Part shown: one piece after another, positions 1 through 64,000 of the stretch
Layout of the letters: each line of letters opens with the position of its first letter
Numbering within the stretch: position 1 is the first letter of the stretch
Origin: a phage
Strand: one strand, 5' to 3'
Length of the DNA: 64,000 bases
Sequence record: PZ445530.1
The notes under the pieces: generated by a model
Databases searched by the model: none
Seen by the model: only the letters and a program-made list of their open reading frames with translations
Told to the model about the DNA's origin: nothing
Position numbers and translations under genes: made by a program

Positions 1-1034
1 GGACACTCGTAATGCTTACAGGTCCATCAGGTGGCGGTAAAACAACCGTAGCTAAAAAACTGGAACACTGTATTGCAAGATACCTAATGGACCCGACATG
101 CCCGAAGGCTGATGACTATGAAGAGGATGATCGTCTATGTATGATCCATCTTGAGGAGGACCCAGAGGAAGCAATTAACTCCTTGTATGCAAACCAGTTA
201 GGGTTTGATGTTAAAGAGTTTGTTGAAGATCCTAGCCAGTTTTTAACTGATCAAGAACACGCAGAGATTCACCAATCATGGGCAAAAGCTGGAAAAATCA
301 AAGTGTTCAAACATTTCGGGTCTATTCCGGTGGATGAGTTGATTACCAAGCTTAAGCAAATGGTTTGCCTGTACCATTGCCGTTATATTGTGCTGGATCA
401 CCTGTCCATGGTAATTTCAGGGCTTAATGTTAAGGATGAGCGAAAAGAACTGGACATGGCTATGACTCAGCTGGCTGCGTTTTGTAAGCAGTTTAACGTG
501 TTTATCTTGGTGATCGCTCACCTCAAACGTACAGAGATTGTGCCTCCTAAGGACAAGGATGGTAACCCGTTACCTTTCTGGTATCCTGTGCGAAAAGAGA
601 ATTTGCGAGGATCGGCGGGGCTTGAACAGTTGAGTTGGGTAGTCATAGGTGTCGAGGCCGAAGAAATGGTGGATCGTTCTCGTGGACGTGTCCGTCTGGT
701 AGGTCTTAAAAACCGTCCAGCAAAAACTCTAGGTATTGCTGACACTTTGGTTATGGACCCGCACACAGGTAAGTTCCATGATGCCAGTAATTGGTACTGG
801 GACAAAGAAATGCAAATGTTTACAGACGGAGAAGGTGGGGAGGTTGTTTGGAGACCTCAGGCTATGTTTGAGGATCAGGAGCATGCAGTTGTAGAAACAC
901 CTATGGGCAAGGTTGTGGCTGATAAGGTTGTAACTCCTACTGTTAAGCCTGTTGACACGCAGGAAGACCTCCAGTACGATGATCCGTCCTCTGACCATGT
1001 TCCTGGTTTTGAGGATGATGAAACACCTTTTTAA
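1..1034 (+). CDS. DnaB-family replicative helicase (C-terminal part of primase-helicase), 5' end cut by window edge
   Basis: Reading frame open to position 1; Walker A GPSGGGKT near start; acidic C-terminal tail ending GFEDDETPF. Confidence 0.7.
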   Translation, partial: TLVMLTGPSGGGKTTVAKKLEHCIARYLMDPTCPKADDYEEDDRLCMIHLEEDPEEAINSLYANQLGFDVKEFVEDPSQFLTDQEHAEIHQSWAKAGKIKVFKHFGSIPVDELITKLKQMVCLYHCRYIVLDHLSMVISGLNVKDERKELDMAMTQLAAFCKQFNVFILVIAHLKRTEIVPPKDKDGNPLPFWYPVRKENLRGSAGLEQLSWVVIGVEAEEMVDRSRGRVRLVGLKNRPAKTLGIADTLVMDPHTGKFHDASNWYWDKEMQMFTDGEGGEVVWRPQAMFEDQEHAVVETPMGKVVADKVVTPTVKPVDTQEDLQYDDPSSDHVPGFEDDETPF

Positions 1035-1092
1035 TGTTTAACAAAGAGTGGGAGGGGTAGTACAACCGCCTCCCCTTTAAGGAGAACTGTAT

Positions 1093-3516
1093 ATGAGCAT
1101 GTGGTCGTTCGATTTTGAGTCATCCGGTTTGCTGGAAGACCCAGATCTTTATTATCACTGCGGCCTGTTTAAAGAGCTGAATAAGAACCGTTTTATGCTG
1201 TTCCTTCCTCTGAATGACCGCACACACTACTCCGAGGAGGATATAGAGAAGGCCAAGAACTTTATTCTGGCAAAGAAAACTCTTTATAAGGATTTTGAAG
1301 TTCGCATAGCAGATTTTTCGGAGTTGGAAGGTTGGCTTACAGGAAATTCCGACTGGTCACCAACAGCTTTGAACTGCCATAACTGCTACAGTTATGACTT
1401 TATGCTGATGGAGAGATTATCCGGTATTCATTTTGATATGTTCCGTGATCCTAAATGTATGGGGACTATCAACGACCACCAGGTTAACCTGTTTGATACG
1501 TTGGCGATGAGCCGAATCTTGTGGCCTGATCGCCCTTTACCAAAAGGTTGTCCGGACTCCGTATTCAACCCGGTTACTAAGAAAATGCAGCCTGTTGGTC
1601 CTCACGGCCTTATGGCATGGGGCTACGCCCTTGGTAACCAGAAAGTTCAAATTGATGATTGGCGCGATCTTCCGTTGTGGAAGTATGTGGATCGTGTATT
1701 CGAGGACGTTATCATCCAGGAGCTACTCTGGAAAGAGCTGGTAGCGGAATCAAAAGGTGTATTCTACGGCAAATCTGACATGCAGAACTTTATGTACGAT
1801 CCTGCCAAAGAGAAGCCGAAAGGGTTCAAGAAGATCACCTGGAAGAACGCATTGCGCCGGGGTATGCTGCAACACTTCCTGATGGAGCTGCAGGCCCGTC
1901 AGGGTGTGTATTTTGACATAGATGGAGCTATTGCTTTACGTGACCGTTGCGATGCGTGGATGAAAGAAATCGCTGATCGTGTTGAACCACAACTGCCTTT
2001 AAAAGAGCTGTCAATGTCTCAGCGGCCCAAGTTCCCTGAAAAGCCGTTTAACCAAGATGGGACAATCTCTAATAATGGTTGGAAATGGTTAAAAGATAAG
2101 CTTGGCTATCCTGTGGACATGAGTGCTTTAGAGTTCAAAGCCCCACCTAAGCGAGCATTTACCTCTACAGGAGATGTCAGTAAGATGGGGATAAAATGGT
2201 GTGAAGAGATGGGCTGCAAAGACCACGATAAGATGGCTGATTTCTTGAGAGGCTATATTAAGGGCACCTCCACACCACAACCTTTACCTAAAGAGCTGAT
2301 GGATCAGGCAATAAGCGATCTGCAGCAGAAGCGAATGCCTGACTGCAAGATACCTATGAAAATCAGCAATCAGGACGATATTAAGCGATACCTGATCAGT
2401 GCTGGTTGGCTTCCGACAATGTGGAGAACTAAGGATGTAACTAAAGACAGCAAGAAGAAAGCTTTACCTGATGCAGATGTTGATGCACGAGTATATGCAT
2501 ATATGGACGAGCTTTTGGAGTCAGAGTATTGTGACCTAATTATCAACTTCTGGAACAAAACTGATGCTAAGTTCCAGACAACCGTGCACAAGTTCCGAAG
2601 CTTTCCTAACTCCGAAAGGATTAAAAAGGAAGTATTCGGGAAAATACGTAGAAAAGCTAGGGCACTTATTACTTCTCCGCAACTGAAAGATACGTTTGGA
2701 CACCTGTGTCCGAATCTTGAAAAATTGAACGGAGAGATGGCTAAAGATATCGTCTTATGGTTATCATTGCGAAACCGCAGATCGGTACTTGATCCAATCA
2801 AGGAGGATAAGGTTGACACTGGTCTTCTTAATCACCCACGTTTGAAGATTGACCATAAGCTTCCTGCTAAAAGCTCTGGATTAACAAACACTTCCAGACA
2901 GAAACACAGTATTTGTGCAAACATGCCTAAACCCTCTCCTAAAGTGGTTATGGGTAAAGAGATGCGTAGCTTGTGGGGTGTTCCTCCAGGATACTTTGAG
3001 ATCGGTATCGACGGGTCCAACTTAGAGCAGCTTATCGGGGCTTGGGGTGCCTTTGAGTTCGACAACGGCCTGTATTACGATGTTGTAAGTAACGGAGACG
3101 CACACCAAAACAATGCTGAGGCATATACAAAAGTAGCAGGCAGAGAGGTGTCCCGTAACGACGGTAAACCTATCACGTATGGGGTTATGTACGGGGCACA
3201 AAAAGATAAAGTTGCAGATATGCTGGACATCTCTCCAGAGTTGGGACAAAGGGTAATCGATGCGCTTTGGGATGCCAACCCTGGTCTTAAGGGCCGTAAA
3301 GAGGATCTGGAGAAATTCTGGGAAGCAACGGGTAAGAAGTTTATCTACTCTTTTGATGGTCATGCCATCTGGACCCGATCTAAACACTCTTTACTTAATG
3401 CATACCAACAGAATGGTGGTGCATCGCTGTGTGACTTGGTTGGGATACTTATGCACCACCAAATGGTGAAGCGTGGGTGGTACGATGAAGGTGTTCGTCG
3501 TATTATCTATTACCAT
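1093..3516 (+). CDS. DNA polymerase family A, exon 1 (3'-5' exonuclease + polymerase motifs A/B)
   Basis: Exo I-like FDFESSG at N-terminus; motif A-like GIDGSNLEQL; motif B-like KPITYGVMYG; ORF stops shortly after, before motif C; SD ggagaa upstream. Confidence 0.8.
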
Positions 3517-4358
3517 AAATAACATTGTGGCTTCGTGCAGTGATGCACGTCGAAAACCTCTTTAATTGACGGGAAGGCTAAGTTGACTTTTACACCTAAA
3601 CATGGTAAAAGCTCAATATGCTAATCCGCAGCGAAGACTAAAGGGGTGTAGTTAAAATGGCTAGATCAGTTGAGTATCACGGATATACCGTGTTTGATGA
3701 TGGAACAATACCTTTATCGAAACGTGATCATACAACAATGTTTTGTTTTGATAATGGTCGAGGTTACCTTTGCGTAACCATGTTCATCGAGGGGAAGCAG
3801 TGCACAAAAGGTGTCCACCACTTGGTTGCTGAATGCTTTGTATCAAACCCTGATCCTGAAAGGCTCACATGGGTGAACCATAAGGACGGAAACAAATACA
3901 ACAATGCATACTGGAACCTTGAATGGACCACCCCTGGTGGAAATATCAAACACGCTTATGATAATGACCTCAGAGTAAGGCCAGTCGGTGAGTATAATGC
4001 CAACGCTGTACTGACCGAGGATGAGGTAACGGAGATTTGCGAACTGTTACAAAGTGGTTTACGACAATGCGAGATTAGGGATCTTGGGTATCCTTATGAG
4101 ACGGTCAGAGCCATAAAGCAAAGAAGACAGTGGAAACATATCTCTAAAAACTACACCTGGTAGTAACGTTCAGAGACTATCGAAAGCATAGCGCCAACAT
4201 AAATTGGTGCGAAGAAGCGAGTAGAGTAGACCAGCAAGTGCGGTCGAAATGGGAGGTGCCTTGGTAACAAGGTAGTGAGATAGTCCGATCCATACAGGAA
4301 ACTGTATGGCTGTGCACGTAATGGTGCGGGGTAGCTTAACGACCTACCTGAACTATTG
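3517..4358 (+). mobile_element. Group I self-splicing intron in DNA polymerase gene, carrying HNH homing endonuclease ORF
   Basis: P-like aattgacgggaagg 3564-3577, Q taatccgcagcgaag 3622-3636, R gttcagagacta 4168-4179, S gagatagtcc 4277-4286; exon 1 ends in U (3516), intron ends in G (4358); joining 3516 to 4359 restores pol motif C (YHDEYQ). Confidence 0.7.
3657..4163 (+). CDS. HNH homing endonuclease (intron-encoded)
   Basis: HNH_3-like VNHKDGNKYNNAYWNLEW motif; sits between intron Q and R elements; SD aaagggg upstream. Confidence 0.8.
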   Translation: MARSVEYHGYTVFDDGTIPLSKRDHTTMFCFDNGRGYLCVTMFIEGKQCTKGVHHLVAECFVSNPDPERLTWVNHKDGNKYNNAYWNLEWTTPGGNIKHAYDNDLRVRPVGEYNANAVLTEDEVTEICELLQSGLRQCEIRDLGYPYETVRAIKQRRQWKHISKNYTW

Positions 4359-4712
4359 GATGAGTACCAACTTCAAGTCCCTGACACACCGAAGTATAAG
4401 ACTGTGTACACCTTCGACACAATTGAAGAATTGGAAGCATTTAAGGCAGAGCAGGAGGCCAAACTTCATGTGTTCGACGGTCATAAGTACAAAAAGGCAC
4501 GCAAGGATGAAAACGGAAACGAAGTGGTTGACAGAGACGGAAACACGGTGTACGATCCTATCTTGAACGATGACGGAAAGCTTGAACTTATCTGGAGTCC
4601 TGTGGGCGAAATGGTGGTACATTGCTTCTGGCAAGCTTCTAAAATGATGGGAGTCCCGTTCCAGATCACAGGTGAATACTTGTGTGGTCGTAATTGGGGT
4701 GATTGTCACTAA
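4359..4712 (+). CDS. DNA polymerase family A, exon 2 (motif C and C-terminus)
   Basis: In-frame continuation after intron; begins DEYQLQV giving HDE motif C at splice junction; ends with terminal His as in family A polymerases; no SD or ATG of its own. Confidence 0.65.
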   Translation, partial: DEYQLQVPDTPKYKTVYTFDTIEELEAFKAEQEAKLHVFDGHKYKKARKDENGNEVVDRDGNTVYDPILNDDGKLELIWSPVGEMVVHCFWQASKMMGVPFQITGEYLCGRNWGDCH

Positions 4713-4761
4713 TGTAAACTATCAACACATGGAAGTGTTGTTGAGCAAAGAGGAGACTTTT

Positions 4762-5046
4762 ATGGTAGTAGAACCAACAAAAACATTTACATCTATGACT
4801 ATCCCTGTTATTATGCAGGTGGAGTGTGTTCAGGTATCTCAAGTGTGGCCTGGTACCAAAATCCCAACAGGGCCTGATTTCTTTCAGGTTGGGAAAGTGT
4901 ACAATGTCTGGAAGGCACCAGATTGTTACCCTTTCATCAAAGATGACCGTGGAATGTTGTGGTATCTTGGAAATGATTTGACACTGCACCTTGGGAATGT
5001 TATTATTGCAGTATTCAGACTTAACAAGAAGGAGACCGATCAATGA
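4762..5046 (+). CDS. hypothetical protein
   Basis: ORF with SD agaggag 7 nt before ATG 4762. Confidence 0.45.
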   Translation: MVVEPTKTFTSMTIPVIMQVECVQVSQVWPGTKIPTGPDFFQVGKVYNVWKAPDCYPFIKDDRGMLWYLGNDLTLHLGNVIIAVFRLNKKETDQ

Positions 5047-5270
5047 CAACTTTGGTTAAAGCTACTTTTGTAGAAGAAAAGATGACAGACCTGTCATTCT
5101 TTAAAGAAGGAAAGACCTACGAGGTTTATTACGATAAAAATCGTGCAAACAAGATGATTAAAGACGAGGAAGGGATTGCCTGGTTTATCTCCCATCTGGC
5201 AAACGGTGAGTATCATATCTACGGAACCACCCTGCTTGCCAAGTTTGTAGCTGTAGAAGAGGACCTATGA
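5043..5270 (+). CDS. hypothetical protein
   Basis: ORF with SD aaggag; start overlaps upstream stop (ATGA). Confidence 0.5.
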   Translation: MTTLVKATFVEEKMTDLSFFKEGKTYEVYYDKNRANKMIKDEEGIAWFISHLANGEYHIYGTTLLAKFVAVEEDL

Positions 5271-5461
5271 AAGTAAAGTATCTTGCTGAAGGTATGAGTA
5301 GGTATTTTACCCTTGGCGAAGAATATTGGCCCTTTACAAGCAACGGCGATGTCTACGTGAAAGATAATTTCGGAACGCCGTGGTTTCTGCACTCTAATGG
5401 GCTGGGATACTCCATTTACTGCGGTGCAGTGAACAACACAACTCTTGCAGAGTTCGTTTAG
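5267..5461 (+). CDS. hypothetical protein
   Basis: ORF, start overlaps upstream stop. Confidence 0.45.
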   Translation: MKVKYLAEGMSRYFTLGEEYWPFTSNGDVYVKDNFGTPWFLHSNGLGYSIYCGAVNNTTLAEFV

Positions 5462-5471
5462 AGGAGGTAGG

Positions 5472-5843
5472 ATGTTAGTAAAAGGTACCCACACAGTCAA
5501 ACAACGTATTGAAGTTGAGATTGATGATTGTGAGCTGAAGCATATTCTACGGTCATGTTCTAACGTTTTGCTCCTTAGCATTCTCCAAGAGCGAGCGGAG
5601 AACGAGTTCTTAAATGCATTGGCAGGCCGTCCGGGTGACTTTTGTGTGCGTAAGCGTGGTGACAACAAGTCATGGCTGTGGGAAATCGATGCCGACTGGG
5701 ATTACCACAAAAATGAGGGTATAGATGAGCCTATTCGTGAACTGACGGACAAAGAGATTCAGATGTACAATGAAGTTTGTCATTGGGCAACACGCCAACA
5801 AATTTACCTCGACCCTGTGTGGCTGATTGAAAATAGCCATTGA
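5472..5843 (+). CDS. hypothetical protein
   Basis: ORF; SD gaggagg before ATG 5472. Confidence 0.5.
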   Translation: MLVKGTHTVKQRIEVEIDDCELKHILRSCSNVLLLSILQERAENEFLNALAGRPGDFCVRKRGDNKSWLWEIDADWDYHKNEGIDEPIRELTDKEIQMYNEVCHWATRQQIYLDPVWLIENSH

Positions 5844-5919
5844 CAAGAAGTAAGATTAGATATAAGATGCTTCACACAAACAGATCGGTGATTTTTAAAT
5901 AACTAAGGAGACTGCCAAG

Positions 5920-6174
5920 ATGAAAATTACTTTGAAGCCAGATTGCGTTGCAAATGACCGAGCTTTTAAAGATTGCCCAGTCGGTGCAATTTATGAAGCA
6001 GAGTTTTGTGAGAACCCTCTGGTAAAAGCCCTTCTGGAAGAAGGGGCCCCTTTATCACAAGAAGAGATCGATGAGCTGGAAAACTCAGCACAGTGCCTTA
6101 CCTTTAAAGATGATGAAGGAGACTCTGTCTGGTGCACTGTTAATGAAGTCGTTTTTGTAAAACCTGAACATTAA
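5920..6174 (+). CDS. hypothetical protein (member of tandem paralog pair)
   Basis: SD aaggag; shares KPD..D.AF.DC and KDD.GD.V.CT motifs with next gene. Confidence 0.5.
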   Translation: MKITLKPDCVANDRAFKDCPVGAIYEAEFCENPLVKALLEEGAPLSQEEIDELENSAQCLTFKDDEGDSVWCTVNEVVFVKPEH

Positions 6175-6237
6175 TACTTGACAACAGCGATAGGACCTAG
6201 TACAATGGTCCTATCAAAACGAAAGGGGACCACAACA

Positions 6238-6510
6238 ATGACCAAACAATACCAACGAATTAAAGCCAAGGTTAAGCCAGACTATCTGGAGAAGGACTCT
6301 GCTTTTCGGGACTGCACAGCTGACAAAGTTTATACAGGGGCCGTCCTGTTGAACGATGAACTTGAAGTAGATATTCTGGGTAAAGAGGCAACTATTAAGG
6401 ACGACCAAGGCGATTATGTTTGCTGCACCACACGTGAGCTAGAAATCTTAGAATACTTCGGTGAAATCTTCACCTCTCTTGATGATTACTTAGATGATGA
6501 GGAAGCGTGA
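6238..6510 (+). CDS. hypothetical protein (paralog of 5920..6174)
   Basis: SD aaagggg before ATG 6238; motif similarity to upstream gene. Confidence 0.5.
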   Translation: MTKQYQRIKAKVKPDYLEKDSAFRDCTADKVYTGAVLLNDELEVDILGKEATIKDDQGDYVCCTTRELEILEYFGEIFTSLDDYLDDEEA

Positions 6511-6899
6511 TGAAAAATATTTGGGATATCGATATCTTTGAAGCCTCTAAGCTTGATGGTGCTGATGGAGTGATTATGGTGTCTGATGGCAAGGCAACAC
6601 TAACTTCCGGAGATATCATCTATGCCTTGGACGAGCTGGCGCTTCTGAAATCTACCGGTAACACTTTGGAGGAGCGTCTTCAAGGATTCGCTTTCAAAGA
6701 AGGTACAAATACAGCCATGATGTGCACCACACGGACAGTTCAGGTTGGTAACGGTGTCTATATGATTATTGCTGTGTGTCCTAAATTCAGCAACGTCAAC
6801 AAAGATGATGCTGACGCGGTCAACGATGTGGTTGTTCTCTTCGTGGGTGACGCTATGGCAGATCTGATGAATGCAGGAGAAGCAGCAAATGAAGACTGA
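6507..6899 (+). CDS. hypothetical protein
   Basis: ORF, overlapping start/stop with neighbours. Confidence 0.5.
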   Translation: MMKNIWDIDIFEASKLDGADGVIMVSDGKATLTSGDIIYALDELALLKSTGNTLEERLQGFAFKEGTNTAMMCTTRTVQVGNGVYMIIAVCPKFSNVNKDDADAVNDVVVLFVGDAMADLMNAGEAANED

Positions 6900-7191
6900 A
6901 AACATCACCCCAGCAGGGTTCTTAAAAGTATACCGTGAACTGCTATATACTACAGAGGACAGTGTTCTAGAGTATCCAGAATATCTTTTGCTGTATAAGT
7001 ATCTGCAGGAGGCTGGTGAAAATCTGCCAGTTAGTGCAGAAGGTGGTCCAAACTGGATATACAGTGCATGGAGAAAGGTTGACATTCTCCCAGACCCAGG
7101 TAAAGATATGGTAGTTTGGCAGCTTATCAACAACATCGGGATTCCAATCTTTGATGAAGCTGTTAAAATCTATTTTGAACTTGACGATTAA
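6889..7191 (+). CDS. hypothetical protein
   Basis: ORF; SD gcaggag before ATG 6889. Confidence 0.45.
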   Translation: MKTENITPAGFLKVYRELLYTTEDSVLEYPEYLLLYKYLQEAGENLPVSAEGGPNWIYSAWRKVDILPDPGKDMVVWQLINNIGIPIFDEAVKIYFELDD

Positions 7192-7208
7192 TATCAGGAG
7201 ACCTTAAG

Positions 7209-7454
7209 ATGACTGAAGCAGTTGCTCGCGCAGGACAGAAAGTACGTTGTGTTGAAGTAGGTTTTGGTGGCAAAGGGTGTCAAAACTTGACTCAAGGTAA
7301 GGAATACGCTGTTATCTCTGGGGGCGGAGACGAAAGTATTGTGTTCGAGGGCCACATCCTGGATGCTGAAAACTTTGAAATCTTTGACGACGATGGGGAC
7401 CCGATCACCTGCCTGCTGGACGGGAATTGGGGAACTTTCGAAGTGATTGGCTAA
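7209..7454 (+). CDS. hypothetical protein
   Basis: ORF; SD caggag upstream. Confidence 0.5.
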   Translation: MTEAVARAGQKVRCVEVGFGGKGCQNLTQGKEYAVISGGGDESIVFEGHILDAENFEIFDDDGDPITCLLDGNWGTFEVIG

Positions 7455-7537
7455 CAAATACCTATTGTAATTTACAGAAGGGGATGCTAAAATAGTGTCT
7501 CCTTCTATGTTGTTCAAATAAAATCGGAGATTCCATA

Positions 7538-7906
7538 ATGGAACAAATGAACGATCAAGCGTCGGTTGCGATGAACGAGCAAGAACAACCTCAAGAATTT
7601 TTCTTAGGGTTAAGTAAAGATCAAGTGTCTCTTCTGCTAGTGCTTTCTTCTTTCATGGGAAGACTTCAGGAGCTCACACAACAGCCAGAGGCTGAACAAT
7701 TATTTCAGGCTCTGCGTGAAGAAGAAAAATATCGTCGTTTGGACTATGCCTTGGGTTGGGTAGCTCAACAACGAGATATGCTGATGGCCCTCTCTGGGAC
7801 CACAAGTTTTGCAATGGGCCTGTTGGCTCAAGTTCAGGACAAATTAATTCAAGCAGGGTTTGCACACACGGCAAACACTAACGAAGAACAAGGAGACAAA
7901 GAATGA
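7538..7906 (+). CDS. hypothetical protein
   Basis: ORF; SD cggag upstream. Confidence 0.5.
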   Translation: MEQMNDQASVAMNEQEQPQEFFLGLSKDQVSLLLVLSSFMGRLQELTQQPEAEQLFQALREEEKYRRLDYALGWVAQQRDMLMALSGTTSFAMGLLAQVQDKLIQAGFAHTANTNEEQGDKE

Positions 7907-9129
7907 GCGTTATTCAACAATTCGCTAACCCGATGAATCCGCGTGAAACTGTTTTACTGGCTCACGGCATGATTAAACGCGTCAGCATCAAGCCTATCAA
8001 AGGTGCTGATCCTACAACAGGTATTAAAACCACTGTGTGGCAAGGTAAGAAAATTGAGTCCAGCCACACCATCTCTTTACTGATTTCTGAACTGGATTCC
8101 TCTGATAACCTACTTCAAGGTGGTGAAGAAGTTTGGATCAGTATGGGCGATAAGCTGCTTAAACCGGGTCATCAAGACTCTGTCTCTGTTAAAATTGATG
8201 ACAAGTGGGAAACCGTAACGCCAGGATGGATCGTAAATATCCCTTTGAAGGCAAACGAGCATAACGGTAAGACCTACTACAAAGGCTCACTGGCTAAGAT
8301 GGTTAAGCTGGGTGCAGGAGAGGCTCCAGCAGCGACTCAGCAGCAAAAACAGCAACAAGGTGCACAATCACAAGGCCAGAAGCAGAAACCTCAGCAGAAT
8401 GCCAATCAGGACGTTTTACGCATCTATGGTGATGTGACTCAGATTGTTGGCAACGTGGTTACTGTTAATGACCACAAGATTGGCGAAGGTGCTATGGTTG
8501 TAACTGATGAGCAGCTTAAAGACCTGGTGGTAGGTGGTCGTGTTGCAGCCATTGTTGACAAAGACACCGGAAACATTATCAGTGGTTTCAAAGCCTATCC
8601 TCCTAAGGCAGAGAACGGTACTCAAGGCTCTGGTGGCAAGCGTAAATCCTCTTACGACCCTATCGGTGTGGAAACGGGGCATAGCATCAATGCGTTGCAA
8701 ATCATCCTGGATCGCGGGTTTAAGGTAGACGACCCACTAGGAGTGGCTAAAACACTACACGTAGTCACTATTGAGCTTAAGAAAGAGTATGCTCAAGCCA
8801 CCAACCGAACTGAAGATGAAGTAGGTGCCAGTGTCGGTAATGCGGTGTTGAACGCTTGTCGCCGTATTGACAAGAAAACGAAAGTTGATGATTTTGCAGC
8901 GGCAATTACTGCAGAAGCAAAAGATGTCTTGACTAATCTGGCTGAGCCGTTGTACGATTGGATCAAGAACGGTGCTGGGTCAACTGACCATCAAGAACCT
9001 CAGGCTGCCAAACAGGAAGCAGCTCCACAGCAAAACACTGTAGACGCTCCTCCTGTAAATGATGGGGAAGATGACCCGATGGATCAGAATCCAGCACAGT
9101 ACGCCTTTGATGATGACATCCCATTCTAA
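7903..9129 (+). CDS. Putative single-stranded DNA-binding protein
   Basis: C-terminus AFDDDIPF matches the acidic SSB tip (DDDIPF); Gln-rich linker; position in replication block. Confidence 0.5.
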   Translation: MSVIQQFANPMNPRETVLLAHGMIKRVSIKPIKGADPTTGIKTTVWQGKKIESSHTISLLISELDSSDNLLQGGEEVWISMGDKLLKPGHQDSVSVKIDDKWETVTPGWIVNIPLKANEHNGKTYYKGSLAKMVKLGAGEAPAATQQQKQQQGAQSQGQKQKPQQNANQDVLRIYGDVTQIVGNVVTVNDHKIGEGAMVVTDEQLKDLVVGGRVAAIVDKDTGNIISGFKAYPPKAENGTQGSGGKRKSSYDPIGVETGHSINALQIILDRGFKVDDPLGVAKTLHVVTIELKKEYAQATNRTEDEVGASVGNAVLNACRRIDKKTKVDDFAAAITAEAKDVLTNLAEPLYDWIKNGAGSTDHQEPQAAKQEAAPQQNTVDAPPVNDGEDDPMDQNPAQYAFDDDIPF

Positions 9130-9145
9130 CATCTAGTTAACATAG

Positions 9146-9173
9146 CCCTGCCCGAAAGGGTGGGGCATTTTTG
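9146..9173 (+). terminator. Intrinsic terminator-like hairpin
   Basis: ccctgccc-gaaa-gggtgggg stem with GNRA loop followed by cattttt. Confidence 0.5.
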
Positions 9174-9191
9174 TATAAGGAGATCTGAAAA

Positions 9192-9608
9192 ATGACATTA
9201 GAAGATATCATTGTTAAACCTGAGAACTATGACCAATACAACCTGTCAACTCAATCTGTAGACCTTGGATGCGCCACAGTTAGTGCGTGGCTGGTTAACG
9301 GAAAAGAGCTGGACAAGTGCTTAGAAGCTCACATGTCTGTTAACAAGTTTCTGGATGAAAATACTCACTGGCTGGAAGGTGCAGGCGTATATGCTTCATG
9401 GTTGGAGAGCATGGGCTTTGACTATCAATCTGATGAAGGGTGGTGGAGCTATCTAGCTATCTGTCCAGAAACACGGCAATGCTTCATGAAATACTCTGAA
9501 GATCTTGAGTACCGAGCGGTGGTTGATAGTGCTATTGCCCGTTATAGCCGTAAACCTTTTTCCCACGACATTAAAACTGTGGAAGAATTTGTTGAAGTTT
9601 TCTGTTGA
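9192..9608 (+). CDS. hypothetical protein
   Basis: ORF; SD aaggag upstream. Confidence 0.5.
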   Translation: MTLEDIIVKPENYDQYNLSTQSVDLGCATVSAWLVNGKELDKCLEAHMSVNKFLDENTHWLEGAGVYASWLESMGFDYQSDEGWWSYLAICPETRQCFMKYSEDLEYRAVVDSAIARYSRKPFSHDIKTVEEFVEVFC

Positions 9609-9704
9609 CACAGGTTGAAAGGTGTGCAATTATAACTTCATATAACGGGAGGACGCGATGAACGAAGAAAACTGGGATGTATAACTAACAGGAGGCCACT
9701 GCCC

Positions 9705-9902
9705 ATGATTTATCGAATCCGTGTAAGAGAAGATGCACCAGGCTGTTACTTTGACTGGCGTGGGTGGTGGTTTCTCCACCCAATGGATGGACTCACAGAT
9801 AGAATGCTGGATGCTGCCCTTTATACAGATACCGACATAGAATATAATCTCTATCTGAAGGACGGTATAGATAACGGTCTATTTGAAGCAATTCCTGTGT
9901 AA
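9705..9902 (+). CDS. hypothetical protein
   Basis: ORF; SD caggagg upstream. Confidence 0.45.
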   Translation: MIYRIRVREDAPGCYFDWRGWWFLHPMDGLTDRMLDAALYTDTDIEYNLYLKDGIDNGLFEAIPV

Positions 9903-9967
9903 GAGACTGTGATAGCCATGTTTTATGATCTTCCTGTAGCACCACCTGTTGAACCTAGAGAACTAAG

Positions 9968-10393
9968 ATGATCTATGAAATGCCAAAACTGATTCGTGAC
10001 GATGCCCAAAACGCTAACACCATTATTATGGGCAAACGCATGGATATTATTTGTCATAAAGATTTCTGGGAAGGGAGTTACTTCACAGAGTATTTTGGTA
10101 AACTGGACAATGGTCTGCTGATCCAGTTCTACACCGATGCGGAAAACAATATCTGCTGGGAGTTCGAAACTGAAGATATCCATAAACTTTTCACCTTCCT
10201 AGGTATTAAGGTTGAGGCCAAGTTCGAAGAAGGTGAGTGCGACGATTGTGGATTCTACGAGGTAACAGATTTCTATCTCCCAAGTGGTGAGAACCTTTAC
10301 TATGAAAGCCACTTCGGTAACTCCAATATGCCACAGTGCTGGACTGAGTTTTTTGAAATTGCGGAAGAGGAGCTGGCATACCGTGATTATTGA
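9968..10393 (+). CDS. hypothetical protein
   Basis: ORF. Confidence 0.5.
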   Translation: MIYEMPKLIRDDAQNANTIIMGKRMDIICHKDFWEGSYFTEYFGKLDNGLLIQFYTDAENNICWEFETEDIHKLFTFLGIKVEAKFEEGECDDCGFYEVTDFYLPSGENLYYESHFGNSNMPQCWTEFFEIAEEELAYRDY

Positions 10394-10841
10394 TACTGTA
10401 GAGGGAGATTTAATCTCCCTTTTTAAGAGCGGTGCTGGTCACCTGATCCACGGTTGTAACTGCTTCCACACAATGGGCAAGGGGATAGCAAAACAGATTT
10501 CCCGTGAGTTCCCTCAAGCATTGGCAGCTGACAAAGAGACTAGATATGGTTGCCTAAGTAAACTGGGTGCGTTCTCCCGATGGGAGCACTTATCTCCGAG
10601 AGGTATTGTCTACGGAATCAATCTGTATACTCAGTTCTACCCAGGACCTAATGCTGAATATTTCTCAATTCTGAAAGGCTTTGAGCTAGTCAATGAGGTA
10701 TTCAGTAGATCGACTTTACCATTCTACATCCCTAAGATCGGGTGCGGCATAGGCGGTTTGAAGTGGGAGCACGTAGAGGACGTTATTAACCTTGCCACTT
10801 TTGATATGGATATTATCGTGGTAGACTACAAAAAGTGTTGA
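10383..10841 (+). CDS. Putative macro-domain (ADP-ribose binding/processing) protein
   Basis: Macro-like pattern VEGDLISL..HLIHGCNCFHTMGKGIAKQI and IPKIGCGIGGL; probable GTG start after SD gaggag. Confidence 0.45.
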   Translation: MIIDTVEGDLISLFKSGAGHLIHGCNCFHTMGKGIAKQISREFPQALAADKETRYGCLSKLGAFSRWEHLSPRGIVYGINLYTQFYPGPNAEYFSILKGFELVNEVFSRSTLPFYIPKIGCGIGGLKWEHVEDVINLATFDMDIIVVDYKKC

Positions 10842-10894
10842 CAGCTGGTTTTTGGGATGGTGTAGTCACCACAACGATTGAGATAGGGAGCACT

Positions 10895-11065
10895 ATGGAG
10901 ACTAAAATCTTAATTCTAGCTGTGATAGATACAACCGAAGGGGCTGTGTTCGAATCTGCAGGAGGGTATTTCTACCTACCCTACGGAAAAAGAACTGCTG
11001 AACCAGGTAAAGATTCAATCATCAAAGTGTTCCCGTGTGCTTTCTGGCTGGAGATTTTGGTATAA
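10895..11065 (+). CDS. hypothetical small protein
   Basis: ORF; SD gggag before ATG 10895. Confidence 0.35.
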   Translation: METKILILAVIDTTEGAVFESAGGYFYLPYGKRTAEPGKDSIIKVFPCAFWLEILV

Positions 11066-11091
11066 GATTGCAGAGGATTTGGGAGAGAATT

Positions 11092-11286
11092 ATGAGAAAC
11101 AAGAGAGAGCTTTACTCTGGCGAGTGGATAAACGATCAACAGGTTGGAGAGGTAACCTGCTTCCGGTGTTTTACTCGGTACAATCTTAAAACTGCACCAA
11201 AAAGTATTCCAAAGACTGATGGTTATTACATAAAAGAACCTCATTGCCCGAAATGTAAATGCCGATTATACTGGAGCAACCTGTAA
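11092..11286 (+). CDS. Small zinc-ribbon protein
   Basis: CFRC ... CPKCKC cysteine pairs; SD gggagag upstream. Confidence 0.4.
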   Translation: MRNKRELYSGEWINDQQVGEVTCFRCFTRYNLKTAPKSIPKTDGYYIKEPHCPKCKCRLYWSNL

Positions 11287-11290
11287 AAGA

Positions 11291-11318
11291 TTGACATCTG
11301 AAAACTACAGTGTATAAT
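11291..11318 (+). promoter_or_regulatory. Consensus sigma70-type promoter
   Basis: ttgaca - 16 nt - tataat (perfect hexamers). Confidence 0.6.
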
Positions 11319-11349
11319 ATACGCACAGACTAACAGAGAGCGATGTATT

Positions 11350-11541
11350 ATGGTAATTTTTAACCGGGATGGTATCATAGTTAGACAGCACCCCTTCCTT
11401 GAATACTATCAAATTGAGCAATGGTGCTACGGGGATTGCAGTCACTCCTATGGGCAAAGTTGGGGATATCGCACAGTTTTTGAATCAACAGACCTTGACA
11501 AAGTAAGACAGAAAGTTTTAGAACTTATTAACAACAAGTGA
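11350..11541 (+). CDS. hypothetical protein
   Basis: ORF downstream of consensus promoter. Confidence 0.45.
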   Translation: MVIFNRDGIIVRQHPFLEYYQIEQWCYGDCSHSYGQSWGYRTVFESTDLDKVRQKVLELINNK

Positions 11542-11550
11542 GTATGATAC

Positions 11551-11883
11551 ATGGTAACATTAGAAAGACGTAAAGCTATCGCCGCCACACTGGCAGACAT
11601 CTTTTGGGATTGCAACTTAAAAGATACCCGAAATTGTGGCGCATCTGTAGATGTATTATTCCCACGGCCCACCATTGTTGCAATGGGAAACCTGTTAAAC
11701 GTAGTGTACGGAGCATGGGACAAAGAAGGTGGATTCTATATCTGGCAACCTGACTACGGAGCCTGGAAAGAGGTAAGGGGTGCGGATGACTTTGGGCCTA
11801 CAGTTGCTAAGATGGATGGCTGGGAAATTTATGTTGGAAACGACATGAAGCTGAAAGGCGAGATTGTTTACTGGTTACCTTAA
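11551..11883 (+). CDS. hypothetical protein
   Basis: ORF. Confidence 0.5.
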   Translation: MVTLERRKAIAATLADIFWDCNLKDTRNCGASVDVLFPRPTIVAMGNLLNVVYGAWDKEGGFYIWQPDYGAWKEVRGADDFGPTVAKMDGWEIYVGNDMKLKGEIVYWLP

Positions 11884-11903
11884 GAAAGTGCAGGAGATAA
11901 AGT

Positions 11904-12149
11904 ATGAACAAAGGGTGGACATTTGTAGACGGCGTTAAAAACATGCCTCTAGGAAAGTATATCGTAGCCATGGCTGATGAGGATGGCAATGTAGATTTCG
12001 GAGCTTGCGAGGTTGTTCTTGCAGGATCTGGTAACTATGTGAGTAAAACCGGGATAATTAACGGTCAGTTCTACTTTGATCACAACCCTGTTGTAGCGTA
12101 TATGACTATGCCAGAGTTCAAGTTCCCAAAGGAGGGTGCAGATGTTTAA
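11904..12149 (+). CDS. hypothetical protein
   Basis: ORF; SD caggag upstream. Confidence 0.5.
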   Translation: MNKGWTFVDGVKNMPLGKYIVAMADEDGNVDFGACEVVLAGSGNYVSKTGIINGQFYFDHNPVVAYMTMPEFKFPKEGADV

Positions 12150-12339
12150 GCTTAAATCTGCATGGAACATCGCTGTGGGGGACGAGATCCGTATCCCAGG
12201 TGGAAAGACCATTATGAAGATATCTCGTATTGAGTACGAAGGTGACCGTGTATTCCACATCCTCGCAGAAGATGGTCGAGAAATTTATATACAGGCAGGT
12301 TCTCACATTTATATCCGTAAGAAAGGGGACGACAAATGA
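12142..12339 (+). CDS. hypothetical protein
   Basis: ORF; SD aaggaggg before ATG 12142. Confidence 0.45.
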   Translation: MFKLKSAWNIAVGDEIRIPGGKTIMKISRIEYEGDRVFHILAEDGREIYIQAGSHIYIRKKGDDK

Positions 12340-12665
12340 CAGAGATCATCATTTCAACTGCAGGGTATGTGTTCCTGACAATCATTGCACTGACTATTTT
12401 GGTGACAGTGTATGGGTTTGTTATCCTTCCTATCCTTGAGACATTTAGTTTGTGTCGGTGTTGGAGAAAAGCTTACGGTCCACAACCATGGAAGGACTGG
12501 CCCCACCTGGTGCGCTTAGCGTTCTCTTATGCTTACGATCACTCCAGTAGTGCATGCATAACCGGATACCACGCCCACAACTGGAGCTGGGAAGGATTGA
12601 GGAAATGGAATGTTACAAAGACCATACCTCTACGCATGTACAAACCTAAAAACAAAGACAGCTGA
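12336..12665 (+). CDS. Small membrane protein
   Basis: Hydrophobic N-terminal segment; SD aaagggga upstream. Confidence 0.5.
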   Translation: MTEIIISTAGYVFLTIIALTILVTVYGFVILPILETFSLCRCWRKAYGPQPWKDWPHLVRLAFSYAYDHSSSACITGYHAHNWSWEGLRKWNVTKTIPLRMYKPKNKDS

Positions 12666-12699
12666 TACTTGAAAATTCCTGGCATATCAAGTGTAAGGG

Positions 12700-13260
12700 G
12701 GATTTCTAAAATGGATTTCCTCCTTTTGATATTTCACCGGGCTGGATATTTTAAAATTCTTAGAAAATCAGAAAATGGATCGAAAACTAAAATGGATTTT
12801 TCAGAGTAGGCGCGACAAGCTGAATAACTCATCCTATCGTTTGCACCATATTCCAGGCCACCATTATAGATTTTCCACACATGCTAACCTCCCTCTACTA
12901 GAACTTCCTCCACTTGCCCTTAACCTTCTATGGTAACAATCTAACCACTATCTTGAAGTTGCGGTGCAGCTTTCCAAGTACTCGATCTGTTTTTCATTTC
13001 ATGGCTTGGATTTTCTGAAAATTTTTCTCGATAAATTTCTCAGTACTCGATCTGTTTTTCGTTTTCTGAATCGGATTTTCTGGAAATCGTTCCGGATCTC
13101 GACCTGAAATTTTTGGGGACGAAATCGATTTTTCGTTTTCAGAAATGGATTTTTAAAATTTCTATATGGGAATATTTTATGGGATACTGTTTTATAGGAA
13201 ATTGTTACGGAGGGTAATTAGCATGCTAATTAAATTTATTAAATGCGAGGAGTTCTCATT
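12700..13260. repeat. Iteron-rich non-coding region (candidate origin/regulatory region)
   Basis: Repeated aaatggat(t) and ggattttctg motifs; direct repeat cagtactcgatctgtttttc x2; perfect palindrome taattagcatgctaatta at 13219-13236; no plausible ORF. Confidence 0.5.
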
Positions 13261-13269
13261 TAGAATTTT

Positions 13270-13286
13270 GAATGATAATCATTCTC
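13270..13286. promoter_or_regulatory. Fur-box-like palindrome (copy 1)
   Basis: gaatgataatcattctc, 15 of 17 match to GATAATGATAATCATTATC core. Confidence 0.35.
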
Positions 13287-13403
13287 GTTTGCAGAATAAC
13301 GGGCAGGCCCGGTGATTGTCTCCCGGCCCCTGTTGCCCCGGCTTGTTATTATAGTATCACACAGGACAAAGAAAGCAAGGATTTTTTGCATAAATTTTTA
13401 AAT

Positions 13404-13422
13404 GATAATGATAACCGTTCTC
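13404..13422. promoter_or_regulatory. Fur-box-like motif (copy 2)
   Basis: gataatgataaccgttctc, 16 of 19 match to Fur consensus; followed by GC-rich element similar to that after copy 1. Confidence 0.3.
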
Positions 13423-13693
13423 ATTTTATGCAGCGCCCATCCCCGGTGGTTGTCTTCCCCGTCACCGGTGCCTGCCGTCCTTTCGATAGGTATATTGTGC
13501 CACCTGGCGGGGCCGCTGTCAACACTTTTCAAAAAATTTTTCTAACCTGATGCGCTAACCGCTGCAACCTGGCGGGGCCAGCCTGGCAGGACCTAACTGA
13601 CCAGGTAGGAGAGAATGAAGGCTTGTAAACCTGGTGGGCCTATGCTATAGGACAGGTAACAATTGAAGAGGAGGTACAAAAATAAAAGGTAAT

Positions 13694-13852
13694 ATGATCC
13701 CCCTGGAAAATGTAGCTATTAATGACGCTGAGGCTATCGCCCTGGTTGAAAAGGCCATGGCGGGAGCGTTGGAACATAAAGAAGAGTACGAAAAAATGAT
13801 GGTTAACCTGGCAGGGCGGCGGCAGGTGGATTCTATCATAAAAATAATTTAA
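13694..13852 (+). CDS. hypothetical small protein (52 aa)
   Basis: Short ORF below track cutoff; weak SD. Confidence 0.3.
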   Translation: MIPLENVAINDAEAIALVEKAMAGALEHKEEYEKMMVNLAGRRQVDSIIKII

Positions 13853-13940
13853 AATAATTGTTGACAACCGGGGGAGTCCTGCTATTCTTACCCTACAAGG
13901 TGAACAACACCGCACTAACTAGTAAAGAGGATAAAAAATC

Positions 13941-14138
13941 ATGAACGCATACGGAATCAAAGTACGTCGCAACACTCGCCAGGTGGTCACCGATCAAGTG
14001 GTTTGCCTGGTGGATGTAACCATCAACAACGGGCAAGGCCTTTATAAATTTCGTCGCGGTCATAGCTATACCCTGCAACAGCTTAATCGTTGCGCCCTGA
14101 CAAAAGGTCAGATCAATCACTGGTTTAATAAAAAATAA
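13941..14138 (+). CDS. hypothetical small protein
   Basis: SD aagagga; promoter-like ttgaca upstream. Confidence 0.5.
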   Translation: MNAYGIKVRRNTRQVVTDQVVCLVDVTINNGQGLYKFRRGHSYTLQQLNRCALTKGQINHWFNKK

Positions 14139-14142
14139 GTAT

Positions 14143-14170
14143 TGACATACGCCCCGACACAAAATATACT
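14143..14170 (+). promoter_or_regulatory. sigma70-type promoter
   Basis: ttgaca - 16 nt - tatact. Confidence 0.55.
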
Positions 14171-14202
14171 GAAATCACAAAAGACACTAAGAGGATAAAA
14201 TC

Positions 14203-14601
14203 ATGAAAACCACAACCTTTAATTTTGACAATGCCGACTTCTCTTTTTCTGATGTCAAGAACTGCCGCCGTGATCGTGGATTTTACAAGGCTTATAATCT
14301 GGTTGGCCTGGACGATGATAATAATTTGCACGAAGTAGCGGAGATCCGGTACTATGCCGCCGCCAGCGGTAACACTAACTACTGCGTTTTTTGGATACAC
14401 GACAACAAGAACAATAAGTACGGTTATACTGGCGGCAAGGCGAGCGGTCACGGTTATGATAAAGCTAACGCAGCACTTGAGAGCGCATTAAATGCTATGG
14501 GGATCACTGCCAACGGCTGGATCTACGAAGAAGAGTTTTTGTCGGCACTTGCTGACCACCTAGGCTATAAAAAGCACATTGTAACATGTGCCCACGAATA
14601 A
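14203..14601 (+). CDS. hypothetical protein
   Basis: SD aagagga; own promoter. Confidence 0.55.
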   Translation: MKTTTFNFDNADFSFSDVKNCRRDRGFYKAYNLVGLDDDNNLHEVAEIRYYAAASGNTNYCVFWIHDNKNNKYGYTGGKASGHGYDKANAALESALNAMGITANGWIYEEEFLSALADHLGYKKHIVTCAHE

Positions 14602-14608
14602 AAAATTA

Positions 14609-14636
14609 TTGACACGCTGCAAAATTCAAGTAAACT
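14609..14636 (+). promoter_or_regulatory. sigma70-type promoter
   Basis: ttgaca - 16 nt - taaact, followed by 5'-UTR hairpin ggcggg-gatgttt-cccgcc. Confidence 0.5.
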
Positions 14637-14684
14637 AGACACAAAAGGCGGGGATGTTTCCCGCCAGCACAAAGGAAAAAGATC

Positions 14685-15089
14685 ATGAATAAGAACGTAC
14701 GCCGCATCATGAACGAACTGGCAAACGATGAAAAAATTATTGACATGCATTTATTCAACATTTGCCGCCGTTGTGTAACATATAACAACCGCGCCGCAAA
14801 AGCGCGTGAGATGAACGCAAAAGGCACCTTAAAGCCATTCCAGGTGGTGGTAAAGGCCATTAAAGATGTAACTAATACGGCAAACCAGGTACAGGGGAAC
14901 ACCAACGAGAGTACCAATATTGATCCGGCTTACATCATGAAACGGATCCGGACCTGCAAGAACAAAGAGCAAGTGTATAATATCATAGACTGGTTGGATT
15001 CTATGGGCGATGTGGTTTACAATAGGTTTTCTGCAGCTATCGAGATCCAGCTTGACAGGTTGGACGGTAAAGTACTGAAAACTTACTAA
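14685..15089 (+). CDS. hypothetical protein
   Basis: SD aaaggaaa; own promoter and leader hairpin. Confidence 0.55.
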   Translation: MNKNVRRIMNELANDEKIIDMHLFNICRRCVTYNNRAAKAREMNAKGTLKPFQVVVKAIKDVTNTANQVQGNTNESTNIDPAYIMKRIRTCKNKEQVYNIIDWLDSMGDVVYNRFSAAIEIQLDRLDGKVLKTY

Positions 15090-15137
15090 GTTTATTTTTA
15101 GATGGCCTTGACTTCAGGGCCATCAATAAAGTAAACT
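15090..15137 (+). promoter_or_regulatory. Hairpin-embedded promoter/operator unit (copy 1)
   Basis: tttattttta + gatggcc-ttgacttcag-ggccatc palindrome containing ttgact, then taaact 18 nt downstream. Confidence 0.5.
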
Positions 15138-15170
15138 AATCTCAACTAAGCGAAAAAAGGGGGCTTTAAG

Positions 15171-15290
15171 ATGAGCACTACACGCCAATACACAAAGGTA
15201 ACTATTATCGTTTGCGTTGTCGGTTACATCCTGGCGCAAATGTTAATGAGTAGCGCTAACAGTTTTGCAAAATTTTTCTTAAATTTTTAA
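15171..15290 (+). CDS. Small hydrophobic peptide (39 aa)
   Basis: SD aaaagggggc before ATG; hydrophobic core VTIIVCVVGYILAQML. Confidence 0.35.
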   Translation: MSTTRQYTKVTIIVCVVGYILAQMLMSSANSFAKFFLNF

Positions 15291-15369
15291 TTGACAAACT
15301 AACTTAGATCGATATACTTAAACACGTAAACGGGAAAACTTCCCAGAGCACACAAAAGGAGAAAACACC

Positions 15370-15711
15370 ATGACTACTATGACCGCCGCAGAAAAAGCTA
15401 TGCAGATCGCCGCGCTGAAAAAACAGATCGCAGACCTTGAGAACAAGATCGACAACTTTGAAATCGACGAGGACAAGTACGACGAAAACTATGATGAATG
15501 GTTAGACGAGATCTACGGCGAAATTATGATCGGAAACATTTCTTTTCTTCCGTCGCGTATCCTCAAGGAGCTAGATCCTATCGCTTACCGCTGCGGATTT
15601 AGCGACTACATCGACAGCCTGGATATTGAGGAAGATGAAGAATACCAGGAACTACAGACAGAGTTAGAAGAAGCAAAAGAAGAGCTTGCGGAGCTGGAAG
15701 AAAACGAGTAA
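15370..15711 (+). CDS. hypothetical acidic protein
   Basis: SD aaaggag; upstream promoter ttgaca and leader hairpin. Confidence 0.55.
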   Translation: MTTMTAAEKAMQIAALKKQIADLENKIDNFEIDEDKYDENYDEWLDEIYGEIMIGNISFLPSRILKELDPIAYRCGFSDYIDSLDIEEDEEYQELQTELEEAKEELAELEENE

Positions 15712-15759
15712 GATTATTTTTAGATGGCCTTGACTCCAGGGCCATCAATAAAGTAAACT
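15712..15759 (+). promoter_or_regulatory. Hairpin-embedded promoter/operator unit (copy 2)
   Basis: Near-identical to copy 1: gatggcc-ttgactccag-ggccatc + aataaagtaaact. Confidence 0.5.
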
Positions 15760-15800
15760 TTATACTGTTAACACTGAACTAATTCAGAGGAGTTAAAACC

Positions 15801-16046
15801 ATGGCAGCACTAATCACCAAATATTATGCCCCTACCAACACCAAAAGCGCCCGTATCATGGTAAAAGGCTTCGGACGTAAAAAGGTTTACACCTGGGATT
15901 ATGCCTTAGACATGGAAGACAACTACACCAACGCGATGACCGATTTTATTAATGATCTGAACACGCGGATCTTGACAAATTATAAAATTACCGATATTGC
16001 CTATATAGGGGAAGGCGGGATCTGTTTTGTCGGTATCGTCAAATAA
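15801..16046 (+). CDS. hypothetical protein
   Basis: SD agaggag. Confidence 0.5.
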   Translation: MAALITKYYAPTNTKSARIMVKGFGRKKVYTWDYALDMEDNYTNAMTDFINDLNTRILTNYKITDIAYIGEGGICFVGIVK

Positions 16047-16095
16047 GCTGTTTTTTCGGTGGTCCTGGTAGCAGGGCCATCTATAAAGATAGTTT
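16047..16095 (+). promoter_or_regulatory. Variant hairpin-promoter unit
   Basis: ttttttcggtggtcctg-gtag-cagggccatc + tataaagat; diverged copy of the 15090 unit. Confidence 0.35.
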
Positions 16096-16121
16096 ATCAA
16101 CACAATGAAAGGAGAAAGTAC

Positions 16122-16469
16122 ATGATCAGCGGGGCAAGTTTTATTATTGGCGCTATTGCTACGGCTTTAATTGTAAACAAGATCCAATCTAAAAACGAAA
16201 AAGAGAGCAACGCGCTCACAGAATACCCATTTTGGGTATTCAACGACAATGAAGACTACATTATCAAGTACAAGAATGAGAAGGGCGACCAGGTAACACC
16301 GCGACCGATCCCGGCCTACAAGATGCAAGAAACACTATACCGCCTAAAGGCTGGAGGCGCAAAAATCGTAGACTTTTGGGGATATGATTGCAAGGATCAG
16401 GAGGTTATAAAACGGCGTATCCGGGCTATTCAGGCCAATATTGAAGTTAGCAAGGGGGGGAATATATGA
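16122..16469 (+). CDS. hypothetical protein with N-terminal membrane anchor
   Basis: SD aaaggag before ATG 16122; hydrophobic N-terminus. Confidence 0.5.
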   Translation: MISGASFIIGAIATALIVNKIQSKNEKESNALTEYPFWVFNDNEDYIIKYKNEKGDQVTPRPIPAYKMQETLYRLKAGGAKIVDFWGYDCKDQEVIKRRIRAIQANIEVSKGGNI

Positions 16470-16663
16470 AGATTAATTTTGAGAAGATTGTAAAGCGATC
16501 TCATGATTCCGAAGAGCTGCCGGAACGACGCCAACGTAACAATAAACTGAATAAGCCAAAAAGATTTGGAAAGATCTGGCGAAATCATTATGATCGTAAA
16601 TTGCCTGGCCTACTTTTGGAACGTGAACGACAGGCAGAACGATACCGCCATAAAGACAAATAA
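16466..16663 (+). CDS. Small basic protein
   Basis: SD aagggggg; Arg/Lys-rich. Confidence 0.5.
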   Translation: MKINFEKIVKRSHDSEELPERRQRNNKLNKPKRFGKIWRNHYDRKLPGLLLERERQAERYRHKDK

Positions 16664-16671
16664 CAACCAAC

Positions 16672-16701
16672 GCCCCCGCCATTGTGCGGGGCTTTTTATT
16701 T
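16672..16701 (+). terminator. Intrinsic terminator
   Basis: ccccgc-cattgt-gcgggg hairpin followed by ctttttattt. Confidence 0.6.
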
Positions 16702-16822
16702 CTATCCTACGAATAGCGCCCCTGGTTGGCCCTGTAAGCGCCAAAAAGGCCCCACCTATGCAATCGCCCCCTTTAACCTGAAAACATCGCCCAGGGCCGT
16801 TTCATGGCGTTAAAAATATCAT

Positions 16823-16850
16823 TGACATCGTCAACAGGTTAGCTATACTA
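16823..16850 (+). promoter_or_regulatory. sigma70-type promoter
   Basis: ttgaca - 16 nt - tatact. Confidence 0.55.
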
Positions 16851-16881
16851 ACCACATCAAAGAGAGAAAGGAGTAAACGCC

Positions 16882-17142
16882 ATGCGTAAATTAAAAAATT
16901 TTGATAAAGTTGATGTTGTCCTGAATAATTTTTACTACTGCAACAACAAGGCCATTTGGTGGCGTGATAGTTCCACCGATAAAGTCAAGGCGCGCTTTCT
17001 CCAGGGGCACTGGCAAGGCCGCCCAGTGATTAAAATCATGGGGCAATTGGTAGCGTTTAAAAATTGCCGCCGTGTTGATGACGTTGAGGAGATTTTAAAC
17101 ATTTTGCGCCACAATAATTTAAAAAATAGTGTTGACAAGTAA
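16882..17142 (+). CDS. hypothetical protein
   Basis: SD aaaggag. Confidence 0.5.
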   Translation: MRKLKNFDKVDVVLNNFYYCNNKAIWWRDSSTDKVKARFLQGHWQGRPVIKIMGQLVAFKNCRRVDDVEEILNILRHNNLKNSVDK

Positions 17143-17216
17143 ATCTCAATAAGTATAATTAAACACACAGGCGGGAAAACTTACCGCCACTAACAAAGAA
17201 AACAGGAGAAAATATC

Positions 17217-17297
17217 ATGACCACCGTTAACATTACCACAGGTTACAATTTATCTTTCGACGTGCTGACCGATGAACAAAAAAGAAAAAGCTATTGA
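17217..17297 (+). CDS. Short leader ORF (26 aa) at the canonical cassette start, out of frame with the downstream long ORF
   Basis: Promoter ttgaca..tataat, leader hairpin ggcgg-gaaaactta-ccgcc and SD caggag all point to ATG 17217; frame ends at TGA 17295-17297 after an A6 run. Confidence 0.3.
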   Translation: MTTVNITTGYNLSFDVLTDEQKRKSY

Positions 17298-17841
17298 AAT
17301 GGTCCGCGAAAGAGAAGAACACAGCGGGGATAACTTTTTTGCAGAAAGTGTAATTGAAGACTACAAAGAACATATCTTTCCAGAGTATGGCCTTGAAGAT
17401 ACCAAGGTACATTGGTCCGGCTTTTGGTGCCAGGGCGACGGCGCGTCAATCAGTGCGGAAAACGTGGATTTAGAAAAATTCTTGCGTAAAGTCAAGTCTC
17501 TGACTAAATTCCGCTCAATTCGTCACTTGTTCGGCACAATGCACGATGGCGAGCTATCCGCAAGTGTTGAGCGTGATCCATATAGCCGCTATAGTCACGA
17601 AAACACTGTAAGCGGGTACATCGATACTACATGGCTAGACCTGACAGCCAAGCAAGAAAGTAAGGTTGAAGAGCTGGAAGAGTTGATCACCGAGAACGTA
17701 CGGGAACTATCCCGCAAGGTTTACGTAGACCTGGAGCAAGCTTATCTTGAACAATTTACTACCGAAAACCTGATCGGCCTTATCGAGGCCAATGATTGGC
17801 GGTTTGATGTGGATGAATATGGAGAGATGAGTTTTTCATAA
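17272..17841 (+). CDS. hypothetical protein (start uncertain: 17272, 17299 via TGAAATG coupling, or 17217 if the A6 run is an indel)
   Basis: Long ORF; no SD of its own at 17272. Confidence 0.45.
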   Translation: MNKKEKAIEMVREREEHSGDNFFAESVIEDYKEHIFPEYGLEDTKVHWSGFWCQGDGASISAENVDLEKFLRKVKSLTKFRSIRHLFGTMHDGELSASVERDPYSRYSHENTVSGYIDTTWLDLTAKQESKVEELEELITENVRELSRKVYVDLEQAYLEQFTTENLIGLIEANDWRFDVDEYGEMSFS

Positions 17842-17931
17842 ATAAAGTGTTGCAATAATCTAAAAACCTGCTATATTAAAACTCAAGGGGCAAGACGTTT
17901 GCCCCCCACACAAAACAAAGAGGAAAACATC

Positions 17932-18312
17932 ATGAAAAACACTACTAAAGCTATTGACACCGTCATGTTTAACCTGGTTACCTTTCGCGAGGATATGAAA
18001 GATCTTCCACGTGAAACAGTGTGCGATCACATTGAAAACTATCGCAAACTAATCAAAGAGTTGCCTTTAAAACGTGATCAGTATGCGGCTAACGCCATGC
18101 TTAATGCCATGATCAAAAAGATGATCCAGTGTGATTTAACTCTGGCCTATGACTATGCGGGTGGTCGTTTTGCAGTATACAATCAGCCCGTGCCCGGTAT
18201 GGGCACCACCGAAGAATTGCACGCGTTAAATCTGAAGCAAGATGTATGGGATAACATGCCCCGCGTGGTGGTGTGGGCAGAAAGCGGAAAGATTTACGGC
18301 GATAATTTTTAA
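17932..18312 (+). CDS. hypothetical protein
   Basis: SD aagagga; leader hairpin ggggcaa-gacg-tttgcccc. Confidence 0.55.
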   Translation: MKNTTKAIDTVMFNLVTFREDMKDLPRETVCDHIENYRKLIKELPLKRDQYAANAMLNAMIKKMIQCDLTLAYDYAGGRFAVYNQPVPGMGTTEELHALNLKQDVWDNMPRVVVWAESGKIYGDNF

Positions 18313-18376
18313 TCAGGTAACAGGCGGCATATTTGCCGCCTTATTGTTAAACAGAGCTGCAAAAGAGGTACATAGA

Positions 18377-18748
18377 ATGGAATTTATTATTTTGGCTGTA
18401 GTAGTTGCCTTGTTCAACGCCTGGATAGCTGGCAAAATAGGTAGATCCGCTTTTCTATGGTTTGTTATATCTATTTTCCTGGGAGTGGTTGCAACCATTG
18501 TACTAGTTATCCTTGCAATTGTTGACAAGGATAATAATAAGAAGGGTAAAGTATTTTCCGACCTGTATGACGCCCAAACTTTTGTTAACGCCTATTATAG
18601 TGATCTTCCGGTCTCCTTGCGCTGCAGCCTGGCGCAACAAGTTTTTGATGAGGCTAAAACCAGAGATCAAGCCCATGAGATATGTTTAACTGAGGCGGAT
18701 CGCCTATTTGAGAGGAATAGAAAATATGTGGGCCAGCCGTTTAAATAA
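18377..18748 (+). CDS. Membrane protein (two predicted TM segments)
   Basis: SD aaagagg before ATG 18377; hydrophobic stretches. Confidence 0.5.
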   Translation: MEFIILAVVVALFNAWIAGKIGRSAFLWFVISIFLGVVATIVLVILAIVDKDNNKKGKVFSDLYDAQTFVNAYYSDLPVSLRCSLAQQVFDEAKTRDQAHEICLTEADRLFERNRKYVGQPFK

Positions 18749-18971
18749 TACCACGTTAATTAATCCCTTTAGTGAAGATTTGAAGCCAGCCGCCTGGCGT
18801 GATGGATTCAATAACGAACGCTTTATTTTCAAGCCTGATCTTGAGGAATTTTATAACAATGGATCGAACAACAGCGGAGATAATTTTTCTTGGGATGTGC
18901 GTGGTGATGGTACTCCTGGGGGCCATTGTAAACCACGTCACTACTACCAGGAGGAAAGGGGGAGACGATGA
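18726..18971 (+). CDS. hypothetical protein
   Basis: ORF; weak SD. Confidence 0.4.
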   Translation: MWASRLNNTTLINPFSEDLKPAAWRDGFNNERFIFKPDLEEFYNNGSNNSGDNFSWDVRGDGTPGGHCKPRHYYQEERGRR

Positions 18972-19087
18972 CAACCAAGGATAAGCCCCGTACCGATAAG
19001 GCGCGCCGGGTTATGGTATGGCTTGAGATCATCGCCCTTGAAATATTGCTAGGCGTAGGGATGTACTTTATCGCTGTAAGTAACTAA
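18968..19087 (+). CDS. Small membrane peptide (39 aa)
   Basis: SD aggagg; hydrophobic WLEIIALEILLGVGMYFIAV. Confidence 0.3.
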   Translation: MTTKDKPRTDKARRVMVWLEIIALEILLGVGMYFIAVSN

Positions 19088-19091
19088 GAAC

Positions 19092-19120
19092 GGCCCCCGA
19101 TCATGGGGGCCTATCTTTTT
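19092..19120 (+). terminator. Intrinsic terminator
   Basis: ggccccc-gatcat-gggggcc hairpin followed by tatcttttt. Confidence 0.6.
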
Positions 19121-19229
19121 AAAAAATTTCCCTTTCAGGGTGTTGCAATCCGGTCCGCAATATGGATAATAACAATCAACGGGGAAACATCCCCGCCACA
19201 CAAACAAAAGCCCGAAGAGGAGAAAGAAG

Positions 19230-19429
19230 ATGAGCAACAATATCCGCGTTATTAACTTCAAAAAGAAGAAAAAATTGCCGTGCTGATTGACGGTCAAGAA
19301 ATCTTCAAGGGCGACTATGAAGATCATCAAACGGCGATTAGTATCACTCGCGTGATTGGTTATCATAATTTCTACCCCCAAGGCGCTGAGGCAGCAGTTA
19401 AACGAATCAAAGAGATTGTAGGCCTGTAA
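19230..19429 (+). CDS. Small protein gene interrupted at an A6 run (frameshift or indel)
   Basis: Canonical start 19230 reads 18 codons to TGA; the remaining 52 codons continue in the -1 frame from the A6 run at 19269-19274. Confidence 0.35.
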
Positions 19430-19430
19430 A

Positions 19431-19478
19431 ATTTATTTTTAGATGGCCTTGACTTCAGGGCCATCGATAAAGTAAATT
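19431..19478 (+). promoter_or_regulatory. Hairpin-embedded promoter/operator unit (copy 3)
   Basis: tttattttta + gatggcc-ttgacttcag-ggccatc + gataaagtaaatt. Confidence 0.5.
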
Positions 19479-19522
19479 TAAACCCTGTTAAAATACCACG
19501 CAGTTAACAAGGAGTGATAGAC

Positions 19523-19822
19523 ATGTTTATCCAGGCTAATAATCTTTATTTCTTTGATGGTCAGATCGTAGATGGTGTGGAAGTGGAGATCACCGGGTGC
19601 CCTGGTGGTCAGGCTATGACTTTCCGGAATAATGCCTTTGATGATTCTCATATCGTTATGAGAATGGAAGTTACGAAGCTGGACGACAAGAAAACACTTA
19701 TTGACTATTCTGTGAAAGATCATCCAGACTACCACATGATCTATGGTGATTTGTGCATTGTTGACCGTGACAAGGTGGGCGGCATTGTGATCGCTATTGT
19801 GAACGATGTTTTCTCAAACTAA
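19523..19822 (+). CDS. hypothetical protein
   Basis: SD aaggag before ATG 19523. Confidence 0.5.
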   Translation: MFIQANNLYFFDGQIVDGVEVEITGCPGGQAMTFRNNAFDDSHIVMRMEVTKLDDKKTLIDYSVKDHPDYHMIYGDLCIVDRDKVGGIVIAIVNDVFSN

Positions 19823-19839
19823 TTTCAGCAGGTGATTTT

Positions 19840-20190
19840 ATGAAAGTAAAACTATATTACCTTAATGAGCTTAACCCCCTTGCCCAGGTCCGCGCCCTGG
19901 CTAATACCTTGATTTGTGAGAAATCTGTATATTGTGTTGAGCTTAACGCCATGCGTGAACGTCTCAAAGGTGGTTACTTTGACATCCATGCTGCAATCAA
20001 CGGCCTGAATATGGAATTTATCCGCTTACGTAACAACAGCCGGAATCTGGCAAGAATGGAACAAGATCCGGCCCACCTTCGTAAGCTGGTTATTGAAAAT
20101 CATCTGATGTTCAATGCCGAGGGTGATTATTACCATTTTCACCGCAAACGTTGGTACCGTGGCGGCAATACAAGCAAGAATGCAAAATAA
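19840..20190 (+). CDS. hypothetical protein
   Basis: ORF. Confidence 0.5.
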   Translation: MKVKLYYLNELNPLAQVRALANTLICEKSVYCVELNAMRERLKGGYFDIHAAINGLNMEFIRLRNNSRNLARMEQDPAHLRKLVIENHLMFNAEGDYYHFHRKRWYRGGNTSKNAK

Positions 20191-20225
20191 GGCCCCTAGC
20201 AGGGCCTGCAGCGATATAATCACAT

Positions 20226-20260
20226 AAAGGCTATGCGGTTGCATGGCCTTTATTATTTTA
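20226..20260 (+). terminator. Terminator-like hairpin
   Basis: aaggctatgc / gcatggcctt stem followed by tattatttta. Confidence 0.4.
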
Positions 20261-20392
20261 GCGTTACAGCGACCCCTAAGGCGCTTAAAAAATTTTTTAA
20301 AGAAGTACTTGCATCAAGCCCTACAGTATGGATAATAGGACGTGTCGGGGGGCGGCCCCCAATCATTAACCGGATAGATAGGAGTTAAAACC

Positions 20393-20677
20393 ATGGCTAT
20401 TGTTACCGCTGGCGATGTAGTAGAAATGGAAGCAAAATACTTAAAAGCGGGTATGCATATCCTACGCAACGATCTTGAACTGGTCCTGACAATGGTTGAC
20501 TATAACCCAGGGCAAGATTATCCAAGTGTTGACTACTTTTTTGAGTATGTTGATGAAGAATTAAAAGAGGATGAGGCTTATCAGGGCGAATTCTGTAATT
20601 TCTTTTGCTCTGATGAGGTTGTAAAAGTTATCTATCAACCTGGCGTACCTTTCCCGCTGCACGCTATCAATAAATAA
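20393..20677 (+). CDS. hypothetical acidic protein
   Basis: SD ataggag; upstream TG-extended -10 (tggataat). Confidence 0.5.
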   Translation: MAIVTAGDVVEMEAKYLKAGMHILRNDLELVLTMVDYNPGQDYPSVDYFFEYVDEELKEDEAYQGEFCNFFCSDEVVKVIYQPGVPFPLHAINK

Positions 20678-20733
20678 ACCTGGCGGGGCCGAAAAGGCCC
20701 CCCAATTATGAAAATAAAGAGAGGCAAATCATC

Positions 20734-20967
20734 ATGATGGAACAAATTAAACGCGCCGAGGCTATTAATGGCAACGTGATCTATTTTGTCAGCAAAAACG
20801 AAAAAGGCGTACCCTATGCGGCTGTAATAGTACAGCCTGACGGCGATTATTGGTGCACTGTGTACGGCGCTTATTCTTTTGGGCGTCCAGTGCATGATAA
20901 AATTTTGAAAGTAGCGAACCCTACCGGGAAAAATATTACAGCAGAAAAATTTTTTGAAAAGTGTTGA
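20734..20967 (+). CDS. hypothetical protein
   Basis: SD aagagagg. Confidence 0.5.
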   Translation: MMEQIKRAEAINGNVIYFVSKNEKGVPYAAVIVQPDGDYWCTVYGAYSFGRPVHDKILKVANPTGKNITAEKFFEKC

Positions 20968-21045
20968 CATGACCTTATAAGACTGTAGAATATAAATCAA
21001 AGGGGGGCAACAAGCCCCCCACCAACCACAAAGAGGATAAAAATC

Positions 21046-21225
21046 ATGGCTATTATTGCAAAGACTGAGATCGTAGGCTTAGATTCTATTCTCCTCGCAT
21101 ATGAGGAAGCTATAGAAATGTATGTGGTTTCCTATGGTGAGTATATTCGTGAATATAAATCTATTGATCTGGCTTTTGAATGTTATATTCGCCAGGTAAA
21201 TAAAGCATATGATGATTATCGTTAA
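21046..21225 (+). CDS. hypothetical small protein (59 aa)
   Basis: Full cassette: ttgaca..tagaat promoter, gggggg-caacaag-cccccc hairpin, CA-rich leader, SD aagagga. Confidence 0.4.
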   Translation: MAIIAKTEIVGLDSILLAYEEAIEMYVVSYGEYIREYKSIDLAFECYIRQVNKAYDDYR

Positions 21226-21310
21226 AATAGTTTGACAACAATTACAAATCGGGTAGAATGTATTTCGTAGGGCGGCAATGATGCCGCTCACAACTAAAAG
21301 AGAGATCATC

Positions 21311-21505
21311 ATGGCGCTTAAAAAACTAACAAGCAATACTCGTTGGGATGAAATCGACGGGGAAGTTTACATTTTTGCCCGTAAACCAGGGGATCAAAAA
21401 TGGTCAAAGGCTTTTACTTGCCATCCTGCAACAATAGATCTGATAAAAAGTCAAGGACTACGTGAAGCAGTAGCAAGAAGTTTACTGATCCCTTGTAAAA
21501 ATTAG
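21311..21505 (+). CDS. hypothetical small protein
   Basis: Promoter ttgaca..tagaat, hairpin gcggca-atga-tgccgc, SD aagagag. Confidence 0.45.
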   Translation: MALKKLTSNTRWDEIDGEVYIFARKPGDQKWSKAFTCHPATIDLIKSQGLREAVARSLLIPCKN

Positions 21506-21582
21506 TTTGACAACAGTCAACAATCTGGTAAAGTGTACTACATAGCGCGGGAATACTTCCCGCCATTAATGAGGGTAATTTA

Positions 21583-21720
21583 ATGAAAACTTTCAACGCA
21601 ACAGCCTCGACAATTGGTTATATTATTACAGTACAAGCCGTGGATCTGGTAGCAGCAGCAAACAAGATTAAAAAGATGATTCCGCCAGGTAGTGAATTTT
21701 CCGTTTGGGAAGTAAAATAA
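21583..21720 (+). CDS. hypothetical small protein (45 aa)
   Basis: Promoter ttgaca; hairpin gcgggaa-tac-ttcccgc; leader cattaatgagggta shared with next gene. Confidence 0.35.
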   Translation: MKTFNATASTIGYIITVQAVDLVAAANKIKKMIPPGSEFSVWEVK

Positions 21721-21803
21721 ATCTTGACAATAATTTATTACTTGATAGACTGTATTTCGTAGTGCGGGGAAATAAGGCAACGCCCATTAATGAGGGTAGA
21801 ATC

Positions 21804-21908
21804 ATGTTAGAGAAAATTTTCACGGTTGTAGTAGTTGGCCTGGCATTATCGGTTGGATGGGTTGCAACTATGGCTAACATGATCCTATCTTCCCACGGTA
21901 TCGGTTAA
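21804..21908 (+). CDS. Small hydrophobic peptide (34 aa)
   Basis: Leader cattaatgagggtagaatc; hydrophobic VVVVGLALSVGWVATMANMIL. Confidence 0.3.
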   Translation: MLEKIFTVVVVGLALSVGWVATMANMILSSHGIG

Positions 21909-21909
21909 G

Positions 21910-22134
21910 GTGAATCAAATGATCACGAATAAAACAGGTAAAACGGAATTCTTGCGCGGCTTGCAGGTCGGCAAGCCTGAGATCTGGCATTGCACTAAAA
22001 CACCACGTGACGAAATGAAAGACTTCACCGCCACGCTGCAACGGGTAAAGATATCCATTACGCAGAAAAAAGCCTTGATAGTGGTGGAAGGTGAGATCCC
22101 TCAAGCCGTTGTTATAGTTGAGCGTACAGCATAG
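21910..22134 (+). CDS. hypothetical protein
   Basis: ORF immediately after previous stop. Confidence 0.45.
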   Translation: MNQMITNKTGKTEFLRGLQVGKPEIWHCTKTPRDEMKDFTATLQRVKISITQKKALIVVEGEIPQAVVIVERTA

Positions 22135-22225
22135 TTTAATTTATACCGATACCCGAAAATTAACCAACAAAGCATAAACAGGCGGTTGCCGCCGCCTTAA
22201 ACGTAGCAGAAAGAGGATAGATACA

Positions 22226-22459
22226 ATGAAAAAGATGATCGCAGTAGTTGCCCTGGTTCTGGAAGAAGAAATTAAAGCCATGCACCATAGCAACAGATTT
22301 ATTGGTGACGCGCAGGATAATATGAAAGTATGCCGCCATAAAGTTAATGAAGTGCTTAAAGAGTACGGCTATAAAGATCTTATGATCAAACGTGAGGAAA
22401 AATTCCGCTACCGTAACGACCTGGCAAATCGGATTTTTGAAATATACGAATCATTATAA
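22226..22459 (+). CDS. hypothetical protein
   Basis: Leader hairpin aggcgg-ttgccg-ccgcct, SD aagagga. Confidence 0.5.
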   Translation: MKKMIAVVALVLEEEIKAMHHSNRFIGDAQDNMKVCRHKVNEVLKEYGYKDLMIKREEKFRYRNDLANRIFEIYESL

Positions 22460-22478
22460 TTTTTTAACTGAATTATCA

Positions 22479-22504
22479 AGGGGCTTAGGCCCCTTTCTTT
22501 TTGT
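22479..22504 (+). terminator. Intrinsic terminator closing the plus-strand early block
   Basis: aggggc-ttag-gcccct hairpin followed by ttctttttgt. Confidence 0.6.
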
Positions 22505-24935
22505 CTGCTCTTCTCCTACCATAAACGGCCCTACCTGGCAAGTGGAATAATTGACTAGCCATCAATCCCACATACTGTACAAATATACATGGAAAATAAC
22601 TATTGCATAATTTTTCATTGTGTGGTAGCAAGTCCATTTTTACCCGTTTTCTCTCCCAAAAGTGCACGTAATGCCGCTATTGCACAAATTTTAACCTGAT
22701 GCACATCTCCAATATCTTGTCAACAACTAAAAATCTTTATAAGTCATACACTTACACAGCATCGAAAGCGTGTTCTACGCGAAAAATCGAGTATAACTAT
22801 AGCCGCCAGATCTCAGAATTCACGTACGCACGCCATTCTATAGCCTGCAAAGTATTTATTCCAACCACAGAATAACGGAATAGTCAATACCTGCATAAAA
22901 TAATTATTCGTGCAAACTGCATAACATAAATCAGCTCAGGTGTCAACATTTTTCGTAAACAGTCCGAAATTATAACGATGAGTTATCATAAACAGAGAAA
23001 TCTTTAGTCGTCTAATGTTTACTGTACATTACTATACTGACTGGAATCATTAGATGACTAAGAGAAAGATAAGAAATAATTAATAATGTAATTATTTTAC
23101 CTGTAACAATAAGGCAACTATGCAAACGAATGGCATGGCGCGACGGAGTCGCGACATAATATAAAAGCAGTAACCATCACCCCCGTGATAGTTTGTCTGC
23201 AAACTATTAATCAGATCATAGTTGCCTTGTATTTAGTTAATCATGACATAACAAGCAAGGCAACTATAGATCTGCTAATAGTTGCCCTGCTTTTATATTA
23301 TGTCATGCTAATTATAATCAGTGCGATTATTGTCATGTATAATTATTGTCATGCAAACGAATGGCATGGCTGATTATCGGTGTGTAAACAGTCAATCATG
23401 TAAATGGTTAGCATGTGAACAATCAGGAATGTAAACAATCCAGTGTGTAAACTAATAGGTGTGTAAAAGTGTCATGTTGTGTCAGTTAGGTCACATTATG
23501 TCAGACAAGTTTTTCTCCTCTTTGTCAAGTGCTGCATGAAAAATTTACAAACTGGTATGGTAGCATTTTTGCGGCCCTGTTTACATTCAGTAATGTATGT
23601 ATAATCCTTGTTGTGTGGGCGTTTAGACGTCTAGACGGTTGGAAGTCCACAGGTCAATATCTAATCTATCGGCTGCTAACTATATCCCACACAAATAGCA
23701 AGAAATATGATTGTTATATGCGTAAACTGTAACTCATGTTATCAATCCCTGTATGGATCGCCAGTGGTGCGCATAATGGGTATTATGTTAAATTGCCCGT
23801 AATGATAACTATTCTCACAATGATAGGTATTCTCATTCATCCACATAAAATAGGTTGCAAATGTTGTGCCACTGTGTGAACGGCCTGGCCTATTAATTTG
23901 CCTCACTGCCTTGATATTTGAGAATTGTTATAAGAATGAGAAGTATTCCCATTTCGTCCGCCTGGCAGCACTCCTGTAGGTCAGGTCAAAATCGTGGTAG
24001 AATTGGGCCTGTTCAGATATTTCTGGCTGACTCTTCAGGTCTGTGTGGGAAAAGCCAACCTCTCCGGCGGGGCAGGGGGTCATGACGGGAAAATTGCAGG
24101 TCAATTAAAAATTTACGTGGTGTATGAAGCGCTCTTCAGGTAAGGCATGTATTATGGGATGAAACCCGCTTCAGGCAATGATATTTGTGGGTGTGATATT
24201 TGCTGGAAAGCCAGATATGACGGGACTCCCGGCGGGGATGGGGTAGTACAGACAGGGAAAATATGAGAATGTAGTTGGGGAAATTGATCAGACAGGTAGA
24301 GTATGGAATATGTTACAAGTATGTTAAATATGGAGGTTGAATATCTGTAGGATTTGTGTGTAAAATCAAAGACTTAAGGGGTGTTGTGGTATTTTCTATA
24401 AATAATTCAAGTTTAATAGGCAATATTTGTCTCTATCCGTTTTGTGTGGTAAACAGATTCAGATTAGATTGGTTTACAAGTGTATACATAATATACAAAT
24501 TAAAGATACAAGAAACCCCCCTCCCCCCTTCGGCTACCATTCACCTTTTCCTCTGACTGGTACTTAAACACTTATTCAGACTCTTCAGGTTATCACCCAT
24601 ATATCATATGGCAGTGACTGGTGTCCTCCGGCCCCTCTTTCGTCACCCGTCCGCTTCGCCATGCTAATGCCATAGCCAATGGTTCGGTTGTTCACCCTGT
24701 TCACTCAGGTGTATCTCCATACCCCTTCAAACCGAAGAGAACAGAAAACCCGAATTACTCGGTAAAAGAAAAGAGAAGAACTTAATTTTATCAGGATAGG
24801 CAAGAATGTCAAGGCATGACTGCTCACTAAACAAGCAAACAGTCATGTGTGGAAGGTAAGTGATTGTGGTGGTGGGAAATTTAGTTGAAAGATGTGTTAT
24901 AGGTGCTTCCAGCACTTTAGCCGGGCAGCTAATTG
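22505..24935. repeat. Repeat-rich non-coding region at the convergence of plus and minus transcription
   Basis: No convincing ORF; inverted repeats ggcaactat/atagttgcc; tgcaaacgaatggcatggc x2; tgtaaaca-type iterons 23380-23470; CTCTTCAGG x4; duplicated tccggcggggcagggg unit. Confidence 0.5.
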
Positions 24936-24939
24936 TGTG

Positions 24940-25155
24940 TCAGTCCAGCGGTTCATCCTCTACTTCACTGAAATCAATGTTCATGGTCTCTTCCCAACCA
25001 TCGATCTCAGCACAAGAGTGGAGTTCTTTAGGGTTTACTCCCAAAGCCTCAGCAACAGAGTCTATATTTAACACCTCTGGCAGGTATGATTCATCGAATT
25101 CAAGGTAAATCAGGCCACGAGTGTTGTCAGCTCCACCAAATATTTCTATCTTCAT
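24940..25155 (-). CDS. Small acidic protein (MKIEI family)
   Basis: N-terminus MKIEIFGG, acidic C-terminus; SD ggagatt upstream. Confidence 0.45.
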   Translation of the reverse strand: MKIEIFGGADNTRGLIYLEFDESYLPEVLNIDSVAEALGVNPKELHSCAEIDGWEETMNIDFSEVEDEPLD

Positions 25156-25276
25156 GAAATCTCCTCTGGAAATGAGAGTGTGAACAGGGTTTTATACGTT
25201 CCGATGCACAGGAATTATGCACGTTTGCCTCTTCAGGCCATGCTTTAGCATGAGGAACCTGTGTGGGCTCGGTGCT

Positions 25277-25489
25277 TCATAGTCTACCACCCCTGAACTC
25301 TTCGTGCTCAGGCATAATAGAGAACCAGATATCTACGATGTCTTCCCACGTTAGGTCATCAGCCTCAGGATCTACCTGGAGCGAAGATGGAGAATCTTCA
25401 GAATCTAAGTTTTCCTCTTTCACTGGCTCAGCCAAGGGACATATAGTCACTCCTTTGGATGTCTCTTCAGATGCATGTGTGTTTATCAT
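25277..25489 (-). CDS. Small acidic protein
   Basis: ORF; ATG overlaps upstream TGA. Confidence 0.45.
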   Translation of the reverse strand: MINTHASEETSKGVTICPLAEPVKEENLDSEDSPSSLQVDPEADDLTWEDIVDIWFSIMPEHEEFRGGRL

Positions 25490-25575
25490 GTTCCACCCGT
25501 GAGTATTCCGGCAACAGCCGCTATGGACGTAATGATCATCAGGATCACCACTAAAACTTCGGACAATGTTCTCAT
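25486..25575 (-). CDS. Small membrane peptide (29 aa)
   Basis: SD ggag 7 nt upstream; hydrophobic VLVVILMIITSIAAVAGIL; stop overlaps next start (ATGA). Confidence 0.3.
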   Translation of the reverse strand: MRTLSEVLVVILMIITSIAAVAGILTGGT

Positions 25576-25849
25576 TGTGTACTCCATATTCTACAAACTA
25601 TGTGTGGATACTATCACTGGATCGGTAATGTGTCAACAGAAACGCCGCGAGGGTTTGGTTAAAATCCGAGCGTATGGTGATTTGGGTCAAAACGGACGTG
25701 CGTTCTCGCTACGCTCGAAATACGGAGTTGTTTGTAGGGAGCTCTTAAACGCTCTGTAATGAGATTAACTGCCCAAGGTATGCAATCGTGCACCAGATAA
25801 AGAAAAGGACGCCACAGAGCGTCCTAGGTGTCTTAAATTTGATATTTTG

Positions 25850-26161
25850 CTATACCCACGAGGGCTTATCAAGGTTGGAGTAGCTGAAAGGTGTCAAAAG
25901 GTGACTGTCAAAATCTCTCAAACTATCCAAATCTTTTTCCTCGTCCTGACACCATCTGTGCCTACATTTGTTGTTGTAGTGCATGGAATGCATAGCGTTC
26001 TGCAACTTAACAGGCACAAGTGATTCAGGAGTAGATAGTATTGTTGGGTATGCCAGAACCACCTCAAACAGTGGAAACACATCGAAACTAAAGTCTACCT
26101 CTGCAGAGGTTGATGGCATGTAGGAGTATTTAGCCGCCTTTGTAGACATAATCCACCTCAC
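25850..26161 (-). CDS. hypothetical protein
   Basis: ORF. Confidence 0.45.
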   Translation of the reverse strand: MRWIMSTKAAKYSYMPSTSAEVDFSFDVFPLFEVVLAYPTILSTPESLVPVKLQNAMHSMHYNNKCRHRWCQDEEKDLDSLRDFDSHLLTPFSYSNLDKPSWV

Positions 26162-26490
26162 ACAGGTTTGATAATACCTTCACCGAATAGCTCTTCGTAT
26201 CTAATCTTGTCCGGATCCCACTCCTGGATAATTTCGAAGACAATATCCAACCCAGGAACAATCACTTCTCCAGTGTCAAGCTTAGCAAGAACAAAACCGG
26301 AAGGTTGAATGGTTTCCCAGTTACGGCGATCAGAATAAAATACTTCGAAAATATCACCAACCTCAATCCGTTTCTGTTGCTCAAGATGCTCAAGGTTCTC
26401 TTTCATACGGATGCAGCGTATTTTTCGTGCAGGCCATAGACCACCTGCATCACGTTCATTCAATTCTTTTACAGTGATCGGTATACCCAT
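26158..26490 (-). CDS. hypothetical protein
   Basis: ORF; SD gaaggag upstream. Confidence 0.5.
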   Translation of the reverse strand: MGIPITVKELNERDAGGLWPARKIRCIRMKENLEHLEQQKRIEVGDIFEVFYSDRRNWETIQPSGFVLAKLDTGEVIVPGLDIVFEIIQEWDPDKIRYEELFGEGIIKPV

Positions 26491-26545
26491 CTCAAATCTC
26501 CTTCATAGATAGTAAAAAGAGGGGCCCAAGCCCCTCTTTTTGTCA

Positions 26546-26851
26546 TTATTCTACAGAGCGTTTGAACAGAATGTCTGCCTCGGACATGTGCTCAACCTCT
26601 TCTTCGATTTTAGCTCGACGTTTTTCAGCCTCATAGCGAATATCGAACTCGGTAGCCACCAGAGATTTGATGAATTTAGGAGAATACAGGTGATCCTGCT
26701 TCTCAACGAGAATGATATCCTTAATGGCATCTTTCAGATCTTTAATCTGAAGTTGGAGTTCCACCAGTTCTTCGATTGTCTTGCGAAGGCGATCACGCTC
26801 TGCAGTGTCAGAAGGAAGAGAGGTGAACAGTTCAACTTTAGATTTAGCCAT
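26546..26851 (-). CDS. hypothetical protein
   Basis: ORF; SD aaggag upstream. Confidence 0.5.
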   Translation of the reverse strand: MAKSKVELFTSLPSDTAERDRLRKTIEELVELQLQIKDLKDAIKDIILVEKQDHLYSPKFIKSLVATEFDIRYEAEKRRAKIEEEVEHMSEADILFKRSVE

Positions 26852-26879
26852 AGTAAGAGTCTCCTTATGTTGTTTTAAA

Positions 26880-27131
26880 TTAACGTTCTACAAAAATACC
26901 GTTCAGTTCAATAACCAGGAATTTCTGGTCTTCACTGTCGTCTCGTGCCAGCACCTCACAGACGTATCGGTCATCTCCATCATCATCGCAGTCAAATACA
27001 AGACTGAGGACTTTATCATGATAAACCTTCGCCACTACCGCCTCGTAAGTATTGCCGATTGTGAATCCAAGATAATCTCCGATGCATTTGACAACAACAT
27101 GGTCGCCAGCATTCAAGTCAATCTTCGTCAT
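26880..27131 (-). CDS. hypothetical protein
   Basis: Start moved to MTKIDL with SD aaggag 8 nt upstream. Confidence 0.45.
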   Translation of the reverse strand: MTKIDLNAGDHVVVKCIGDYLGFTIGNTYEAVVAKVYHDKVLSLVFDCDDDGDDRYVCEVLARDDSEDQKFLVIELNGIFVER

Positions 27132-27286
27132 TACTGCGCTCCTTGGGTAATAATACTGTATGTAAAACTTTAACCAGAGATGTGAATAACGCCCCAAAAC
27201 ACACCGATAGCGCTAAAACAGACAAGGCCATCATTAAAGCTTCAGTAAAATCAGTCACTCCTCACCTCTTGTTAGTCACTATACTG

Positions 27287-27550
27287 TCATTTATCCTTGC
27301 CGTCAAGAACTTTTTTAAATCTTTCAGGGATATCGCCTGTTCTTAGATAGCTCATGACCTCACAAGGTTCCCACTTGAATTTCTTACAAAGCAGGGCGGC
27401 TGAGATTGTTTCATTGCGAAAAGAAAGGATATTAATATCCCATTCTGAGAACCCCAACTTCCGAAGGGTAGCTACAGAAATCCTCACCGCAACCCAGCAG
27501 CAAAAACATGCAACAAACGCCACTGCTATAACCCACATCAGGATGTTCAT
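27287..27550 (-). CDS. Small membrane protein
   Basis: Hydrophobic N-terminus MNILMWVIAVAFVACFCCWVAV. Confidence 0.45.
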   Translation of the reverse strand: MNILMWVIAVAFVACFCCWVAVRISVATLRKLGFSEWDINILSFRNETISAALLCKKFKWEPCEVMSYLRTGDIPERFKKVLDGKDK

Positions 27551-27639
27551 ACAAGCACCTCACTGAAATACAAGACACAGTGTTAAGGTTACAGACCAGC
27601 AAATAATTAACAGTGCCGTTGCAACCTTGGCAAGATTTA

Positions 27640-27927
27640 TCATAGTGCCTCTAAGATTTCATATCCTTCGGGTCGGAATACAAGCCACTCCGTGGCTCCG
27701 TTTGGTCGATACGTTTTATACAGAACAACCTGATCTCGGCACATGCACATAGCTACATAGTTTTCATCCACACCTGCAGCCTGCATTGCAGCTTCTTCTC
27801 CGGCAACTGCTTTGCTTACAACCTCCTTAGTAGGCAGGTGTGCGATCAGCTCGTCACCATCATTAATTCCAAAATGGCTGAGTTCTCCATTGGTATCTTT
27901 AATCTTAATCTTAACCAGATCTTTCAT
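27640..27927 (-). CDS. hypothetical small protein (MKxL family)
   Basis: ORF. Confidence 0.5.
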   Translation of the reverse strand: MKDLVKIKIKDTNGELSHFGINDGDELIAHLPTKEVVSKAVAGEEAAMQAAGVDENYVAMCMCRDQVVLYKTYRPNGATEWLVFRPEGYEILEAL

Positions 27928-27979
27928 TAGTCTTCCTCCAGGTTCAAAGGCCCTAAGATTTCATATGCCAGATTAGAAG

Positions 27980-28258
27980 TTACCAGAGGGTCTTCTGCAT
28001 CTTTAGTATTATACCACCCGTGAATAACCAGAGTCCCACACTCTGTTTCATATCTAACTGGAACTGTTCTGCAGTTTCCTCATCCATCTCTAAGATCTCC
28101 ATAAGGTACTTGATGTTAGGAAGGTATGCAGCTGTTACAGTTCCCTCTACCAGACCTTCGGGCCAACCTACATCCGGATGACAAGTAGGAACCAGATTAG
28201 TCAGCTTAATAGTGTACGCTTTTTCTGCACGAGCCTTCAGTAACGGGTCAATCTTCAT
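27980..28258 (-). CDS. hypothetical protein
   Basis: ORF. Confidence 0.5.
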   Translation of the reverse strand: MKIDPLLKARAEKAYTIKLTNLVPTCHPDVGWPEGLVEGTVTAAYLPNIKYLMEILEMDEETAEQFQLDMKQSVGLWLFTGGIILKMQKTLW

Positions 28259-28608
28259 TATTCGTCCTCCTCTTCGGTGCCTGCTTCCAGTAATAAGTTA
28301 AGAATATCTTCTGCACAAGGCTCATAGAACTCTTGGCCTTCATTATCAATGATTTTGTAGTCATCTCCACGAATAATCAGGGGATCACTCTCAAAATTAT
28401 CGAGACCTTTAACAACGACAACACGATCGATTGCCATCATTGTAAGAACTTTATCGACATCTTCCTCTGCTACACCATACTGCAGCAGAATGTCTTTGGT
28501 AGGAGGAACAGCATCCACCACAACGCCGTTACCAAAACCTTCCGGAAGTTTAGCTAAAATATCTTCCGGAACCACATTCACATCAAAACCGGTAATTTCT
28601 ACTTTCAT
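28258..28608 (-). CDS. Small acidic protein (MKVEI family)
   Basis: N-terminus MKVEITGF; acidic C-terminus EEEDE. Confidence 0.5.
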   Translation of the reverse strand: MKVEITGFDVNVVPEDILAKLPEGFGNGVVVDAVPPTKDILLQYGVAEEDVDKVLTMMAIDRVVVVKGLDNFESDPLIIRGDDYKIIDNEGQEFYEPCAEDILNLLLEAGTEEEDE

Positions 28609-28869
28609 TTACAGCACCTCTTCGTCAACTACTTCATAAAAATGGCCTGGGATTGCAATAGCGTTCTCACCTTCACCTACAAACACAGTTCCGTCAAGAA
28701 TCAACATCATAAGAATTTCTGTAATATCCTCTTCCGGAACGTTGCCAAAACCTTTAATCAGCTCGTAGGTTGGAATATTTACCTCTAAGATGTCACCATC
28801 TTTAGAACGGAAATCAACACCGTCCTGAATCTCTGCCGTTTCAAGGTTTTTCAATTTAATCTTCATCAA
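28609..28869 (-). CDS. Small acidic protein (MKIKL family)
   Basis: N-terminus MMKIKLKNL; ends VVDEEVL. Confidence 0.5.
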   Translation of the reverse strand: MMKIKLKNLETAEIQDGVDFRSKDGDILEVNIPTYELIKGFGNVPEEDITEILMMLILDGTVFVGEGENAIAIPGHFYEVVDEEVL

Positions 28870-28945
28870 TCGGTCTCCTGTCTTGTTAAGATGAAGGTAT
28901 TATTTCACACAGGGTTGGCGTTGTCAACACCTGTGTGCAAGAAAA

Positions 28946-29341
28946 TTACTGAAACAGTGCGGATAAATTACCTTCTGGTGGGAACTTATCTGCCAAAAAC
29001 GGTGTTAGCACAGTAGCCTTCTGAAGATCTGGGGTCCACTCGTTGTTCAGAACATCCCAGTAGTACGCAATGTTGCTGTGTGGGTGCCGCATTACGAACT
29101 TTTTCCCTTCGTAGTCATCTGAAACCTCTACAGAAGAAATAACAACAGAATCTTCAAGGGTTTCTTCATAGAAAGATCCACCTTCAAATTTCCAACGAGA
29201 TGCAAGAGCCCCTGCCTTGAACGCTGCAGATAACGGACTGTCGGCAAGAACATACATTTCTTGCACTCTGTCGCTGCGATCTTTGCTTCTTACGTTGTAT
29301 ACAGTATCTGAGCTATACTCAACACGGTATAGGCTTACCAT
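28946..29341 (-). CDS. hypothetical protein
   Basis: ORF. Confidence 0.5.
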   Translation of the reverse strand: MVSLYRVEYSSDTVYNVRSKDRSDRVQEMYVLADSPLSAAFKAGALASRWKFEGGSFYEETLEDSVVISSVEVSDDYEGKKFVMRHPHSNIAYYWDVLNNEWTPDLQKATVLTPFLADKFPPEGNLSALFQ

Positions 29342-29673
29342 TACCGCACCTCCTCAATAACTTCCACATCTGAACCTACCGCAAATGCAAAAGGACAGGT
29401 TTCATGAAAGATATCCGGATCGCCGCCAAGCTTGCTAACAATTTCTCCACCACTAATAAACACAAGCTCACCGATATTCATCAGATTGCTGAAATAGTAC
29501 CCATAATGATTAAAGAATGCAGCAGGGTCAGGTAGACTAGTAGCCTCAAGCACTACATCGGTTGAGGTTACTTTCTTATCATAACCTCTCGCCTTTTGAG
29601 ATGCAAGATCTGCAGAATCCTCAGGAGACCGGAGATGCACAGGAATTGTTTCACCAATAAAGCGTACTTTCAT
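29341..29673 (-). CDS. hypothetical protein (MKVRF start)
   Basis: Start placed at ATG 29673 with SD-like gggtga upstream; track start 29700 is TTG. Confidence 0.45.
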   Translation of the reverse strand: MKVRFIGETIPVHLRSPEDSADLASQKARGYDKKVTSTDVVLEATSLPDPAAFFNHYGYYFSNLMNIGELVFISGGEIVSKLGGDPDIFHETCPFAFAVGSDVEVIEEVR

Positions 29674-29677
29674 ATTA

Positions 29678-29941
29678 TCACCCAACAACCATAGCTTCAA
29701 AAGGAGTCATGAACGAATAAACGGCATCATCATCTGCTTCAGGGAATGCTCCCAAAGACTTCATGTCTGAGCCCTTGACAAATACAAGGTTTTGATCAAA
29801 AGCTTCTTGGGGGTCAATCCGATACATATTTCGTAGAATATCGCTTACCTCCTCATCAAGAGGTGAGTATGCTGTGCACGTTTTTCCGATCAAGCTTTGA
29901 GAATCAGGGTAGCCACCTGAAGTTTTAAAATAAACAATCAT
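29678..29941 (-). CDS. hypothetical protein
   Basis: ORF. Confidence 0.5.
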   Translation of the reverse strand: MIVYFKTSGGYPDSQSLIGKTCTAYSPLDEEVSDILRNMYRIDPQEAFDQNLVFVKGSDMKSLGAFPEADDDAVYSFMTPFEAMVVG

Positions 29942-30032
29942 ATAGTATCACCTCTGGTAAGAGATTGGGATTCCTTTCCCATAAATAATTACAAATCTTC
30001 CTTAGCGAGGAAGTATGCTAATCCAAGCAGGA

Positions 30033-30302
30033 TTATTCCTCTACAATCTCATACACATCAGGAGTTACAATCAACTCTTCTCCGTTACCCGGTGCAACAA
30101 ACACCACCAAGCCTTCAGGTGTGTGCTTTTTAGCCATCTCGATAACATCTTCTCGCAGAGCTGGCTCCATCAGATCAAAGCCTTCACCCAGGGCATCACG
30201 AACCACCTTCATATAGTCCACTGGTTGTGCTTCAACAATCATGCCTTCAACCAGTCCACAGTTTTTGTCTGCCAGCTCAGTTTTGAATAATTTAATTTTC
30301 AT
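30033..30302 (-). CDS. Small acidic protein (MKIKL family)
   Basis: N-terminus MKIKLFKTEL; ends YEIVEE; SD gaggag upstream. Confidence 0.5.
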   Translation of the reverse strand: MKIKLFKTELADKNCGLVEGMIVEAQPVDYMKVVRDALGEGFDLMEPALREDVIEMAKKHTPEGLVVFVAPGNGEELIVTPDVYEIVEE

Positions 30303-30354
30303 TTAGAGGTCTCCTCAATTATTTGATATTAATAGCCGTAACCTAACACATTAA

Positions 30355-30609
30355 CTACAACTGCGATTGCAAACATAATTTCAAAGCATGCCCATGGTAA
30401 AAATCTTTGTCCTTAGACAGTTTCTCATCTATATCTGCATCAACACATTCGTGATCCATAGCATTTTGCCTGAACGCATCGGTTATGCCAATGCACGCCT
30501 TGCTCTCAAGACTGGTATATCCGATATCTTTTAATTCAGTTTCCCAAGTCCAGTACCCTATAAAAGCTAAAACAGCTACCCACAGTAATAACGTTTTAAT
30601 CTTTGGCAT
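30355..30609 (-). CDS. Putative secreted small protein
   Basis: N-terminal signal-like LLLWVAVLAFIGY. Confidence 0.45.
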   Translation of the reverse strand: MPKIKTLLLWVAVLAFIGYWTWETELKDIGYTSLESKACIGITDAFRQNAMDHECVDADIDEKLSKDKDFYHGHALKLCLQSQL

Positions 30610-30671
30610 TCTCTCTACCTCTTTCTTAGTTTATTTCACTATGGCACATCCTTTGTGCCATATCTCAACTA

Positions 30672-31142
30672 CTACTTAAATAGTAGTTCAAAATAGTGCA
30701 AAATTAACAGAAGTTGAACTACACCTAGTGCAACGGCGAGTATGTTAATCTTAGAATCGAAAAACTTCTTAACTTTTACTCTAAAAGGTTCCTTAATGTC
30801 CTTTACGATCCTATCTATAGATGACCTCATATCTCTGATTACCCTCCTGAACATTAAAGACGGATGCTCCCCCATCTCTGTAACGGAATCGAAAACATAC
30901 TCTCTTCGGTCATAAGGGCCGCCAGCTCTGCGTATTAACCTCTCCACAGAGACCTCGAACGTCACACCTGTAACGTAATCATCTATAACAAGTCGTGACG
31001 GGTCTTTACCTTTACTATCAAGAGGTATCAAAGTTATCTTTCCAGATTTTGTTAAAATTTCCCCTTTTTCAAGCAAGGTGTACCAATGCTCTCTGCCAAG
31101 ACTGTTGAGGCACGTTTTTACATATTTAACAAACATCGTCAC
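30672..31142 (-). CDS. hypothetical protein with C-terminal TM segment
   Basis: ORF; hydrophobic C-terminus ILAVALGVVQLLLILHYF. Confidence 0.5.
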   Translation of the reverse strand: MTMFVKYVKTCLNSLGREHWYTLLEKGEILTKSGKITLIPLDSKGKDPSRLVIDDYVTGVTFEVSVERLIRRAGGPYDRREYVFDSVTEMGEHPSLMFRRVIRDMRSSIDRIVKDIKEPFRVKVKKFFDSKINILAVALGVVQLLLILHYFELLFK

Positions 31143-31342
31143 CCCTCATCGCACGTCTGATATAACCACTCTATAAAATCTTGATACCATTCGCCCTCTG
31201 AGCGCTCCGTAGGCCAATAATCTTCACCCTCTCGTGCATTAAAATCTGAGTATTCAACTTTCCACTCCTTTACCAGCTCGTGGAGAAGGTTTTCAGCCTG
31301 CTCTAAAGATTTATTTTTTACCATTGCTGTCTCCTTTTTCAA
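31139..31342 (-). CDS. hypothetical protein
   Basis: ORF; overlapping stop/start. Confidence 0.45.
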   Translation of the reverse strand: MKKETAMVKNKSLEQAENLLHELVKEWKVEYSDFNAREGEDYWPTERSEGEWYQDFIEWLYQTCDEG

Positions 31343-31543
31343 GATAGTTATACATCAGAACTGCACCACCTAAGATGGCTACCAGTAACAATACCCCAGA
31401 TAGCATCTCAATAAACATGGCTTGAAACACTGGAAGGCCTCCCTAAATTAACGCACCATTTTAAATACATGCTCTTTTCCCATAAAGGTGCCTGGCTAAG
31501 ATCTGCGTAGAACGCAATCTCTTTAAGAACAGTATAAACAGTT

Positions 31544-31780
31544 TTAGGTGCGGTCTCCATCCCTACCCTCCTTTTTCTCCTTACGGATATTCTTGTAGTA
31601 ATCAACCAGGCACATTATCACGATGAAGATAACAACAGGCCAAAAAGGTGCAGCAGTGATGATGGTGATAAAATCATCAAACTTCACCCTTCGTCTGGAC
31701 ACGATGCATACACCTGTCAAGAATACCGCTGTTATAACGGACATTACCAGGTAACCTATTAGCACAACATTTATACTCAT
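31544..31780 (-). CDS. Small membrane protein
   Basis: Two hydrophobic segments. Confidence 0.45.
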   Translation of the reverse strand: MSINVVLIGYLVMSVITAVFLTGVCIVSRRRVKFDDFITIITAAPFWPVVIFIVIMCLVDYYKNIRKEKKEGRDGDRT

Positions 31781-31810
31781 TGGTCCTCCCTTTGTAGGTT
31801 AAATTGTATA

Positions 31811-32344
31811 CTACAAATGGCAGCTGAGGGTGTCAAGAAAATTATCCCGTTCTTTCTCAGAGTTTTCATGGGTGTAGCTGAAAAACATATCGAGAATAAC
31901 CTTATTGATATATTCCAGCTCCTCTGTGTTCAGATGCTTAGCAGGATCTACAATGACATCCCAAATATCATACAGACCCCACTCATGATACCCATAACGC
32001 CACTCAATTGTCAAGCTGAGCGGCAAATCTTTACCGTCACAAACAACCTTCCATCTACATATGTTGGTATCTGGTCGTACCTGTGCACGGTACACCTGTA
32101 CAAAATCCAATTTGAATTTGAGGTACTCGTCATACAATTTAAGCACAAAGCTCTCGATTTGTGGAGACACTTTTGCAGCAAACTGTGCGTATTTGTACTT
32201 GCACTGGATGATCTTTCTGCGTTTTGCAGTTAAATTTTTTGCCGCCAGTTGTTCTTCAGTATATCTCCACCTACGATCAACAAACGCAACAGGGTCTTTG
32301 TCTCCATAGAGGTCTTCCCAGTTAATCAGAAGCATACCTGTCAC
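31811..32344 (-). CDS. hypothetical protein
   Basis: ORF. Confidence 0.5.
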   Translation of the reverse strand: MTGMLLINWEDLYGDKDPVAFVDRRWRYTEEQLAAKNLTAKRRKIIQCKYKYAQFAAKVSPQIESFVLKLYDEYLKFKLDFVQVYRAQVRPDTNICRWKVVCDGKDLPLSLTIEWRYGYHEWGLYDIWDVIVDPAKHLNTEELEYINKVILDMFFSYTHENSEKERDNFLDTLSCHL

Positions 32345-32574
32345 TCCTCTACAACTTCAAGGCCTTTACCGCCTCGCTCTGGCAGATTACTTAAAGATAG
32401 GTAATACATATAATCAGGAGAGATCCTGCCAGACTCTGCACCTGCAGCTAGTAAATCCTTCCCTTTAACCAGGACAACATTCTCGTTTGCAGATAGCCGT
32501 TTTGTTTCCACAATTTTACCAACACAGTCAACCAAGGAAGGGTACCCTAAATCTGTAAGAAATTTAACTTTCAT
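32341..32574 (-). CDS. Small acidic protein (MKVKF family)
   Basis: N-terminus MKVKFLTDL; ends LEVVEE. Confidence 0.5.
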   Translation of the reverse strand: MKVKFLTDLGYPSLVDCVGKIVETKRLSANENVVLVKGKDLLAAGAESGRISPDYMYYLSLSNLPERGGKGLEVVEE

Positions 32575-32611
32575 GCTACCTCCTACCTACCGTCCCTGGT
32601 AAGATAAATTA

Positions 32612-33010
32612 TTACTGAACAGAGCGCGGTGCTGGGAAGGATAACTCTTCTAAAGAGAAGATTTCATTTCCTACCACCCAAGTTGCTGGGTCATCTGGAT
32701 CAACAGGTTGGATAATCATTACCTCATCCGCCTCGCACACACGTTTCCCACCCATAGTAGCGTCAGCCACTAACATACGCGGCTCTTCAGAAATGCACAG
32801 GTAGCCACCTCGGCCCACTGTTCCTTCCACGGGATCCTGCCCTTTGACCACAATGAATACCTTCTCTCCTGTGGCGATATTACTTTTCACACTAACAGTT
32901 TGACCAACTTTAGATGTACCGATCTTGGTGGCTTCAAACATTAAATCCCGAATTACTGTTGCATAGTTGCCGGACACTTTCTTACCTTCTTTAGTAATCT
33001 CAATCTTCAT
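32612..33010 (-). CDS. hypothetical protein (MKIEI family)
   Basis: N-terminus MKIEITKEG. Confidence 0.5.
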   Translation of the reverse strand: MKIEITKEGKKVSGNYATVIRDLMFEATKIGTSKVGQTVSVKSNIATGEKVFIVVKGQDPVEGTVGRGGYLCISEEPRMLVADATMGGKRVCEADEVMIIQPVDPDDPATWVVGNEIFSLEELSFPAPRSVQ

Positions 33011-33282
33011 AATCTAGGCTCCTTAAATGAATCTATGTAATCAATTAAATCCCAAACATCGCGATGGGCTGTCAGAGGGTATACTTCTCCGAGAGGGATC
33101 ATAGCAATAAGTCTATCAAAAACCCAGTCTGGACGCAACATTTTATGGTGATATTCCCACTCACCTTCCACAGATTTTTTCTGAGTGATCAGGATCTCTG
33201 TGTAGTGTTTCGCCTGTCTTGAGTAGATTGAAAATGACTTGTACATAAATGACCCCCTCTTGTTGAAAACAACAATACACAA
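33007..33282 (-). CDS. hypothetical protein
   Basis: ORF. Confidence 0.45.
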   Translation of the reverse strand: MCIVVFNKRGSFMYKSFSIYSRQAKHYTEILITQKKSVEGEWEYHHKMLRPDWVFDRLIAMIPLGEVYPLTAHRDVWDLIDYIDSFKEPRL

Positions 33283-33597
33283 CTACCAGGTTACTGTCAA
33301 GTAGGCAACCGTATTATTTTTCTCTGGGGAGATGCCAACAACATCTACCTGCAGACCTCCTGCCCTTAAATCTCCAACAATGTGCGGGAAGTAATCTGAG
33401 AGATGCGAGGGTAGATTTATCGAAAATCCGCACCCCAGAAAGCCTGCTAACGCTTTATTTTGTATCTCCCCCACAATCGAATCATAAATGGAGTTAAGCT
33501 CGTCAGGGAGCGTTACAGGACGTTTTAGCGCTAACTGGTGTAATTTGTCCTTAGCACTCATTTTCATTTCAGGTCTACCTCTGGTGGTGCCAACCAC
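33283..33597 (-). CDS. hypothetical protein
   Basis: ORF. Confidence 0.45.
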   Translation of the reverse strand: MVGTTRGRPEMKMSAKDKLHQLALKRPVTLPDELNSIYDSIVGEIQNKALAGFLGCGFSINLPSHLSDYFPHIVGDLRAGGLQVDVVGISPEKNNTVAYLTVTW

Positions 33598-34097
33598 ATA
33601 AATGGCGGCAAGCCTAAACGGTTTTTCTTATCCCACACAAAATATGCATATGCTTGCCCGTCAGTTCTGCCATTTGATTGAAAAGATGGACGCTTAGATA
33701 TTGTGATCACAGAGGTAGGTGCATTATCAAGCCACCATTCAAATCTGGCTTTGCTTTCCAGAAAATTAAGACGCAAAAGCATAATAACTACGTCAGCATC
33801 TTTCAACGCCTTGTCTACAAACTCACGAGCCAAACTGTATGGTGGGTTGGTGATAATACAGTCAACATGGTTGTATTCTGTATTCAGATAGTCAACACCT
33901 TCTTGGATTTCTCCCCATGCAGATCCTAACGGCATACGGGAGTAGAACACACCTGAGGCACTATTCCTGCAAGGCTCTAAGTAGGTCCAGTCTTCTGGGA
34001 ACGGAATAAGGTCATACAGCCCTTCTGCACACCACTCCGGTGTCACATACTCATCGTAAGCGTTACGTTGTTCATCAGGTTTTCTAGCACAAGTCAT
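33564..34097 (-). CDS. DNA N6-adenine methyltransferase (NPPY type)
   Basis: Catalytic motif DCIITNPPYS. Confidence 0.7.
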   Translation of the reverse strand: MTCARKPDEQRNAYDEYVTPEWCAEGLYDLIPFPEDWTYLEPCRNSASGVFYSRMPLGSAWGEIQEGVDYLNTEYNHVDCIITNPPYSLAREFVDKALKDADVVIMLLRLNFLESKARFEWWLDNAPTSVITISKRPSFQSNGRTDGQAYAYFVWDKKNRLGLPPFMWLAPPEVDLK

Positions 34098-34148
34098 GCA
34101 AATCTCCAGATCATAAAAGCCCTCCGAAGAGGGCTTTAGAATTAATGT

Positions 34149-35195
34149 TTAAGCTTCTTCGACAATTCCTGCACCCAGGATTTTTTCATTGAGCTCTTTT
34201 GCTGTTTTAATAATATTGTCCACCAGACGCTTGCGAGTCTTATCTTTTACCTTAACCTCTTCACCGCCGTTCAGGGTTGTCTTCAATTGGGACAGAATGT
34301 CTTGAAGTTCAACGACAGAGAATCGCTGCAGATCTTCTGAGGTAATCTCACCTAAGGCAATCTTAATGGTCTCACCACTTTCCATCTGCAGATTTAGGAA
34401 CACAGTGTGAACATCACCTTTCGAACCAACCGCTTTCGCAGATTCAACAGCATGAACTAGCTCATCTAAAGAGGTGCACTGGTGAATCTCAGGAAGACCT
34501 GCTTCACCTAACACGCCTTCATCACCTTTTGCCAGAAGCTTTTTAGGTTTTTGTCCGTTCTGGATGCGCTGTATGTTACCTTCATCCAGAATGATGGCTC
34601 CAGTTCGAGCTGCCAGCTCCTCTCCGTCCAACCACACTTCACCACCAGCTGTGATGGATGCGATCTCATCTTCTGTCAGCACCCCACCGTAGTATTTTTC
34701 GATCAGGCGTTCAAAACGTTTTTTCCAGTAGCTGACCTGAGTATTCATGTTCACACCGTTACCATAAGTGCCACCTTGATAGTAGTGGAACATAAATTCT
34801 GTGTCCGGAGCCACAGTGCGTTCTTTACAACCCAGCCATAAGATTGTTCCCGCAGAGCAGCACATCCCTTCAGCATGTGCAACAACGCTTGCCTGAGACT
34901 CGCGGAATGCCTGCAGATAAGCCATTGCAATGTGCACGCAACCACCAGGGCTATTGATGATCACCCGAATGCTTTCTTCCGGCTGAGCCATACGGATCGT
35001 CTGCAGACGAGACATATGATCCTGCAGGTCTTCCAAATCGTCGATATAAAGAACGTGGTCAACAACAGGTGTTGGGTAGCTGTATGTTTCCATGATACCG
35101 CCCGGCATACCAAACATTTTATTACTCATAGGTTCGAAACCGTTCTGTTTTTCTTTCATGCCGTGTACCATGGTGCTGCGAGGTGTTAAATTCAT
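34149..35195 (-). CDS. ClpP-family serine protease with C-terminal extension
   Basis: ClpP-like INSPGG and catalytic-Ser region GMCCSAGT. Confidence 0.65.
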   Translation of the reverse strand: MNLTPRSTMVHGMKEKQNGFEPMSNKMFGMPGGIMETYSYPTPVVDHVLYIDDLEDLQDHMSRLQTIRMAQPEESIRVIINSPGGCVHIAMAYLQAFRESQASVVAHAEGMCCSAGTILWLGCKERTVAPDTEFMFHYYQGGTYGNGVNMNTQVSYWKKRFERLIEKYYGGVLTEDEIASITAGGEVWLDGEELAARTGAIILDEGNIQRIQNGQKPKKLLAKGDEGVLGEAGLPEIHQCTSLDELVHAVESAKAVGSKGDVHTVFLNLQMESGETIKIALGEITSEDLQRFSVVELQDILSQLKTTLNGGEEVKVKDKTRKRLVDNIIKTAKELNEKILGAGIVEEA

Positions 35196-35255
35196 GAGAA
35201 ATCCTTAATATTGGAAGTTGAAAGCTATTTATTTAAACCTGATTCACATTTACCT

Positions 35256-35627
35256 TTATTTAGCAATCACTATGGAATACTTACGATTGTCAGAAGCATC
35301 ACAACTCAATGATTGCCAGTCTACCACATACCACGTATCATTGTCAACAATTACTTTATCGCCTGTTCTGTAGCAAGTGCTGCTTTCAATAATTCGAGAC
35401 TCGATAAAGAATCTGTGTCGGCGCTCACGTAGCAACGCTAAGTTAATTATATTACCACCGCTGTCCTTGGTCCACACATTCTTGGATCCTTTATTTGCCA
35501 AAATTGTCTCGCCGTTATAGACAAACAGGCAGTATATTTTATTCAATCTCTCTTGTATTGTAGCCATACTGTCCTTCTCTTTGTTTTGTCCGATAATAAT
35601 ATCTAAAGCTTGCCTATTTGTCAACAA
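35256..35627 (-). CDS. hypothetical protein
   Basis: ORF. Confidence 0.4.
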   Translation of the reverse strand: MLTNRQALDIIIGQNKEKDSMATIQERLNKIYCLFVYNGETILANKGSKNVWTKDSGGNIINLALLRERRHRFFIESRIIESSTCYRTGDKVIVDNDTWYVVDWQSLSCDASDNRKYSIVIAK

Positions 35628-35668
35628 CTGTTTTAGATATTTAAGGGTGGAATAACCACCCTTCTATA

Positions 35669-36457
35669 TTACTCGGAAACAGGGGTCCAAATATGATTTG
35701 CACGATCCTCAATAAGATTGAGTGCGATCTGACGACCCAACCCGGAACGAACGACATCGTCTGGACTATCAAAGCTGATCATTCCAACCTCAGGATCTGG
35801 ATGACGAGTAAAGAAATCCGTCACCCATGCAAGTCCAGATTTACCAGGGATGTCACGTTGGCTATTATCCCCCATAATTACAAGGGTGGCCTGATCAGAG
35901 ATCCTTGTGATAATTGACAACATTTCTTCAGGGTTAGTTTGCTGTGCCTCGTCAATCAGGACAAAGCATCGCTCATCGAAACTACGACCACGAATGCTTT
36001 CAACTTCACAAATCTCGATACGGCTGTTCTGACCGTCTCCCAGCATTGCGGCAAAAGCACCTTTGCCAACACGGCGACAAATCGTGTCCATCATGCTTCG
36101 AAGATAGGGCCACAGTTTCTGCATTGCATTTCCAGGTTTAAATCCTGAAGTCTTCCCTGTCTGAACGTAAGGGCGTGCAACAATGATCTTATCAATCTCG
36201 TTCTTACGCAGAAGATCACCTGCATATGCAGATGCCATGAATGTCTTACCGGATCCAAACACACCGTTTACAATAATAATCTTACGTGACCCTAGATAAT
36301 CAAGGTACTTTTGCTGCTTTTTATTCATTGGTCGGAGAGCTGGAGCGGTGTGCTCTCTTTCGTCAGCAAATTTCTCAGCAGCCTTACGCAGGCGATCAGA
36401 TTTGCGAGCCTCTCTAGCTTCATCACGCATGCGTTTTGTTTCTTTAGCTCGACCCAT
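35669..36457 (-). CDS. phoH: PhoH-like ATPase
   Basis: Walker A GVFGSGKTF; Walker B-like FVLIDEAQ; typical PhoH length. Confidence 0.85.
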   Translation of the reverse strand: MGRAKETKRMRDEAREARKSDRLRKAAEKFADEREHTAPALRPMNKKQQKYLDYLGSRKIIIVNGVFGSGKTFMASAYAGDLLRKNEIDKIIVARPYVQTGKTSGFKPGNAMQKLWPYLRSMMDTICRRVGKGAFAAMLGDGQNSRIEICEVESIRGRSFDERCFVLIDEAQQTNPEEMLSIITRISDQATLVIMGDNSQRDIPGKSGLAWVTDFFTRHPDPEVGMISFDSPDDVVRSGLGRQIALNLIEDRANHIWTPVSE

Positions 36458-36495
36458 GTTGGGACTCCTTTCAGATTGAGATGTGCCAAGTACTT

Positions 36496-36846
36496 TTACT
36501 GCAACAGTTTTTCAATAGCCGCTTCCATGCTGCTTGCAACAGCCTGAACTCGGATATTCATCTCTTCTTGGTGGATCAGCTCCTTAAGCTCTTTAATGGT
36601 AAATTCTTTAGAGAAACCTTCCACCATAATCTTGTGCAAGGCTTCTTGCGTGTCTACTTGCAAGAACTTTTCCAGTTTGTTGGCAGAGGCTTCTAAATCA
36701 GCCCGAATACGAGGGTCATCTGTGCGATTCAGCATTAGGCGTAAGCCATCAAGATTAGTAGAAATAGCATCTGCATGTTGAGTAACTAACCGTGGCAAAA
36801 TGAGATCTACAACCTTATTAGCCAAATCGATACGTTCTTGTGTCAC
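36496..36846 (-). CDS. hypothetical protein
   Basis: ORF; GTG start overlaps upstream stop (GTGA). Confidence 0.45.
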   Translation of the reverse strand: MTQERIDLANKVVDLILPRLVTQHADAISTNLDGLRLMLNRTDDPRIRADLEASANKLEKFLQVDTQEALHKIMVEGFSKEFTIKELKELIHQEEMNIRVQAVASSMEAAIEKLLQ

Positions 36847-36956
36847 TGTTGCACCCCCTCTTCATCTTCATGATGTTTCTTTTCACGCTTGTGTTTTTTC
36901 TTAAGCTCAAGCGCAATCTCTTTCTTGTACGCCTTCTTCAAGGCTTTTTTAGCCAT
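36843..36956 (-). CDS. Small basic protein (37 aa)
   Basis: SD gaggagg 6 nt upstream; Lys-rich MAKKALKKAYKK. Confidence 0.35.
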   Translation of the reverse strand: MAKKALKKAYKKEIALELKKKHKREKKHHEDEEGVQQ

Positions 36957-37020
36957 TTGGCACCTCCTCTGCTTTCATTTTACGATAATTATACCTATCT
37001 ACACCAAGCTTTGTCAACAA

Positions 37021-37494
37021 CTAGTCTACCTGAACCCAACCGCCTGCTACTTTTTTAAACATTCTTTGGTTATCGCTGCCTCGGAACGGTTTCTTGGTTG
37101 GTAAATCTTTTACATACTTACCGTCAATGATGATATCAGCCAGTTTAAGAACATCACTAGAGATATGGTCAAATGTGAACCCAGTATATACAAGAATAGT
37201 TTTCTTGTCACCAAATTTTTCCTTAATTTTCTCCATCAGGCTAATAATACCTGGCTCATTATAGTATGCTAAGGGTTCTCCACCCAGCAGAGAGATACCG
37301 CACACAGACGGGTTATCCAGATCTGACAAGATTTTTTGCAAATCTTCTTCAGTGAACTCCCTCCCCTTATCTTTTGACCAAAATGCCTGATTAAAGCAAC
37401 CAGGGCAAGCGTGTGGGCACCCAGATACCCACAAGGCAGTTCTAATACCTGGCCCTTCTGTGTAAGATACTTCTGTGTATCCGACAATGTTCAT
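37021..37494 (-). CDS. nrdG: Anaerobic ribonucleotide reductase activating protein
   Basis: Radical-SAM CPHACPGC motif; adjacent to nrdD. Confidence 0.8.
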   Translation of the reverse strand: MNIVGYTEVSYTEGPGIRTALWVSGCPHACPGCFNQAFWSKDKGREFTEEDLQKILSDLDNPSVCGISLLGGEPLAYYNEPGIISLMEKIKEKFGDKKTILVYTGFTFDHISSDVLKLADIIIDGKYVKDLPTKKPFRGSDNQRMFKKVAGGWVQVD

Positions 37495-37523
37495 AGATAC
37501 TCCGTATCACATTTAGGGCAATG

Positions 37524-37607
37524 TCAAATAAAATCGTCTAGTGCCTTGCACCAACGAAGATTGCAACGACAACCACACTTGCAAATTTTATAAATACCTG
37601 TAGACAT
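37524..37607 (-). CDS. Cys-rich micro-ORF (27 aa) between nrdD and nrdG
   Basis: Strong SD aggagg 6 nt before ATG; sequence MSTGIYKICKCGCRCNLRWCK. Confidence 0.35.
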   Translation of the reverse strand: MSTGIYKICKCGCRCNLRWCKALDDFI

Positions 37608-37670
37608 ACTGTACCTCCTAGCCCACTGTGTGTCAATAATATGCCACATCCTTGTGGCTTTTGTCAAGTA

Positions 37671-39794
37671 TCAGCAACTACAACTTCCATAGTGCTTAAC
37701 TCGCTCGATAACTTCCGCTTGCTTACCTTTATTGTAAGGACGGGAGTTAGGACTGGAAAGGTATCCAGACACTCTTCGGATCACTGAGATATATTGTTCA
37801 TCGTGGCATCCGCACGCAGGGCAGCAGAACCCTTTAGCTGTTGCACTGAACTCACCAGAGAAACCACACTTGAGACATTTATCTACAGGTTGGTTAATAC
37901 CAAAATACATAATGTGTTTATACCCGAAGTCAACAAGAGCCTCTAAAGCATCCAGGTTGTTTTTCAGGTTAGGTGTCTCTACGTATCCGATGTTGCCACC
38001 AGAGGAGATCATAGCAAAACCTTCCTCATACTCCCACTTATCAAAAGGAGAGCTATTTATCCATACTGGCTGATGGAAACTGTTGGTGAGATATTCATGC
38101 TCGTGCTTCAACACTTCCGGATATTCACGATCCAGACAGGTTGCAGCTTTATAGCATAGACTCTCAGAAGGAGTGCCGTACAAGCTAAACGCTAGTCTAC
38201 TTTCCTTCTTGTATCGCTCACAAGCATCTCTCATGTGCTGAAGGATTCCAAGAGCTAAAGCCTTGTCACCCTCTCTACCCAAAATCTGACAGGTTTCATA
38301 CACACCAATATACCCAATACTGATGGAAGCGTACCCGTCATAGAAGAGTTTATCAATACTCTCTTCAGGATCCAGGCGAGCAAGAGCTCCTTCACACCAC
38401 ATGATGGGGTTCTGCCCTGCCTTTGTTCCTTTTAGACGGTTAACCCTTACAAGGTGAGCCTCGTATGCAAGATCCAAGTATTCGTCAAGAACTGCAAAGA
38501 AATCAACACCTTCCGTCTTAGCTTTTGCCGCAATCATTGGCAGGTTAAGGCTAACAACGCCTAAGTTAAATCTGCCAAGGTATTTCTCCTCGCCTGTTTC
38601 CAAGTCATTGTATTTGCTAAGAAAACTCCTGCAACCCATGCTAGTTACTTTGCCATCTGTCGAGCCTGTCACTTTTCTATTTAGTGGTACAGATACGAAG
38701 TCAGGATAGATACGTTCTGCACAGCATTCCAGAGCTAATCGTTTCAAATCATAGTTAGGATCCCCAGGGTTCATGTTGACACCCTCTTCCAGGAAGAACA
38801 GCACTTTAGGGAACACAGGTGTGATACGTTCTTCACCAAGACCCATTTTGTGGACTTTCAAGTAGTTTTTGGTAATCATTCTACCAAAGACCGAGGTATC
38901 CAGCCCTAAACTTAATGTTATGAATGGAGTTTGCCCGTTGACAGAGGTTAACGTATTGATTTGATAGAGCAAAGTCTGCATGCTGTCAAATACGTCTTTA
39001 TCTGTCATTTGCATTGCAACAGTCTCAGCATCTGGCAACCAATGTTCCTGGCAAAATTTAAGGTTCTTCTCATAAGTTGCTTCAGCATATTGTGCCAGAT
39101 AATGATCAATATGGCTCATAGTCTGACCACCATATTGAGCACTAGCTACCGCACTAGAGATTTGGCTAAGGATTGTTGTTGCAACCCCTATTGACTTCGG
39201 CTTACTGACATGGGCGTTACCAATGTTGAATCCGTTTTCCAACATATCTGGATAATTTACCAAACAACAGTTTGTTAACGGACTGATCAAGTAGTCAAGA
39301 TCATGCACATGGATGAATCCTTTATTGTGCTCTTCGGAGACACGGTCTGGCAGGATCTGTGTTGATGCAAGGTGTTTGCTAAGAATACCTGCAAGCAGGT
39401 CGCGATGAGTGTGTACATGATTAGTAGGCTTATTTGCGTTTTCTTTTGTAAATTCATCACAAGTTCGATCCAAGAAGCCACTAATATCTGCAAGCAGTTT
39501 TCCACCTGCCTCTCTGTTATTATCTCTTGTCTGTCTATACTGGATGTATTCTCTGGCTGCACATTTTAAACCCATATCCATAAGAGCATCTTCAACAAGG
39601 ATATGGATATTTTTTACAGAGATCGTGCACTGGTCGGTTGGTAGATTGTTAGCAACAACTTCATTAACTGCACAAGCTATCCGGTAAGCTTCTTCTTCAG
39701 TATGTCCAGACTCAAGTAAGGCGGACTCTGCCGCCTTGATCACCTTAATTCCGTTATAAAACTCTTCTCTACCGTCCCGTTTTACAACTTTCAC
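37671..39794 (-). CDS. nrdD: Anaerobic ribonucleoside-triphosphate reductase
   Basis: C-terminal glycyl-radical motif RVSGY; C-terminal Zn ribbon CLKCG..CPACG; about 700 aa. Confidence 0.9.
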   Translation of the reverse strand: MKVVKRDGREEFYNGIKVIKAAESALLESGHTEEEAYRIACAVNEVVANNLPTDQCTISVKNIHILVEDALMDMGLKCAAREYIQYRQTRDNNREAGGKLLADISGFLDRTCDEFTKENANKPTNHVHTHRDLLAGILSKHLASTQILPDRVSEEHNKGFIHVHDLDYLISPLTNCCLVNYPDMLENGFNIGNAHVSKPKSIGVATTILSQISSAVASAQYGGQTMSHIDHYLAQYAEATYEKNLKFCQEHWLPDAETVAMQMTDKDVFDSMQTLLYQINTLTSVNGQTPFITLSLGLDTSVFGRMITKNYLKVHKMGLGEERITPVFPKVLFFLEEGVNMNPGDPNYDLKRLALECCAERIYPDFVSVPLNRKVTGSTDGKVTSMGCRSFLSKYNDLETGEEKYLGRFNLGVVSLNLPMIAAKAKTEGVDFFAVLDEYLDLAYEAHLVRVNRLKGTKAGQNPIMWCEGALARLDPEESIDKLFYDGYASISIGYIGVYETCQILGREGDKALALGILQHMRDACERYKKESRLAFSLYGTPSESLCYKAATCLDREYPEVLKHEHEYLTNSFHQPVWINSSPFDKWEYEEGFAMISSGGNIGYVETPNLKNNLDALEALVDFGYKHIMYFGINQPVDKCLKCGFSGEFSATAKGFCCPACGCHDEQYISVIRRVSGYLSSPNSRPYNKGKQAEVIERVKHYGSCSC

Positions 39795-40069
39795 TTTTTC
39801 TCTCCAAAACCATTCTTAACAAAAGAGATGAAATCGTCTGCACCGCCTATATGGACACTGTCAAGATCGCTTTCTAAGAAGATCTGCGGCAACGTTCTGG
39901 GGACGATTGGACTACACTTCTCAATAAGCTCTTCTTTTGTGTAGCCCTCGCCAAGTGTCTTATATACAAAAGGCAGACCTTTGCTGATTGCAAATTCTTT
40001 TGCTCTGACACAATGTGGGCAGTTATCCTTACCGTAAATGATGATGAAAAAAGATTTTTCGCAGCTCAT
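39791..40069 (-). CDS. nrdH: Glutaredoxin-like protein (NrdH-like)
   Basis: Redox motif CPHC near N-terminus; about 90 aa; between nrdB and nrdD. Confidence 0.7.
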   Translation of the reverse strand: MSCEKSFFIIIYGKDNCPHCVRAKEFAISKGLPFVYKTLGEGYTKEELIEKCSPIVPRTLPQIFLESDLDSVHIGGADDFISFVKNGFGEKK

Positions 40070-40072
40070 ATA

Positions 40073-41161
40073 TTAAAACTCCCAAATTTCTTCTTCAGCG
40101 TCGTTAACAGTTGTGTTGACGCGGTAGTCAGTGTTCGACATTTCTTGGTTCGCCGTCTGTTGCAATGAAGGTTTCATCCACACCTGCATAAACGGTAGCG
40201 GGTCCTTTGTTGGCGGCACAAAGTCTTTGTCGATGTCGTAGTAATCATAAATCGGTGAGCAGTTATAGTCAACCCACTCTTTAAGCAACGGTGAGTTAAG
40301 ACCTATAATCGCTCTTCCTTCGCTGAAAATATAGTCACTCCAGCCGTACTCTTTGGTTCGTACTTCATCAAGAATCTCTTTTAACTCCCCCTTTATCTCA
40401 AGGAAGCTTTTCTCCCATGCGGGATCATTAAGCAAGATATCAATGATGGCAAAATCACCTTTCGAATGTAGCATTTCGTCAAGCATGATTTTTTGAACAA
40501 GCTGCGCCACCTGAACAAAGATACCCTGTTCAGCTACTGCGAAAGTGCATGCAAAACTTGCAATAAACTCAATACTTTCCAGAGCTAAAAGTGCAAAAAG
40601 CGCTCTAAGAATGCATTTCCGCACAACATCTTCTTCAACACTAGAAGGATCCAGTCGGTATTTTGCACCAATAACCTCAAGCTCTTGCATGTATTTGACA
40701 ATAACTCCGGATCTGCTCAGAACGTTTTGGTTTTCCTGAATCTCTTCTATAATCTCACGGGCATTAGGGAGGCATTGTCTAACAATCTCTGAGTAAGTTA
40801 GTGCGTGAAGAACTTCAATCTCTGACTGTTTCATCAATAGAGTGAAAAGCTCACTATTAGTGATGAATGGTGAAAAGAGGCAGATGATCGATCTTGCCGC
40901 AACGCTATCAGCCTCCCATTGCCACATCAAGGTCTGCACCATCACGTCATAAGTTGACTTTGAGCATGTTACAAAATCTGAAATAGATTGCGACAAATCC
41001 ACTTCATCCTCTGCCCAATCTTGCTCTTTTTGTTTTTTGTATAGTTCAAACAGTTGTGGATATTTTTTGTTGATAGAGTCGTACATACCCATTTGCTGTC
41101 CCAGAAACAGCGGATAGTCACCAGTTTTATGAGCGGTGTTCTCAGCATTAAATACAGCCAT
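40073..41161 (-). CDS. nrdB: Ribonucleotide reductase class Ia small subunit
   Basis: N-terminus resembles E. coli NrdB; start moved to MAVFNAEN with SD agaggtag; next to nrdA. Confidence 0.85.
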   Translation of the reverse strand: MAVFNAENTAHKTGDYPLFLGQQMGMYDSINKKYPQLFELYKKQKEQDWAEDEVDLSQSISDFVTCSKSTYDVMVQTLMWQWEADSVAARSIICLFSPFITNSELFTLLMKQSEIEVLHALTYSEIVRQCLPNAREIIEEIQENQNVLSRSGVIVKYMQELEVIGAKYRLDPSSVEEDVVRKCILRALFALLALESIEFIASFACTFAVAEQGIFVQVAQLVQKIMLDEMLHSKGDFAIIDILLNDPAWEKSFLEIKGELKEILDEVRTKEYGWSDYIFSEGRAIIGLNSPLLKEWVDYNCSPIYDYYDIDKDFVPPTKDPLPFMQVWMKPSLQQTANQEMSNTDYRVNTTVNDAEEEIWEF

Positions 41162-41199
41162 TATTCTACCTCTAAAATGGGGCCGAAGCCCCTTTAAAA

Positions 41200-43515
41200 T
41201 TATAGTGCACAGCTTTCGCAATACGGATCTTCAACTGAACTATCTGCAATCAAAGGATAGTTCTTTCTGGTTTCATCTTCAGCCTGTTTCTTGGCATGAA
41301 GTTCCTCTGCCAAGGAGTCACCAGCACCAACCCTAGAGTTTAAATAATACCATGTCTTCATCCCGAATTTAGTGGCACGGATAAGGTACCCTAACTGCTC
41401 CTTCATTGAAATTTTACCATCTTTCAACTTGGTGTAGTCTATGTATAAATCCGCGCTGATTGCCTGACCTGTGAATTTTTGAATCACGGCATACATATCG
41501 ATCATGTCGTTAGTATCAACGTCCCAAGCCGAGGTGTAATACTCTTTCAACTCATCATAGTCAGGAACGATAAACAGCACCTGCCCTTGTGGCGACTTTT
41601 TAAAGATAATGTGCTCACGGACAGGATAAACCCCGTTAGTGGTGTTTGTTGCCAGCGAAGAGCTTTCATTAGGCATATATGCTTCAAGAACGCTATTACG
41701 TAGCCCACCATTCTCAATGATTTCTTTACGTAACCCTTCCCAATCCTGTTTAAGAGAAGGATCTTTCACCACGCTATCGACCTCTTTGTTATAGGTGTCG
41801 ATTGGTAACCAACCTTCTGGATATTTTGTTTTATGCATCCACTCGCAGACACCACGCTCTTTTGCCAACCGTAAACTTGCCTTATGCAAGCTGTAGCTGT
41901 GAAGTTCTGCAAGATCGTGAACGAGCTGTTTACTTTCAGGAGACCCGTAAGTAACCTTGTGGCTGGCAATAAAATGTGCAACATTGGTAAGGCCAACCCC
42001 GATGGATCTGCGTTTTTTAACTGTGCTTTCCATATTTTCATACGGATATGTCATGATTTCCATAACATTGTCAATCATAAGCACCGTGTAGTATGCAACA
42101 TCCTCATACTCCTCTGGAGTAACCCTTCCAGCTACAAGAGATGACAGGAAGCACAATGCAACCTCTCCATCATCAGCATCGTACTTGAAGATATTACGCA
42201 TATCTGAATAGCCTTTTGTCGGGAGGGCTATTTCTGCACACAGGTTACTTGAATAGATCACATCTTTAAAAGGTGTATGTCTATTCATCTCATCTGTCCA
42301 GTATACATACAGCCTTCCCACCTCAGTACGCTGCGTGATCAGTTCAACAGCAAGATCTCTGGCTCGGATCCATGTTTTAGGAATACTGTCATCTTTAGCA
42401 ATACGCTCAACCTCTGCATCGAACTCCTCCATAGACATGGTGAAGATACCCTCATGCAGTTGAGGAGCGTGCTTATAAGAAACAAGCATCCAATCTAAAT
42501 TCTTAGCCACACGGTTGATAAACGACCTATTAATACCGATGGAGTAGTCCATGGTGTTGATTCTTTTTGAAGCAACAGTCATAGGGTTTCTCAAACGGAT
42601 TAGCTCATCAATCTGCGGGTCCAGTGCAAGGAATGATACTGTTGCAGAACCGCCACGTGATTGTTGTCTGTTCTCCTTAACACCAGCATCAATACCTCGA
42701 TAATATGGAATCTTACCCATATGTTTAATAGTGTTACCACGAACACCATCGCCTGCAGATCTTGAGGATAAGTAGTAGCCGATACCTGCTTGGTTAACCG
42801 TCATTGTGTACGCAACTTCACGTGCCACACCAATAGATTTTGCTGTATCGTCAGCTTTTATTACACAACAAGATGCATACCCTGTCTTACCTGTGCGCAG
42901 CCCGTTTAAGTACGGTGTCGGGGCATTGATCTTTAAGTCGGACAGATAAGTGTATAATTTTACAACATCGTTGATACGACGTTCTTTCGGCATATTCTTC
43001 ATGACAGCCATTGCTATCCCCATAAACATCATCTGGGGAGATTCAAACAAGGTGTCTTTAAGAGTATCCTTGATCCCGTATTTGTCGCGAAACTGTTTAA
43101 GGACTGCATAGCCATAACCGAGATCTTTACTGTGGTCAATAACAGCGTCTAAAGTGTTTAGCTCGGTAAAGCTATAACCCATATCCTCCCAATAACCTTT
43201 CTCAACCATGTCATTGTAAAATGATGGTAAGGAAGGGATCTTTGTAAACCCTCCAAAAGCCTCTTTATAGATCTGACCAATAAGAACACGACCAGCCATA
43301 CGGGAATGTGCTTCGTCTTTACGGCTAACACAAGAGTCTATAATAGCTTGGTTAACTTCTTTGGTTGTACATCCATCATACAACCGCTTGTAGGCATCCA
43401 GTGCAATATGTGACCAATTGCCGTTACCATCGTCACCGAAAATAGCTGCCTTATTTAAACGTTCTGGATCGAATGCTACTTCACATCCGTTGCTTTTAAT
43501 TACCTTGGTGATCAA
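41200..43515 (-). CDS. nrdA: Ribonucleotide reductase class Ia large subunit
   Basis: N-terminal ATP-cone; C-terminal CESCAL redox cysteines; about 770 aa. Confidence 0.9.
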   Translation of the reverse strand: MITKVIKSNGCEVAFDPERLNKAAIFGDDGNGNWSHIALDAYKRLYDGCTTKEVNQAIIDSCVSRKDEAHSRMAGRVLIGQIYKEAFGGFTKIPSLPSFYNDMVEKGYWEDMGYSFTELNTLDAVIDHSKDLGYGYAVLKQFRDKYGIKDTLKDTLFESPQMMFMGIAMAVMKNMPKERRINDVVKLYTYLSDLKINAPTPYLNGLRTGKTGYASCCVIKADDTAKSIGVAREVAYTMTVNQAGIGYYLSSRSAGDGVRGNTIKHMGKIPYYRGIDAGVKENRQQSRGGSATVSFLALDPQIDELIRLRNPMTVASKRINTMDYSIGINRSFINRVAKNLDWMLVSYKHAPQLHEGIFTMSMEEFDAEVERIAKDDSIPKTWIRARDLAVELITQRTEVGRLYVYWTDEMNRHTPFKDVIYSSNLCAEIALPTKGYSDMRNIFKYDADDGEVALCFLSSLVAGRVTPEEYEDVAYYTVLMIDNVMEIMTYPYENMESTVKKRRSIGVGLTNVAHFIASHKVTYGSPESKQLVHDLAELHSYSLHKASLRLAKERGVCEWMHKTKYPEGWLPIDTYNKEVDSVVKDPSLKQDWEGLRKEIIENGGLRNSVLEAYMPNESSSLATNTTNGVYPVREHIIFKKSPQGQVLFIVPDYDELKEYYTSAWDVDTNDMIDMYAVIQKFTGQAISADLYIDYTKLKDGKISMKEQLGYLIRATKFGMKTWYYLNSRVGAGDSLAEELHAKKQAEDETRKNYPLIADSSVEDPYCESCAL

Positions 43516-43742
43516 TTTGCTTCCTCCACTTCACTAACGTATTTATCAAGGCAGGTATCAGTATCTTGCTGGATAAAAGTATCCTCTTCTACAGAGATAT
43601 TTATAATTTTACCTGTATACTCGTCATAATAGACATCATCATACATTTTAATATCGTTTGTCAGGCCATTGAACCAAAGCCAACCAACATACTCTGCCCG
43701 ACTTGCAAAACCAAGATCCTTCCACTTGGAGTTATGACTCAT
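43512..43742 (-). CDS. hypothetical protein
   Basis: Start moved to MSHNSKW with SD aaggtgg. Confidence 0.4.
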   Translation of the reverse strand: MSHNSKWKDLGFASRAEYVGWLWFNGLTNDIKMYDDVYYDEYTGKIINISVEEDTFIQQDTDTCLDKYVSEVEEAN

Positions 43743-43752
43743 CTTCACCACC

Positions 43753-44253
43753 TTAGCTTTCAATACCGAATAATTTTTCCAGGCGATGCAGATCTTCAAA
43801 ATTGAAAGGTTCATCAACAATATGAATATCTTCAGCCTTTTCAGATTGTTTTGTATACTTTCTTACATTAACACGATCCTCTACAGGGATATCATACGGG
43901 AGATCTTGAACAAGCATTGCCTCACCAGGTGCTTTATCTACATCTAAAATATCTACACCGTTATACATTTGTGGGTATCTAAAGTCTGCACGCATGACAC
44001 CAGCAAATACATCTGCCTTTCGATAATGTGTTGGCTTATTTTTGCATCGAACGTTTTTTCCACGAAGAACATCAATACTTTTTAAATCAAACCCTACGGC
44101 AAAGAGTGCAGCTCGGAGACCGTTTCGTGTGCGAACGTTAAACCCGGGGACGGTAGATAGAAAATCTAAAGTAACTGAAATAAATGTCTTTTTAGGAATC
44201 ATAACATTACTCATATCTGTCTCCATTTCTGGCTCACCAACAAAGTGAGCCAT
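43753..44253 (-). CDS. hypothetical protein
   Basis: ORF. Confidence 0.45.
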   Translation of the reverse strand: MAHFVGEPEMETDMSNVMIPKKTFISVTLDFLSTVPGFNVRTRNGLRAALFAVGFDLKSIDVLRGKNVRCKNKPTHYRKADVFAGVMRADFRYPQMYNGVDILDVDKAPGEAMLVQDLPYDIPVEDRVNVRKYTKQSEKAEDIHIVDEPFNFEDLHRLEKLFGIES

Positions 44254-44312
44254 TATTATAGATTATCTAATACTATTAGTCAACACAAAAGTTACCTATC
44301 GCTGTGATAGGA

Positions 44313-45296
44313 TTAACCTTTCACGAAGTGGTTATTAAGCAGTTGTCTGTGCTGAACCCACCCACAAAAGTTGGCAGACCAGAATTTACCATCACGGTCT
44401 TGATGGGTTACACCTTCCTGCCAAGTACTGATGTCTTGTGTGATTTCACATGAAGACAGGTAGTAGTTTAAACGTTCCATTGCATTATCGTGATCCATAG
44501 GTGTTGCCTGGTGCTCGTAAGGGCTTGCATGAATACGATCCCCACCAATCAATTTTTTAGCAACACTATCTGCCTTTTCAAACGTGCTGTCAATATTTCG
44601 ATAAGATACTTGTGCACAGCAACTAGCACTGATAGACAGAGCTTCTTTAGTATCGAGAATGCAAAGCTTTCCTTCTGTGTCACGTACAGCGTAGTTAAAC
44701 TCTCCGTCCAAATAAACGTGCTCTACATATGGGGTGTGCCATTGACCCGGTTTAAGGATTTCAGGAGTGCTATTCTCAAGAGCCTCCCACATACAATTAG
44801 CTAACATCTGAATCGTAGGATCCGCATCGTGCCAGCAACGGAGGTGGAAAAAATTATTCCACTCGGTGCTTGTTACAACTGTTTTCATGCGCTGGAACGG
44901 CTCCACTAAGCGGTTACATACTTGCTTATGGTAACCAGCAAGGGCGAACTTCTCTGCATGCCAAGCGGCGTTTTTTGCAGCTTCTTTCCAAAACTCTTCA
45001 GGAGTTAGCTCCATGTCAGTGTACTCTACACGGATCTTTTGATCGTGTTCCCCACCATCTTCCATTCCTCGCTTATTTACACCGAAGCGAACTGGCATTG
45101 CCGGATTCTCCACAATCTGTTGCAGCATCTTGCCGACAGGTACTGCACGGGAAGACATGGCGTTTCTGCTGAACACTCGGTGCGTCATAAGCTCTGAGTG
45201 AATAATTCGAGGATACTCTAGTTCAAAAGTGGTGATACGCTTACCTTTCTCGGAAATGCTGTCAGCAATAATCTTTGCAGTGCACAGTTTTAGCAT
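44313..45296 (-). CDS. thyX: Flavin-dependent thymidylate synthase (ThyX-like)
   Basis: ThyX-type signature variant THRVFSRNAMSSRA (RHR-x7-S pattern); location in nucleotide-metabolism cluster. Confidence 0.6.
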   Translation of the reverse strand: MLKLCTAKIIADSISEKGKRITTFELEYPRIIHSELMTHRVFSRNAMSSRAVPVGKMLQQIVENPAMPVRFGVNKRGMEDGGEHDQKIRVEYTDMELTPEEFWKEAAKNAAWHAEKFALAGYHKQVCNRLVEPFQRMKTVVTSTEWNNFFHLRCWHDADPTIQMLANCMWEALENSTPEILKPGQWHTPYVEHVYLDGEFNYAVRDTEGKLCILDTKEALSISASCCAQVSYRNIDSTFEKADSVAKKLIGGDRIHASPYEHQATPMDHDNAMERLNYYLSSCEITQDISTWQEGVTHQDRDGKFWSANFCGWVQHRQLLNNHFVKG

Positions 45297-45496
45297 TATT
45301 TAGCTCTCCTTGTTTTAATTTTGGAAATTTCGTCTGGGTTTATGTTGGCCTTAAATGCAAGGTATCTGTTGAACATGTCAGAGCACATATCTTGGGTGAT
45401 CCTAGAGGCATACACTAGCTTACCTCCTAGATCATACACCTCTAGCCAGTCACCATATCTGACTACAGGATCGCCACCTTTAGAACATCTGCCCAT
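45296..45496 (-). CDS. hypothetical protein
   Basis: ORF. Confidence 0.4.
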   Translation of the reverse strand: MGRCSKGGDPVVRYGDWLEVYDLGGKLVYASRITQDMCSDMFNRYLAFKANINPDEISKIKTRRAK

Positions 45497-45497
45497 T

Positions 45498-46091
45498 TCA
45501 AATACCTTCTAAAAATTTTCCTATTTTATACCAGCTATTAGCGGTATAGTCAACACTGACCTTTAACTCCTCGAATTGCTCATAAGGCGTATCTTTTAGG
45601 ATTTTAATAACTTCAGGTCGTGAAGCGAATTGGTTCAGGTATTCATGCCTGTCGTCAATTATAACATCTACAGCCACATTCCCTTTGAAATGTGTGGCGT
45701 AGAAGCCGTGGCCCTGGGTGTGGTCGTCCAGATCCATAAAATCACTGGTCCAACGCTTTAAGAACCTTGATTTAGATGCAAGGTGACCTTTCTTGCATAC
45801 CGAGATAAATGCAAGCTTGTGACCACGAGCCACCAAATCTTTCATAACCTCAATAGCCCCCTCTTCAGGCTTAAGGAAGTCGTAGAGGAACGGATCACTC
45901 CAGAAATCAAAAGGTCCTATGATGTTTTCTTTGGGACGATCAGGCCAATACTTTGACAGATCGTAATACATTAGCCCATTAGAAGGTTTAGCTACTGTCT
46001 TACTGGCTGGACCATACAAACGCTCCAACCACTCCCACCATGCTGTTCCTGAATCTACCAGTGTCAGATCTACATCAATTCCGATTAACAT
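45498..46091 (-). CDS. HAD-superfamily 5'(3')-deoxyribonucleotidase-like phosphatase
   Basis: HAD motif I IDVDLTL (DxDxT); downstream DVIIDDR motif. Confidence 0.6.
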   Translation of the reverse strand: MLIGIDVDLTLVDSGTAWWEWLERLYGPASKTVAKPSNGLMYYDLSKYWPDRPKENIIGPFDFWSDPFLYDFLKPEEGAIEVMKDLVARGHKLAFISVCKKGHLASKSRFLKRWTSDFMDLDDHTQGHGFYATHFKGNVAVDVIIDDRHEYLNQFASRPEVIKILKDTPYEQFEELKVSVDYTANSWYKIGKFLEGI

Positions 46092-46699
46092 TCTTCTTGG
46101 GCCTCTTTAACATCAATATACTTGCACACAATCTCCGATGCACACTCCCAAGGTGCACCTTCAGGGTTTACAACATCAAACTCAACCCCTTTTATTCCGT
46201 TCTTTTCCAGACTTAGATAGGTTCTGGAATCATTTCCCCAGTCATATCCTACACGGTGAATACGGAACAACAACAGATCTCCACCTGTGCTGTATGCGTA
46301 CTCGCTAAGGCATGCCAGCTCCTCTTTGAATCCCCCATCGGAGTAAACAATAACCCCTTTACCTTCAGGGAAATCTTTCTTCAAAGATGCGACTGCGGCT
46401 TTACCGAAAGCATCTTCACCAAAGATAGGTTTAATCAGATTTTCACTACAATGGATCATCCATTCTCGCGGAGAAACATGCTTGCCGTCTATCATTAAGA
46501 AAGGGCAAGGCTCTTCTTTGTAGTGGCGGTCATAAAGTGCATTCCAGAGTTGAGGAGTTACACCAGCTGCCTTAATTGCCACACTGAAGAGCATTTCCTT
46601 AACCTCACGGTGGTGTGAGTTAGGAATAGCTTCCAACAAGAGATCTGCAATGTGATCCTTACCACTGCTGGGTGGGGCGTTAAGAACAATAATATCCAT
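46085..46699 (-). CDS. Deoxynucleoside monophosphate kinase (T4 gp1-like)
   Basis: N-terminal P-loop IVLNAPPSSGKDHIAD resembling T4 dNMP kinase. Confidence 0.6.
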   Translation of the reverse strand: MDIIVLNAPPSSGKDHIADLLLEAIPNSHHREVKEMLFSVAIKAAGVTPQLWNALYDRHYKEEPCPFLMIDGKHVSPREWMIHCSENLIKPIFGEDAFGKAAVASLKKDFPEGKGVIVYSDGGFKEELACLSEYAYSTGGDLLLFRIHRVGYDWGNDSRTYLSLEKNGIKGVEFDVVNPEGAPWECASEIVCKYIDVKEAQEEC

Positions 46700-46902
46700 T
46701 AAAAACCTCCGTGGTATTCTTCAACTGCATCAATAATACTTTTACACTTATCTACCAGCTCGTTAGCCACTACAGCATCGTCTTCCCAAACAGCCTCCTC
46801 AATCTGATCAAGCAATGATCGCATCTTACTCATCATTTCTGGGATAAAGTTTTCTGAAAAGCTGTCTGGAATTGTTAACTCTAGTGTCATTTCGGTCTCC
46901 AA
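46699..46902 (-). CDS. hypothetical acidic protein
   Basis: ORF. Confidence 0.4.
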   Translation of the reverse strand: METEMTLELTIPDSFSENFIPEMMSKMRSLLDQIEEAVWEDDAVVANELVDKCKSIIDAVEEYHGGF

Positions 46903-46917
46903 TCATACTATGCGTTA

Positions 46918-47376
46918 TTAGAAGTTTGTTTTTACACGTCCCTTCTCATCAACCTCGTTGTTAGCTAAAAGCGTTACAAAGTCTGTGAAACGAACATGAA
47001 GAACCCTTTTCTTATCAAGGTATCCTAAAGCCACCCCTGAGAAATTTAGCATCAAAGGGGCTAAAGAAGCTCTGGCACTGAAATGCTGTTGTTCTACCCT
47101 TCCAACACCCTTAGTGTAGGATGGGTTAAGATTGTAAGTTCTGAATCCCAGTTTTGTTGGAGCTTTAGAATTAAAAACGACTTTATAGCGTTTCTTACTC
47201 AACTTATGCTCCAGGATAAGCATTCCCTTATCACCTTTGATAAGTTGAAAATCTGTAAAGTGCTCTTTTAAGACGAAAGGTAGTGCCAGTCCCATCGCCT
47301 GTCCTCTTTGTACCGCTGTCTCACCAAAAGCTTTTGCATCAGTAAGTTCTTTGGTCAAGTCTATGCTTTTGATCAT
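46918..47376 (-). CDS. hypothetical protein
   Basis: ORF; SD ggaga upstream. Confidence 0.45.
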   Translation of the reverse strand: MIKSIDLTKELTDAKAFGETAVQRGQAMGLALPFVLKEHFTDFQLIKGDKGMLILEHKLSKKRYKVVFNSKAPTKLGFRTYNLNPSYTKGVGRVEQQHFSARASLAPLMLNFSGVALGYLDKKRVLHVRFTDFVTLLANNEVDEKGRVKTNF

Positions 47377-48187
47377 ACCTGGTCTCCAAAATGTATTGTA
47401 GTTCTTTCTTACCTATACTCTTCATTCCAGCAGTCTTACCTGCTTCTTCTTGAAAAGAAGAATAGCATTCAGCAAACACTCTGTCAACACCGTTAACTAA
47501 AGATTTTATGAAATATGTTGATTCTTCAGATTTTGGGTCATCATCCCCCAATACTTTTCCAGCATTATACCCAACACGTCTTACACAGAAGTCGTAGTCA
47601 TCTGGTGTGCTAAAAGAAAATAACTTATTCTCTCCAATCTCTACAGGATCCCTATTGCACGCCTTTTTCTCCCAAATTTGGAAAACACATGGCACGTCAT
47701 AAGGTTTGCCATTAAGTAAAAACGAATTCTTAGGGCACCTTTCGCTGTAGACAAGGTGCATCGACATGTCCAGTTTGTTTGCAAAAAATATTTTTTCAAA
47801 TGTCCGTGGCAAGATGAAGGCTATAGCCCCTCCAAGCTCTAGCAATGATGCACAATGGTTAAAGAATTTGCAAGCTAAGGATGAATTCTTGCCAAATGGT
47901 GGGTTACCTATGAAGACATCTGCCTTGGGATGCACCTCCAAGAAGTTTGCCTGAATGCACGGTGTTGGTCCTTCAAATTCAGGATCTGGTACTAAATCGT
48001 ACGACAGTATCTCTGAAAATAGTTTTGAAAAAGAACCCCTTCCAGCAGAAGGCTCAACGTATGCACAATTCCCATACTTATCTTTTACTTTACCAACAAG
48101 ATATTCTGCATACTCAGGGTTTGTGTAGTATTTGTCGTTGGACTCTTTCTTGCTCAAAGTGCCTCCAAAAGGAAAAGGGAGGCGCAA
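47339..48187 (-). CDS. DNA N6-adenine methyltransferase (NPPF type)
   Basis: Catalytic motif FIGNPPFG. Confidence 0.6.
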   Translation of the reverse strand: MRLPFPFGGTLSKKESNDKYYTNPEYAEYLVGKVKDKYGNCAYVEPSAGRGSFSKLFSEILSYDLVPDPEFEGPTPCIQANFLEVHPKADVFIGNPPFGKNSSLACKFFNHCASLLELGGAIAFILPRTFEKIFFANKLDMSMHLVYSERCPKNSFLLNGKPYDVPCVFQIWEKKACNRDPVEIGENKLFSFSTPDDYDFCVRRVGYNAGKVLGDDDPKSEESTYFIKSLVNGVDRVFAECYSSFQEEAGKTAGMKSIGKKELQYILETRYDQKHRLDQRTY

Positions 48188-48202
48188 GCCTCCCTATAAT
48201 TG

Positions 48203-49186
48203 TTAGATTATCTGAATCAGGGTATTTTTCATTTCTTCTCTGGTGCGGATGTTGTTACGGTCACGAACAACAGATCCACAACCTTCGCAGCGGTATGTTT
48301 TAAATGCACTCAGTTGAGTATACGCCAAAGCTTCTTCCTCGTGAAGGTGTTCTCCACCACAGCGTGGGCAACGAACTTTTGGCTCCTCATCCTGGTAGTA
48401 CAATGACATGTTGGGGTGCTGCTTAGCAAACGGGCGAGCCAGCAAATACAGGCCTTCCAGAGATAGGATATCGCCAACATTGTACTCCCGCATCTGTTTA
48501 AACGCCTCAAGATCACCGTGAACACACTTGATCCACATTTCAAATGTGTGGTCAATCAGTTTCTGTCGGGCAAGTTGGAAGTATTTGCATGCATACTCCA
48601 AAGTGTTTGCATTCAAACGGAATGCCTTCTTGATCATTTTAAGGGTGTCAACCTCTTTGTAGGGGCTTGTTGGAGGCAATCCGTGAAATGCAAATCGTTG
48701 GTTGGCCCACCCACAGTCAAAACCTGAATTGTGGGCTACTGCGACATCACATTTATCCAGATAATACCACAAATCCTGAATCAATTCGAGATCATTGTGA
48801 ATATCCTCATCCCACATTTTGTAATCAGGAAGAGCGCAGTCAACCACACTAGGACTGTCTAACCACTTACCTGCGAAAGTTAGCATGTAGGGCATAATTT
48901 CAATACCGCAGGTTTGAATGTTGGTCTTATAGTGCCCAAAGAACCAGCCGTTTGTTGGAGATGTCTCTGTATCATACACCCAAACTTTAGCACCTTTGTG
49001 CTCTTCAAGGAAGCGCTCCGTTGCTTCTCCTACAATCTCTGACATATTCTCTTGTGCACGTTTAAGCTGTAGTCGGATCCAGCTCTCACGTGACTCACGG
49101 CCTAAAAATTCACGAGCAATTTGTCTATTAGTGTATCCCTGTTGCTTTAGTGTTAAAATTTGCTCAAGAGTTAACTTTGTCATCAT
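48203..49186 (-). CDS. DEDD-family 3'-5' exonuclease with N-terminal HTH and C-terminal Zn ribbon
   Basis: Exo motifs VYDTETS, AHNSGFD, YNVGD; HTH-like QQGYTNRQIAREF; CPRCG...CEGCG. Confidence 0.55.
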   Translation of the reverse strand: MMTKLTLEQILTLKQQGYTNRQIAREFLGRESRESWIRLQLKRAQENMSEIVGEATERFLEEHKGAKVWVYDTETSPTNGWFFGHYKTNIQTCGIEIMPYMLTFAGKWLDSPSVVDCALPDYKMWDEDIHNDLELIQDLWYYLDKCDVAVAHNSGFDCGWANQRFAFHGLPPTSPYKEVDTLKMIKKAFRLNANTLEYACKYFQLARQKLIDHTFEMWIKCVHGDLEAFKQMREYNVGDILSLEGLYLLARPFAKQHPNMSLYYQDEEPKVRCPRCGGEHLHEEEALAYTQLSAFKTYRCEGCGSVVRDRNNIRTREEMKNTLIQII

Positions 49187-49198
49187 CGTTAAGATTCC

Positions 49199-49420
49199 TT
49201 AGTAAAACTGAAGAATGTCTTTTAAAGCGAAGTCACGATATTCGCCCTTGTCTACATCGAAGGCACGCATCAACCACTGCTCTTCTTTATGATACTCTGT
49301 AGAGCCAAACCATAAATTAGGCTCAGTAACGCAGCGATCTGCAACAACACCTTTCCAGTTACGGTATTTCATCCTGATCAGGACTGAGTCGCAAGGATTG
49401 AATACCTTTTTCATCCCCAT
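49199..49420 (-). CDS. hypothetical protein
   Basis: ORF, overlaps upstream gene end. Confidence 0.35.
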   Translation of the reverse strand: MGMKKVFNPCDSVLIRMKYRNWKGVVADRCVTEPNLWFGSTEYHKEEQWLMRAFDVDKGEYRDFALKDILQFY

Positions 49421-49964
49421 AGAAATCTCTCTCCTCAGTTTTCTTTATAAACTCCTGCATGTAGGACTCAATAGCCTCATGCTTGGTGCACTCTGGATTA
49501 ATGACAAGATTGAGATCTGATTCTGCTCGTGCAATAATCGTAGCTTTAGAGCATCTCCTCAAGAACTTTGTCATATCATCTCTGTAGTTTTTGTGGAGCG
49601 GGAAGTCGCTGTAGTCTTTCTCCAGATAGTCAGCCATCCGGCGCAACGCCTCTGATAAACTGCAATCTGTATACTCGTTACAGTATTTCATCCAGTATTT
49701 AAGCACATACCCCTCAAAGGTATTAGTGCACTGAGACAAAACACCCCTGCAACGACCAGTCAGATGATCATGATCTAAACAAGGCTTACGAAGTGGCTCG
49801 CACAAGATCGGATCAAGACCATCCTGCTCCTCTGACAATTCTTTTCGAAAGTTGGCTATGTCCTTAGAATCTTTTAGCCACCCGCTATGAACGGGGGCTT
49901 TGACAGCTTTCTTTCTTATTTTACGCTTTGCGATAACCCCTCCAGATGCGCCCTGCCTATCCAA
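49359..49964 (-). CDS. Endonuclease VII-like Holliday junction resolvase
   Basis: T4 Endo VII-type motif CLDHDHLTGRCRGVLSQCTN. Confidence 0.7.
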   Translation of the reverse strand: MDRQGASGGVIAKRKIRKKAVKAPVHSGWLKDSKDIANFRKELSEEQDGLDPILCEPLRKPCLDHDHLTGRCRGVLSQCTNTFEGYVLKYWMKYCNEYTDCSLSEALRRMADYLEKDYSDFPLHKNYRDDMTKFLRRCSKATIIARAESDLNLVINPECTKHEAIESYMQEFIKKTEERDFYGDEKGIQSLRLSPDQDEIP

Positions 49965-50545
49965 TAAGCATCTGCGAGATCGGCCTTACCTTGTACCAAA
50001 TTGATCCCATCTAGGAACCCTGGTTCAGATACTTCGCAGGCCTTAACCATCAACTTTTTATCCATCGTAACAGGTTTCTTCACAGTATGCTCTTTACCTG
50101 TCTTTTTGTCAAGCTTTTTCTTCTCCTCAAAAGCAAGTTCTTCAGGAAGATGACTACGAGCAAACTTTTTGGCAGTTGTTGGTGTCACTGTGTGAACCTT
50201 AAACAGGCCGTCATTTTCACAATCAGCTAAAGCATCCCAAAGCATAACTTCGAGACCGTAAAACAACCCAGCCAGTTCACGTGTGGCATCCCCGCGAGAT
50301 CCGAAGGAAAGTCCTTCCATAACCACGGTGTCAACTCCGTGCGTGTGGATATAATATCTGACCTGTTTGCAGATCCAGTCAATACGCTCAGCAGCTGTTG
50401 CAAAAGAAACCGTCCCTGGTTTCTTCTCTTTTGCAGATGAGCTTTGAGTTCGTAACACAACCTTATGAACAGGCTTTCCATCGTCCCATACAACGCAAGC
50501 TGTGTGTGTCAACGACTGGTCTATGGATAATAGACGCTCTCTCAT
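49916..50545 (-). CDS. RuvC/RNase H-fold nuclease-like protein
   Basis: N-terminal SIDQSLTHTACVV resembles RuvC-like resolvases; weak. Confidence 0.35.
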   Translation of the reverse strand: MRERLLSIDQSLTHTACVVWDDGKPVHKVVLRTQSSSAKEKKPGTVSFATAAERIDWICKQVRYYIHTHGVDTVVMEGLSFGSRGDATRELAGLFYGLEVMLWDALADCENDGLFKVHTVTPTTAKKFARSHLPEELAFEEKKKLDKKTGKEHTVKKPVTMDKKLMVKACEVSEPGFLDGINLVQGKADLADAYWIGRAHLEGLSQSVK

Positions 50546-50877
50546 ACTTCCTCATCCTCCTCTCCTTCATCAGGAGCATAAGCCTTATCTTTGAACAAGA
50601 CGAGAGAGCAAAGCTTAACATCTGTTTCCACACTGGTGAACATGCATAACCGCTCGCCCTCAATCAGTTCACAATCCTCTTTTAAAACAGCAGACCATAC
50701 ACGGTCATCTGCGTAATCATCAGTGTACAGGATGTATGAAATGGTGTCATCTTCATACAACCGCCACATACCTGTGGCAACAACGAATGTATTTTTTGTT
50801 TTAAGTGTCCCTGTTGTATGATCATCCTCAAAAACAGCTTCCATAATTGCACTATCTACAGAATTTTTAGTCATCAA
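50542..50877 (-). CDS. hypothetical protein
   Basis: ORF. Confidence 0.4.
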   Translation of the reverse strand: MMTKNSVDSAIMEAVFEDDHTTGTLKTKNTFVVATGMWRLYEDDTISYILYTDDYADDRVWSAVLKEDCELIEGERLCMFTSVETDVKLCSLVLFKDKAYAPDEGEEDEEV

Positions 50878-52013
50878 ATTGCTCCAACATTTCTAAGAAC
50901 GTTAACAAGTTTTGTTTGATCATTGAATGTTCGCTTCATATACAAACAGTCAAAAATTATACTCATCCATTGACCTACGGAAATTCTACGATCAACACCA
51001 TTGAAGTCAGTATACTTAACAACACCTTTCGGGAACCACTTCTTGTACTGATCAATAATAGCCACCCACATCTCCTTTGGAGTGCTGCACTGAGACAGTA
51101 GGTAGAATGCTGAGGCATCCCCGAACTTACCCTTACCGATAAGTCCTTGATACGGCTTGATATTGTCGGCAGAGTCACCACACAGCATTTGGTATCCGAA
51201 GAACAGCATTCCGTAACCACCAACCTCTCCATTAGGCTTCATGAAGATGTTCCCCATACCGTTATCGATCAGCATAGGGGTTTCCCTTACAAAATCTCCC
51301 TTATCGTTTCGCATGGGATCGAACACAAGCCCCGGCAGTGTTCTTTGGTCCTTATCAATAGAGATAATAAACTTGTTGAACTTACCTGTTTTTTGGTAGT
51401 GGTTCCAACCTTCAAATTGCTGGATAGCTAACCAGTCGTCAGCCTCGATACCGTTGATCACTTGAGCATTATACTGCTTTTGGAGATACTGTCTTGCATC
51501 TCCAAGCAGCAGTGGTCGAAGAGTATTGTTACGGTTGGCTTTATATCTTTCCGGCATGGGAAGATCTAGTCTGAAATTACCTGTGCCTCCAAGTACCCCC
51601 ACGCACCGATCTTCCGGAATACCGAGATAATTAAGGACTGCATTAGCTTTACACTTAATTGTGTGCAAGCAGTTCTCTACAGGATCAGGGGTTTGGATAT
51701 CCAAGACATCGAAATCTTCTCGTGTCCACGGAATAAACTCCTTGCCAGCCTTTTTACATGCAGCTTCACGGTTGGTATTCTCAGCTTTTAACCAACCACC
51801 AACGGTGTTCTTCTGCCGCCCCCAGAACTCTGTTCGTGTTTTAAACATCTTCTTACGTCCGGAGGCTTTGTGTGTTACCTCAATTGTCCTTTTTTCACAA
51901 CTTGCTGCAGCTTGATATGCAACCTGATCGAAGTCATAATAAACTATAGCGTCAGGTTCAAGAAGATCAGCCAGACAATCTATGGACTCAATAAGTGGAT
52001 ATTCTCTACTCAA
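50874..52013 (-). CDS. 5'-3' exonuclease / flap endonuclease
   Basis: H3TH-type motif MLCGDSADNIKPYQGLIGKGKFGDA; acidic motif GIEADD. Confidence 0.7.
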   Translation of the reverse strand: MSREYPLIESIDCLADLLEPDAIVYYDFDQVAYQAAASCEKRTIEVTHKASGRKKMFKTRTEFWGRQKNTVGGWLKAENTNREAACKKAGKEFIPWTREDFDVLDIQTPDPVENCLHTIKCKANAVLNYLGIPEDRCVGVLGGTGNFRLDLPMPERYKANRNNTLRPLLLGDARQYLQKQYNAQVINGIEADDWLAIQQFEGWNHYQKTGKFNKFIISIDKDQRTLPGLVFDPMRNDKGDFVRETPMLIDNGMGNIFMKPNGEVGGYGMLFFGYQMLCGDSADNIKPYQGLIGKGKFGDASAFYLLSQCSTPKEMWVAIIDQYKKWFPKGVVKYTDFNGVDRRISVGQWMSIIFDCLYMKRTFNDQTKLVNVLRNVGAI

Positions 52014-52314
52014 AGACCCTCCTGTTAGTTATTCTGCAAGATGGTTGGATGCTGTAATGGAATGCATCATCACTCTCTGCAATAAGTGACTCAACATCCC
52101 AATACTTTTCAAAAAGGAACGGATTAGACCCCCAGTGGTGGGTTATTTTCATCAAGGAGTCTGATATCATATAACCACAGATCTTAATTACATCGCCAGG
52201 TTGAATTGTGTTTTCATGAAGGTTGCTTGCCTTCTTCAGAATCATACCTTTATGATTCTCGTTTGCATACAACTGGACAATATCTTTATCTTCAACAATA
52301 AAAATTTTAAGCAT
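52006..52314 (-). CDS. hypothetical protein
   Basis: ORF. Confidence 0.4.
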   Translation of the reverse strand: MLKIFIVEDKDIVQLYANENHKGMILKKASNLHENTIQPGDVIKICGYMISDSLMKITHHWGSNPFLFEKYWDVESLIAESDDAFHYSIQPSCRITNRRVFE

Positions 52315-52373
52315 ATCTAGTTCTCCTAGTTTATAGATATCTGACCGATAATATCAGATTAATAACACTTTTG

Positions 52374-52667
52374 TCAAGACTTTTTGGTCTTTCTTGGAGA
52401 GCTTTTTGTTGATCTTTTCCTTTTGTGGTAGATTCCAAGTGCAGCGTTTTCTTGGGCGCACGTTTTAACAGTTCTCAGACAAGAACTTTCAGCTTTAGGC
52501 AGGTTTAACTCCCACCAACCAAGCCAGTAAAGTTCTGATTCAGACAACTGCTCAGATTCAGCCTTCCGATACAAGGATTGCATACCTCTGATGATGTCGT
52601 CCAGAGGTGTATCGAATACAAAAGCTGTCTTATCAAATTTCTCTTTTAAAGGTTTCTTAGCCATCAA
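52374..52667 (-). CDS. hypothetical basic protein
   Basis: ORF. Confidence 0.4.
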   Translation of the reverse strand: MMAKKPLKEKFDKTAFVFDTPLDDIIRGMQSLYRKAESEQLSESELYWLGWWELNLPKAESSCLRTVKTCAQENAALGIYHKRKRSTKSSPRKTKKS

Positions 52668-53121
52668 GGTAACCCTCTATCCACGAAAAGTCAGTCTTCC
52701 ATTCTGGAACTTTACTAAGCTCACGCCACTCTGCAAAGCAGTCTCGGTAATACGCCTCTGCCATACCCTTGGTGATCTTATTCACCTTAGCCAACTGACT
52801 AACTGCCTGAGCATACTTTCCACGGATATTTGCTAACCCAGGATGCACAGATGTGTGACAATCTGGGCACAACGCTATCAGTCCGACAAGCCGGATCACT
52901 CCCTCTTCGAAAGTGTAAAGTTCATGACACTCCACTGGGTGTTTGCTGCCTTTACCGCCGCACACCTCACAGGTGTAGTTGGCTTCTCTATAGCACTTCT
53001 TGCGGATCTTATCCCACTCACTCTTCTTTACAGCGTTTCGGAGGTTATTATACCAAGCTGTTTCTGGGATCAGTTGCACAATAAGCCTGCGTTCAGACTT
53101 CATTAAACGTCCGTCTTCCAC
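52657..53121 (-). CDS. Putative HNH-type zinc-binding endonuclease
   Basis: CEVCGG ... HPVECHELY ... CPDCH pattern. Confidence 0.45.
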   Translation of the reverse strand: MEDGRLMKSERRLIVQLIPETAWYNNLRNAVKKSEWDKIRKKCYREANYTCEVCGGKGSKHPVECHELYTFEEGVIRLVGLIALCPDCHTSVHPGLANIRGKYAQAVSQLAKVNKITKGMAEAYYRDCFAEWRELSKVPEWKTDFSWIEGYLDG

Positions 53122-53130
53122 GTATCCCCC

Positions 53131-53337
53131 TTATTCAAAGAAATGGGTGCGAGGGCAGGAACCTGCCTCGCCTTGTTTCACAAGCTCGTAGAGCTCACCT
53201 TGGCTTGTCTCATAAAGGCAAATACGTTTACCATTGTCCCGATATACATCGACAAGATACGCTGTTTCACCTGCAAACACGACACCACAGGCCAGACATG
53301 CTGCCATGAACAAAATTGCCAACAGAAAATCTTTCAT
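53131..53337 (-). CDS. Small lipoprotein
   Basis: Signal peptide with lipobox-like LAACLACG; 68 aa. Confidence 0.5.
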   Translation of the reverse strand: MKDFLLAILFMAACLACGVVFAGETAYLVDVYRDNGKRICLYETSQGELYELVKQGEAGSCPRTHFFE

Positions 53338-53405
53338 GGTTAAACCCTCCCTAACATTGTATGAGGTAACAATACCACGTCCGTGTGGTCATGTCAATGA
53401 TACTG

Positions 53406-54104
53406 TTACAATCTTTCAGCAAGAGCCTTTGCGTAACACGCTTCAGCAGACTCTTTGGTGTCAAACCTGCCTAGCGTTTTTCCTCTGAAAGTTACTTTCC
53501 ATTTGCCCCTATCTGCTTCAAATCTGACACCTCTAGATTTATCCCTCCCTAAAGGCTGTCCACGATATTCCCTGACAAACGTGCCACTTTCAAAAGACTT
53601 TTGAGCAGCAAGGGCCTCTTCTAAGGTATCGTATTCTCCTAGGTCTTTCTTATAGTAATGACCTACCTTACCAAAAGCAGCATACCTTCCAGTTCTAGCA
53701 TGAAAATATACACCCAAGTGTCCAGTGTTAGATTTAGGTATCTTGCGTGCCAGGCATCCGTCATCTGCCGCCTTTTTTGCGTTTTCTTCTGGTGTTAACA
53801 GTTGTAGGTTTTCTATCCTGTCATCAGCAACACCATCGGAATAGAAAAGTGGCTTTATGTGATCAACTTCGTACCCTTCTGGAATTGGTCCATAATGCAT
53901 CTCCCACACCAATCTATGCCTGTAGTAATGCACGCCGCGATAGATTATATCCCTGTACCCGTCCATGTTAGTACATCCAGCCTCCTTTCCCATCAGTTGA
54001 GGTTTGTTTTTTGGTGGGGACTTCCAAAACAACCTTCCAGTGCCTGTATCGTATCTAAAGACACTCCACCAGTCAATCCCGTTACTCATCTGTAACAACT
54101 CCAC
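53406..54104 (-). CDS. HNH homing endonuclease with AP2-like DNA-binding repeats (free-standing)
   Basis: HNH motif EVDHIKPLFYSDGVADDRIENLQLLTPEEN; two AP2-like repeats. Confidence 0.8.
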   Translation of the reverse strand: MELLQMSNGIDWWSVFRYDTGTGRLFWKSPPKNKPQLMGKEAGCTNMDGYRDIIYRGVHYYRHRLVWEMHYGPIPEGYEVDHIKPLFYSDGVADDRIENLQLLTPEENAKKAADDGCLARKIPKSNTGHLGVYFHARTGRYAAFGKVGHYYKKDLGEYDTLEEALAAQKSFESGTFVREYRGQPLGRDKSRGVRFEADRGKWKVTFRGKTLGRFDTKESAEACYAKALAERL

Positions 54105-54570
54105 CTGCCTTCTTAAAGATCTCCAGCATCTTGTCTATACTTTCTGCTCGCTGATTGTACAGCTTTCCAGCCCCTGGCGGTGGTGGGAAGCTTGCCCAGC
54201 GGCTGCGGCATTTATAAATGGCCTGATGAATACGCCCTTCATCAATGTCGGCGAGAGCCTTGCACTCACGGATCAGTTGCAACGCAATCTTGTCCTGACT
54301 GTCAGGGCCAAAATCTGGTAATCCTAACTGTTTCATGTAGTGTTTAGCAAACTTCTCCAAAACCTGGTAACGCCCAGCAGCGGAGGAGGTAAGTTTAGCA
54401 TTTAGCTTAACGTAAACACCGGGATGCTTGCTGTAATCGCTGAACAGCTTGCCTCCGACTATGACATCGTACCCCCGATCCTTGGTAGGTTGTCTACCAT
54501 TATCTGTGCCTTCCGAATATGCGATCATATCCAAGAAAGCTTTTCGTTGAACATTTTTATCAAGTTTCAT
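54082..54570 (-). CDS. Endolysin, lambda R-like lytic transglycosylase
   Basis: Close match along length to lambda R (NVQRKAFLDMIAYSEGTDNGRQ, GYDVIVGG, AGRYQ, KQLGL). Confidence 0.9.
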   Translation of the reverse strand: MKLDKNVQRKAFLDMIAYSEGTDNGRQPTKDRGYDVIVGGKLFSDYSKHPGVYVKLNAKLTSSAAGRYQVLEKFAKHYMKQLGLPDFGPDSQDKIALQLIRECKALADIDEGRIHQAIYKCRSRWASFPPPPGAGKLYNQRAESIDKMLEIFKKAGGVVTDE

Positions 54571-54694
54571 TTTTCATACTCTCCAGTTTACTCATAACTA
54601 ACCCGATCAACAACACTGCATAGTGTGGTTATGTAGGTGCCAATTGAAAAACCATCATTCAATTGGCTACCGTTACCTACTGAACCTCCCTACA

Positions 54695-55978
54695 TCATTC
54701 CAGCACCTCCCAAGTGTCTGGGTTAACATTTCGGACGCAGATACCGACAGGGAATTGGTAGTTGTTGTCTTCTGTCCTTGCTTGATATTTGAAGGTGACA
54801 AACTTGCCGATCATTTCCTGCATCCTGTCATAGCTACGCTCCTCGTGCGTGCCTTTCATCTTCATTTTAACAACAACACCTTCCTTGTCAACACAGATAA
54901 GAACACCTTCATCATTCTTATCTTTCTCAACGTCAATAACTTTCACCTCTGCGTCGTTGAACTTTTTCCATTTCAATGCTTCAGATGTTCGCTGACCATA
55001 CTCATATTTACCACAGAAGTTACGCATAATGGTACCTTCATATCCTTCAGACATAAATATACCAACAGACTCTTCGCACCGATCAACCGTATATGCAAGC
55101 TCTGCATCAACAACCTTAATATGATCAAGCATCAAAGAAGTAATAGCACCGTTTGCCTCCATAAGATCCTTACAGCGACCAGACTCTGTTTCAGGATCCC
55201 ACCACACCTTATCGCTAGGAATATCGAAAATATGATACTCTAAGTCGTAGCTGCAGTACCCTCCGTAACGCAAATCATCACGAACAGGCTCAACATCAAC
55301 AGGAATGTCCACCTTGTTGAAGTTTTTGTATGTTGCTAAACCTGCTTTAATCGCAGCCTGACGGCGTTTTTTATCTGCCTTGTAGTCTTTATCGATCTCG
55401 GCCTGAATTTCTTCCTGTGTGCGCCACCGTTTAGCAAGAGACACTATTTTCTGCAAAGGAAGACCATGAATGTATAGTTCCCCATCAAGTTGTTTAATCC
55501 CAGTGGTAGAATGGAAAGAACGAAGTTGCTCTAAAAGCTTTCCTTGAATAGGGTAGGACTTATTACCACGGGAAATAAATTTAGGCTCACCATTTTGGAA
55601 AACAACAAGCAGACGAAGGCCATCTAACTTACGCAAGATCCAGCAAGGTAATTTAAGTGCCTTGCCACGCTTCAGGTAGTCATGCACCAGCATGGGTAAA
55701 AGATCAACACCCTGCTCGCAATCTTCCATGTTTTCAACATACCCCAGACGGACTTGTTTTTCCCACTTGCTGATAGCCTCAAGCTCGGCCTGTTGCTCAG
55801 CTGTAGTCTCGTTGGCACGACCTACGTTCTTAGGTGTGCATACCGTCTCTTTGTACTGCAGTTTACCATCAAGCTTGCCAAACTCTACGATAACCTTATC
55901 ACCATCCGTGAATACTTTCCACTGTTGGTAGCTGCCATCTTTATTCAGTGCGTACAGTGTTGTTTTGATCTGATGCAT
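54695..55978 (-). CDS. ATP-dependent DNA ligase
   Basis: Nucleotidyltransferase motif I KLDGLR (KxDGxR); size about 430 aa. Confidence 0.75.
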   Translation of the reverse strand: MHQIKTTLYALNKDGSYQQWKVFTDGDKVIVEFGKLDGKLQYKETVCTPKNVGRANETTAEQQAELEAISKWEKQVRLGYVENMEDCEQGVDLLPMLVHDYLKRGKALKLPCWILRKLDGLRLLVVFQNGEPKFISRGNKSYPIQGKLLEQLRSFHSTTGIKQLDGELYIHGLPLQKIVSLAKRWRTQEEIQAEIDKDYKADKKRRQAAIKAGLATYKNFNKVDIPVDVEPVRDDLRYGGYCSYDLEYHIFDIPSDKVWWDPETESGRCKDLMEANGAITSLMLDHIKVVDAELAYTVDRCEESVGIFMSEGYEGTIMRNFCGKYEYGQRTSEALKWKKFNDAEVKVIDVEKDKNDEGVLICVDKEGVVVKMKMKGTHEERSYDRMQEMIGKFVTFKYQARTEDNNYQFPVGICVRNVNPDTWEVLE

Positions 55979-56247
55979 TACTCGGCCTCTTCCTTAAAAA
56001 TTTTAAACATCTCTTCTTTACTCATTACCAACCAGTCTCCCATAAAGTCAACTAGCCAATCCCCCTGGTACAAGACAAGGTTACCAAAAGGCTCGACAAG
56101 CTCACACATGCGACGAAGATCTCTGGTCCGAACAGGTGACGATGTAAACACACCTGTATCAATCCACCGTTGCAGATCAGATACTGATGAAGAGCTTCCG
56201 TCAAACTGATGTGCTTCTACAGGTTTAGCAAGATTAAATAACGGCAT
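55978..56247 (-). CDS. hypothetical protein
   Basis: ORF. Confidence 0.4.
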   Translation of the reverse strand: MPLFNLAKPVEAHQFDGSSSSVSDLQRWIDTGVFTSSPVRTRDLRRMCELVEPFGNLVLYQGDWLVDFMGDWLVMSKEEMFKIFKEEAE

Positions 56248-56542
56248 TGCAGTCCTCCTTCTGTAGTAGGTCTTTTATAGGATAAACAAGTAAGTGTGGG
56301 TCGTAATAACGTATAGTCCTATTCTGCCACACTATGAACTTTATTACAACCAAATTTACAATATCTTTATCACCATGTAGCCCAACACACACATTTGTCC
56401 ATATTTTGTGGTTGAAGACCTTGCTATCGATGTAGATTTTAGTGTCAAACTTATCTTCCATTCTACCAATAAGTTTGATCAGCTCCTTCATCTGGTCGCC
56501 AAACACAGCATCTTTTTCAAGATCTCTGGAATGCTTGTACAT
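56234..56542 (-). CDS. hypothetical protein
   Basis: ORF. Confidence 0.4.
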   Translation of the reverse strand: MYKHSRDLEKDAVFGDQMKELIKLIGRMEDKFDTKIYIDSKVFNHKIWTNVCVGLHGDKDIVNLVVIKFIVWQNRTIRYYDPHLLVYPIKDLLQKEDCNAVI

Positions 56543-56604
56543 AACTGACTACCTCACTGCATACTTTCCATAATAAGTAAAGCCGGGTAATCCCGGCTAT
56601 GTTG

Positions 56605-57318
56605 TTAAATATACTCTGTTACATCCTTGAAGCTCGAAGGCTTCATAATCTTACCTTTACTGTCAAGGAATATAATAACTTTATTGCCGTTGTAGAACTC
56701 CTCTTTAGCAACGAAACCTTCGTAGCGACCACCAAAACGACGCTCAAGATCTTTAATCTCCAACTCGATGAGTTGTTCAGCAGGCATATCTGCACTGGCA
56801 CCGTGTGAATGCCGTAGATGGTTGATCCGTGCAAACTTACTGTCATTAGATTTTAGAACCTTCCGCATCATCCCACACACATCCCCGCTAAGCTGGAACA
56901 GCAAAGCTGTTGATAACTCCGCTAGTCGGTAAGCTGACGCTCTTTGCTTGGATGTGTTTTTCGCAGCGATCAGTGTATCATAGAACTCACCGATCTTGAA
57001 CTTAAGACCTCGCGGATTATCAAACAGGTTTGACCACTTTTCGTGGTTATCATTAACAAGATAAGCTGCATAACTTGTGACAACGTGAAGATCGCAGGCC
57101 TCTTTTAGCAGGTGATCTCCACCATCACCTTTCTCCAGCTCTTCCAAAACCTCATTGAACTCTTCCTCAATGAAGCTAAGCTGTAATTCGAATGGTGTGT
57201 ATGATTTTTTCACTTTAGCTGCCACACGGTTCCAGTTTTCCACCCAGTTGGCAGACCAAAGGTAGTTTTCAGGCTGGGACAGTTTTTCCAGGTTGTCGAT
57301 CAGTTTAGTATTCAGCAT
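56605..57318 (-). CDS. hypothetical protein, possibly MazG-like NTP pyrophosphohydrolase
   Basis: Acidic FIEEEFNEVLEELEKGDGGDHLLKEACD resembles EExxE motifs; weak. Confidence 0.3.
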   Translation of the reverse strand: MLNTKLIDNLEKLSQPENYLWSANWVENWNRVAAKVKKSYTPFELQLSFIEEEFNEVLEELEKGDGGDHLLKEACDLHVVTSYAAYLVNDNHEKWSNLFDNPRGLKFKIGEFYDTLIAAKNTSKQRASAYRLAELSTALLFQLSGDVCGMMRKVLKSNDSKFARINHLRHSHGASADMPAEQLIELEIKDLERRFGGRYEGFVAKEEFYNGNKVIIFLDSKGKIMKPSSFKDVTEYI

Positions 57319-57331
57319 TAAAGGTCTCCTT

Positions 57332-57865
57332 TTAAAGTTCCATAAAGTTTTCTACAGTTTCAATAAATGCTTTATCAGAGAAAGCGTCAACAGCACCGTT
57401 AAACCATACAGGGATCCCGCGATCCTCATATTGATAAAGGTCGCTACGTGAAATGCCACTTCCATCTGCACTCTGCGAATCATACTTGTTTACAATCAGC
57501 AGTTTTGTGCCTTTACAAGTAGCAGGAAACAATTCCCAGTTAAAATTAATAACTGTGTTAGAACAACCTACCAGGATCACCATATCATTGCTTGTGAGAG
57601 ATGTCAACAGGTCATACATGTCTGTATACTTAGGAGCAACCTCACCGAAGAACACTACATTGGGCTTAACCCAGGTATACTTGCCTGTATCTACCTCCGT
57701 GTATCCGATATTTTTAATTACATCATTACCTTCAGCATCTTCGTAGGTGATTTCAGGCAAATACCCGTGGACATGTAAAATATCTTCATGTTTTACACCA
57801 GCACGCTCCAGCAAATCATCTACATTGGTAGTAAGGTTGATCACACGACCAGACCAGCGGGTCAT
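57332..57865 (-). pseudogene. Sir2-family protein fragment lacking the N-terminal NAD-binding motif
   Basis: Sir2 motifs LTTNVDDLLERAG, HVHG, KPNVVFFGE, LVGCSNTV present; GAGIS region absent; no SD; stop 5 codons upstream in frame. Confidence 0.5.
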
Positions 57866-57920
57866 GGAGTTTGATTCATGTCAAAAACACAGATCTCAGT
57901 ATGATCACAATCTTGACAGT

Positions 57921-58370
57921 ATGAATGCGGGAATCATCGCCGAGTGGAACTCTGTTGTGTCACCTGCAGACACTGTGTTCCACTTGGGAGATATTGCGTG
58001 CACTAATGATAAGAATATCAACAACTTACTTCCAGATATTCTAAATATGTTGAACGGACATATTATTCTTGTTCGTGGCAACCATGACACAAGGACGACT
58101 GTCAGAATTATGAAAGAGTTCGGTCATGAGGTTGTAGATTATTACGAGCTTCGCCACAACAAGAATTTAATCTGTATGAGCCATTACCAGTTTGCAAAGT
58201 GGAACAGAAAGCCTCACGGATCAGTCCAACTGTTCGGTCATGCTCACGGAACCACACAACAGTTGTTTGGCAGGCAGCTTGATGTCGGTTGGGATGTGTG
58301 GGGGAGACTCTTACCATTAGAAGAGGCATACCGTATTGCAATGAGTTTTGATATTGACAGCAGGGAGTAA
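57921..58370 (+). pseudogene. Calcineurin-like metallophosphoesterase lacking N-terminal motif I
   Basis: Motifs II-V present (HLGDIA, GNHD, SHY, GHAHG) but DxH motif I absent; no SD; track N-terminal extension is antisense to Sir2 fragment. Confidence 0.5.
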
Positions 58371-58417
58371 TCCCTGCTATTTTAAAGAAAATTGCCACAC
58401 AAGGAGAATCAGGAGAT

Positions 58418-58768
58418 ATGAAAGATGGGGATAAGCTGCTATATCTTAAAGTCCCCCTTGAAATACTATCTATGTCAAAAGTTTTGAATGACACAACTGG
58501 GGAGGTTGTTGTTCTTGACTTGTATGACAAGATCGTATACTGCTACCTGCACAACTGGTATAAGCTTGGAGGAAATTCACGCTTCACACCAAGCACAAGG
58601 AAAATTGCAGCAGATGTTGGGATAAAGAAAACAAAAGCAGCAGCGTGCGTTAAAACTTTAGAATGTGCAGGAGTGGTTGAAACATCCACACAAGGGAGAG
58701 GTAAAAGATGCACATTTTCCAAAGTTTTGCCACCAGAAGAAGTTATTCGGATGTCAACAACTGGTTAG
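58418..58768 (+). CDS. Putative HTH DNA-binding protein
   Basis: HTH-like TRKIAADVGIKKTKAAACVKTLECAGVV; SD ggagaa; sits next to palindromic array. Confidence 0.4.
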   Translation: MKDGDKLLYLKVPLEILSMSKVLNDTTGEVVVLDLYDKIVYCYLHNWYKLGGNSRFTPSTRKIAADVGIKKTKAAACVKTLECAGVVETSTQGRGKRCTFSKVLPPEEVIRMSTTG

Positions 58769-58843
58769 ACCAGTAAAAACTTAAATATCTGTACTATAAG
58801 GATTCGTATGTTTTATGTTCGCCATGGAACGGATACTATTAAC

Positions 58844-58924
58844 TGTCCGTGATACGGACACTACTGTCCGTCACGCGGACACATCTGCCCGTAATACGGA
58901 CACTAACTGTCCGTGATACGGACA
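58844..58924. promoter_or_regulatory. Array of four tandem 17-bp palindromic operator-like sites
   Basis: tgtccgtgatacggaca (58844-58860, 58908-58924) plus variants tgtccgtcacgcggaca and tgcccgtaatacggaca, 21-22 bp apart. Confidence 0.55.
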
Positions 58925-59429
58925 CATAAAGAATATAACTAAAATAACTAAATAATAAAAAATAAAAGATCTAGTACTTATGGTACTAAGTACATATACT
59001 TAACTTATGTAGAATATACTAGATCCTAAGTACCATGTTTTAAATTTATTACTTACTATGGGCAGTGTCGGCCCTTCATTGGCACTCGCCTACGAGGGGC
59101 GAGATGCCGGGCCTCCTTGGTGCACACAATAACAGAAGTTCATACATGCAGGTCTGTTAACATGTGTGGGAGCGAAGCGATAGCGCAGGCCAAAGGCCGA
59201 GCACTGATGTGGACCACCGACGAAAGCTTGCCAGCGCCGTAAGGAGTCGGTTGAGAGTCTCCCGCGCGAGCTTGGATGAAGTTTATGTGTGGAAACTGAC
59301 AAGAAGGCCCCTAAATCGCTCCACAGCTATATAAACTATACCAGGTAATGCAATCGCACCAGTTTGATAGAAAAGCTCGTTACAAAGCGATACAGTGAGT
59401 TTTTCTATAACTTGAAGAGGGGGGCAGCT

Positions 59430-60008
59430 ATGGGTTCACGCAAAGATGACCGTGAAAAGATTGCAAAACGTTATCAGAATGAAGAACAGATGGAGAAAAC
59501 TTTCAAGTGGAAGCCCGGTTTCCAGCGTAATCATTCTAACGCTCGTGATCGTAAGCATCCGGATAAGTGGCTAACACCGCCAAATGATGGCATGCAGGTT
59601 GGTGATGAGAAGGAGATGTCACCTGGAAAAGATGGCAACTACATTCGCACTAAGGAAGCTGGTCCAAAGGATGACAGCTATCTTGTAGATAAGGTTCTTA
59701 ATGGTATTGATGTAGATGTTGACACTGCACGAAACCTTTTTCTTGGTTGGTATCGTACAGGGTTTTTCGACATCAAGGCTATTCGTCGTGTTTGTGATAT
59801 TAAAAAGTCTGCCTATGATGATGACTCCCTACATCGCACTCTGAGACAATACTCAGAGAGATACGGTCATCCAGTTATCACTCTTGACGATATTAACGAA
59901 GTGATGTATCATGCAGAGGTTGTTGCAGGTAGATTCGGTGATGCATATCTAGATATCCTTTCTGCAAAGGATGAGGTAATGTTAAATAAGATTTACTATG
60001 AACGCTGA
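59430..60008 (+). CDS. hypothetical protein
   Basis: ORF; SD gaagagggggg before ATG 59430. Confidence 0.45.
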   Translation: MGSRKDDREKIAKRYQNEEQMEKTFKWKPGFQRNHSNARDRKHPDKWLTPPNDGMQVGDEKEMSPGKDGNYIRTKEAGPKDDSYLVDKVLNGIDVDVDTARNLFLGWYRTGFFDIKAIRRVCDIKKSAYDDDSLHRTLRQYSERYGHPVITLDDINEVMYHAEVVAGRFGDAYLDILSAKDEVMLNKIYYER

Positions 60009-60018
60009 GGGGTGCTTA

Positions 60019-60207
60019 ATGAACAATCCGGTAGCAAAGAACTGTACTAAGTTTAACAAGTCTGCGATTCACACTGACAGGAAAAAGGGCTGGTCTCCTG
60101 ACATTGACGAGGAGCTTGAGAGTTACTTTGAAGACCTGGTCACTAATGCAGATGAGGTTGCGATTAAAGAATACACAGACAGGCGAGATAAGGCCGGAAT
60201 CTGTTGA
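60019..60207 (+). CDS. hypothetical small protein
   Basis: ORF. Confidence 0.4.
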   Translation: MNNPVAKNCTKFNKSAIHTDRKKGWSPDIDEELESYFEDLVTNADEVAIKEYTDRRDKAGIC

Positions 60208-60283
60208 CAAAAATAATGTTACCTGATAAGATCTGCAATATGATGTGATACAATTTTAACTTACGAGGTCTACAGGTAATGCT

Positions 60284-60526
60284 ATGTTTAAGGTTAAGCT
60301 CGTTTTTCGTTCCATGAATGAGGATTATTTAGAAGATGAAGGTGAATTTCGTGCACTGGATGATGCAATAGATTTTGCCAACGACTTAGCTTGTATGAAT
60401 ACGGGTTATGGGCTATGCTGTTGGGATGGTGGTGTTCAGATCGGTGATAGCAAGATCTTCTACTTCTACCCTGAGCCTGATAACAAACAAATTAAGTATG
60501 TTTTATTTATTTGTGCTTTACAATGA
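60284..60526 (+). CDS. hypothetical protein
   Basis: ORF; SD gaggtc upstream. Confidence 0.45.
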   Translation: MFKVKLVFRSMNEDYLEDEGEFRALDDAIDFANDLACMNTGYGLCCWDGGVQIGDSKIFYFYPEPDNKQIKYVLFICALQ

Positions 60527-60813
60527 GGTTGTTTTCGTGTATCATGATGAATATCCAATTTAAAGATGAATTTGATGGCTTTATCTCCGGATGCTTTGAA
60601 ACAGGGTTCGGAGAAGGCTGAGTTCCCCTTAGAGGGCTTGATAGTGCACCACACTTAAAATGGTAGGGGCAGCCAGCACATGACGATGTGACCCCAGCCA
60701 ACCTGTAATAAGGTCTAGCCAAAGCGCGGTAATGGGCTCTGGTAACCCACTTGTTGGGTCTTGCTGGTCCAGGACGCTGGACAAGTCGCAGGGAATACCA
60801 CCCTGCGGCGAAC

Positions 60814-60842
60814 TTGACAATCAGTATTTGCTATGATAAAAT
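60814..60842 (+). promoter_or_regulatory. sigma70-type promoter
   Basis: ttgaca - 17 nt - taaaat. Confidence 0.55.
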
Positions 60843-60870
60843 CCACCTATCACGTGATAATGGAGGAAAC

Positions 60871-61209
60871 ATGGCGGATACAACTAAAAAGCGTCGCCGT
60901 AGAGGCAGACCTCTGAAAGAGGAGTCCAACGCCATTCAGCTAGAGAAGAACATCCTTGATATGAAGGAATCTTTTATAGCGATGGTTCCAGAAGCTCACA
61001 AAGTTCTAAGAGAGCTGATGTTGGACCCGAAAACCAAACAAAATATTCGTCAAAGCATTGCAGAGTATGTTCTTGATAAGGCAGACCGAATGCAGGAAGA
61101 ATATGATGAGATGTTTGGTGAAGAGGAAGAGGTGGTAGTAGAAGAGGCTGAAAAACCAGCACCTTTTATGCCATTTACCACAGAAATACAACCTGTTAGC
61201 AATAGCTAA
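60871..61209 (+). CDS. Small protein with AT-hook-like motif
   Basis: KKRRRRGRP N-terminus; acidic C-terminal half; SD ggagga before ATG 60871. Confidence 0.5.
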   Translation: MADTTKKRRRRGRPLKEESNAIQLEKNILDMKESFIAMVPEAHKVLRELMLDPKTKQNIRQSIAEYVLDKADRMQEEYDEMFGEEEEVVVEEAEKPAPFMPFTTEIQPVSNS

Positions 61210-61218
61210 AATATTTTC

Positions 61219-61247
61219 TTGACAAACTTTGCTTAACAGTGTAATAT
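61219..61247 (+). promoter_or_regulatory. sigma70-type promoter upstream of tRNA cluster
   Basis: ttgaca - 17 nt - taatat. Confidence 0.55.
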
Positions 61248-61305
61248 TGTAAACATGGTCTCACACCTTTTCTGGCGGCTAAGGTGTAAAAGAAAGCCAC
61301 CCAGT

Positions 61306-61380
61306 GCCCTGTTAGCTTAGTGGATAAAGCAGCGGCCTTCTAAGCCGTTGACACTGGTTCGAGTCCAGTACGGGGTGCCA
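61306..61380 (+). tRNA. tRNA-Arg (anticodon TCT)
   Basis: Cloverleaf by hand: acceptor gccctgt/acggggt, T-loop ttcgagt, anticodon loop cttctaa, encoded CCA. Confidence 0.6.
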
Positions 61381-61384
61381 AATT

Positions 61385-61471
61385 GGGGAGTTATCCCGTA
61401 GAGGTAGCGGTGTAGACTGTAAATCTATTGTCATTACGACTCGGGTGGTTCGACTCCACCACTTCCCACCA
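61385..61471 (+). tRNA. tRNA-Tyr (anticodon GTA), class II long variable arm
   Basis: Acceptor ggggagt/acttccc, anticodon loop ctgtaaa, long variable arm, T-loop ttcgact, CCA. Confidence 0.55.
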
Positions 61472-61585
61472 AATTTATAGTTTTAAATGCATAAATCATA
61501 CAGATAATGGCATTGATATTTATCGTCGTTTATACTAGTCACTAACTGCTCGAAAATCAGTGTCATTATCAGTATTGTTTATAAA

Positions 61586-61676
61586 TGAGGGTAGGGAGCA
61601 ATGGTGCTCAAGCGGTCTTGAAAACCGTCCCGTTGAGGATGACTCGATGATGGTTCGATTCCATTACCCTCAGCCA
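61586..61676 (+). tRNA. tRNA-Ser (anticodon TGA), class II
   Basis: Acceptor tgagggt/accctca, anticodon loop cttgaaa, long variable arm, T-loop ttcgatt, CCA. Confidence 0.5.
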
Positions 61677-61774
61677 TATTGTTGACCTTGTAATTAAGCG
61701 AAAGCCGGAAGCAGAACCGGATTATCAAATGTTACAGTCGTCATCGCCGACTAGCAACATGGTCAACATACTGA

Positions 61775-61871
61775 GCTAGGTAAGCCCTTTGGCAAGGGCG
61801 AGGATTTTTAATCCTGAAAATAGACGAGGTAGTCGTTGAATACATAGGTGGTTCGATTCCATCACCTAGCA
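61775..61871 (+). ncRNA. Aberrant tRNA-like element (97 nt)
   Basis: Acceptor gctaggt/acctagc and T-arm ggtgg-ttcgatt-ccatc are canonical, but anticodon arm folds as aggat-tttta-atcct (5-nt loop) with about 30-nt extra arm. Confidence 0.3.
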
Positions 61872-61879
61872 CCTTTTTT

Positions 61880-61955
61880 GCTGATGTAGCACAATTGGTA
61901 GTGCAATTGATTTGTAATCAATAGGTTGCAGGTTCAAGTCCTGCCATCAGCACCA
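61880..61955 (+). tRNA. tRNA-Thr (anticodon TGT)
   Basis: Acceptor gctgatg/catcagc, anticodon stem attga/tcaat with loop tttgtaa, T-loop ttcaagt, CCA. Confidence 0.6.
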
Positions 61956-61956
61956 T

Positions 61957-62031
61957 GGCCCTGTAGCTGGAAGGTTCAAGCAAGCGACTCATAATCGCCA
62001 GACGGTGGTTCAATTCCACCCAGGGCCACCA
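61957..62031 (+). tRNA. tRNA-Met or Ile2 (anticodon CAT)
   Basis: Acceptor ggccctg/cagggcc, anticodon loop ctcataa, T-loop ttcaatt, CCA. Confidence 0.6.
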
Positions 62032-62043
62032 AATAATAAATAC

Positions 62044-62119
62044 TCCGCGTAGCTCAGCTTGGTAGAGCGCCTGATTTGGGATCAGGAGGTCGAGTGTTCG
62101 AATCACTCCGTGGAGACCA
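62044..62119 (+). tRNA. tRNA-Pro (anticodon TGG)
   Basis: Acceptor ctccgcg/cgtggag, anticodon stem cctga/tcagg with loop tttggga, T-loop ttcgaat, CCA. Confidence 0.6.
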
Positions 62120-62165
62120 CTTTCAGTTATACTTTAAACATATACAAACAAAAGGAACCTTTAAA

Positions 62166-62435
62166 ATGTATACACTTAAAATTGTAGAGCGTGTAAATCC
62201 AACCCATACCGTAGATTTTCGTGACGATTTCAATCCTCTGGCTGTAAATCTTCGAGAGTCATATCATGAACTCAGCTGCGATGCAGTGGTGGTCTTTTTT
62301 GAAGACAACTCTGAAGGGGCGGTAGCTTGTGTTGTTGATAGTGAGCAGAAGTTTTATATTTACAGAGATGTAGATGCATACTTGATGAATGAAAATGCAG
62401 TTACTGTTAGAATCATCCACCGAGTGCCTCGATAA
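62166..62435 (+). CDS. hypothetical protein (89 aa); small terminase subunit is one possibility by position
   Basis: SD aaaaggaa before ATG 62166; lies upstream of spanins and terminase large subunit. Confidence 0.45.
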   Translation: MYTLKIVERVNPTHTVDFRDDFNPLAVNLRESYHELSCDAVVVFFEDNSEGAVACVVDSEQKFYIYRDVDAYLMNENAVTVRIIHRVPR

Positions 62436-62488
62436 GTATTAGTCTCCTTTTAGTTAGTTTCGATCTATTTAGGTTACTCAATTTTAAC

Positions 62489-62523
62489 CCGCCCCGTTAG
62501 CTGTATAGCTGCGGGGTTTTTTC
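62489..62523 (+). terminator. Intrinsic terminator
   Basis: ccccg-ttagctgtatagctg-cgggg hairpin followed by tttttt. Confidence 0.6.
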
Positions 62524-62540
62524 GTTTCTGGAGCCTTAAA

Positions 62541-62939
62541 ATGATTTCAGTTTTAACATGGCTGAGTAGGTATAGAGGGATCATAAAAGGTTTAGTTTTT
62601 GCAGCTGCGCTAGGTACAGCTTATCTTGGAGCCGTATATTGGTTTAACTTTAAGCTTAATGAAGCCTACCAAGAGGGTGTGTCAGCAACAGAGTTAAAGT
62701 GGGAACGGATCCTTGATCAGCAACAAAAGCAGGCCGACAAAATTAAAATGGGCCACGCAGAGGAGGTTAAAAACCTTGAAAAATCCCTTTCTGATCTGCA
62801 GGATAAATTAAATATGGCTGAGAAGGCAGGTAAAGAAAAGCAGATTATCTACCTCCAGTCACCTGAAGGCAAGAAGTCAACACTCCCTGATCAGCTTATA
62901 GATATTTATAATGAGAGTATCAATCAGGAGGATCGATGA
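62541..62939 (+). CDS. i-spanin (Rz-like)
   Basis: N-terminal TM segment IIKGLVFAAALGTAYLGAVYWF then coiled-coil-like periplasmic domain; adjacent to lipoprotein gene. Confidence 0.6.
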   Translation: MISVLTWLSRYRGIIKGLVFAAALGTAYLGAVYWFNFKLNEAYQEGVSATELKWERILDQQQKQADKIKMGHAEEVKNLEKSLSDLQDKLNMAEKAGKEKQIIYLQSPEGKKSTLPDQLIDIYNESINQEDR

Positions 62940-63223
62940 GAGTTGCTACACTGGTTATTGTGTGCTTGTTATTATGTGGGTGTGCAACCAACGTTGAGAG
63001 AGAATACAAGATTGACCCTCCGGATGTAGGAAGGTTGATTGTTAAACCCCCGGAAGGTGCCATGAAACCACCTGCTAAAGCTATGCCTTTGAAGAAAGGT
63101 GCGCCAGATGCAGTGAATTCTGGCATTATGAGGGATAATAATCTGTCTTGTAGCAATGATAGAGCTAAATTGATCATTTTGCAAGACTATATTAGAACAC
63201 TGTTTCCAAAGGAGAGCGGTTAA
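62936..63223 (+). CDS. o-spanin (Rz1-like lipoprotein)
   Basis: Lipoprotein signal with LLLCGCA lipobox-like cysteines; Pro-rich mature part; start overlaps i-spanin stop. Confidence 0.6.
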   Translation: MRVATLVIVCLLLCGCATNVEREYKIDPPDVGRLIVKPPEGAMKPPAKAMPLKKGAPDAVNSGIMRDNNLSCSNDRAKLIILQDYIRTLFPKESG

Positions 63224-63648
63224 TGTCTAAGATTTACGGACCGTGTTCTGAAAAGCAGAAGATGATCCTCGAAAACGATGCAGATATTTTGGTAATCGGC
63301 GGTGCCGCAGGGTCTGGCAAGTCGTTCCTCTTGCAATTGATGCCACTTAAAATTATTGATGACCCCCACAGCTCTGTGGTTATGTTCCGAAGAACAACCC
63401 CGCAGTTGGAAGGTGAGGGTGGACTATGGCCTAAAGCGGTAGCTATTTATAGTGATCTGCCTGAAAACATTAAGCCAAAGTTCAGAGAGAAGGATCATAA
63501 GTTCATTTTTCCACGGTTTGATCCGAACACTGGCAAGTGGGATAGAAGCAAAAAGGGAGCTGTTGTAAAATACTGCCACATGGAGTATGTACAAGATAAG
63601 CTTAACCATCAAGGGCTTGAGTACACCATGGTTTGCTTCGATGAGGGT
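63223..63648 (+). CDS. Terminase large subunit, exon 1 (ATPase N-terminus)
   Basis: Walker A VIGGAAGSGKS; Walker B MVCFDEG at exon end; stop codon lies inside group I intron. Confidence 0.7.
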
Positions 63649-64000
63649 TAATTTGTAGCTCTCGTAAAACCTCCCTAATTGCGGGGAAATCTTTACTATT
63701 AATACCACCAACCTGTCATGGTAACATGATAGAGGCTTCGAAGAGAGATCGAAGGTATGGTAACAGTGTGTTAATTTAGATAATCCGCAGCGAAGCATCC
63801 GAGAGGATGAACGTTCAACGACTAGTCGAAAGACGTAGAATCAAGCGATTCGAAACGGGAGGATAAGCGGTTGTTGTCGCTTATAAGATATAGTCTGGTC
63901 TGCATGGAGACATGCAGCTGCCTGAAAATGGCGGGGCAAGACTAGCGACCTTGCCCGAACATAAACGACACAATTCGAATGGGAGCAGATAGACTATCTG
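63649..64000 (+). mobile_element. Group I intron interrupting terminase large subunit (3' end beyond window)
   Basis: P aattgcggggaaa 63677-63689, Q taatccgcagcgaag 63781-63795 (identical 15-mer to pol intron), R gttcaacgacta 63813-63824, S aagatatagtc 63885-63895; no long ORF inside. Confidence 0.65.

Follow-up and report, generated by a model that had tools for sequence, protein, structure and literature searches.

In the 64,000-nucleotide stretch of phage DNA analysed here (sequence record PZ445530.1; hereafter the window), a minus-strand gene of the Sir2 family and a plus-strand gene of the calcineurin-like metallophosphoesterase family stand head to head, and both lack their N-terminal catalytic motifs. 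How did two unrelated genes come to be truncated at their facing ends, and what was lost between them? An earlier note on this DNA, made from the sequence alone, had offered as the simplest reading a deletion that removed the shared intergenic region and both 5' ends. Alignment to relatives bears out the event and the loss of these parts, and shows that the extent had been understated: 2,087 bp are missing, and three complete genes went with the two 5' ends. The window is an rV5-like Vequintavirus genome with E. coli as host, and we conclude with high confidence that the junction marks where 2,087 bp were deleted between two 9-bp ACCAGCGGG repeats, likely by slippage or annealing. The features of the locus are as follows.

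56581-56598, no strand: G+C-rich hairpin, terminator-like on both strands, at the end of the leftward Rnl-cREC-Sir2-MazG unit
56605-57318, minus strand: MazG-like nucleotide pyrophosphohydrolase gene (PHROG 671, E 1.9e-21), the only intact survivor of a six-gene module
57332-57865, minus strand: Sir2 remnant, probably a pseudogene, of 177 aa, keeping residues 78-253 of a 253-aa phage sirtuin
57747-57854, plus strand: upstream extension of the phosphoesterase frame through antisense Sir2, a by-product of the fusion
57853-57861, no strand: deletion junction, the sole remaining copy of the 9-bp direct repeat ACCAGCGGG
57855-58370, plus strand: calcineurin-like metallophosphoesterase remnant, keeping codons 14-184 of 184
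58354-58383, plus strand: promoter-like site TTGACA-18-TATTTT with TG, overlapping the 3' end of the phosphoesterase remnant, upstream of a helix-turn-helix (HTH) gene (58418)

Both remnants lack their N-terminal catalytic segments

The minus-strand reading frame at 57332-57865 lacks the GAGIS region, as the earlier note had observed; coordinates, profile match and an intact homologue agree on this. Against the Pfam SIR2 profile (PF02146), the remnant aligns only at positions 79-178 of 180, and the intact homologue of 253 aa (N-terminus MRRLIIISGAGLSAESGIPTFR) covers positions 1-178 and aligns to E. coli CobB (1S5P) from residue 3. The missing part comprises the N-terminal 77 residues, including the GAGLS...PTFR NAD-binding segment with its GAGxS NAD loop and the first Rossmann strand; what remains contains no complete Rossmann domain with an N-terminal GAG(I/L)S NAD-binding loop. 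The catalytic histidine (VHG) and the TNVD motif are retained. The ATG of the remnant (57865-57863) is non-native, having been made by the junction from bases on the phosphoesterase side, and an in-frame stop lies upstream of it with five codons between, again as noted earlier.

The plus-strand frame had been described as carrying phosphoesterase motifs II-V without motif I, a description that comparison with the intact 184-aa protein (N-terminus MKYFVTSDTHFLH) upholds. Motif I (D-x-H), which in that protein reads SDTH at residues 7-10, has been deleted, and the GD, GNHD, H and GHAH motifs are kept; the window gene has four of the five metal-binding motifs, motif I being absent. In calcineurin-like phosphoesterases, motif I supplies two metal ligands. 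The match to the Metallophos_2 profile runs from position 14/15 onward, and this start, together with position 79 in SIR2, places the truncation points by profile. The phosphoesterase remnant protein is identical to the naswa allele. It is without its GAGGAA ribosome-binding site and the upstream promoter-like site, and inspection of both starts agrees with the earlier reading that no Shine-Dalgarno sequence precedes either the Sir2 or the phosphoesterase ATG.

Two details of that reading needed correction. The first plausible phosphoesterase ATG had been placed at 57921, where one does occur in frame, but an earlier in-frame ATG is found at 57864, corresponding to native Met17. Likewise, the remnants are not separated by about 55 bp: both abut at the single junction 57853-57861. 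Upstream of the junction, the phosphoesterase frame stays open to a GTG at 57747 (39 extra codons), which mechanically yields a chimeric ORF of 207 aa at 57747-58370; this exact 207-aa protein was not present in a collection of 15 billion proteins.

A 2,087-bp deletion ends at a 9-bp direct repeat

Among 50,697 phage records, the best overall matches of the window are only about 98% identical, and the window genome itself is therefore absent from that collection. Its two flanks at this locus have much closer counterparts. The left flank (56600-57861) is 100% identical in AlexBoehm (locus tags bas56_) and I29, and the left-flank match ends at 57861 in all 122 matching records. From 57853 onward, within the phosphoesterase gene, naswa, magaca and rV5_ev146 are 99.9% identical to the window. 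I29 shows no difference from the window over 1,250 nt to the left of the junction and two over 930 nt to its right. All related records have about 2.1 kb between the two flanks, and BLAST of the 50,697 phage records returned none that holds both contiguously. The 2.4-kb region is whole in 118 of 120 related records, the most divergent relatives included; of the two exceptions, one (OR844862.1) is a contig fragment of 5.7 kb. The alignment to related phages that had been proposed as a check thus returned full-length genes in 118 of 120 records, and none of the intact relatives has the short forms.

By base-by-base registers against intact relatives, the window is missing exactly 2,087 bp. The left register matches up to 57861 and the right register from 57853, and the 9-bp overlap between them is ACCAGCGGG; the junction sequence in the window reads GACCAGACCAGCGGGTCATGGAGTTTGA. 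This repeat occurs once in the window and twice, at 2,087-bp spacing, in seven of the nine intact relatives examined, the other two (FV3 and EcoIv14a_Aya) having one mismatched copy each. In the intact form, the copies lie in Sir2 codons 77-80 (antisense) and phosphoesterase codons 13-16. One copy was kept, and filler DNA is absent from the junction.

The probability of finding a 9-bp microhomology at a random junction is about 1e-4 or less. Chance is excluded as an account of the paired truncations: as far as the junction, each flank agrees with intact relatives at every base. A likely mechanism would be replication slippage, or annealing at microhomology, between the two ACCAGCGGG copies. 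The 4.3-kb module region contains 64 direct 9-mer pairs and 16 direct 10-mer pairs, among which the ACCAGCGGG pair is not uniquely long; judged from the sequence, the repeat supports such a mechanism without explaining the choice of that pair.

We also considered relocation of the lost genes. Searches by tblastn and blastn found no counterpart of the missing 2,087 bp or of the encoded proteins elsewhere in the 64-kb window, and relocation was rejected within it. The missing N-terminal segments, which might have survived as separate ORFs, were found as such nowhere in the window.

Three assemblies carry the same junction

The exact 177-aa Sir2 remnant is present in a public protein collection, in a cluster that otherwise consists of 253-aa proteins among the 15 members listed of 253. 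It is encoded on two Logan contigs, from ERR14020395 (51 kb; hereafter L002) and ERR16009830 (40 kb; hereafter L003). In each, it adjoins a phosphoesterase remnant of 149 aa, the form picked by the gene callers, and the junction is identical to that of the window. The two contigs differ from the window by about 2% overall and in homing-endonuclease content beside the endolysin gene. Searches for the exact junction (39, 28 and 21 nt) found none in IMG/VR viral contigs, JGI metagenome contigs or GTDB genome contigs, and BLAST found no junction-spanning record among the 50,697 phage records, complete E. coli genomes and PLSDB plasmids. The 2,087-bp deletion is a known kind of event in a gene set already described, and this specific deletion is in no annotated record searched.

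The distribution of variants around the junction bears on whether the deletion arose once. The window, L002 and L003 are mutually identical over 56161-57943, with the window and L002 identical from 56063. No linked private variants are common to the three carriers: for 1,250 nt leftward from the junction, they also match AlexBoehm and I29, both intact, without a difference. To the right, from 57944 on, the window follows naswa and I29 apart from a private substitution at 58169; L002 and L003 share the AlexBoehm-like state at 57944, 58092 and 58169 and become mosaic thereafter. The remnants are free of stops and frameshifts and are identical or nearly so to intact alleles, which indicates that the deletion is recent on a mutational time scale.

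Given this difference in the right flanks, a deletion that arose only once must have been followed by a crossover in the 83 bp that separate the junction from 57944. A recurrent hot-spot deletion, by which the window and the two Logan contigs were hit independently at ACCAGCGGG in different parents, would avoid that crossover and is compatible with the deletion explanation; we regard it as a real possibility, albeit the less likely history. Both flanks of the window match one intact phage type, I29, and L002 and L003 carry a different, AlexBoehm-like right flank, as recurrence would have it; the substrate is also widely available, with the repeat pair at identical spacing in seven of nine intact genomes. 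However, with 64 direct 9-mer and 16 direct 10-mer pairs to choose from in 4.3 kb, two independent deletions would be unlikely a priori to fall on one pair, a hot spot excepted. The mosaicism of these phages, with tracts of 100-300 bp, makes a crossover within 83 bp of the junction plausible, and the left flank is identical in all three carriers over about 1.9 kb. On balance, we favour a single origin followed by recombination as the probable history.

The same contigs bear on whether the junction is real. An assembly or library artefact could take the form of a chimeric join at a short repeat or of a minority deletion variant promoted to consensus; template switching in library preparation also yields microhomology junctions, and the window junction is known from an assembly. 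Yet the same junction lies inside long contigs (51 kb and 40 kb) from different runs, with different flanking alleles and homing-endonuclease content, and assembler k-mers are far longer than a 9-bp repeat. Since two independent Logan assemblies share the junction and have other right flanks, we take it not to be an assembly artefact, an explanation that we consider very improbable. The deletion is thus present in three distinct assemblies.

Two further differences among the carriers were observed outside the module. Across 54590-55409, in the 3' half of the ATP-dependent DNA ligase gene (54695-55978), the window shows about 60 substitutions relative to L002 and L003 in 0.8 kb, and over the adjoining 2.5 kb (55410-57943) a single base differs from L002. 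The former segment, within an essential gene, is a sharply bounded recombination patch and an example of how finely mosaic these phages are. Farther left, an ORF of 232 aa with HNH_3 and AP2 homing-endonuclease domains (53406-54104, minus strand) overlaps the 3' end of the endolysin gene (54082-54570). At the same site, L002 has no insert and L003 has a different AP2-domain ORF of 257 aa; these differing inserts mark a polymorphic homing-endonuclease site.

The deleted segment belonged to a predicted RNA-repair module

In AlexBoehm (MZ501048), the interval deleted from the window takes in the 5' part of Sir2, then genes for a 116-aa protein and an RNA ligase, and, beyond a 118-bp divergent intergenic region, the polynucleotide kinase gene and the first part of the phosphoesterase gene. 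Three genes were lost whole, encoding cREC (116 aa), an Rnl1-type RNA ligase (305 aa) and a polynucleotide kinase (136 aa). By profile matching, the first is a cREC_REC 'cyclic-phosphate processing receiver' domain (Pfam PF20274, E 4e-14). The ligase matches Pfam RNA_lig_T4_1 (E 1e-14) and PHROG 562 (E 1e-65), the latter annotated 'RNA ligase and tail fiber protein attachment catalyst', and the kinase is a P-loop AAA_33 protein that matches PHROG 2071 and, more weakly, the polynucleotide kinase family PHROG 505. In sequence searches of solved structures, the RNA ligase had no match at E<=0.01 and the kinase had none; the sole match of the intact phosphoesterase is the uncharacterised Aquifex protein 1XM7. 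For the surviving MazG-like gene, which is assigned through its PHROG match, the Pfam PRA-PH match is below threshold.

A sirtuin-centred, NAD+-utilising RNA-repair neighbourhood has been predicted computationally, with Escherichia phage V5 and Proteus phage Mydo as prototypes (Iyer, Burroughs, Anantharaman and Aravind 2022; PMC9503650, section 3.7.3). Its members are a sirtuin, cREC, a MazG pyrophosphatase, a nucleotide kinase and a T4-like tRNA ligase, to which a calcineurin-like phosphoesterase is added in some cases. The sirtuin is predicted there to be KptA/Tpt1-like and to remove a 2'-phosphate, with other enzymes resolving the cyclic phosphate before ligation (PMC9503650). Examined for this neighbourhood, the window has the adjoining MazG gene and lacks an intact sirtuin, ligase, cREC and kinase.

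The ancestral module would represent a heal-and-seal system for RNA cut by host ribonucleases. In the predicted sequence of steps, phosphorylation of the 5'-OH end would fall to the kinase, and opening or removal of the 2',3'-cyclic phosphate to the phosphoesterase and cREC; Sir2 would remove the 2'-phosphate using NAD+, and the ligase would seal the break. By analogy with T4 Pnkp and Rnl1 acting against PrrC, the lost module would restore tRNAs that host defence nucleases had cleaved. We found no experimental work in the literature on the Vequintavirus module or on rV5 or Vequintavirus deletion mutants.

Transcription units around the scar

Depositor annotations and consensus scans agree on two short divergent units in the intact locus. 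The leftward unit runs through the ligase, cREC, Sir2 and MazG-like genes to a hairpin terminator; the rightward unit comprises the kinase and phosphoesterase genes, and a site resembling a terminator or a promoter separates it from the HTH gene. The deletion took out the middle of this pair of units, and the lost intergenic region included a promoter-like site upstream of the kinase gene, seen both in the scan and in the depositor annotation. The suggestion in the earlier note that the scar may have changed promoters holds to the extent that this site is gone, but effects on genes outside the module are probably small, because terminator-like sites bound both operons and the next rightward gene has a promoter-like site of its own. 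That site, at 58354-58383, suggests that the HTH gene at 58418 is independent of the deleted promoter. Within the module, the MazG-like gene now lies downstream of the promoterless Sir2 remnant and may depend on an internal promoter-like site at 57607-57579. A new promoter at the junction was considered and rejected: no promoter-like site spans the junction, and nearly all such sites have a counterpart in the intact genome.

The HTH gene itself (58418-58768; HTH_36/DUF6945) is followed directly downstream by four palindromic units, TGTCCGTnAnnCGGACA, at 58840-58925 with a spacing of 21-22 bp. After this array comes a very AT-rich stretch (58935-59060), with further inverted repeats. From its sequence, the region resembles an iteron/origin or an operator array. 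The HTH gene of phage Murica is annotated 'replication initiation protein' in RefSeq.

Could the short forms at the scar be functional, as truncated enzymes or as a neo-functional fusion ORF at 57747-58370, instead of pseudogenes? Both remnants have open frames with ATGs, the Sir2 VHG and TNVD motifs and phosphoesterase motifs II-V are retained, and weak plus-strand promoter-like sites lie at 57792-57819 and 57878-57905. However, the Sir2 form is without its first Rossmann strand and GAGxS/PTFR NAD pocket and the phosphoesterase is without motif I; both ATGs are without a ribosome-binding site, no promoter-like site created by the junction replaces the lost native promoter region, and the short forms are found in no relative. 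Function in either form seems to us highly unlikely. Weaker still is the formal possibility that the short form came first and other phages gained the 2,087 bp by insertion, which is effectively refuted by the gene truncations: the bordering genes are complete, with full Pfam profile coverage, in the long form only; the long form occurs in 118 of 120 records, among them the most divergent relatives; and a repeat inside the coding sequence of two unrelated genes has the character of a deletion substrate and not of a target-site duplication. Returning to deletion as the preferred reading, we infer that five of the six module genes are dead and that the Sir2 and phosphoesterase remnants are pseudogenes.

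Implications of the loss

The lineage with the deletion evidently still propagates, which suggests that the module is dispensable on the hosts of the carrier phages. The window offers a natural knockout, seen in at least three assemblies, of a computationally predicted phage RNA-repair and counter-defence module. The near-identical intact phages AlexBoehm and I29 provide comparison strains, with which the host ribonuclease defences countered by the module could be sought. In annotation, both remnant ORFs should be flagged as pseudogenes and not labelled 'Sir2 deacetylase' or 'phosphoesterase'.

Loss of the module may have been selected and not neutral, for instance if one of its proteins triggers a host defence or if its use of NAD+ and ATP is costly, but we consider this improbable. 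Were it true, ACCAGCGGG-mediated deletion would be expected to recur, or to spread by recombination, among natural Vequintaviruses, and the window set against I29 and AlexBoehm would form an isogenic-like series for a first experimental test of sirtuin-based RNA repair.

About 3 kb separate the site of the lost RNA-repair module from a cluster of seven tRNA genes (61306-62119). The cluster encodes Arg-tct, Tyr-gta, Ser-tga, Thr-tgt, Met-cat and Pro-tgg, together with an odd tRNA-like gene of 99 nt (61775-61873) to which ARAGORN assigns the 4-base anticodon atcc. Phage-encoded tRNAs are another known means of tolerating host tRNA cleavage.

Comparison with known systems

Deletions between short direct repeats are known in phage genomes, for example from deletion studies of T4 rII and T7. 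The present deletion shares with these its 9-bp flanking repeat, the retention of one copy and a junction free of filler. Relative to them it shows nothing unusual, and many repeats of similar length occur in the region.

In T4, Pnkp and Rnl1 form a tRNA healing-and-sealing pathway directed against the PrrC anticodon nuclease. The lost module follows the same logic, with a 5'-kinase, a 3'-end phosphoesterase and an Rnl1-family ligase. The two differ in the make-up of the healing enzymes: whereas T4 Pnkp carries a fused, HAD-type phosphatase, the Vequintavirus module has the kinase and phosphatase as separate genes and uses a calcineurin-like metallophosphoesterase. The Vequintavirus module also has cREC, Sir2 and MazG in addition.

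The closest parallel in gene content is the predicted V5/Mydo-type system (PMC9503650), the components of which are the same as those of the intact ancestral locus in AlexBoehm, I29, naswa, rV5 variants and others. Compared with that system, the window holds a degenerate remnant, in which MazG alone is intact, Sir2 and the metallophosphoesterase are truncated, and cREC, the ligase and the kinase are gone.

Follow-up and report, generated by a model that had tools for sequence, protein, structure and literature searches.

A candidate lambda-type replication origin next to a winged-helix protein gene in rV5-like coliphages

Introduction

What do four tandem palindromes, placed just behind a gene for a small helix-turn-helix protein, do for an rV5-like coliphage (Vequintavirus)? 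The original prediction, made from the letters of sequence record PZ445530.1, took them for the binding array of a dimeric regulator. We analysed the same stretch of 64,000 nucleotides, called the window below, together with related genomes. The description of rV5 reports that a replication origin was sought and not found (PMC3606486), and in the library searched we found no later paper that assigns the replication origin of rV5-like phages. The locus looks most like an element of a known kind that had not previously been pinpointed in these phages. From sequence comparison and a structure model, we estimate a probability of about one in two that the four palindromes are the iterons, the AT tract next to them the unwinding element and the 116-aa protein the minimal initiator of a lambda-type origin.

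Results

Four phased palindromes at a single locus

Reading of the sequence and a repeat finder both placed the palindrome TGTCCGTGATACGGACA at 58844–58860 and again at 58908–58924, as had been predicted. Between these copies lie TGTCCGTCACGCGGACA (58865–58881) and TGCCCGTAATACGGACA (58886–58902). They had been described as variants with one or two mismatches; both are present at 58865 and 58886, but compared with the exact 17-mer they carry three and two. When only the two 6-bp arms are compared, the mismatches are 0 and 1, so that what is conserved is TGTCCG-N5-CGGACA, with 5 bp free to vary in the centre. The four 17-bp sites start 21, 21 and 22 bp apart, in agreement with the predicted spacing of 21–22 bp, and the array extends over 81 bp.

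58844–58860, no strand: candidate iteron 1, arms TGTCCG and CGGACA, centre TGATA
58865–58881, no strand: candidate iteron 2, arms TGTCCG and CGGACA, centre TCACG
58886–58902, no strand: candidate iteron 3, arms TGCCCG (one arm mismatch) and CGGACA, centre TAATA
58908–58924, no strand: candidate iteron 4, arms TGTCCG and CGGACA, centre TGATA

In phage Aya, a T-to-C change turns iteron 2 into a perfect 7+3+7 palindrome, and the arm mismatch of iteron 3 is invariant across four aligned genomes. A search with GTCCGT-N4-CGGAC, allowing one mismatch, gave 8 strand-hits, each of the four sites being counted on both strands, where 0.35 ± 0.61 would be expected; none of 100 shuffles reached 8. In the 64-kb window the array is the sole occurrence of TGTCCG-N5-CGGACA, and the 137,947 bp of the complete rV5 genome have no site with at most one arm mismatch outside the array, which lies at about 65.0–65.3 kb there. 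Because the site is found at a single locus of the genome, there is no regulon.

As a single strand the array folds far better than its shuffles (z −7.0), which is trivial for palindromes. This fold would suit an RNA element, four hairpins in the 3′ UTR of the winged-helix mRNA that act as stabilisers, processing sites or weak terminators, and the array would indeed be transcribed from the promoter at 58354 if RNA polymerase is unimpeded. The strict 21–22-bp phasing, however, has no meaning for RNA hairpins, iteron 3 has a conserved C-A mismatch in the middle of its stem, no hairpin is followed by a T-run, and the same arrays lie inside the initiator coding regions of other elements. We regard an RNA element as very improbable.

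A minimal winged-helix protein upstream of the array

The small helix-turn-helix gene that the prediction had placed before the array proved to be real.

58354–58383, plus strand: sigma-70-like promoter of the winged-helix gene, TTGACA-18-TATTTT with TG (promoter scan)
58418–58768, plus strand: gene for the 116-aa winged-helix protein (rV5 gp075, ORF79, bas54_0212), candidate iteron-binding initiator
58769–58839, no strand: spacer from stop codon to array, the least conserved segment of the locus

The promoter is annotated as P76 in the rV5 RefSeq record. The array begins 76 bp past the stop codon (58766–58768), outside the coding sequence, and transcription from 58354 would pass through it. 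Promoter and terminator scans found no intrinsic terminator after the gene.

Protein-only homology searches returned near-identical Vequintavirus proteins and nothing else. An exhaustive HMMER search added a few relatives at 30–35% identity; its matches to repeat proteins were spurious and were discarded. A search of IMG/VR with the family alignment returned no related loci, and the sole tblastn match among plasmids was a Vequintavirus genome deposited as a plasmid. Two Pfam families scored just under their curated cut-offs, HTH_36 (PF13730; 24.5 bits, cut-off 25) and DUF6945 (PF22182; 27.4 bits, cut-off 28). PF13730 is listed for the cluster representative of the protein in a precomputed table, and the homologues P0009 and P0011 are both above the HTH_36 cut-off; the DUF6945 cut-off of 28 is passed by P0011 (31.9), with P0009 below it (25.1). 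At E values up to 1, Pfam gave no Phage_rep_O and no RepA_N match for the 116-aa protein, and its PDB sequence matches to RepA had E values of only about 0.8.

Public records annotate the gene as a ‘putative transcriptional regulator’. The protein matches PHROG 12838, ‘replication initiation protein’, at 5e-80, and more weakly the initiator PHROGs 8102, 428 and 270. Its remote homologues (30–35% identity) match the PHROG family ‘replication initiation O-like’ and DnaD-like families; the O-like PHROGs are reached by these homologues only. The initiator labels of PHROGs are annotation by homology.

For the fold we used an alignment-based AlphaFold model (pLDDT 75) and set aside a single-sequence model (pLDDT 39). 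In order, the model shows helices 35–50, 60–67 and 71–83 and a two-strand wing. The whole of it is one winged-helix domain; a C-terminal domain for recruitment of a helicase loader or helicase is absent, and neither Pfam nor the model revealed a nuclease, AAA+ or other effector domain. The top Foldseek match in the PDB was 4ro3, an uncharacterised protein, followed by the RepA_N initiators 4pql, 4pt7, 5kbj (a Rep–DNA complex) and 4pta, with E values of 6e-4 to 9e-3 and TM scores of 0.54–0.58 over 82–107 columns. These rank above the regulators CodY, LexA and MarR; winged helices of CodY and LexA are among the weak matches by both sequence and fold. A viral match was ICP1 Gp88 (E 1.3e-4), whose N-terminal domain is a RepA_N iteron binder (PMC8263062). 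The protein is thus predicted by the model to have the fold of the RepA_N DNA-binding domain.

The AT-richest tract of the genome adjoins the array

An AT-rich region with a further palindrome had been predicted beyond the array, and both were found.

58925–59060, no strand: AT-rich tract, candidate DNA-unwinding element (AT content, conservation)
58935–58952: tandem 9-mer ATAACTAAA, two copies, within the AT tract
58959–58971, minus strand: one perfect match to the E. coli oriC 13-mer consensus GATCTnTTnTTTT, within the AT tract
58973–58987: palindrome agtacttatggtact (AGTAC-N5-GTACT), within the AT tract
58980–58990 and 59026–59036: inverted repeat, within the AT tract
59061–59365, plus strand: GC-rich conserved non-coding block, from the AT tract to the next gene

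No other 120 bp, in the window or anywhere in the rV5 genome, are as AT-rich as those in this tract (80.8%; the runner-up has 75%). It has no significant single-strand fold (z −0.98), and a search of the locus for DnaA boxes and IHF consensus sites found none. Identity to Aya, SYGMH1 and rV5 is 75–90% in the spacer and 96.5–100% in the array; across Vequintavirus genomes, the AT tract is 94–100% identical, the flanking genes 88–92% and the spacer 75%. The conservation of the array and the AT tract thus exceeds that of the flanking genes.

Rfam gave no match to the array, the AT tract or the GC-rich block; in the whole window it found tRNAs and a group I intron in the terminase gene and nothing else. 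A structured RNA in the GC-rich block was considered and rejected, the fold z-scores of the two strands (−1.3 and −1.2) being unconvincing. Likewise, the small intergenic ORFs of some records (rV5 ORF78, bas55_0215–0217) were rejected as coding, since their substitutions lack codon periodicity (9/8/8 per codon position in the ORF annotated in the GC-rich block). One annotated small ORF merely overlies the array.

Related arrays in other phages and in bacteria

Homologues of the protein in phiPMW, an Erwinia Henunavirus and metagenomic phages are likewise encoded beside repeats spaced 22–23 bp, and the repeat cores GGACA/TGTCC and GGTACA/TGTACC are related in two of the groups of distant homologues. 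The remote homologues are encoded at divergent junctions with an AT-rich tract and repeats at 22–23 bp; the junction of one contig has a primase-helicase gene on one side and a gene for DNA polymerase A on the other. The repeats lie immediately upstream of the homologue's own operon in phiPMW, the Erwinia phage and contigs L013 and L014. The 192-aa gene downstream of our locus is restricted to the genus and therefore could not be used for locating the syntenic site in other genera of Vequintavirinae.

Arrays of TGTCCG-N5-CGGACA with 20–23 bp spacing were also found in at least seven unrelated elements, phages or prophages on viral and bacterial contigs (L056/L086/L017, L095, L096, L140, L142, L143 and L147), where they lie in O-like initiator genes. 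With 2–7 copies each, they occupy the interior or the 3′ end of O-like, HTH_36 or DnaD-like genes, in the linker past the winged helix. A search with a profile built on the rV5 family picks up the proteins of L142 and of the L056 type, and the identity of the O-like contig proteins to the rV5 protein is 16–26%; pairwise BLASTP of the rV5 protein with the L056 protein, the sole pair run, was not significant.

In bacterial genomes, the same palindrome pairs flank genes for sigma-54 activators (bEBPs) in 6–7 contigs. The idea that such arrays are specific to origins was given up on account of these two-copy versions; the motif alone therefore cannot identify an origin, and for the same reason only arrays inside O-like genes were counted above. 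A sigma-54 enhancer was rejected for the phage array, as the phage protein has no AAA+ domain and no −24/−12 match lies near the array.

Transposon insertions and the surrounding genes

A transposon map of the related phage Bas54 bears directly on the locus. The winged-helix gene was hit at 17 of 20 TA sites with a mean count of 13.6, and the spurious ORF over the array at 4 of 7 sites with a mean of 18.1, whereas neighbouring genes have mean counts of 135–171; both the gene and the array ORF are classed as ‘Intermediate’, about 10-fold depleted and dispensable (preprint 10.1101/2025.11.20.689424). This matched and specific fitness cost suggests that gene and array work together. Together with the repeats beside the distant homologues, it supports, though only indirectly, a link between the 116-aa protein and the neighbouring array. 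As both tolerate insertions in Bas54, they are not the sole essential origin. In the same map, the GC-rich block tolerates insertions, and a non-coding region of about 2 kb elsewhere (window about 21.3–24.9 kb, rV5 104–106.6 kb) is without any (preprint 10.1101/2025.11.20.689424) and may be where the main origin lies.

The cumulative GC skew reaches its global minimum about 1.5 kb from the locus. Such a minimum is uninformative, coinciding with the switch in transcription direction (Kropinski et al., PMC3606486), and GC skew was discarded as origin evidence because the minimum falls on the strand switch.

The region from 58769 to 59430 was scanned and contains no sigma-70-like promoter, no terminator and no sigma-54-like promoter; phage-specific promoter types are outside such scans. 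For the genes immediately downstream, sigma-70 promoters are annotated further on (P75, P74 and P-tRNA). Further to the right, the spanins begin at 62541 and the large terminase at 63223, and the terminase operon starts about 3.7 kb from the array.

These surroundings allow the array to be weighed as a transcriptional operator or roadblock, where the winged-helix protein would be a repressor or activator that binds the four sites cooperatively, and would either control a hidden phage-specific promoter in the AT tract, serving the GC-rich leader and the rightward genes, or block read-through from 58354. Such phased dyad sites are of the kind bound by dimeric helix-turn-helix proteins, and this part of the original prediction stands; the layout is classic for such a regulator, and the label in public records and the weak CodY and LexA matches agree with it. 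In phiPMW, the Erwinia phage and contigs L013 and L014, the repeats are placed like autoregulatory operators. The missing terminator between the gene and the DNA that follows would fit as well, a specific promoter would be in keeping with the well-conserved AT tract, and the equal, moderate cost of hits in gene and array fits lost repression as well as a lost origin. However, neither a sigma-70-like nor a sigma-54-like promoter was found by the scans at the array or close to it, the site is unique in the genome, and the best annotated structural and profile neighbours of the protein are initiators. The downstream genes are non-essential and have their own promoters, so neither lost activation nor lost insulation easily explains a 10-fold cost. 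Moreover, identical arrays elsewhere lie within O-like initiator genes and therefore cannot be promoter operators there. Control of transcription, the meaning that the prediction had implied for the array, is thus the less supported part of it; we consider it rather unlikely, but still a serious alternative to an origin.

Small helix-turn-helix proteins with tandem sites also include small terminases and centromere binders. The array might accordingly serve another DNA transaction, as a pac site, as a site for partition or tethering, or, where the phage is in conflict with satellites or defence systems, as a decoy or a target. The terminase operon to the right would fit the first of these, and for the last there is a precedent in ICP1, which directs a RepA_N-like domain at the origin of its satellite (PMC8263062). 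But a unique pac site should be near-essential, and gene and array tolerate insertions; the gene does not adjoin the large terminase, and the small essential gene at 60871–61209 (bas54_0220) is a better candidate for the small terminase. In addition, a virulent phage has no obvious need for partition, and the protein has no nuclease or other effector domain. We think such a role improbable.

Discussion

An origin fits the locus better than an operator because no sigma-70-like promoter or terminator accompanies the array, its site is unique, the neighbours of the protein in fold and profile space are initiator-like, and the AT maximum of the genome adjoins it. Dyad 17-mers at 21, 21 and 22 bp directly beside this maximum have the layout of ori-lambda, and one locus in 138 kb is what would be expected of an origin and not of a regulon. 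Other observations point the other way: the protein lacks a helicase-recruiting domain, and the repeats of the remote homologues lie upstream of the gene's own operon, where plain autoregulation is equally natural.

For a lambda-type origin we infer the following course of events. Dimers of the 116-aa protein would fill the four TGTCCG-N5-CGGACA sites, which face the same side of the helix at intervals of two turns, and the nucleoprotein complex would bend the DNA and aid melting of the adjoining AT tract, perhaps assisted by read-through transcription that starts at the promoter of the gene itself. The T7-type primase-helicase of the phage could then load on the bubble; a loader-recruiting domain would not be needed, which would explain why the protein consists of a DNA-binding domain only. 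Forks would depart both ways, co-oriented with the two large diverging gene blocks. As the module aids growth yet is not indispensable, the phage must be able to start replication without it, by recombination-dependent initiation or from another origin.

Ori-lambda consists of four dyad iterons of about 18–19 bp followed by an AT-rich region. The rV5-type locus shares with it the four tandem dyads about two helical turns apart, the AT-rich tract after them, read-through from an upstream early promoter and a winged-helix DNA-binding domain, and relatives of its protein match O-like PHROGs. In lambda, however, the iterons lie inside the O gene, in its inter-domain linker, whereas the rV5-type array begins 76 bp past the stop codon. 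Unlike lambda O, the 116-aa protein has no C-terminal domain recruiting a helicase loader and no match to Pfam Phage_rep_O, and it comes from a virulent myovirus of 137 kb that encodes a T7-type polymerase and primase-helicase of its own. Growth of lambda requires O and ori, whereas Bas54 can do without the module.

The closest annotated folds are those of the RepA_N initiators (RepA of pSK41 and pTZ2162), PLE RepA and ICP1 Odn, which have winged-helix domains recognising tandem iterons at an origin (PMC8263062). They differ in a second domain, a nuclease in Odn and otherwise a host-specific replication domain, and the rV5-type protein has no RepA_N match at the sequence level. The O-like contig genes share identical palindrome arms and a winged helix of the HTH_36 or O-like kind alongside, and the L056 protein (133 aa) is also near-minimal; in contrast to the rV5-type locus, their arrays are intragenic, as are the iterons of staphylococcal RepA, which are located within the rep gene, and most of their proteins have a DnaD-like or other C-terminal domain. 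We found no experimental studies of these proteins.

T7 and T4 are virulent phages that bring their own replisome, and at the T7 primary origin and at T4 oriF and oriG initiation is aided by AT-rich DNA downstream of a promoter. Individual T4 origins are dispensable because recombination-dependent replication can take over, which parallels the non-essential rV5-type module, but the T7 and T4 origins are not known to have iterons or a dedicated origin-binding protein. Lambda OR and OL, like other sites of autoregulated helix-turn-helix repressors, also place several dyads for cooperative dimers beside a regulator gene. These operators, however, overlap promoters and usually number three; the rV5-type array overlaps no promoter-like site, comes after the gene and adjoins the AT maximum.

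Taken together with the arrays in O-like genes, the locus allows a wider reading that we offer tentatively, as possible but doubtful: vequintaviruses would carry a split, minimal lambda replicon, and TGTCCG-N5-CGGACA at a spacing of two helical turns would mark lambda-like origins of a widespread class that so far has no name. Of an O-type initiator, nothing but the winged helix that binds the origin would have survived, with iterons and unwinding element outside the gene. The complex would do no more than open the DNA so that a T7-type primase-helicase can load itself, and this would be one of several redundant starts. The class would be common to phages and prophages of at least five bacterial lineages, with initiators that have diverged past easy recognition.

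Phages of the rV5 type are widely isolated and are used in typing, in biocontrol and in the BASEL reference collection. The 116-aa protein, the 81-bp array and the 135-bp AT tract now give a precise and testable candidate for an origin in these phages. If the protein is a regulator instead, the locus is an ordinary operator array. An origin would account for the intermediate fitness defect shared by gene and array in Bas54 and, if true, would mean that a lambda-style initiator can shrink to its DNA-binding domain in a phage that supplies a self-loading helicase, and would provide a portable pair of origin and initiator for engineering.

Palindrome array and its conservation

A small HTH-type gene followed by four tandem 17-bp palindromes had been claimed in the original prediction, and both were confirmed. 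The features of the locus are:

58354-58383, sigma-70-like promoter of the 116-aa gene, corresponding to rV5 promoter P76
58418-58768, 116-aa winged-helix ORF (rV5 gp075/ORF79)
71-bp spacer between the stop codon of this ORF and the array
58844-58924, array of four palindromes (iterons 1-4)
58925-59060, AT tract, 135 bp
59061-59365, GC-rich block, 305 bp, with the next gene at 59430

The palindromes, TGTCCG-N5-CGGACA, start at 58844, 58865, 58886 and 58908, giving a spacing of 21, 21 and 22 bp. Their conservation is restricted to the two 6-bp arms, the 5-bp centre being variable, and iteron 3 has one mismatch in an arm. The description of the inner copies as one- or two-mismatch variants failed for the full 17-mer (three and two mismatches); counted in the arms alone, the numbers are zero and one. 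The cluster is far beyond chance, with eight strand-hits against 0.35 expected and none of 100 shuffles reaching eight. When the rest of the genome was searched, in the 64-kb window and the complete 137,947-bp rV5 sequence, no site with one arm mismatch or fewer lay outside the array. In rV5 the array occupies 65,152-65,232, about 1.5 kb from the divergence point of the DNA-metabolism and morphogenesis blocks, and public records annotate it as 'repeat_region' at most.

The reading with the best support, to which we give a probability of roughly one half, is a lambda-type origin in which the iterons and an unwinding element are combined with a minimal initiator. The steps from binding and melting to loading and firing are inferred: the initiator would consist of nothing but the origin-binding winged helix (the 116-aa protein), the phage's own T7-type primase-helicase (rV5 ORF230) would load with no dedicated recruiter, and loss of the module would be covered by recombination-dependent or other initiation.

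More than 100 genomes of Vequintavirus (rV5-like) coliphages match the region 58300-59450 at 99-99.7% identity. Among matched records, 18 labelled 'Campylobacter phage' (MG0656xx) show about 99% identity to E. coli rV5-like phages at the array locus, and CP057073.1 (137,565 bp) is a Vequintavirus genome deposited as an E. coli plasmid; the host and the replicon given in these labels seem questionable. Of the Vequintavirus genomes found, Aya diverges most (89.7% protein identity).

Identity of locus segments, Aya versus the window
Array: 96.5%
AT tract: 94.1%
Flanking genes: 91-92%
Winged-helix gene: 87.7%
Spacer before the array: 74.6%

The ranking is the same in SYGMH1 and rV5, and because of it we regard the array and AT tract as more constrained than the surrounding proteins. 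The Aya array has three changes, one of which makes iteron 2 a perfect 7+3+7 palindrome.

Sequences following the array

The most AT-rich 120-bp stretch of the genome lies within the AT tract (80.8%, versus 75% for the runner-up). The tract contains a tandem 9-mer and small inverted repeats, and at 58959-58971, minus strand, the window's only perfect match to the E. coli oriC 13-mer consensus, GATCTnTTnTTTT; this match was noticed post hoc. No DnaA box was found in the AT tract region.

Scanning 58769-59430 revealed neither a sigma-70-like promoter nor an intrinsic terminator, and no sigma-54 promoter. Such promoter scans are blind to phage-specific promoters, which leaves room for the main rival explanation, that the array is a transcriptional operator or roadblock; we hold this to be possible but doubtful. 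That the palindromes act as RNA hairpins seems to us very improbable.

The GC-rich block has about 55-60% GC in a 43% GC genome and is conserved and apparently non-coding; approximately 59064-59116 and 59160-59257 are nearly invariant, and an 18-bp deletion in rV5 falls within its variable part. It had no match in Rfam, and its fold z-scores were not significant. Small ORFs annotated there in some records were rejected as coding, their substitutions being without codon periodicity.

The winged-helix protein

The 116-aa protein is labelled 'putative transcriptional regulator', 'DNA-binding protein' or 'hypothetical protein' in public records and 'replication initiation protein' in RefSeq. It scores slightly below the Pfam cut-offs for HTH_36 and DUF6945, and matches phrog_12838 'replication initiation protein' (5e-80) and, more weakly, three further initiator PHROGs. 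It belongs to a very narrow family. Searches by tblastn and by word index gave hits in Vequintavirus only, all with 87% identity or more, and additional relatives (30-35% identity, 182-217 aa) were obtained by exhaustive HMMER search. These remote relatives, together with the phiPMW and Erwinia Henunavirus homologues, match 'replication initiation O-like', DnaD-like and primosomal PHROGs.

An AlphaFold model built from a 15-sequence alignment (pLDDT 75, pTM 0.74) found its best PDB fold match in a Vibrio cholerae domain whose function is unknown (4ro3). Next came plasmid initiators of the RepA_N family: 4pql, 4pt7, 5kbj (which is a Rep-DNA complex) and 4pta; CodY, LexA and similar transcription factors ranked below these initiators. 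Fold matches among viral models were 'replication protein' and 'replication initiator' entries, the phiPMW DUF6945 protein and ICP1 Gp88, whose N-terminal domain is a RepA_N-like binder of the PLE satellite origin iterons (PMC8263062).

Several remote relatives have an acidic tail at the C-terminus, finishing in P-F; this reads (A/E/V)-P-F in homologues P0009, P0011, P0014, P0017 and P0019 and in the 133-aa protein of viral contig L056. The tail recalls the C-terminal tip of SSB, which docks replication proteins; the rV5 protein is without it.

Repeats in remote relatives and other elements

Remote homologues likewise lie close to repeats, which lends indirect support to a link between protein and sites. 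In phiPMW a divergent junction beside RNA ligase and PNK genes is directly followed by the homologue, PMW_115, and upstream of this gene are three GGACA-AAA-TGTCC palindromes, 23-33 bp apart, with a purine- and AT-rich stretch. The Erwinia Henunavirus homologue is preceded by an AT-rich tract and two 17-bp repeats 23 bp apart. Two metagenomic phage contigs carry an AT-rich tract, two AGGTACA-ending repeats 22 bp apart and inverted copies, all in the divergent region before the homologue's operon; in one of them this junction lies between the primase-helicase and DNA polymerase A genes. The repeat cores of phiPMW and the metagenomic contigs are alike and also resemble the rV5 arms (TGTCC/TGTACC). 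Repeats placed upstream of the homologue's operon also speak for an operator or roadblock.

IMG/VR was scanned for CTGTCCG-N5-CGGACAC; in species genomes the scan was for adjacent pairs of the palindrome. Both scans, ascertained on the motif itself, gave the identical palindrome in tandem arrays with 20-23 bp spacing. In the elements listed below the array lies within, or at the 3' end of, an initiator-like gene, always in the linker after the winged helix.

Palindrome arrays in initiator-like genes
L056/L086/L017, viral contigs: 4 copies; 133 aa, HTH_36
L095, viral contig: 3 copies; 251 aa
L096, viral contig: 6-7 copies; 380 aa
L142, Treponema: 2 copies; 352 aa
L143, Kiritimatiellae: 5 copies; 275 aa
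L140, Actinoplanes: 6 copies; 418 aa
L147, Parachlamydiaceae: 5 copies; 347 aa

The products have an N-terminal winged helix and match O-like, DnaD-like or replisome-organizer families, and the rV5-family profile weakly detects the L142 and L056-type proteins. Ori-lambda, inside gene O, has the same arrangement.

The palindrome in two copies is also present beside sigma-54 activator genes, in 6-7 bacterial contigs, so the motif alone is not diagnostic. These genes (Sigma54_activat plus HTH_8; bacterial MAG contigs, L136-L172) adjoin palindrome pairs or short arrays with 20-bp spacing, and an unrelated class of DNA-binding proteins thus reuses the site architecture. We think it unlikely that the rV5-type array serves another DNA transaction (pac, tethering or conflict functions).

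Transposon insertions, skew and a natural deletion

A transposon insertion map of the Vequintavirus Bas54 is available from the HIDEN-SEQ preprint (10.1101/2025.11.20.689424).

Insertions in Bas54 (TA sites hit; class; mean reads per TA site)
bas54_0212, ortholog of the 116-aa gene: 17/20; Intermediate; 13.6
bas54_0213, small annotated ORF overlying the array (window 58815-58916): 4/7; Intermediate; 18.1
bas54_0215, in the GC-rich block: 4/6; Intermediate; 78
bas54_0210, 0211, 0214 and 0216, neighbours: 135-171

By these counts the gene and the array are dispensable, each at a roughly tenfold cost in abundance and to the same degree. The equal cost fits one functional unit that is helpful, not essential; that the array is non-essential also lends strength to the operator or roadblock reading.

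The same map has no insertions in a non-coding region of about 2 kb between convergent blocks (10.1101/2025.11.20.689424). Its counterpart here is the ORF-free stretch 21337-24859 (rV5 about 104.0-106.6 kb), which may be the rival seat of the main origin or of another essential function, or encode essential RNAs. These 3.5 kb are without an ORF of at least 80 aa, have a GC content of 0.38-0.40 and lie just left of the cumulative GC-skew maximum (~25 kb). Within them lie a perfect 18-bp inverted repeat (23153-23170/23287-23304) and, on the minus strand at 23856-23871, TGGCAC-N5-TTGCA, the one perfect match to the sigma-54 consensus in the window. A 56-bp unit containing a promoter-like core, TTGACA-N17-TAGAAT, is present three times, at 21224, 21499 and 21716.

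Kropinski et al. sought the rV5 origin by skew analysis and saw changes only at transcription-direction switches (PMC3606486). Our profile agrees, its global minimum falling on the strand switch, 1.5 kb away from the array; because of this coincidence, GC skew was given no weight as origin evidence. Relative to rV5, the window has a 2,078-bp deletion (rV5 66224-68301) by which PNK, RNA ligase, ORF83 and all of the divergent intergenic region are lost and the phosphoesterase and Sir2 genes are shortened at their 5' ends, so that minus- and plus-strand ORFs abut head to head. The junction has a 9-bp overlap at 57853-57861 and was present in none of 120 Vequintavirus records in the phage collection. 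Provided that the source was viable, the phage can do without the divergent junction where the skew has its minimum, while the array 1 kb away was kept.

Further along, 60871-61209 encodes a protein of 112 aa whose N-terminus reads KKRRRRGRP and whose C-terminus is acidic; it falls in phrog_3330, a family of unknown function. In Bas54 the ortholog, bas54_0220, is essential (1/20 TA sites hit). Possible roles are that of the small subunit of the terminase or of some other essential DNA-binding protein. A group I intron (Rfam RF00028, 84 bits) at 63639-63917 within the large terminase gene agrees with the rV5 annotation of a three-part terminase with an HNH endonuclease.

Relation to known origins

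In function and layout the locus is similar to ori-lambda/O and the RepA_N iteron replicons. It differs from them in that the iterons are outside the initiator gene, the 116-aa protein has neither a second domain nor a match to their sequence families, and the locus is dispensable. Its most fitting place is within the known iteron-origin class, as a new and unusually reduced member. The initiator label is already in RefSeq, by homology; our literature search found no publication tying the 116-aa protein to the array or placing an origin in rV5-like phages. An origin here would not surprise a specialist; it does bring an open point about these widely used phages within reach of a simple experiment.

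What the first reader, a model, noticed from the sequence alone, without database searches (positions are those of the whole stretch)
61306..62119. tRNA cluster with own promoter, including one aberrant tRNA-like element
Six tRNAs (Arg-TCT, Tyr-GTA, Ser-TGA, Thr-TGT, Met/Ile-CAT, Pro-TGG) fold by hand with encoded CCA. A seventh element (61775-61871) has a canonical acceptor stem and T-arm but a 5-nt anticodon loop and an over-long extra arm. It may be a decayed tRNA, a tRNA-like regulatory RNA, or a mis-parsed class II tRNA.
Basis: partly seen in the sequence, partly recalled or inferred. Interest (0 to 1): 0.45.

Follow-up and report, generated by a model that had tools for sequence, protein, structure and literature searches.

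The report
Conserved non-decoding tRNA-like phage RNA
The odd seventh "tRNA" in this rV5-like coliphage tRNA operon belongs to a previously undescribed, structurally conserved family of tRNA-shaped RNAs found across the phage subfamily Vequintavirinae; the family has no stable anticodon, so it probably works as a tRNA mimic and not as a decoder.

Summary
ARAGORN finds the six tRNAs at exactly the stated coordinates, all with encoded CCA. It also reports a seventh, "tRNA-???", at 61775-61873. A sigma-70-like promoter (TTGACA-17-TAATAT) lies at 61219-61247.

The window is an rV5-like Vequintavirus. The seventh element is neither a decayed tRNA nor a mis-parsed class II tRNA. I collected 26 distinct homologues from five Vequintavirinae genera and from metagenomes. 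I found none in 185,579 bacterial and archaeal species genomes.

All homologues share:
- a 7-bp acceptor stem;
- a tRNA-Sec-like D arm with a 6-bp stem and 4-nt loop;
- a canonical T arm;
- a 31-41-nt variable region with invariant flanks (GAAAA..., ...AUACAUA).

Helices covary: 97% of cells pair, 12-13 pairs show double changes, and 0/500 shuffles reach this. The tertiary 19:56 pair covaries too. The anticodon-like hairpin varies in length and sequence (UUUUA, AUCAA, CAUCCA, CAGCCA...) and never has U33.

Database records call it tRNA-Lys, tRNA-OTHER, pseudo, TERM, a CDS, or nothing.

Most likely it is a processed, non-decoding tRNA mimic. Its partner and role are unknown.

In the rV5 lineage alone, UUU plus A73 leaves open an aberrant tRNA-Lys.

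The two "spacers" also hold conserved structured RNAs, and one is shared with phage lambda.

The parts
61219..61247 (+). Sigma-70-like promoter of the RNA operon (-35 TTGACA 61219-61224, 17-nt spacer, -10 TAATAT 61242-61247)
   Evidence: Consensus scan, 10/12 matches. The -10 region is conserved in relatives L013 and L012. This is a consensus match only; no transcript data exist.
61306..61380 (+). tRNA-Arg(UCU), encoded CCA
   Evidence: ARAGORN. Rfam tRNA 67.8 bits. AGA is 23.5% of Arg codons in the window's long ORFs.
61385..61471 (+). tRNA-Tyr(GUA), class II, encoded CCA
   Evidence: ARAGORN. Best Rfam match is tRNA-Sec at 31.8 bits, as is usual for class II tRNAs.
61491..61582 (+). Spacer-1 long hairpin (core GATAATGGCATTGAT / ATCAGTGTCATTATC)
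   Evidence: Fold z = -4.22, 0/200 shuffles as stable. One pair is G.U, G-C or A-U and the next is C-G or U-A in the window, L013 and L012. Found only in Vequintavirus, 114 records.
61586..61676 (+). tRNA-Ser(UGA), class II, G8 instead of U8, encoded CCA
   Evidence: ARAGORN. Rfam tRNA-Sec 40.2 bits. The rV5 paper found it only with ARAGORN (PMC3606486). A near-identical 3' end precedes the same downstream element in phage D6.
61681..61767 (+). Spacer-2 structured element: closing stem GTTGACC (61681-61687) / GGTCAAC (61761-61767) around a ~65-nt core with hairpins CCGG-8nt-CCGG and AGTCG-TCATCGC-CGACT
   Evidence: The core is 87-90% identical to lambda 44866-44934, to P1-like phage D6 and to Salmonella phage ST1UNAM. 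It occurs in 426/5426 complete E. coli genomes and is never annotated. The closing stem differs but pairs in all five versions, and the inner hairpin shows a compensatory change. No Rfam or ARAGORN hit.
61775..61873 (+). The seventh element, a tRNA-like RNA. Acceptor 5' 61775-61781; A8 A9 61782-61783; D arm 61784-61799 (6-bp stem, loop TGGC); G26 61800; anticodon-like hairpin 61801-61815 (AGGAT-TTTTA-ATCCT); variable region 61816-61846; T arm 61847-61863; acceptor 3' 61864-61870; discriminator A 61871; CC 61872-61873
   Evidence: ARAGORN 'tRNA-???'. Rfam tRNA 35.5 bits with a 26-nt insertion. Family covariance model R1 scores it at 102.9 bits, against 28 bits or less for ordinary tRNAs. Covariation in 24-26 homologues.
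61823..61837 (+). Variable-arm hairpin GACGA-GGTAG-TCGTT, flanked by the invariant strands GAAAATA (61816-61822) and GAATACATA (61838-61846)
   Evidence: Folding of the variable region. A-U becomes G-C (compensatory) in the Av-05 lineage (L021, L040). The flanks are invariant in the alignments.
61874..61879 (+). T6 run between the element and tRNA-Thr. It takes the place of the A of CCA
   Evidence: Sequence. The run length varies among relatives: 4-6 T, or TTTTAACAG... in L013. It is flagged terminator-like together with the T arm and acceptor. It is probably just a trailer.
61880..61955 (+). tRNA-Thr(UGU), encoded CCA
   Evidence: ARAGORN. Rfam 79.5 bits. Homologous to T4 tRNA-Thr.
61957..62031 (+). 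tRNA with anticodon CAU, most likely tRNA-Ile2 (AUA reader after lysidine modification) and not Met
   Evidence: ARAGORN 'Met'. With tRNA-Thr it forms a dimer with a 1-nt spacer that aligns with the T4 Thr-Ile dimer (T4 annotation). The BASEL record calls it tRNA-Ile/ATA. The lysidine step is inferred from knowledge of T4 and E. coli tRNA-Ile2.
62043..62119 (+). tRNA-Pro(UGG), encoded CCA
   Evidence: ARAGORN. Rfam 66.4 bits.

Best explanation
The element at 61775-61873 is the rV5-lineage member of a conserved family of tRNA-derived, L-shaped RNAs of Vequintavirinae phages. The family has kept the tRNA body and given up a stable anticodon.

Shown:
- One copy per genome sits inside the tRNA operon.
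- The acceptor, D and T helices and the D-loop/T-loop elbow pair 19:56 are maintained by compensatory changes.
- The D arm is a 6-bp stem with a 4-nt loop.
- The variable region is 31-41 nt, with invariant purine-rich flanks and a covarying hairpin.
- The anticodon-like hairpin carries a 5-7-nt loop of changing sequence, without U33.

Inferred:
- It is transcribed with the tRNAs from the promoter at 61219.
- It is cut out by RNase P at G61775 and by 3' trimming.
- In the other genera the encoded U73-CCA end is used directly. In the rV5 lineage (A-CC-U6) the end would have to be finished by host exonucleases and the CCA-adding enzyme.

Most likely mode of action (inferred, not shown): it acts through its tRNA-shaped body as a mimic that occupies, titrates or is modified by some tRNA-recognising factor. 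Candidates are a host tRNA-targeting defence or toxin enzyme, or a processing or charging enzyme. It would act independently of codon reading.
For: - Family and distribution: 26 distinct sequences from Vequintavirus, Avunavirus, Seunavirus, Mydovirus, Henunavirus and metagenomic relatives. There are none in 185,579 prokaryote species genomes with two patterns.
- Separation from tRNAs: model R1 gives 89-116 bits for members and 28 bits or less for every ordinary tRNA in the same loci, with one hit per genome.
- Structure: 97.9% and 97.4% of cells are paired. 12 and 13 pairs show changes on both sides. 0/500 shuffles reach this. Slid controls give 33-51% paired.
- Elbow pair 19:56 is G:C in 16 sequences and U:A in 8, with no exception.
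- Strand: G.U pairs (U7.G66, G50.U64, G27.U43) fit only the + strand RNA.
- No anticodon: the loops are UUUUA, UUAUA, AUCAA/CAUCAAA, AAUCAAG, CAUCCA, CUUCCA, CCUCCA, CAGCCA and GUGAUA, on 4-5-bp stems.
- Within the rV5/Av-05 lineage all stem substitutions preserve pairing: 4:69 A-U to G-C, the variable-arm stem A-U to G-C, and wobbles at 1:72, 7:66 and 50:64.
- ARAGORN does not call the element in the other genera.
- Annotators disagree or lay hypothetical CDSs over it.
Against: - I found no expression, end-mapping, charging or phenotype data. Six literature searches found no paper on the element.
- The partner is unknown, so 'mimic/decoy' is an inference by exclusion.
- In the rV5 lineage the element is the most reduced form: shortest variable arm, 5-nt loop, no full CCA. 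It could be on its way out.
- Its near-identity among rV5-like genomes is no greater than that of the neighbouring spacers.
- It passes Rfam's tRNA threshold.
- Read with a 4-bp stem, it shows UUUUUAA plus A73, the LysRS identity set.
- The family alignment holds perhaps 8-10 independent lineages, so covariation counts partly reflect shared ancestry.
Confidence: 0.6

Rival explanations
1. It is a structurally aberrant but working tRNA-Lys(UUU), as tRNAscan-SE-based GenBank records say. With the closing U-A pair open, the loop is UUUUUAA. LysRS charges the RNA through U34-U36 and A73. It would then supply lysine decoding, possibly in a form that escapes tRNA-Lys-directed nucleases such as PrrC or PARIS AriB.
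For: - Rfam aligns it this way at 35.5 bits, above the gathering score.
- Several records annotate tRNA-Lys/AAA.
- E. coli tRNA-Lys has the loop CUUUUAA and A73 (sequence quoted in PMC11464382).
- The rV5 lineage is the only one with discriminator A.
- Phage tRNA-Lys variants are known to defeat PARIS and PrrC (PMC11464382, PMC11555353).
- Relatives carry an RNA ligase and polynucleotide kinase 3.5 kb upstream.
- Lys is the commonest of the tested residues in the window's ORFs.
Against: - The anticodon stem would have only 4 bp, and the variable region is 31 nt with long unpaired flanks.
- It has A8/U14 in place of U8/A14.
- There is no encoded terminal A.
- The sister Av-05 lineage has UUUAUAA (UAU) with U or C at position 73. 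No other genus has UUU. Lys identity is therefore not the conserved function.
- The rV5 genome paper did not count it as a tRNA.
- The window itself lacks the ligase/kinase module.
Confidence: 0.13
2. It is a cis-acting processing or transcript-architecture element. On this view it is a tRNA-shaped RNase P/RNase Z site, or a partial attenuator with its T run, that shapes maturation or the relative dosage of the flanking tRNAs. It would have no trans function.
For: - It lies between tRNAs in every genome, usually 2-7 nt from a neighbour.
- The acceptor, T arm and elbow, which RNase P recognises (established knowledge), are the best conserved parts.
- The T arm, acceptor and T6 run are flagged terminator-like in the window.
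Against: - Adjacent genuine tRNAs already provide RNase P sites, so a dedicated punctuation mark is redundant.
- This view does not explain the invariant variable-region flanks, the conserved GAAYUAACAGUA variable-arm loop in many lineages, the 6/4 D arm, or the conserved U73-CCA end.
- The T run is specific to the rV5 lineage and variable in length.
Confidence: 0.12
3. It is a decayed tRNA gene, a pseudogene carried along in the cluster.
For: - Some pipelines label it tRNA-Pseudo or OTHER.
- It has no canonical anticodon loop, and the CCA is lost in the rV5 and Av-05 lineages.
- The neighbouring tRNA in Seunavirus and Mydovirus also has degenerate anticodon loops.
Against: - All four tRNA-type helices pair in 100% of cells across genera whose variable arms can no longer be aligned, with many double changes.
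- The elbow pair covaries.
- The unpaired flanks are invariant.
- It is retained as a single copy in every genome examined, even where the cluster has shrunk from more than 20 tRNAs to 6.
Confidence: 0.05
4. It is a recoding tRNA: an opal suppressor (UCA in the Henunavirus type, annotated 'tRNA-TERM suppressor'), a tRNA-Sec/allo-tRNA-like serine or cysteine acceptor, or a frameshift-promoting tRNA with an odd loop size.
For: - The Henunavirus-type loop CAUCAAA differs by one base from the tRNA-Sec loop CUUCAAA.
- It has the 6-bp/4-nt D arm and a long variable arm, as in tRNA-Sec and allo-tRNAs (PMC5389517).
- Rfam tRNA-Sec scores it at 37.6-39 bits.
- GenBank calls it a suppressor.
- It has U73, as in SelC* tRNA-Cys.
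Against: - Position 33 is A, not U.
- The acceptor/T branch is 7/5, not 8/5, 8/4 or 9/3.
- The Rfam scores are below the tRNA-Sec gathering score of 47 and no higher than those of ordinary tRNA-Ser and tRNA-Tyr.
- UCA is absent from most lineages, including the window.
- I did not look for recoded genes, and the phages are annotated with the standard code.
Confidence: 0.05

Closest known systems
Class II tRNAs, tRNA-Sec and allo-tRNAs (Mukai et al. 2017, PMC5389517)
   Same: It has a long extra arm. Its D arm has a 6-bp stem and a tetraloop. U73 occurs in most members. It has a canonical T arm and a 12-bp acceptor/T branch. It is encoded in phage tRNA clusters. The Henunavirus-type loop contains UCA.
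   Different: The branch is 7/5, not 8/5, 8/4 or 9/3. The anticodon-like loop is 5-7 nt with A or another base at position 33, and it is not conserved. The variable hairpin is flanked by 7 and about 10 invariant unpaired bases, against 1-2 in class II tRNAs. A8/U14 replaces U8/A14. The tRNA-Sec model stays below threshold.
Phage T4 species 1 and species 2 RNAs (rnaC, rnaD)
   Same: These are non-tRNA small RNAs encoded inside a coliphage tRNA cluster next to real tRNAs. rnaC carries a T-arm-like GGTTCGAATCC hairpin near its 3' end. From my own knowledge, they are stable, are processed with the tRNAs, and still have no known function.
   Different: There is no sequence similarity. R1 finds only T4 tRNA-Thr and tRNA-Leu at 22-25 bits. 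The T4 RNAs are longer (119 and 139 nt) and are not full cloverleaves.
Phage tRNAs that neutralise tRNA-cleaving defences (T5 tRNA-Lys against PARIS; tRNA-Tyr against Retron-Eco7; tRNA-Lys against PrrC)
   Same: It is encoded in a virulent coliphage tRNA operon. The rV5-lineage loop resembles that of tRNA-Lys. Variation is concentrated in the anticodon stem-loop, which is where those phage tRNAs differ from host tRNAs (PMC11464382, PMC11555353, PMC10264068).
   Different: Those are canonical, decoding, chargeable tRNAs that replace the cleaved host species. This RNA has no conserved anticodon and a non-canonical core. If it acts in defence evasion at all, it would have to act as a decoy or inhibitor.
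Non-decoding tRNA mimics (tmRNA tRNA-like domain, bacterial YrlA Y RNA, mascRNA, plant-virus tRNA-like structures)
   Same: The acceptor/T-arm/elbow mimicry is kept for recognition by tRNA enzymes while codon reading is lost.
   Different: It has a different topology from YrlA, whose ends lie in the Ro-binding stem. It has no mRNA-like part as in tmRNA. It is not part of a genome end. It matches none of those Rfam families.

Membership tests
Canonical elongator tRNA (Rfam RF00005) | 7-bp acceptor stem directly stacked on a 5-bp T stem with a 7-nt T loop (T54-Psi55-C56) | tested here: met
   GCTAGGT/ACCTAGC and GGTGG-TTCGATT-CCATC. Pairing is 100% with covariation in 24-26 homologues.
Canonical elongator tRNA (Rfam RF00005) | 5-bp anticodon stem with a 7-nt loop carrying U33 and a purine at position 37, and an anticodon conserved among orthologues | tested here: not met
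   The window has a 5-bp stem with the 5-nt loop TTTTA (or 4 bp with UUUUUAA). Orthologues have 5-, 6- and 7-nt loops of different sequence, none with U33 before a conserved triplet.
Canonical elongator tRNA (Rfam RF00005) | Variable region of 4-5 nt (class I) or roughly 10-24 nt with 1-2 unpaired flanking bases (class II); U8-A14 tertiary pair | tested here: not met
   The variable region is 31 nt here and 36-41 nt elsewhere, with 7 and about 9 invariant unpaired flanking bases. Positions 8/14 are A/U in all members. The size limits are from general tRNA knowledge.
Canonical elongator tRNA (Rfam RF00005) | Score at or above the curated gathering score | tested here: met
   35.5 bits against 29. 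The score depends on a 26-nt insertion and a deleted stem pair. Members from other genera match tRNA-Sec best and stay below its threshold.
tRNA-Lys(UUU) | Anticodon U34-U35-U36 and discriminator A73 (E. coli LysRS identity set, from established knowledge) | tested here: inconclusive
   Both are present in the window only if the closing U-A pair is left open. The Av-05 lineage has UAU with U or C at position 73, and all other genera lack UUU and have U73. Charging cannot be tested here.
tRNA-Sec (Rfam RF01852) | 13-bp acceptor/T branch (8/5 in bacteria), anticodon UCA, G73 | tested here: not met
   The branch is 7/5. There is no UCA in the window, and UCA occurs only in Henunavirus-type members. 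The discriminator is A or U. Scores are 37.6-39 bits against a gathering score of 47.
tRNA-Sec (Rfam RF01852) | 6-bp D stem with a 4-nt D loop, and a long extra arm | tested here: met
   GCCCTT-TGGC-AAGGGC. RNAalifold and single-sequence folds agree. The two inner pairs are invariant U-A, so covariation cannot test them.
allo-tRNA (Mukai et al. 2017) | 8/4 or 9/3 acceptor/T branch | tested here: not met
   A8 faces the last C of the T stem, so no eighth acceptor pair is possible. This holds in all members. The definition is from PMC5389517.
Vequintavirinae tRNA-like RNA family (defined here, model R1) | R1 score far above that of tRNAs; 6/4 D arm; G26; GAAAA and AUACAUA flanks of the variable hairpin; single copy inside the tRNA cluster | tested here: met
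   The window scores 102.9 bits. All listed features are present.
Stable, processed small RNA | A mature transcript with defined 5' and 3' ends in infected cells | not testable with these tools
   No RNA-seq or northern data were found for any Vequintavirinae phage.

The most novel reading that the evidence does not exclude
The family may be a phage-made tRNA decoy. It would be an L-shaped RNA with a CCA end that binds and neutralises a host tRNA-targeting immune or toxin enzyme, such as an anticodon nuclease, an acceptor-end nuclease or modifier, or an acetyltransferase. The fast-changing tips of the anticodon-like and extra hairpins would then mark an arms race with such enzymes. In the rV5 lineage the tip has converged on the tRNA-Lys loop (UUUUUAA, A73), which is the target of PrrC and PARIS.
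Probability: 0.2. Interest if true: 0.8.

Novelty: new variant of a known kind. Interest (0 to 1): 0.58.

Why it matters
Phage tRNAs are now known to be weapons against tRNA-cleaving bacterial immunity, and not only a fix for codon usage. This element is a tRNA-shaped RNA that a whole subfamily of widely used therapeutic and typing phages (rV5, PVP-SE1 and relatives) has kept under structural selection while discarding the anticodon. Its function therefore lies outside decoding.

In practice the element is annotated inconsistently in well over a hundred GenBank genomes. It appears as tRNA-Lys, tRNA-OTHER, pseudo, suppressor, a hypothetical CDS, or nothing. A dedicated covariance model would fix that.

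The element is small, single-copy and lies in genetically tractable coliphages of the BASEL collection. Deletion and tRNA-seq experiments could test it directly.

The second structured element found in the cluster is shared with lambda and P1-like phages. This suggests that phage tRNA operons carry more unrecognised RNAs than the classic unexplained T4 species 1 and 2 RNAs.

Tried and rejected
- Alternative cloverleaf parses. ARAGORN's stem ATTTT/AAAAT with an 8-nt loop 'atcc' is not conserved outside the rV5 lineage. Taking the extra hairpin as the real anticodon arm fails, because its loops vary from 4 to 14 nt with no U33. 8/4 and 9/3 acceptor branches are impossible.
- tRNA-Sec descent. 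The scores are no better than those of ordinary class II tRNAs.
- Hammerhead-like reading of CUGAAAAUA...GAA. The core G8 is absent (judged by eye only).
- Homology to T4 rnaC/rnaD. None was found.
- Presence in bacteria or prophages. Two pattern scans of 185,579 species genomes found nothing.
- Wider family in IMG/VR with looser patterns. These gave only chance matches plus one distant relative, L061.
- Antisense target of the invariant 3' flank within the window. There were no more hits than chance.
- A partner gene. Relatives have an RNA ligase, a polynucleotide kinase and a phosphoesterase 3.5 kb upstream. The window has lost the ligase and the kinase, so the element does not depend on them.
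- Literature. Six searches and nine papers read gave no description of the element. The Pas sRNA preprint and the Schlafen, PARIS and retron papers do not mention it or Vequintavirinae.
- Not used: protein homology searches, structure prediction and fold search, because the feature is an RNA.
Full report
**1. The observation.**
ARAGORN finds seven genes in the 64-kb window, all in 61306-62119 on the + strand:
- Arg(tct) 61306-61380
- Tyr(gta) 61385-61471
- Ser(tga) 61586-61676
- 'tRNA-???' with a four-base 'anticodon' atcc, 61775-61873
- Thr(tgt) 61880-61955
- Met(cat) 61957-62031
- Pro(tgg) 62043-62119

The six ordinary genes all end in an encoded CCA.

Rfam's tRNA model scores Thr, Arg, Pro and the CAT tRNA at 60-80 bits. 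The class II Tyr and Ser match the related tRNA-Sec model best, which is usual for long-arm tRNAs. The seventh element reaches 35.5 bits (gathering score 29), but only with a 26-nt insertion in the variable region and one anticodon-stem pair deleted.

Folded alone, the element gives an acceptor stem, a D arm, a short hairpin where the anticodon arm should be, a further hairpin and a T arm. Its z-score is -3.66 and 0 of 200 shuffles fold as well.

A sigma-70-type site, TTGACA-17-TAATAT, lies at 61219-61247.

**2. Where the window comes from.**
The region is 99.8% identical to Escherichia phage slur16 and 98-99.5% identical to many other rV5-like phages of the genus Vequintavirus.

The published rV5 analysis lists six tRNAs and does not mention a seventh (PMC3606486).

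GenBank records disagree about the element. They call it 'tRNA-???(atcc)', tRNA-Lys, tRNA-OTHER, tRNA-Pseudo, tRNA-TERM, plain 'tRNA', or nothing.

Codon use in 32 long ORFs of the window fits the six real tRNAs: AGA 23.5% of Arg, ACA 37.9% of Thr, CCA 27.4% of Pro and ATA 12.3% of Ile. This agrees with the rV5 paper.

The Thr-CAT pair has a 1-nt spacer and aligns with the T4 tRNA-Thr/tRNA-Ile dimer. The CAT tRNA is therefore most likely the AUA-reading tRNA-Ile2. That reading rests on homology plus established knowledge of T4.

**3. The seventh element has orthologues.**
A sensitive BLAST search found diverged copies (72-75% identity) in Seunavirus phages, and T-arm-only matches in Mydovirus and other Seunavirus phages.

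Aligning those loci showed a full-length homologue in each, always inside the tRNA cluster. Pattern scans of IMG/VR and of metagenomes added more. The total is 26 distinct sequences.

Named carriers are:
- Vequintavirus
- Avunavirus (Av-05)
- Seunavirus (PVP-SE1, KE22, EspYZU15, 4MG)
- Mydovirus (BIS47, Mydo)
- Henunavirus (Erwinia phage pEp_SNUABM_01), where the element is annotated 'tRNA-TERM, suppressor'

Two pattern scans of one genome from each of 185,579 bacterial and archaeal species found nothing.

A covariance model built from 24 sequences (R1) scores family members at 89-116 bits and every ordinary tRNA in the same loci at 28 bits or less. It gives exactly one hit per genome. One distant relative, L061, scores 43 bits.

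ARAGORN does not call the element in the other genera. In KE22 and Mydo, hypothetical CDSs have been laid over it.

**4. Anatomy and selection.**
All members share these features:
- a 7-bp acceptor stem, then A8 and R9;
- a D arm that folds as a 6-bp stem with a 4-nt loop (UGGC, UGUC or UGGU);
- G26;
- a 4-5-bp stem capped by a 5-7-nt loop;
- a 31-41-nt variable region made of GAAAA(A)UA, a hairpin, and (U)RAAUACAUA;
- a canonical T arm;
- in all but the rV5 and Av-05 lineages, U73 followed by an encoded CCA.

On the 24-sequence alignment, 97.9% of cells form standard pairs. Twelve of 24 pairs show changes on both sides, and none of 500 column shuffles reaches these values. Sliding the partners by 1-3 columns drops pairing to 34-49%.

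The model-based alignment of 26 sequences gives 97.4% pairing and 13 pairs with double changes.

The acceptor, D and T helices are paired in 100% of cells. The tertiary elbow pair between D-loop position 19 and T-loop position 56 is G:C in 16 sequences and U:A in 8, without exception. This argues for a genuine L-shaped fold.

The G.U pairs fit only the + strand as RNA.

The variable hairpin cannot be aligned between clades, but it always forms: GACGA/UCGUU, CCCCC/GGGGG, AGCG/CGCU, UUCCU/GGGAA and others. In many lineages it carries a conserved loop, GAAYUAACAGUA.

**5. What is not conserved: the anticodon.**
The loop on the anticodon-like stem varies by lineage:

| Lineage | Loop |
|---|---|
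| rV5 | UUUUA |
| Av-05 | UUAUA |
| Henunavirus type | AUCAA / CAUCAAA / AAUCAAG |
| Seunavirus and Mydovirus | CAUCCA |
| single lineages | CUUCCA, CCUCCA, CAGCCA, GUGAUA |

Loop length changes between 5, 6 and 7 nt. Stem length changes between 4 and 5 bp. The base before the putative anticodon is A or C, never a conserved U33.

In a decoding tRNA this loop is the most constrained part. Here it is the least constrained. This rules out a shared decoding function and also a simple mis-parse.

**6. Not a pseudogene.**
Within the rV5/Av-05 lineage every stem substitution keeps the pair:
- 4:69 changes from A-U to G-C.
- The variable-arm stem changes from A-U to G-C.
- Wobbles appear at 1:72, 7:66 and 50:64.

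The element is kept as a single copy even though the rV5 cluster has shrunk to six tRNAs, against more than 20 in some relatives.

**7. How it probably works.**
Shown: it is an RNA-level structure under purifying selection, tRNA-like in body and elbow, without a stable anticodon, and specific to phages.

Inferred:
- It is co-transcribed from the 61219 promoter.
- RNase P cleaves at G61775, and the 3' end is trimmed.
- In most genera the encoded U73-CCA end suggests the 3' end matters.
- In the window the end is A-CC-U6. E. coli exonucleases and the CCA-adding enzyme could convert it to ACCA. This is established enzymology, untested here.

The conserved parts are those read by tRNA-binding enzymes, and the codon-reading tip is free to vary. 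I therefore favour a trans-acting tRNA mimic that engages some tRNA-recognising factor. The factor is unknown.

The purely cis 'punctuation' idea is weaker. Flanking tRNAs already supply RNase P sites, and the idea does not explain the invariant flanks of the variable region.

**8. The rV5-lineage twist.**
If the closing U-A pair is left open, the window's loop reads UUUUUAA. The E. coli tRNA-Lys loop is CUUUUAA (sequence in PMC11464382). The rV5 lineage is also the only one with discriminator A73. Together these make the LysRS identity set (established knowledge).

Phage tRNA-Lys variants are known to defeat PARIS and PrrC.

Relatives such as MaxTheCat encode an RNA ligase, a polynucleotide kinase and a phosphoesterase 3.5 kb upstream of the cluster.

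Against a working tRNA-Lys:
- the anticodon stem would have 4 bp;
- the variable region is 31 nt;
- the core has A8/U14;
- the terminal A is missing;
- the sister Av-05 lineage has UAU with U or C at position 73.

I keep this as the main rival (0.13) and as part of the most novel reading, convergence of a decoy on the tRNA-Lys loop.

**9. Comparison with known systems.**
The nearest structural relatives are tRNA-Sec and the allo-tRNAs. They share the 6/4 D arm, the long extra arm and U73 (PMC5389517). The defining 8/5, 8/4 or 9/3 branch is not met, and the tRNA-Sec model stays below threshold.

The nearest biological analogy is the pair of T4 'species 1 and 2' RNAs in the T4 tRNA cluster. I found no sequence or model similarity to them.

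The element matches no other Rfam 15 family. I found no paper describing it.

I class it as a new variant of a known kind, the tRNA-like non-coding RNAs.

**10. The 'spacers' are not empty.**

*Spacer 2 (61681-67 to 61761-67).* It has a 7-bp closing stem around a ~65-nt core.
- In the divergent relative L013 the closing stem is replaced by a different, fully complementary one, while the core is unchanged.
- The core is 87-90% identical to lambda 44866-44934 (between orf-64 and S), to P1-like phage D6 and to Salmonella phage ST1UNAM.
- In D6 it again follows a tRNA-Ser(UGA) 3' end.
- It also occurs in lambdoid prophages and P1-like plasmids in 426 of 5,426 complete E. coli genomes, never annotated.
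- Each copy has its own closing stem, and an inner hairpin shows a compensatory change.

*Spacer 1.* It holds a long hairpin (z = -4.2) with compensatory variation. It is confined to Vequintavirus.

The operon therefore encodes six tRNAs and three further structured RNAs.

**11. Limits.**
There are no expression, charging or phenotype data. The 26 sequences represent perhaps 8-10 independent lineages, so the covariation counts are inflated by shared ancestry. The control with slid partners and the number of distinct pair types argue that the signal is real. The homologue search used exact patterns, so the true taxonomic range may be wider.

Noticed in passing
window 61681-61767 (+); lambda NC_001416 44866-44934; D6 NC_050154 7056-7121; L058 1201-1268: The gap between tRNA-Ser and the odd element holds a ~87-nt structured element. 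Its ~65-nt core is 87-90% identical to unannotated sequence in lambda (between orf-64/tR' and S), P1-like phage D6 and Salmonella phage ST1UNAM. In D6 it again lies directly after a tRNA-Ser(UGA). It is also present in 426/5426 complete E. coli genomes. Each copy has a different but complementary closing stem. It matches no Rfam family.
   Followed up: partly
window 61491-61582 (+): The gap between tRNA-Tyr and tRNA-Ser folds into a long hairpin (15-bp core, z = -4.2). Relatives L013 and L012 show compensatory and wobble changes in it. It was found only in Vequintavirus (114 records). One record annotates it as a 'repeat_region'.
   Followed up: partly
window 63639-63917 (+), within the gene starting at 63223: Rfam finds a group I intron (84.3 bits). 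It begins where the large terminase ORF (Terminase_6N, 142 aa) is cut off. The terminase gene of relative MaxTheCat is uninterrupted.
   Followed up: partly
window ~57853-57861: Compared with MaxTheCat and about 118 other rV5-like genomes, the window lacks 2.08 kb. The missing piece covers the Sir2 N-terminus, a 116-aa ORF, the RNA ligase, the polynucleotide kinase and the start of a phosphoesterase. The two flanking alignments overlap by 9 nt at the junction. The Sir2 and Metallophos ORFs left in the window are truncated.
   Followed up: yes
L002 1419-1494, L003 1418-1494, L004 1351-1426, L005 1351-1425, L007 1353-1426: In Seunavirus and Mydovirus, the tRNA just upstream of the element also has unstable, non-canonical anticodon loops. 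They are ACGAUUC (C33, U37), an 8-nt loop, a 6-nt loop, and CUGCGCA (GCG with C37). The rest of the cloverleaf is kept. ARAGORN calls them Ile, '???' or Arg.
   Followed up: partly
L007 1429-1538 versus L014 8694-8802: Phage 4MG has the anticodon-like loop CAGCCA and carries UGGC in its variable arm. Its close relative L014 and other Seunavirus and Mydovirus members have CAUCCA and UGGA. This may reflect a tertiary contact between the loop and the variable arm, or it may be chance.
   Followed up: no
L061 29-137: A 45.6-kb IMG/VR contig carries a distant relative of the family (R1 43 bits). It has the same 6/4 D arm, a UUCCAG loop and a CUAACAG motif in the variable region. It lacks the AUACAUA flank and the CCA.
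   Followed up: no
GenBank MG0656xx records: Eighteen or nineteen records named 'Campylobacter phage' (host C. jejuni) are 99-100% identical to rV5-like coliphages across this region. They are probably mislabelled or contaminated entries.
   Followed up: no
window 61586-61676: tRNA-Ser(UGA) has G at position 8 instead of the near-universal U. The rV5 authors report that tRNAscan missed it. The D6 record notes that its near-identical copy was 'not called by tRNAscan-SE'.
   Followed up: no
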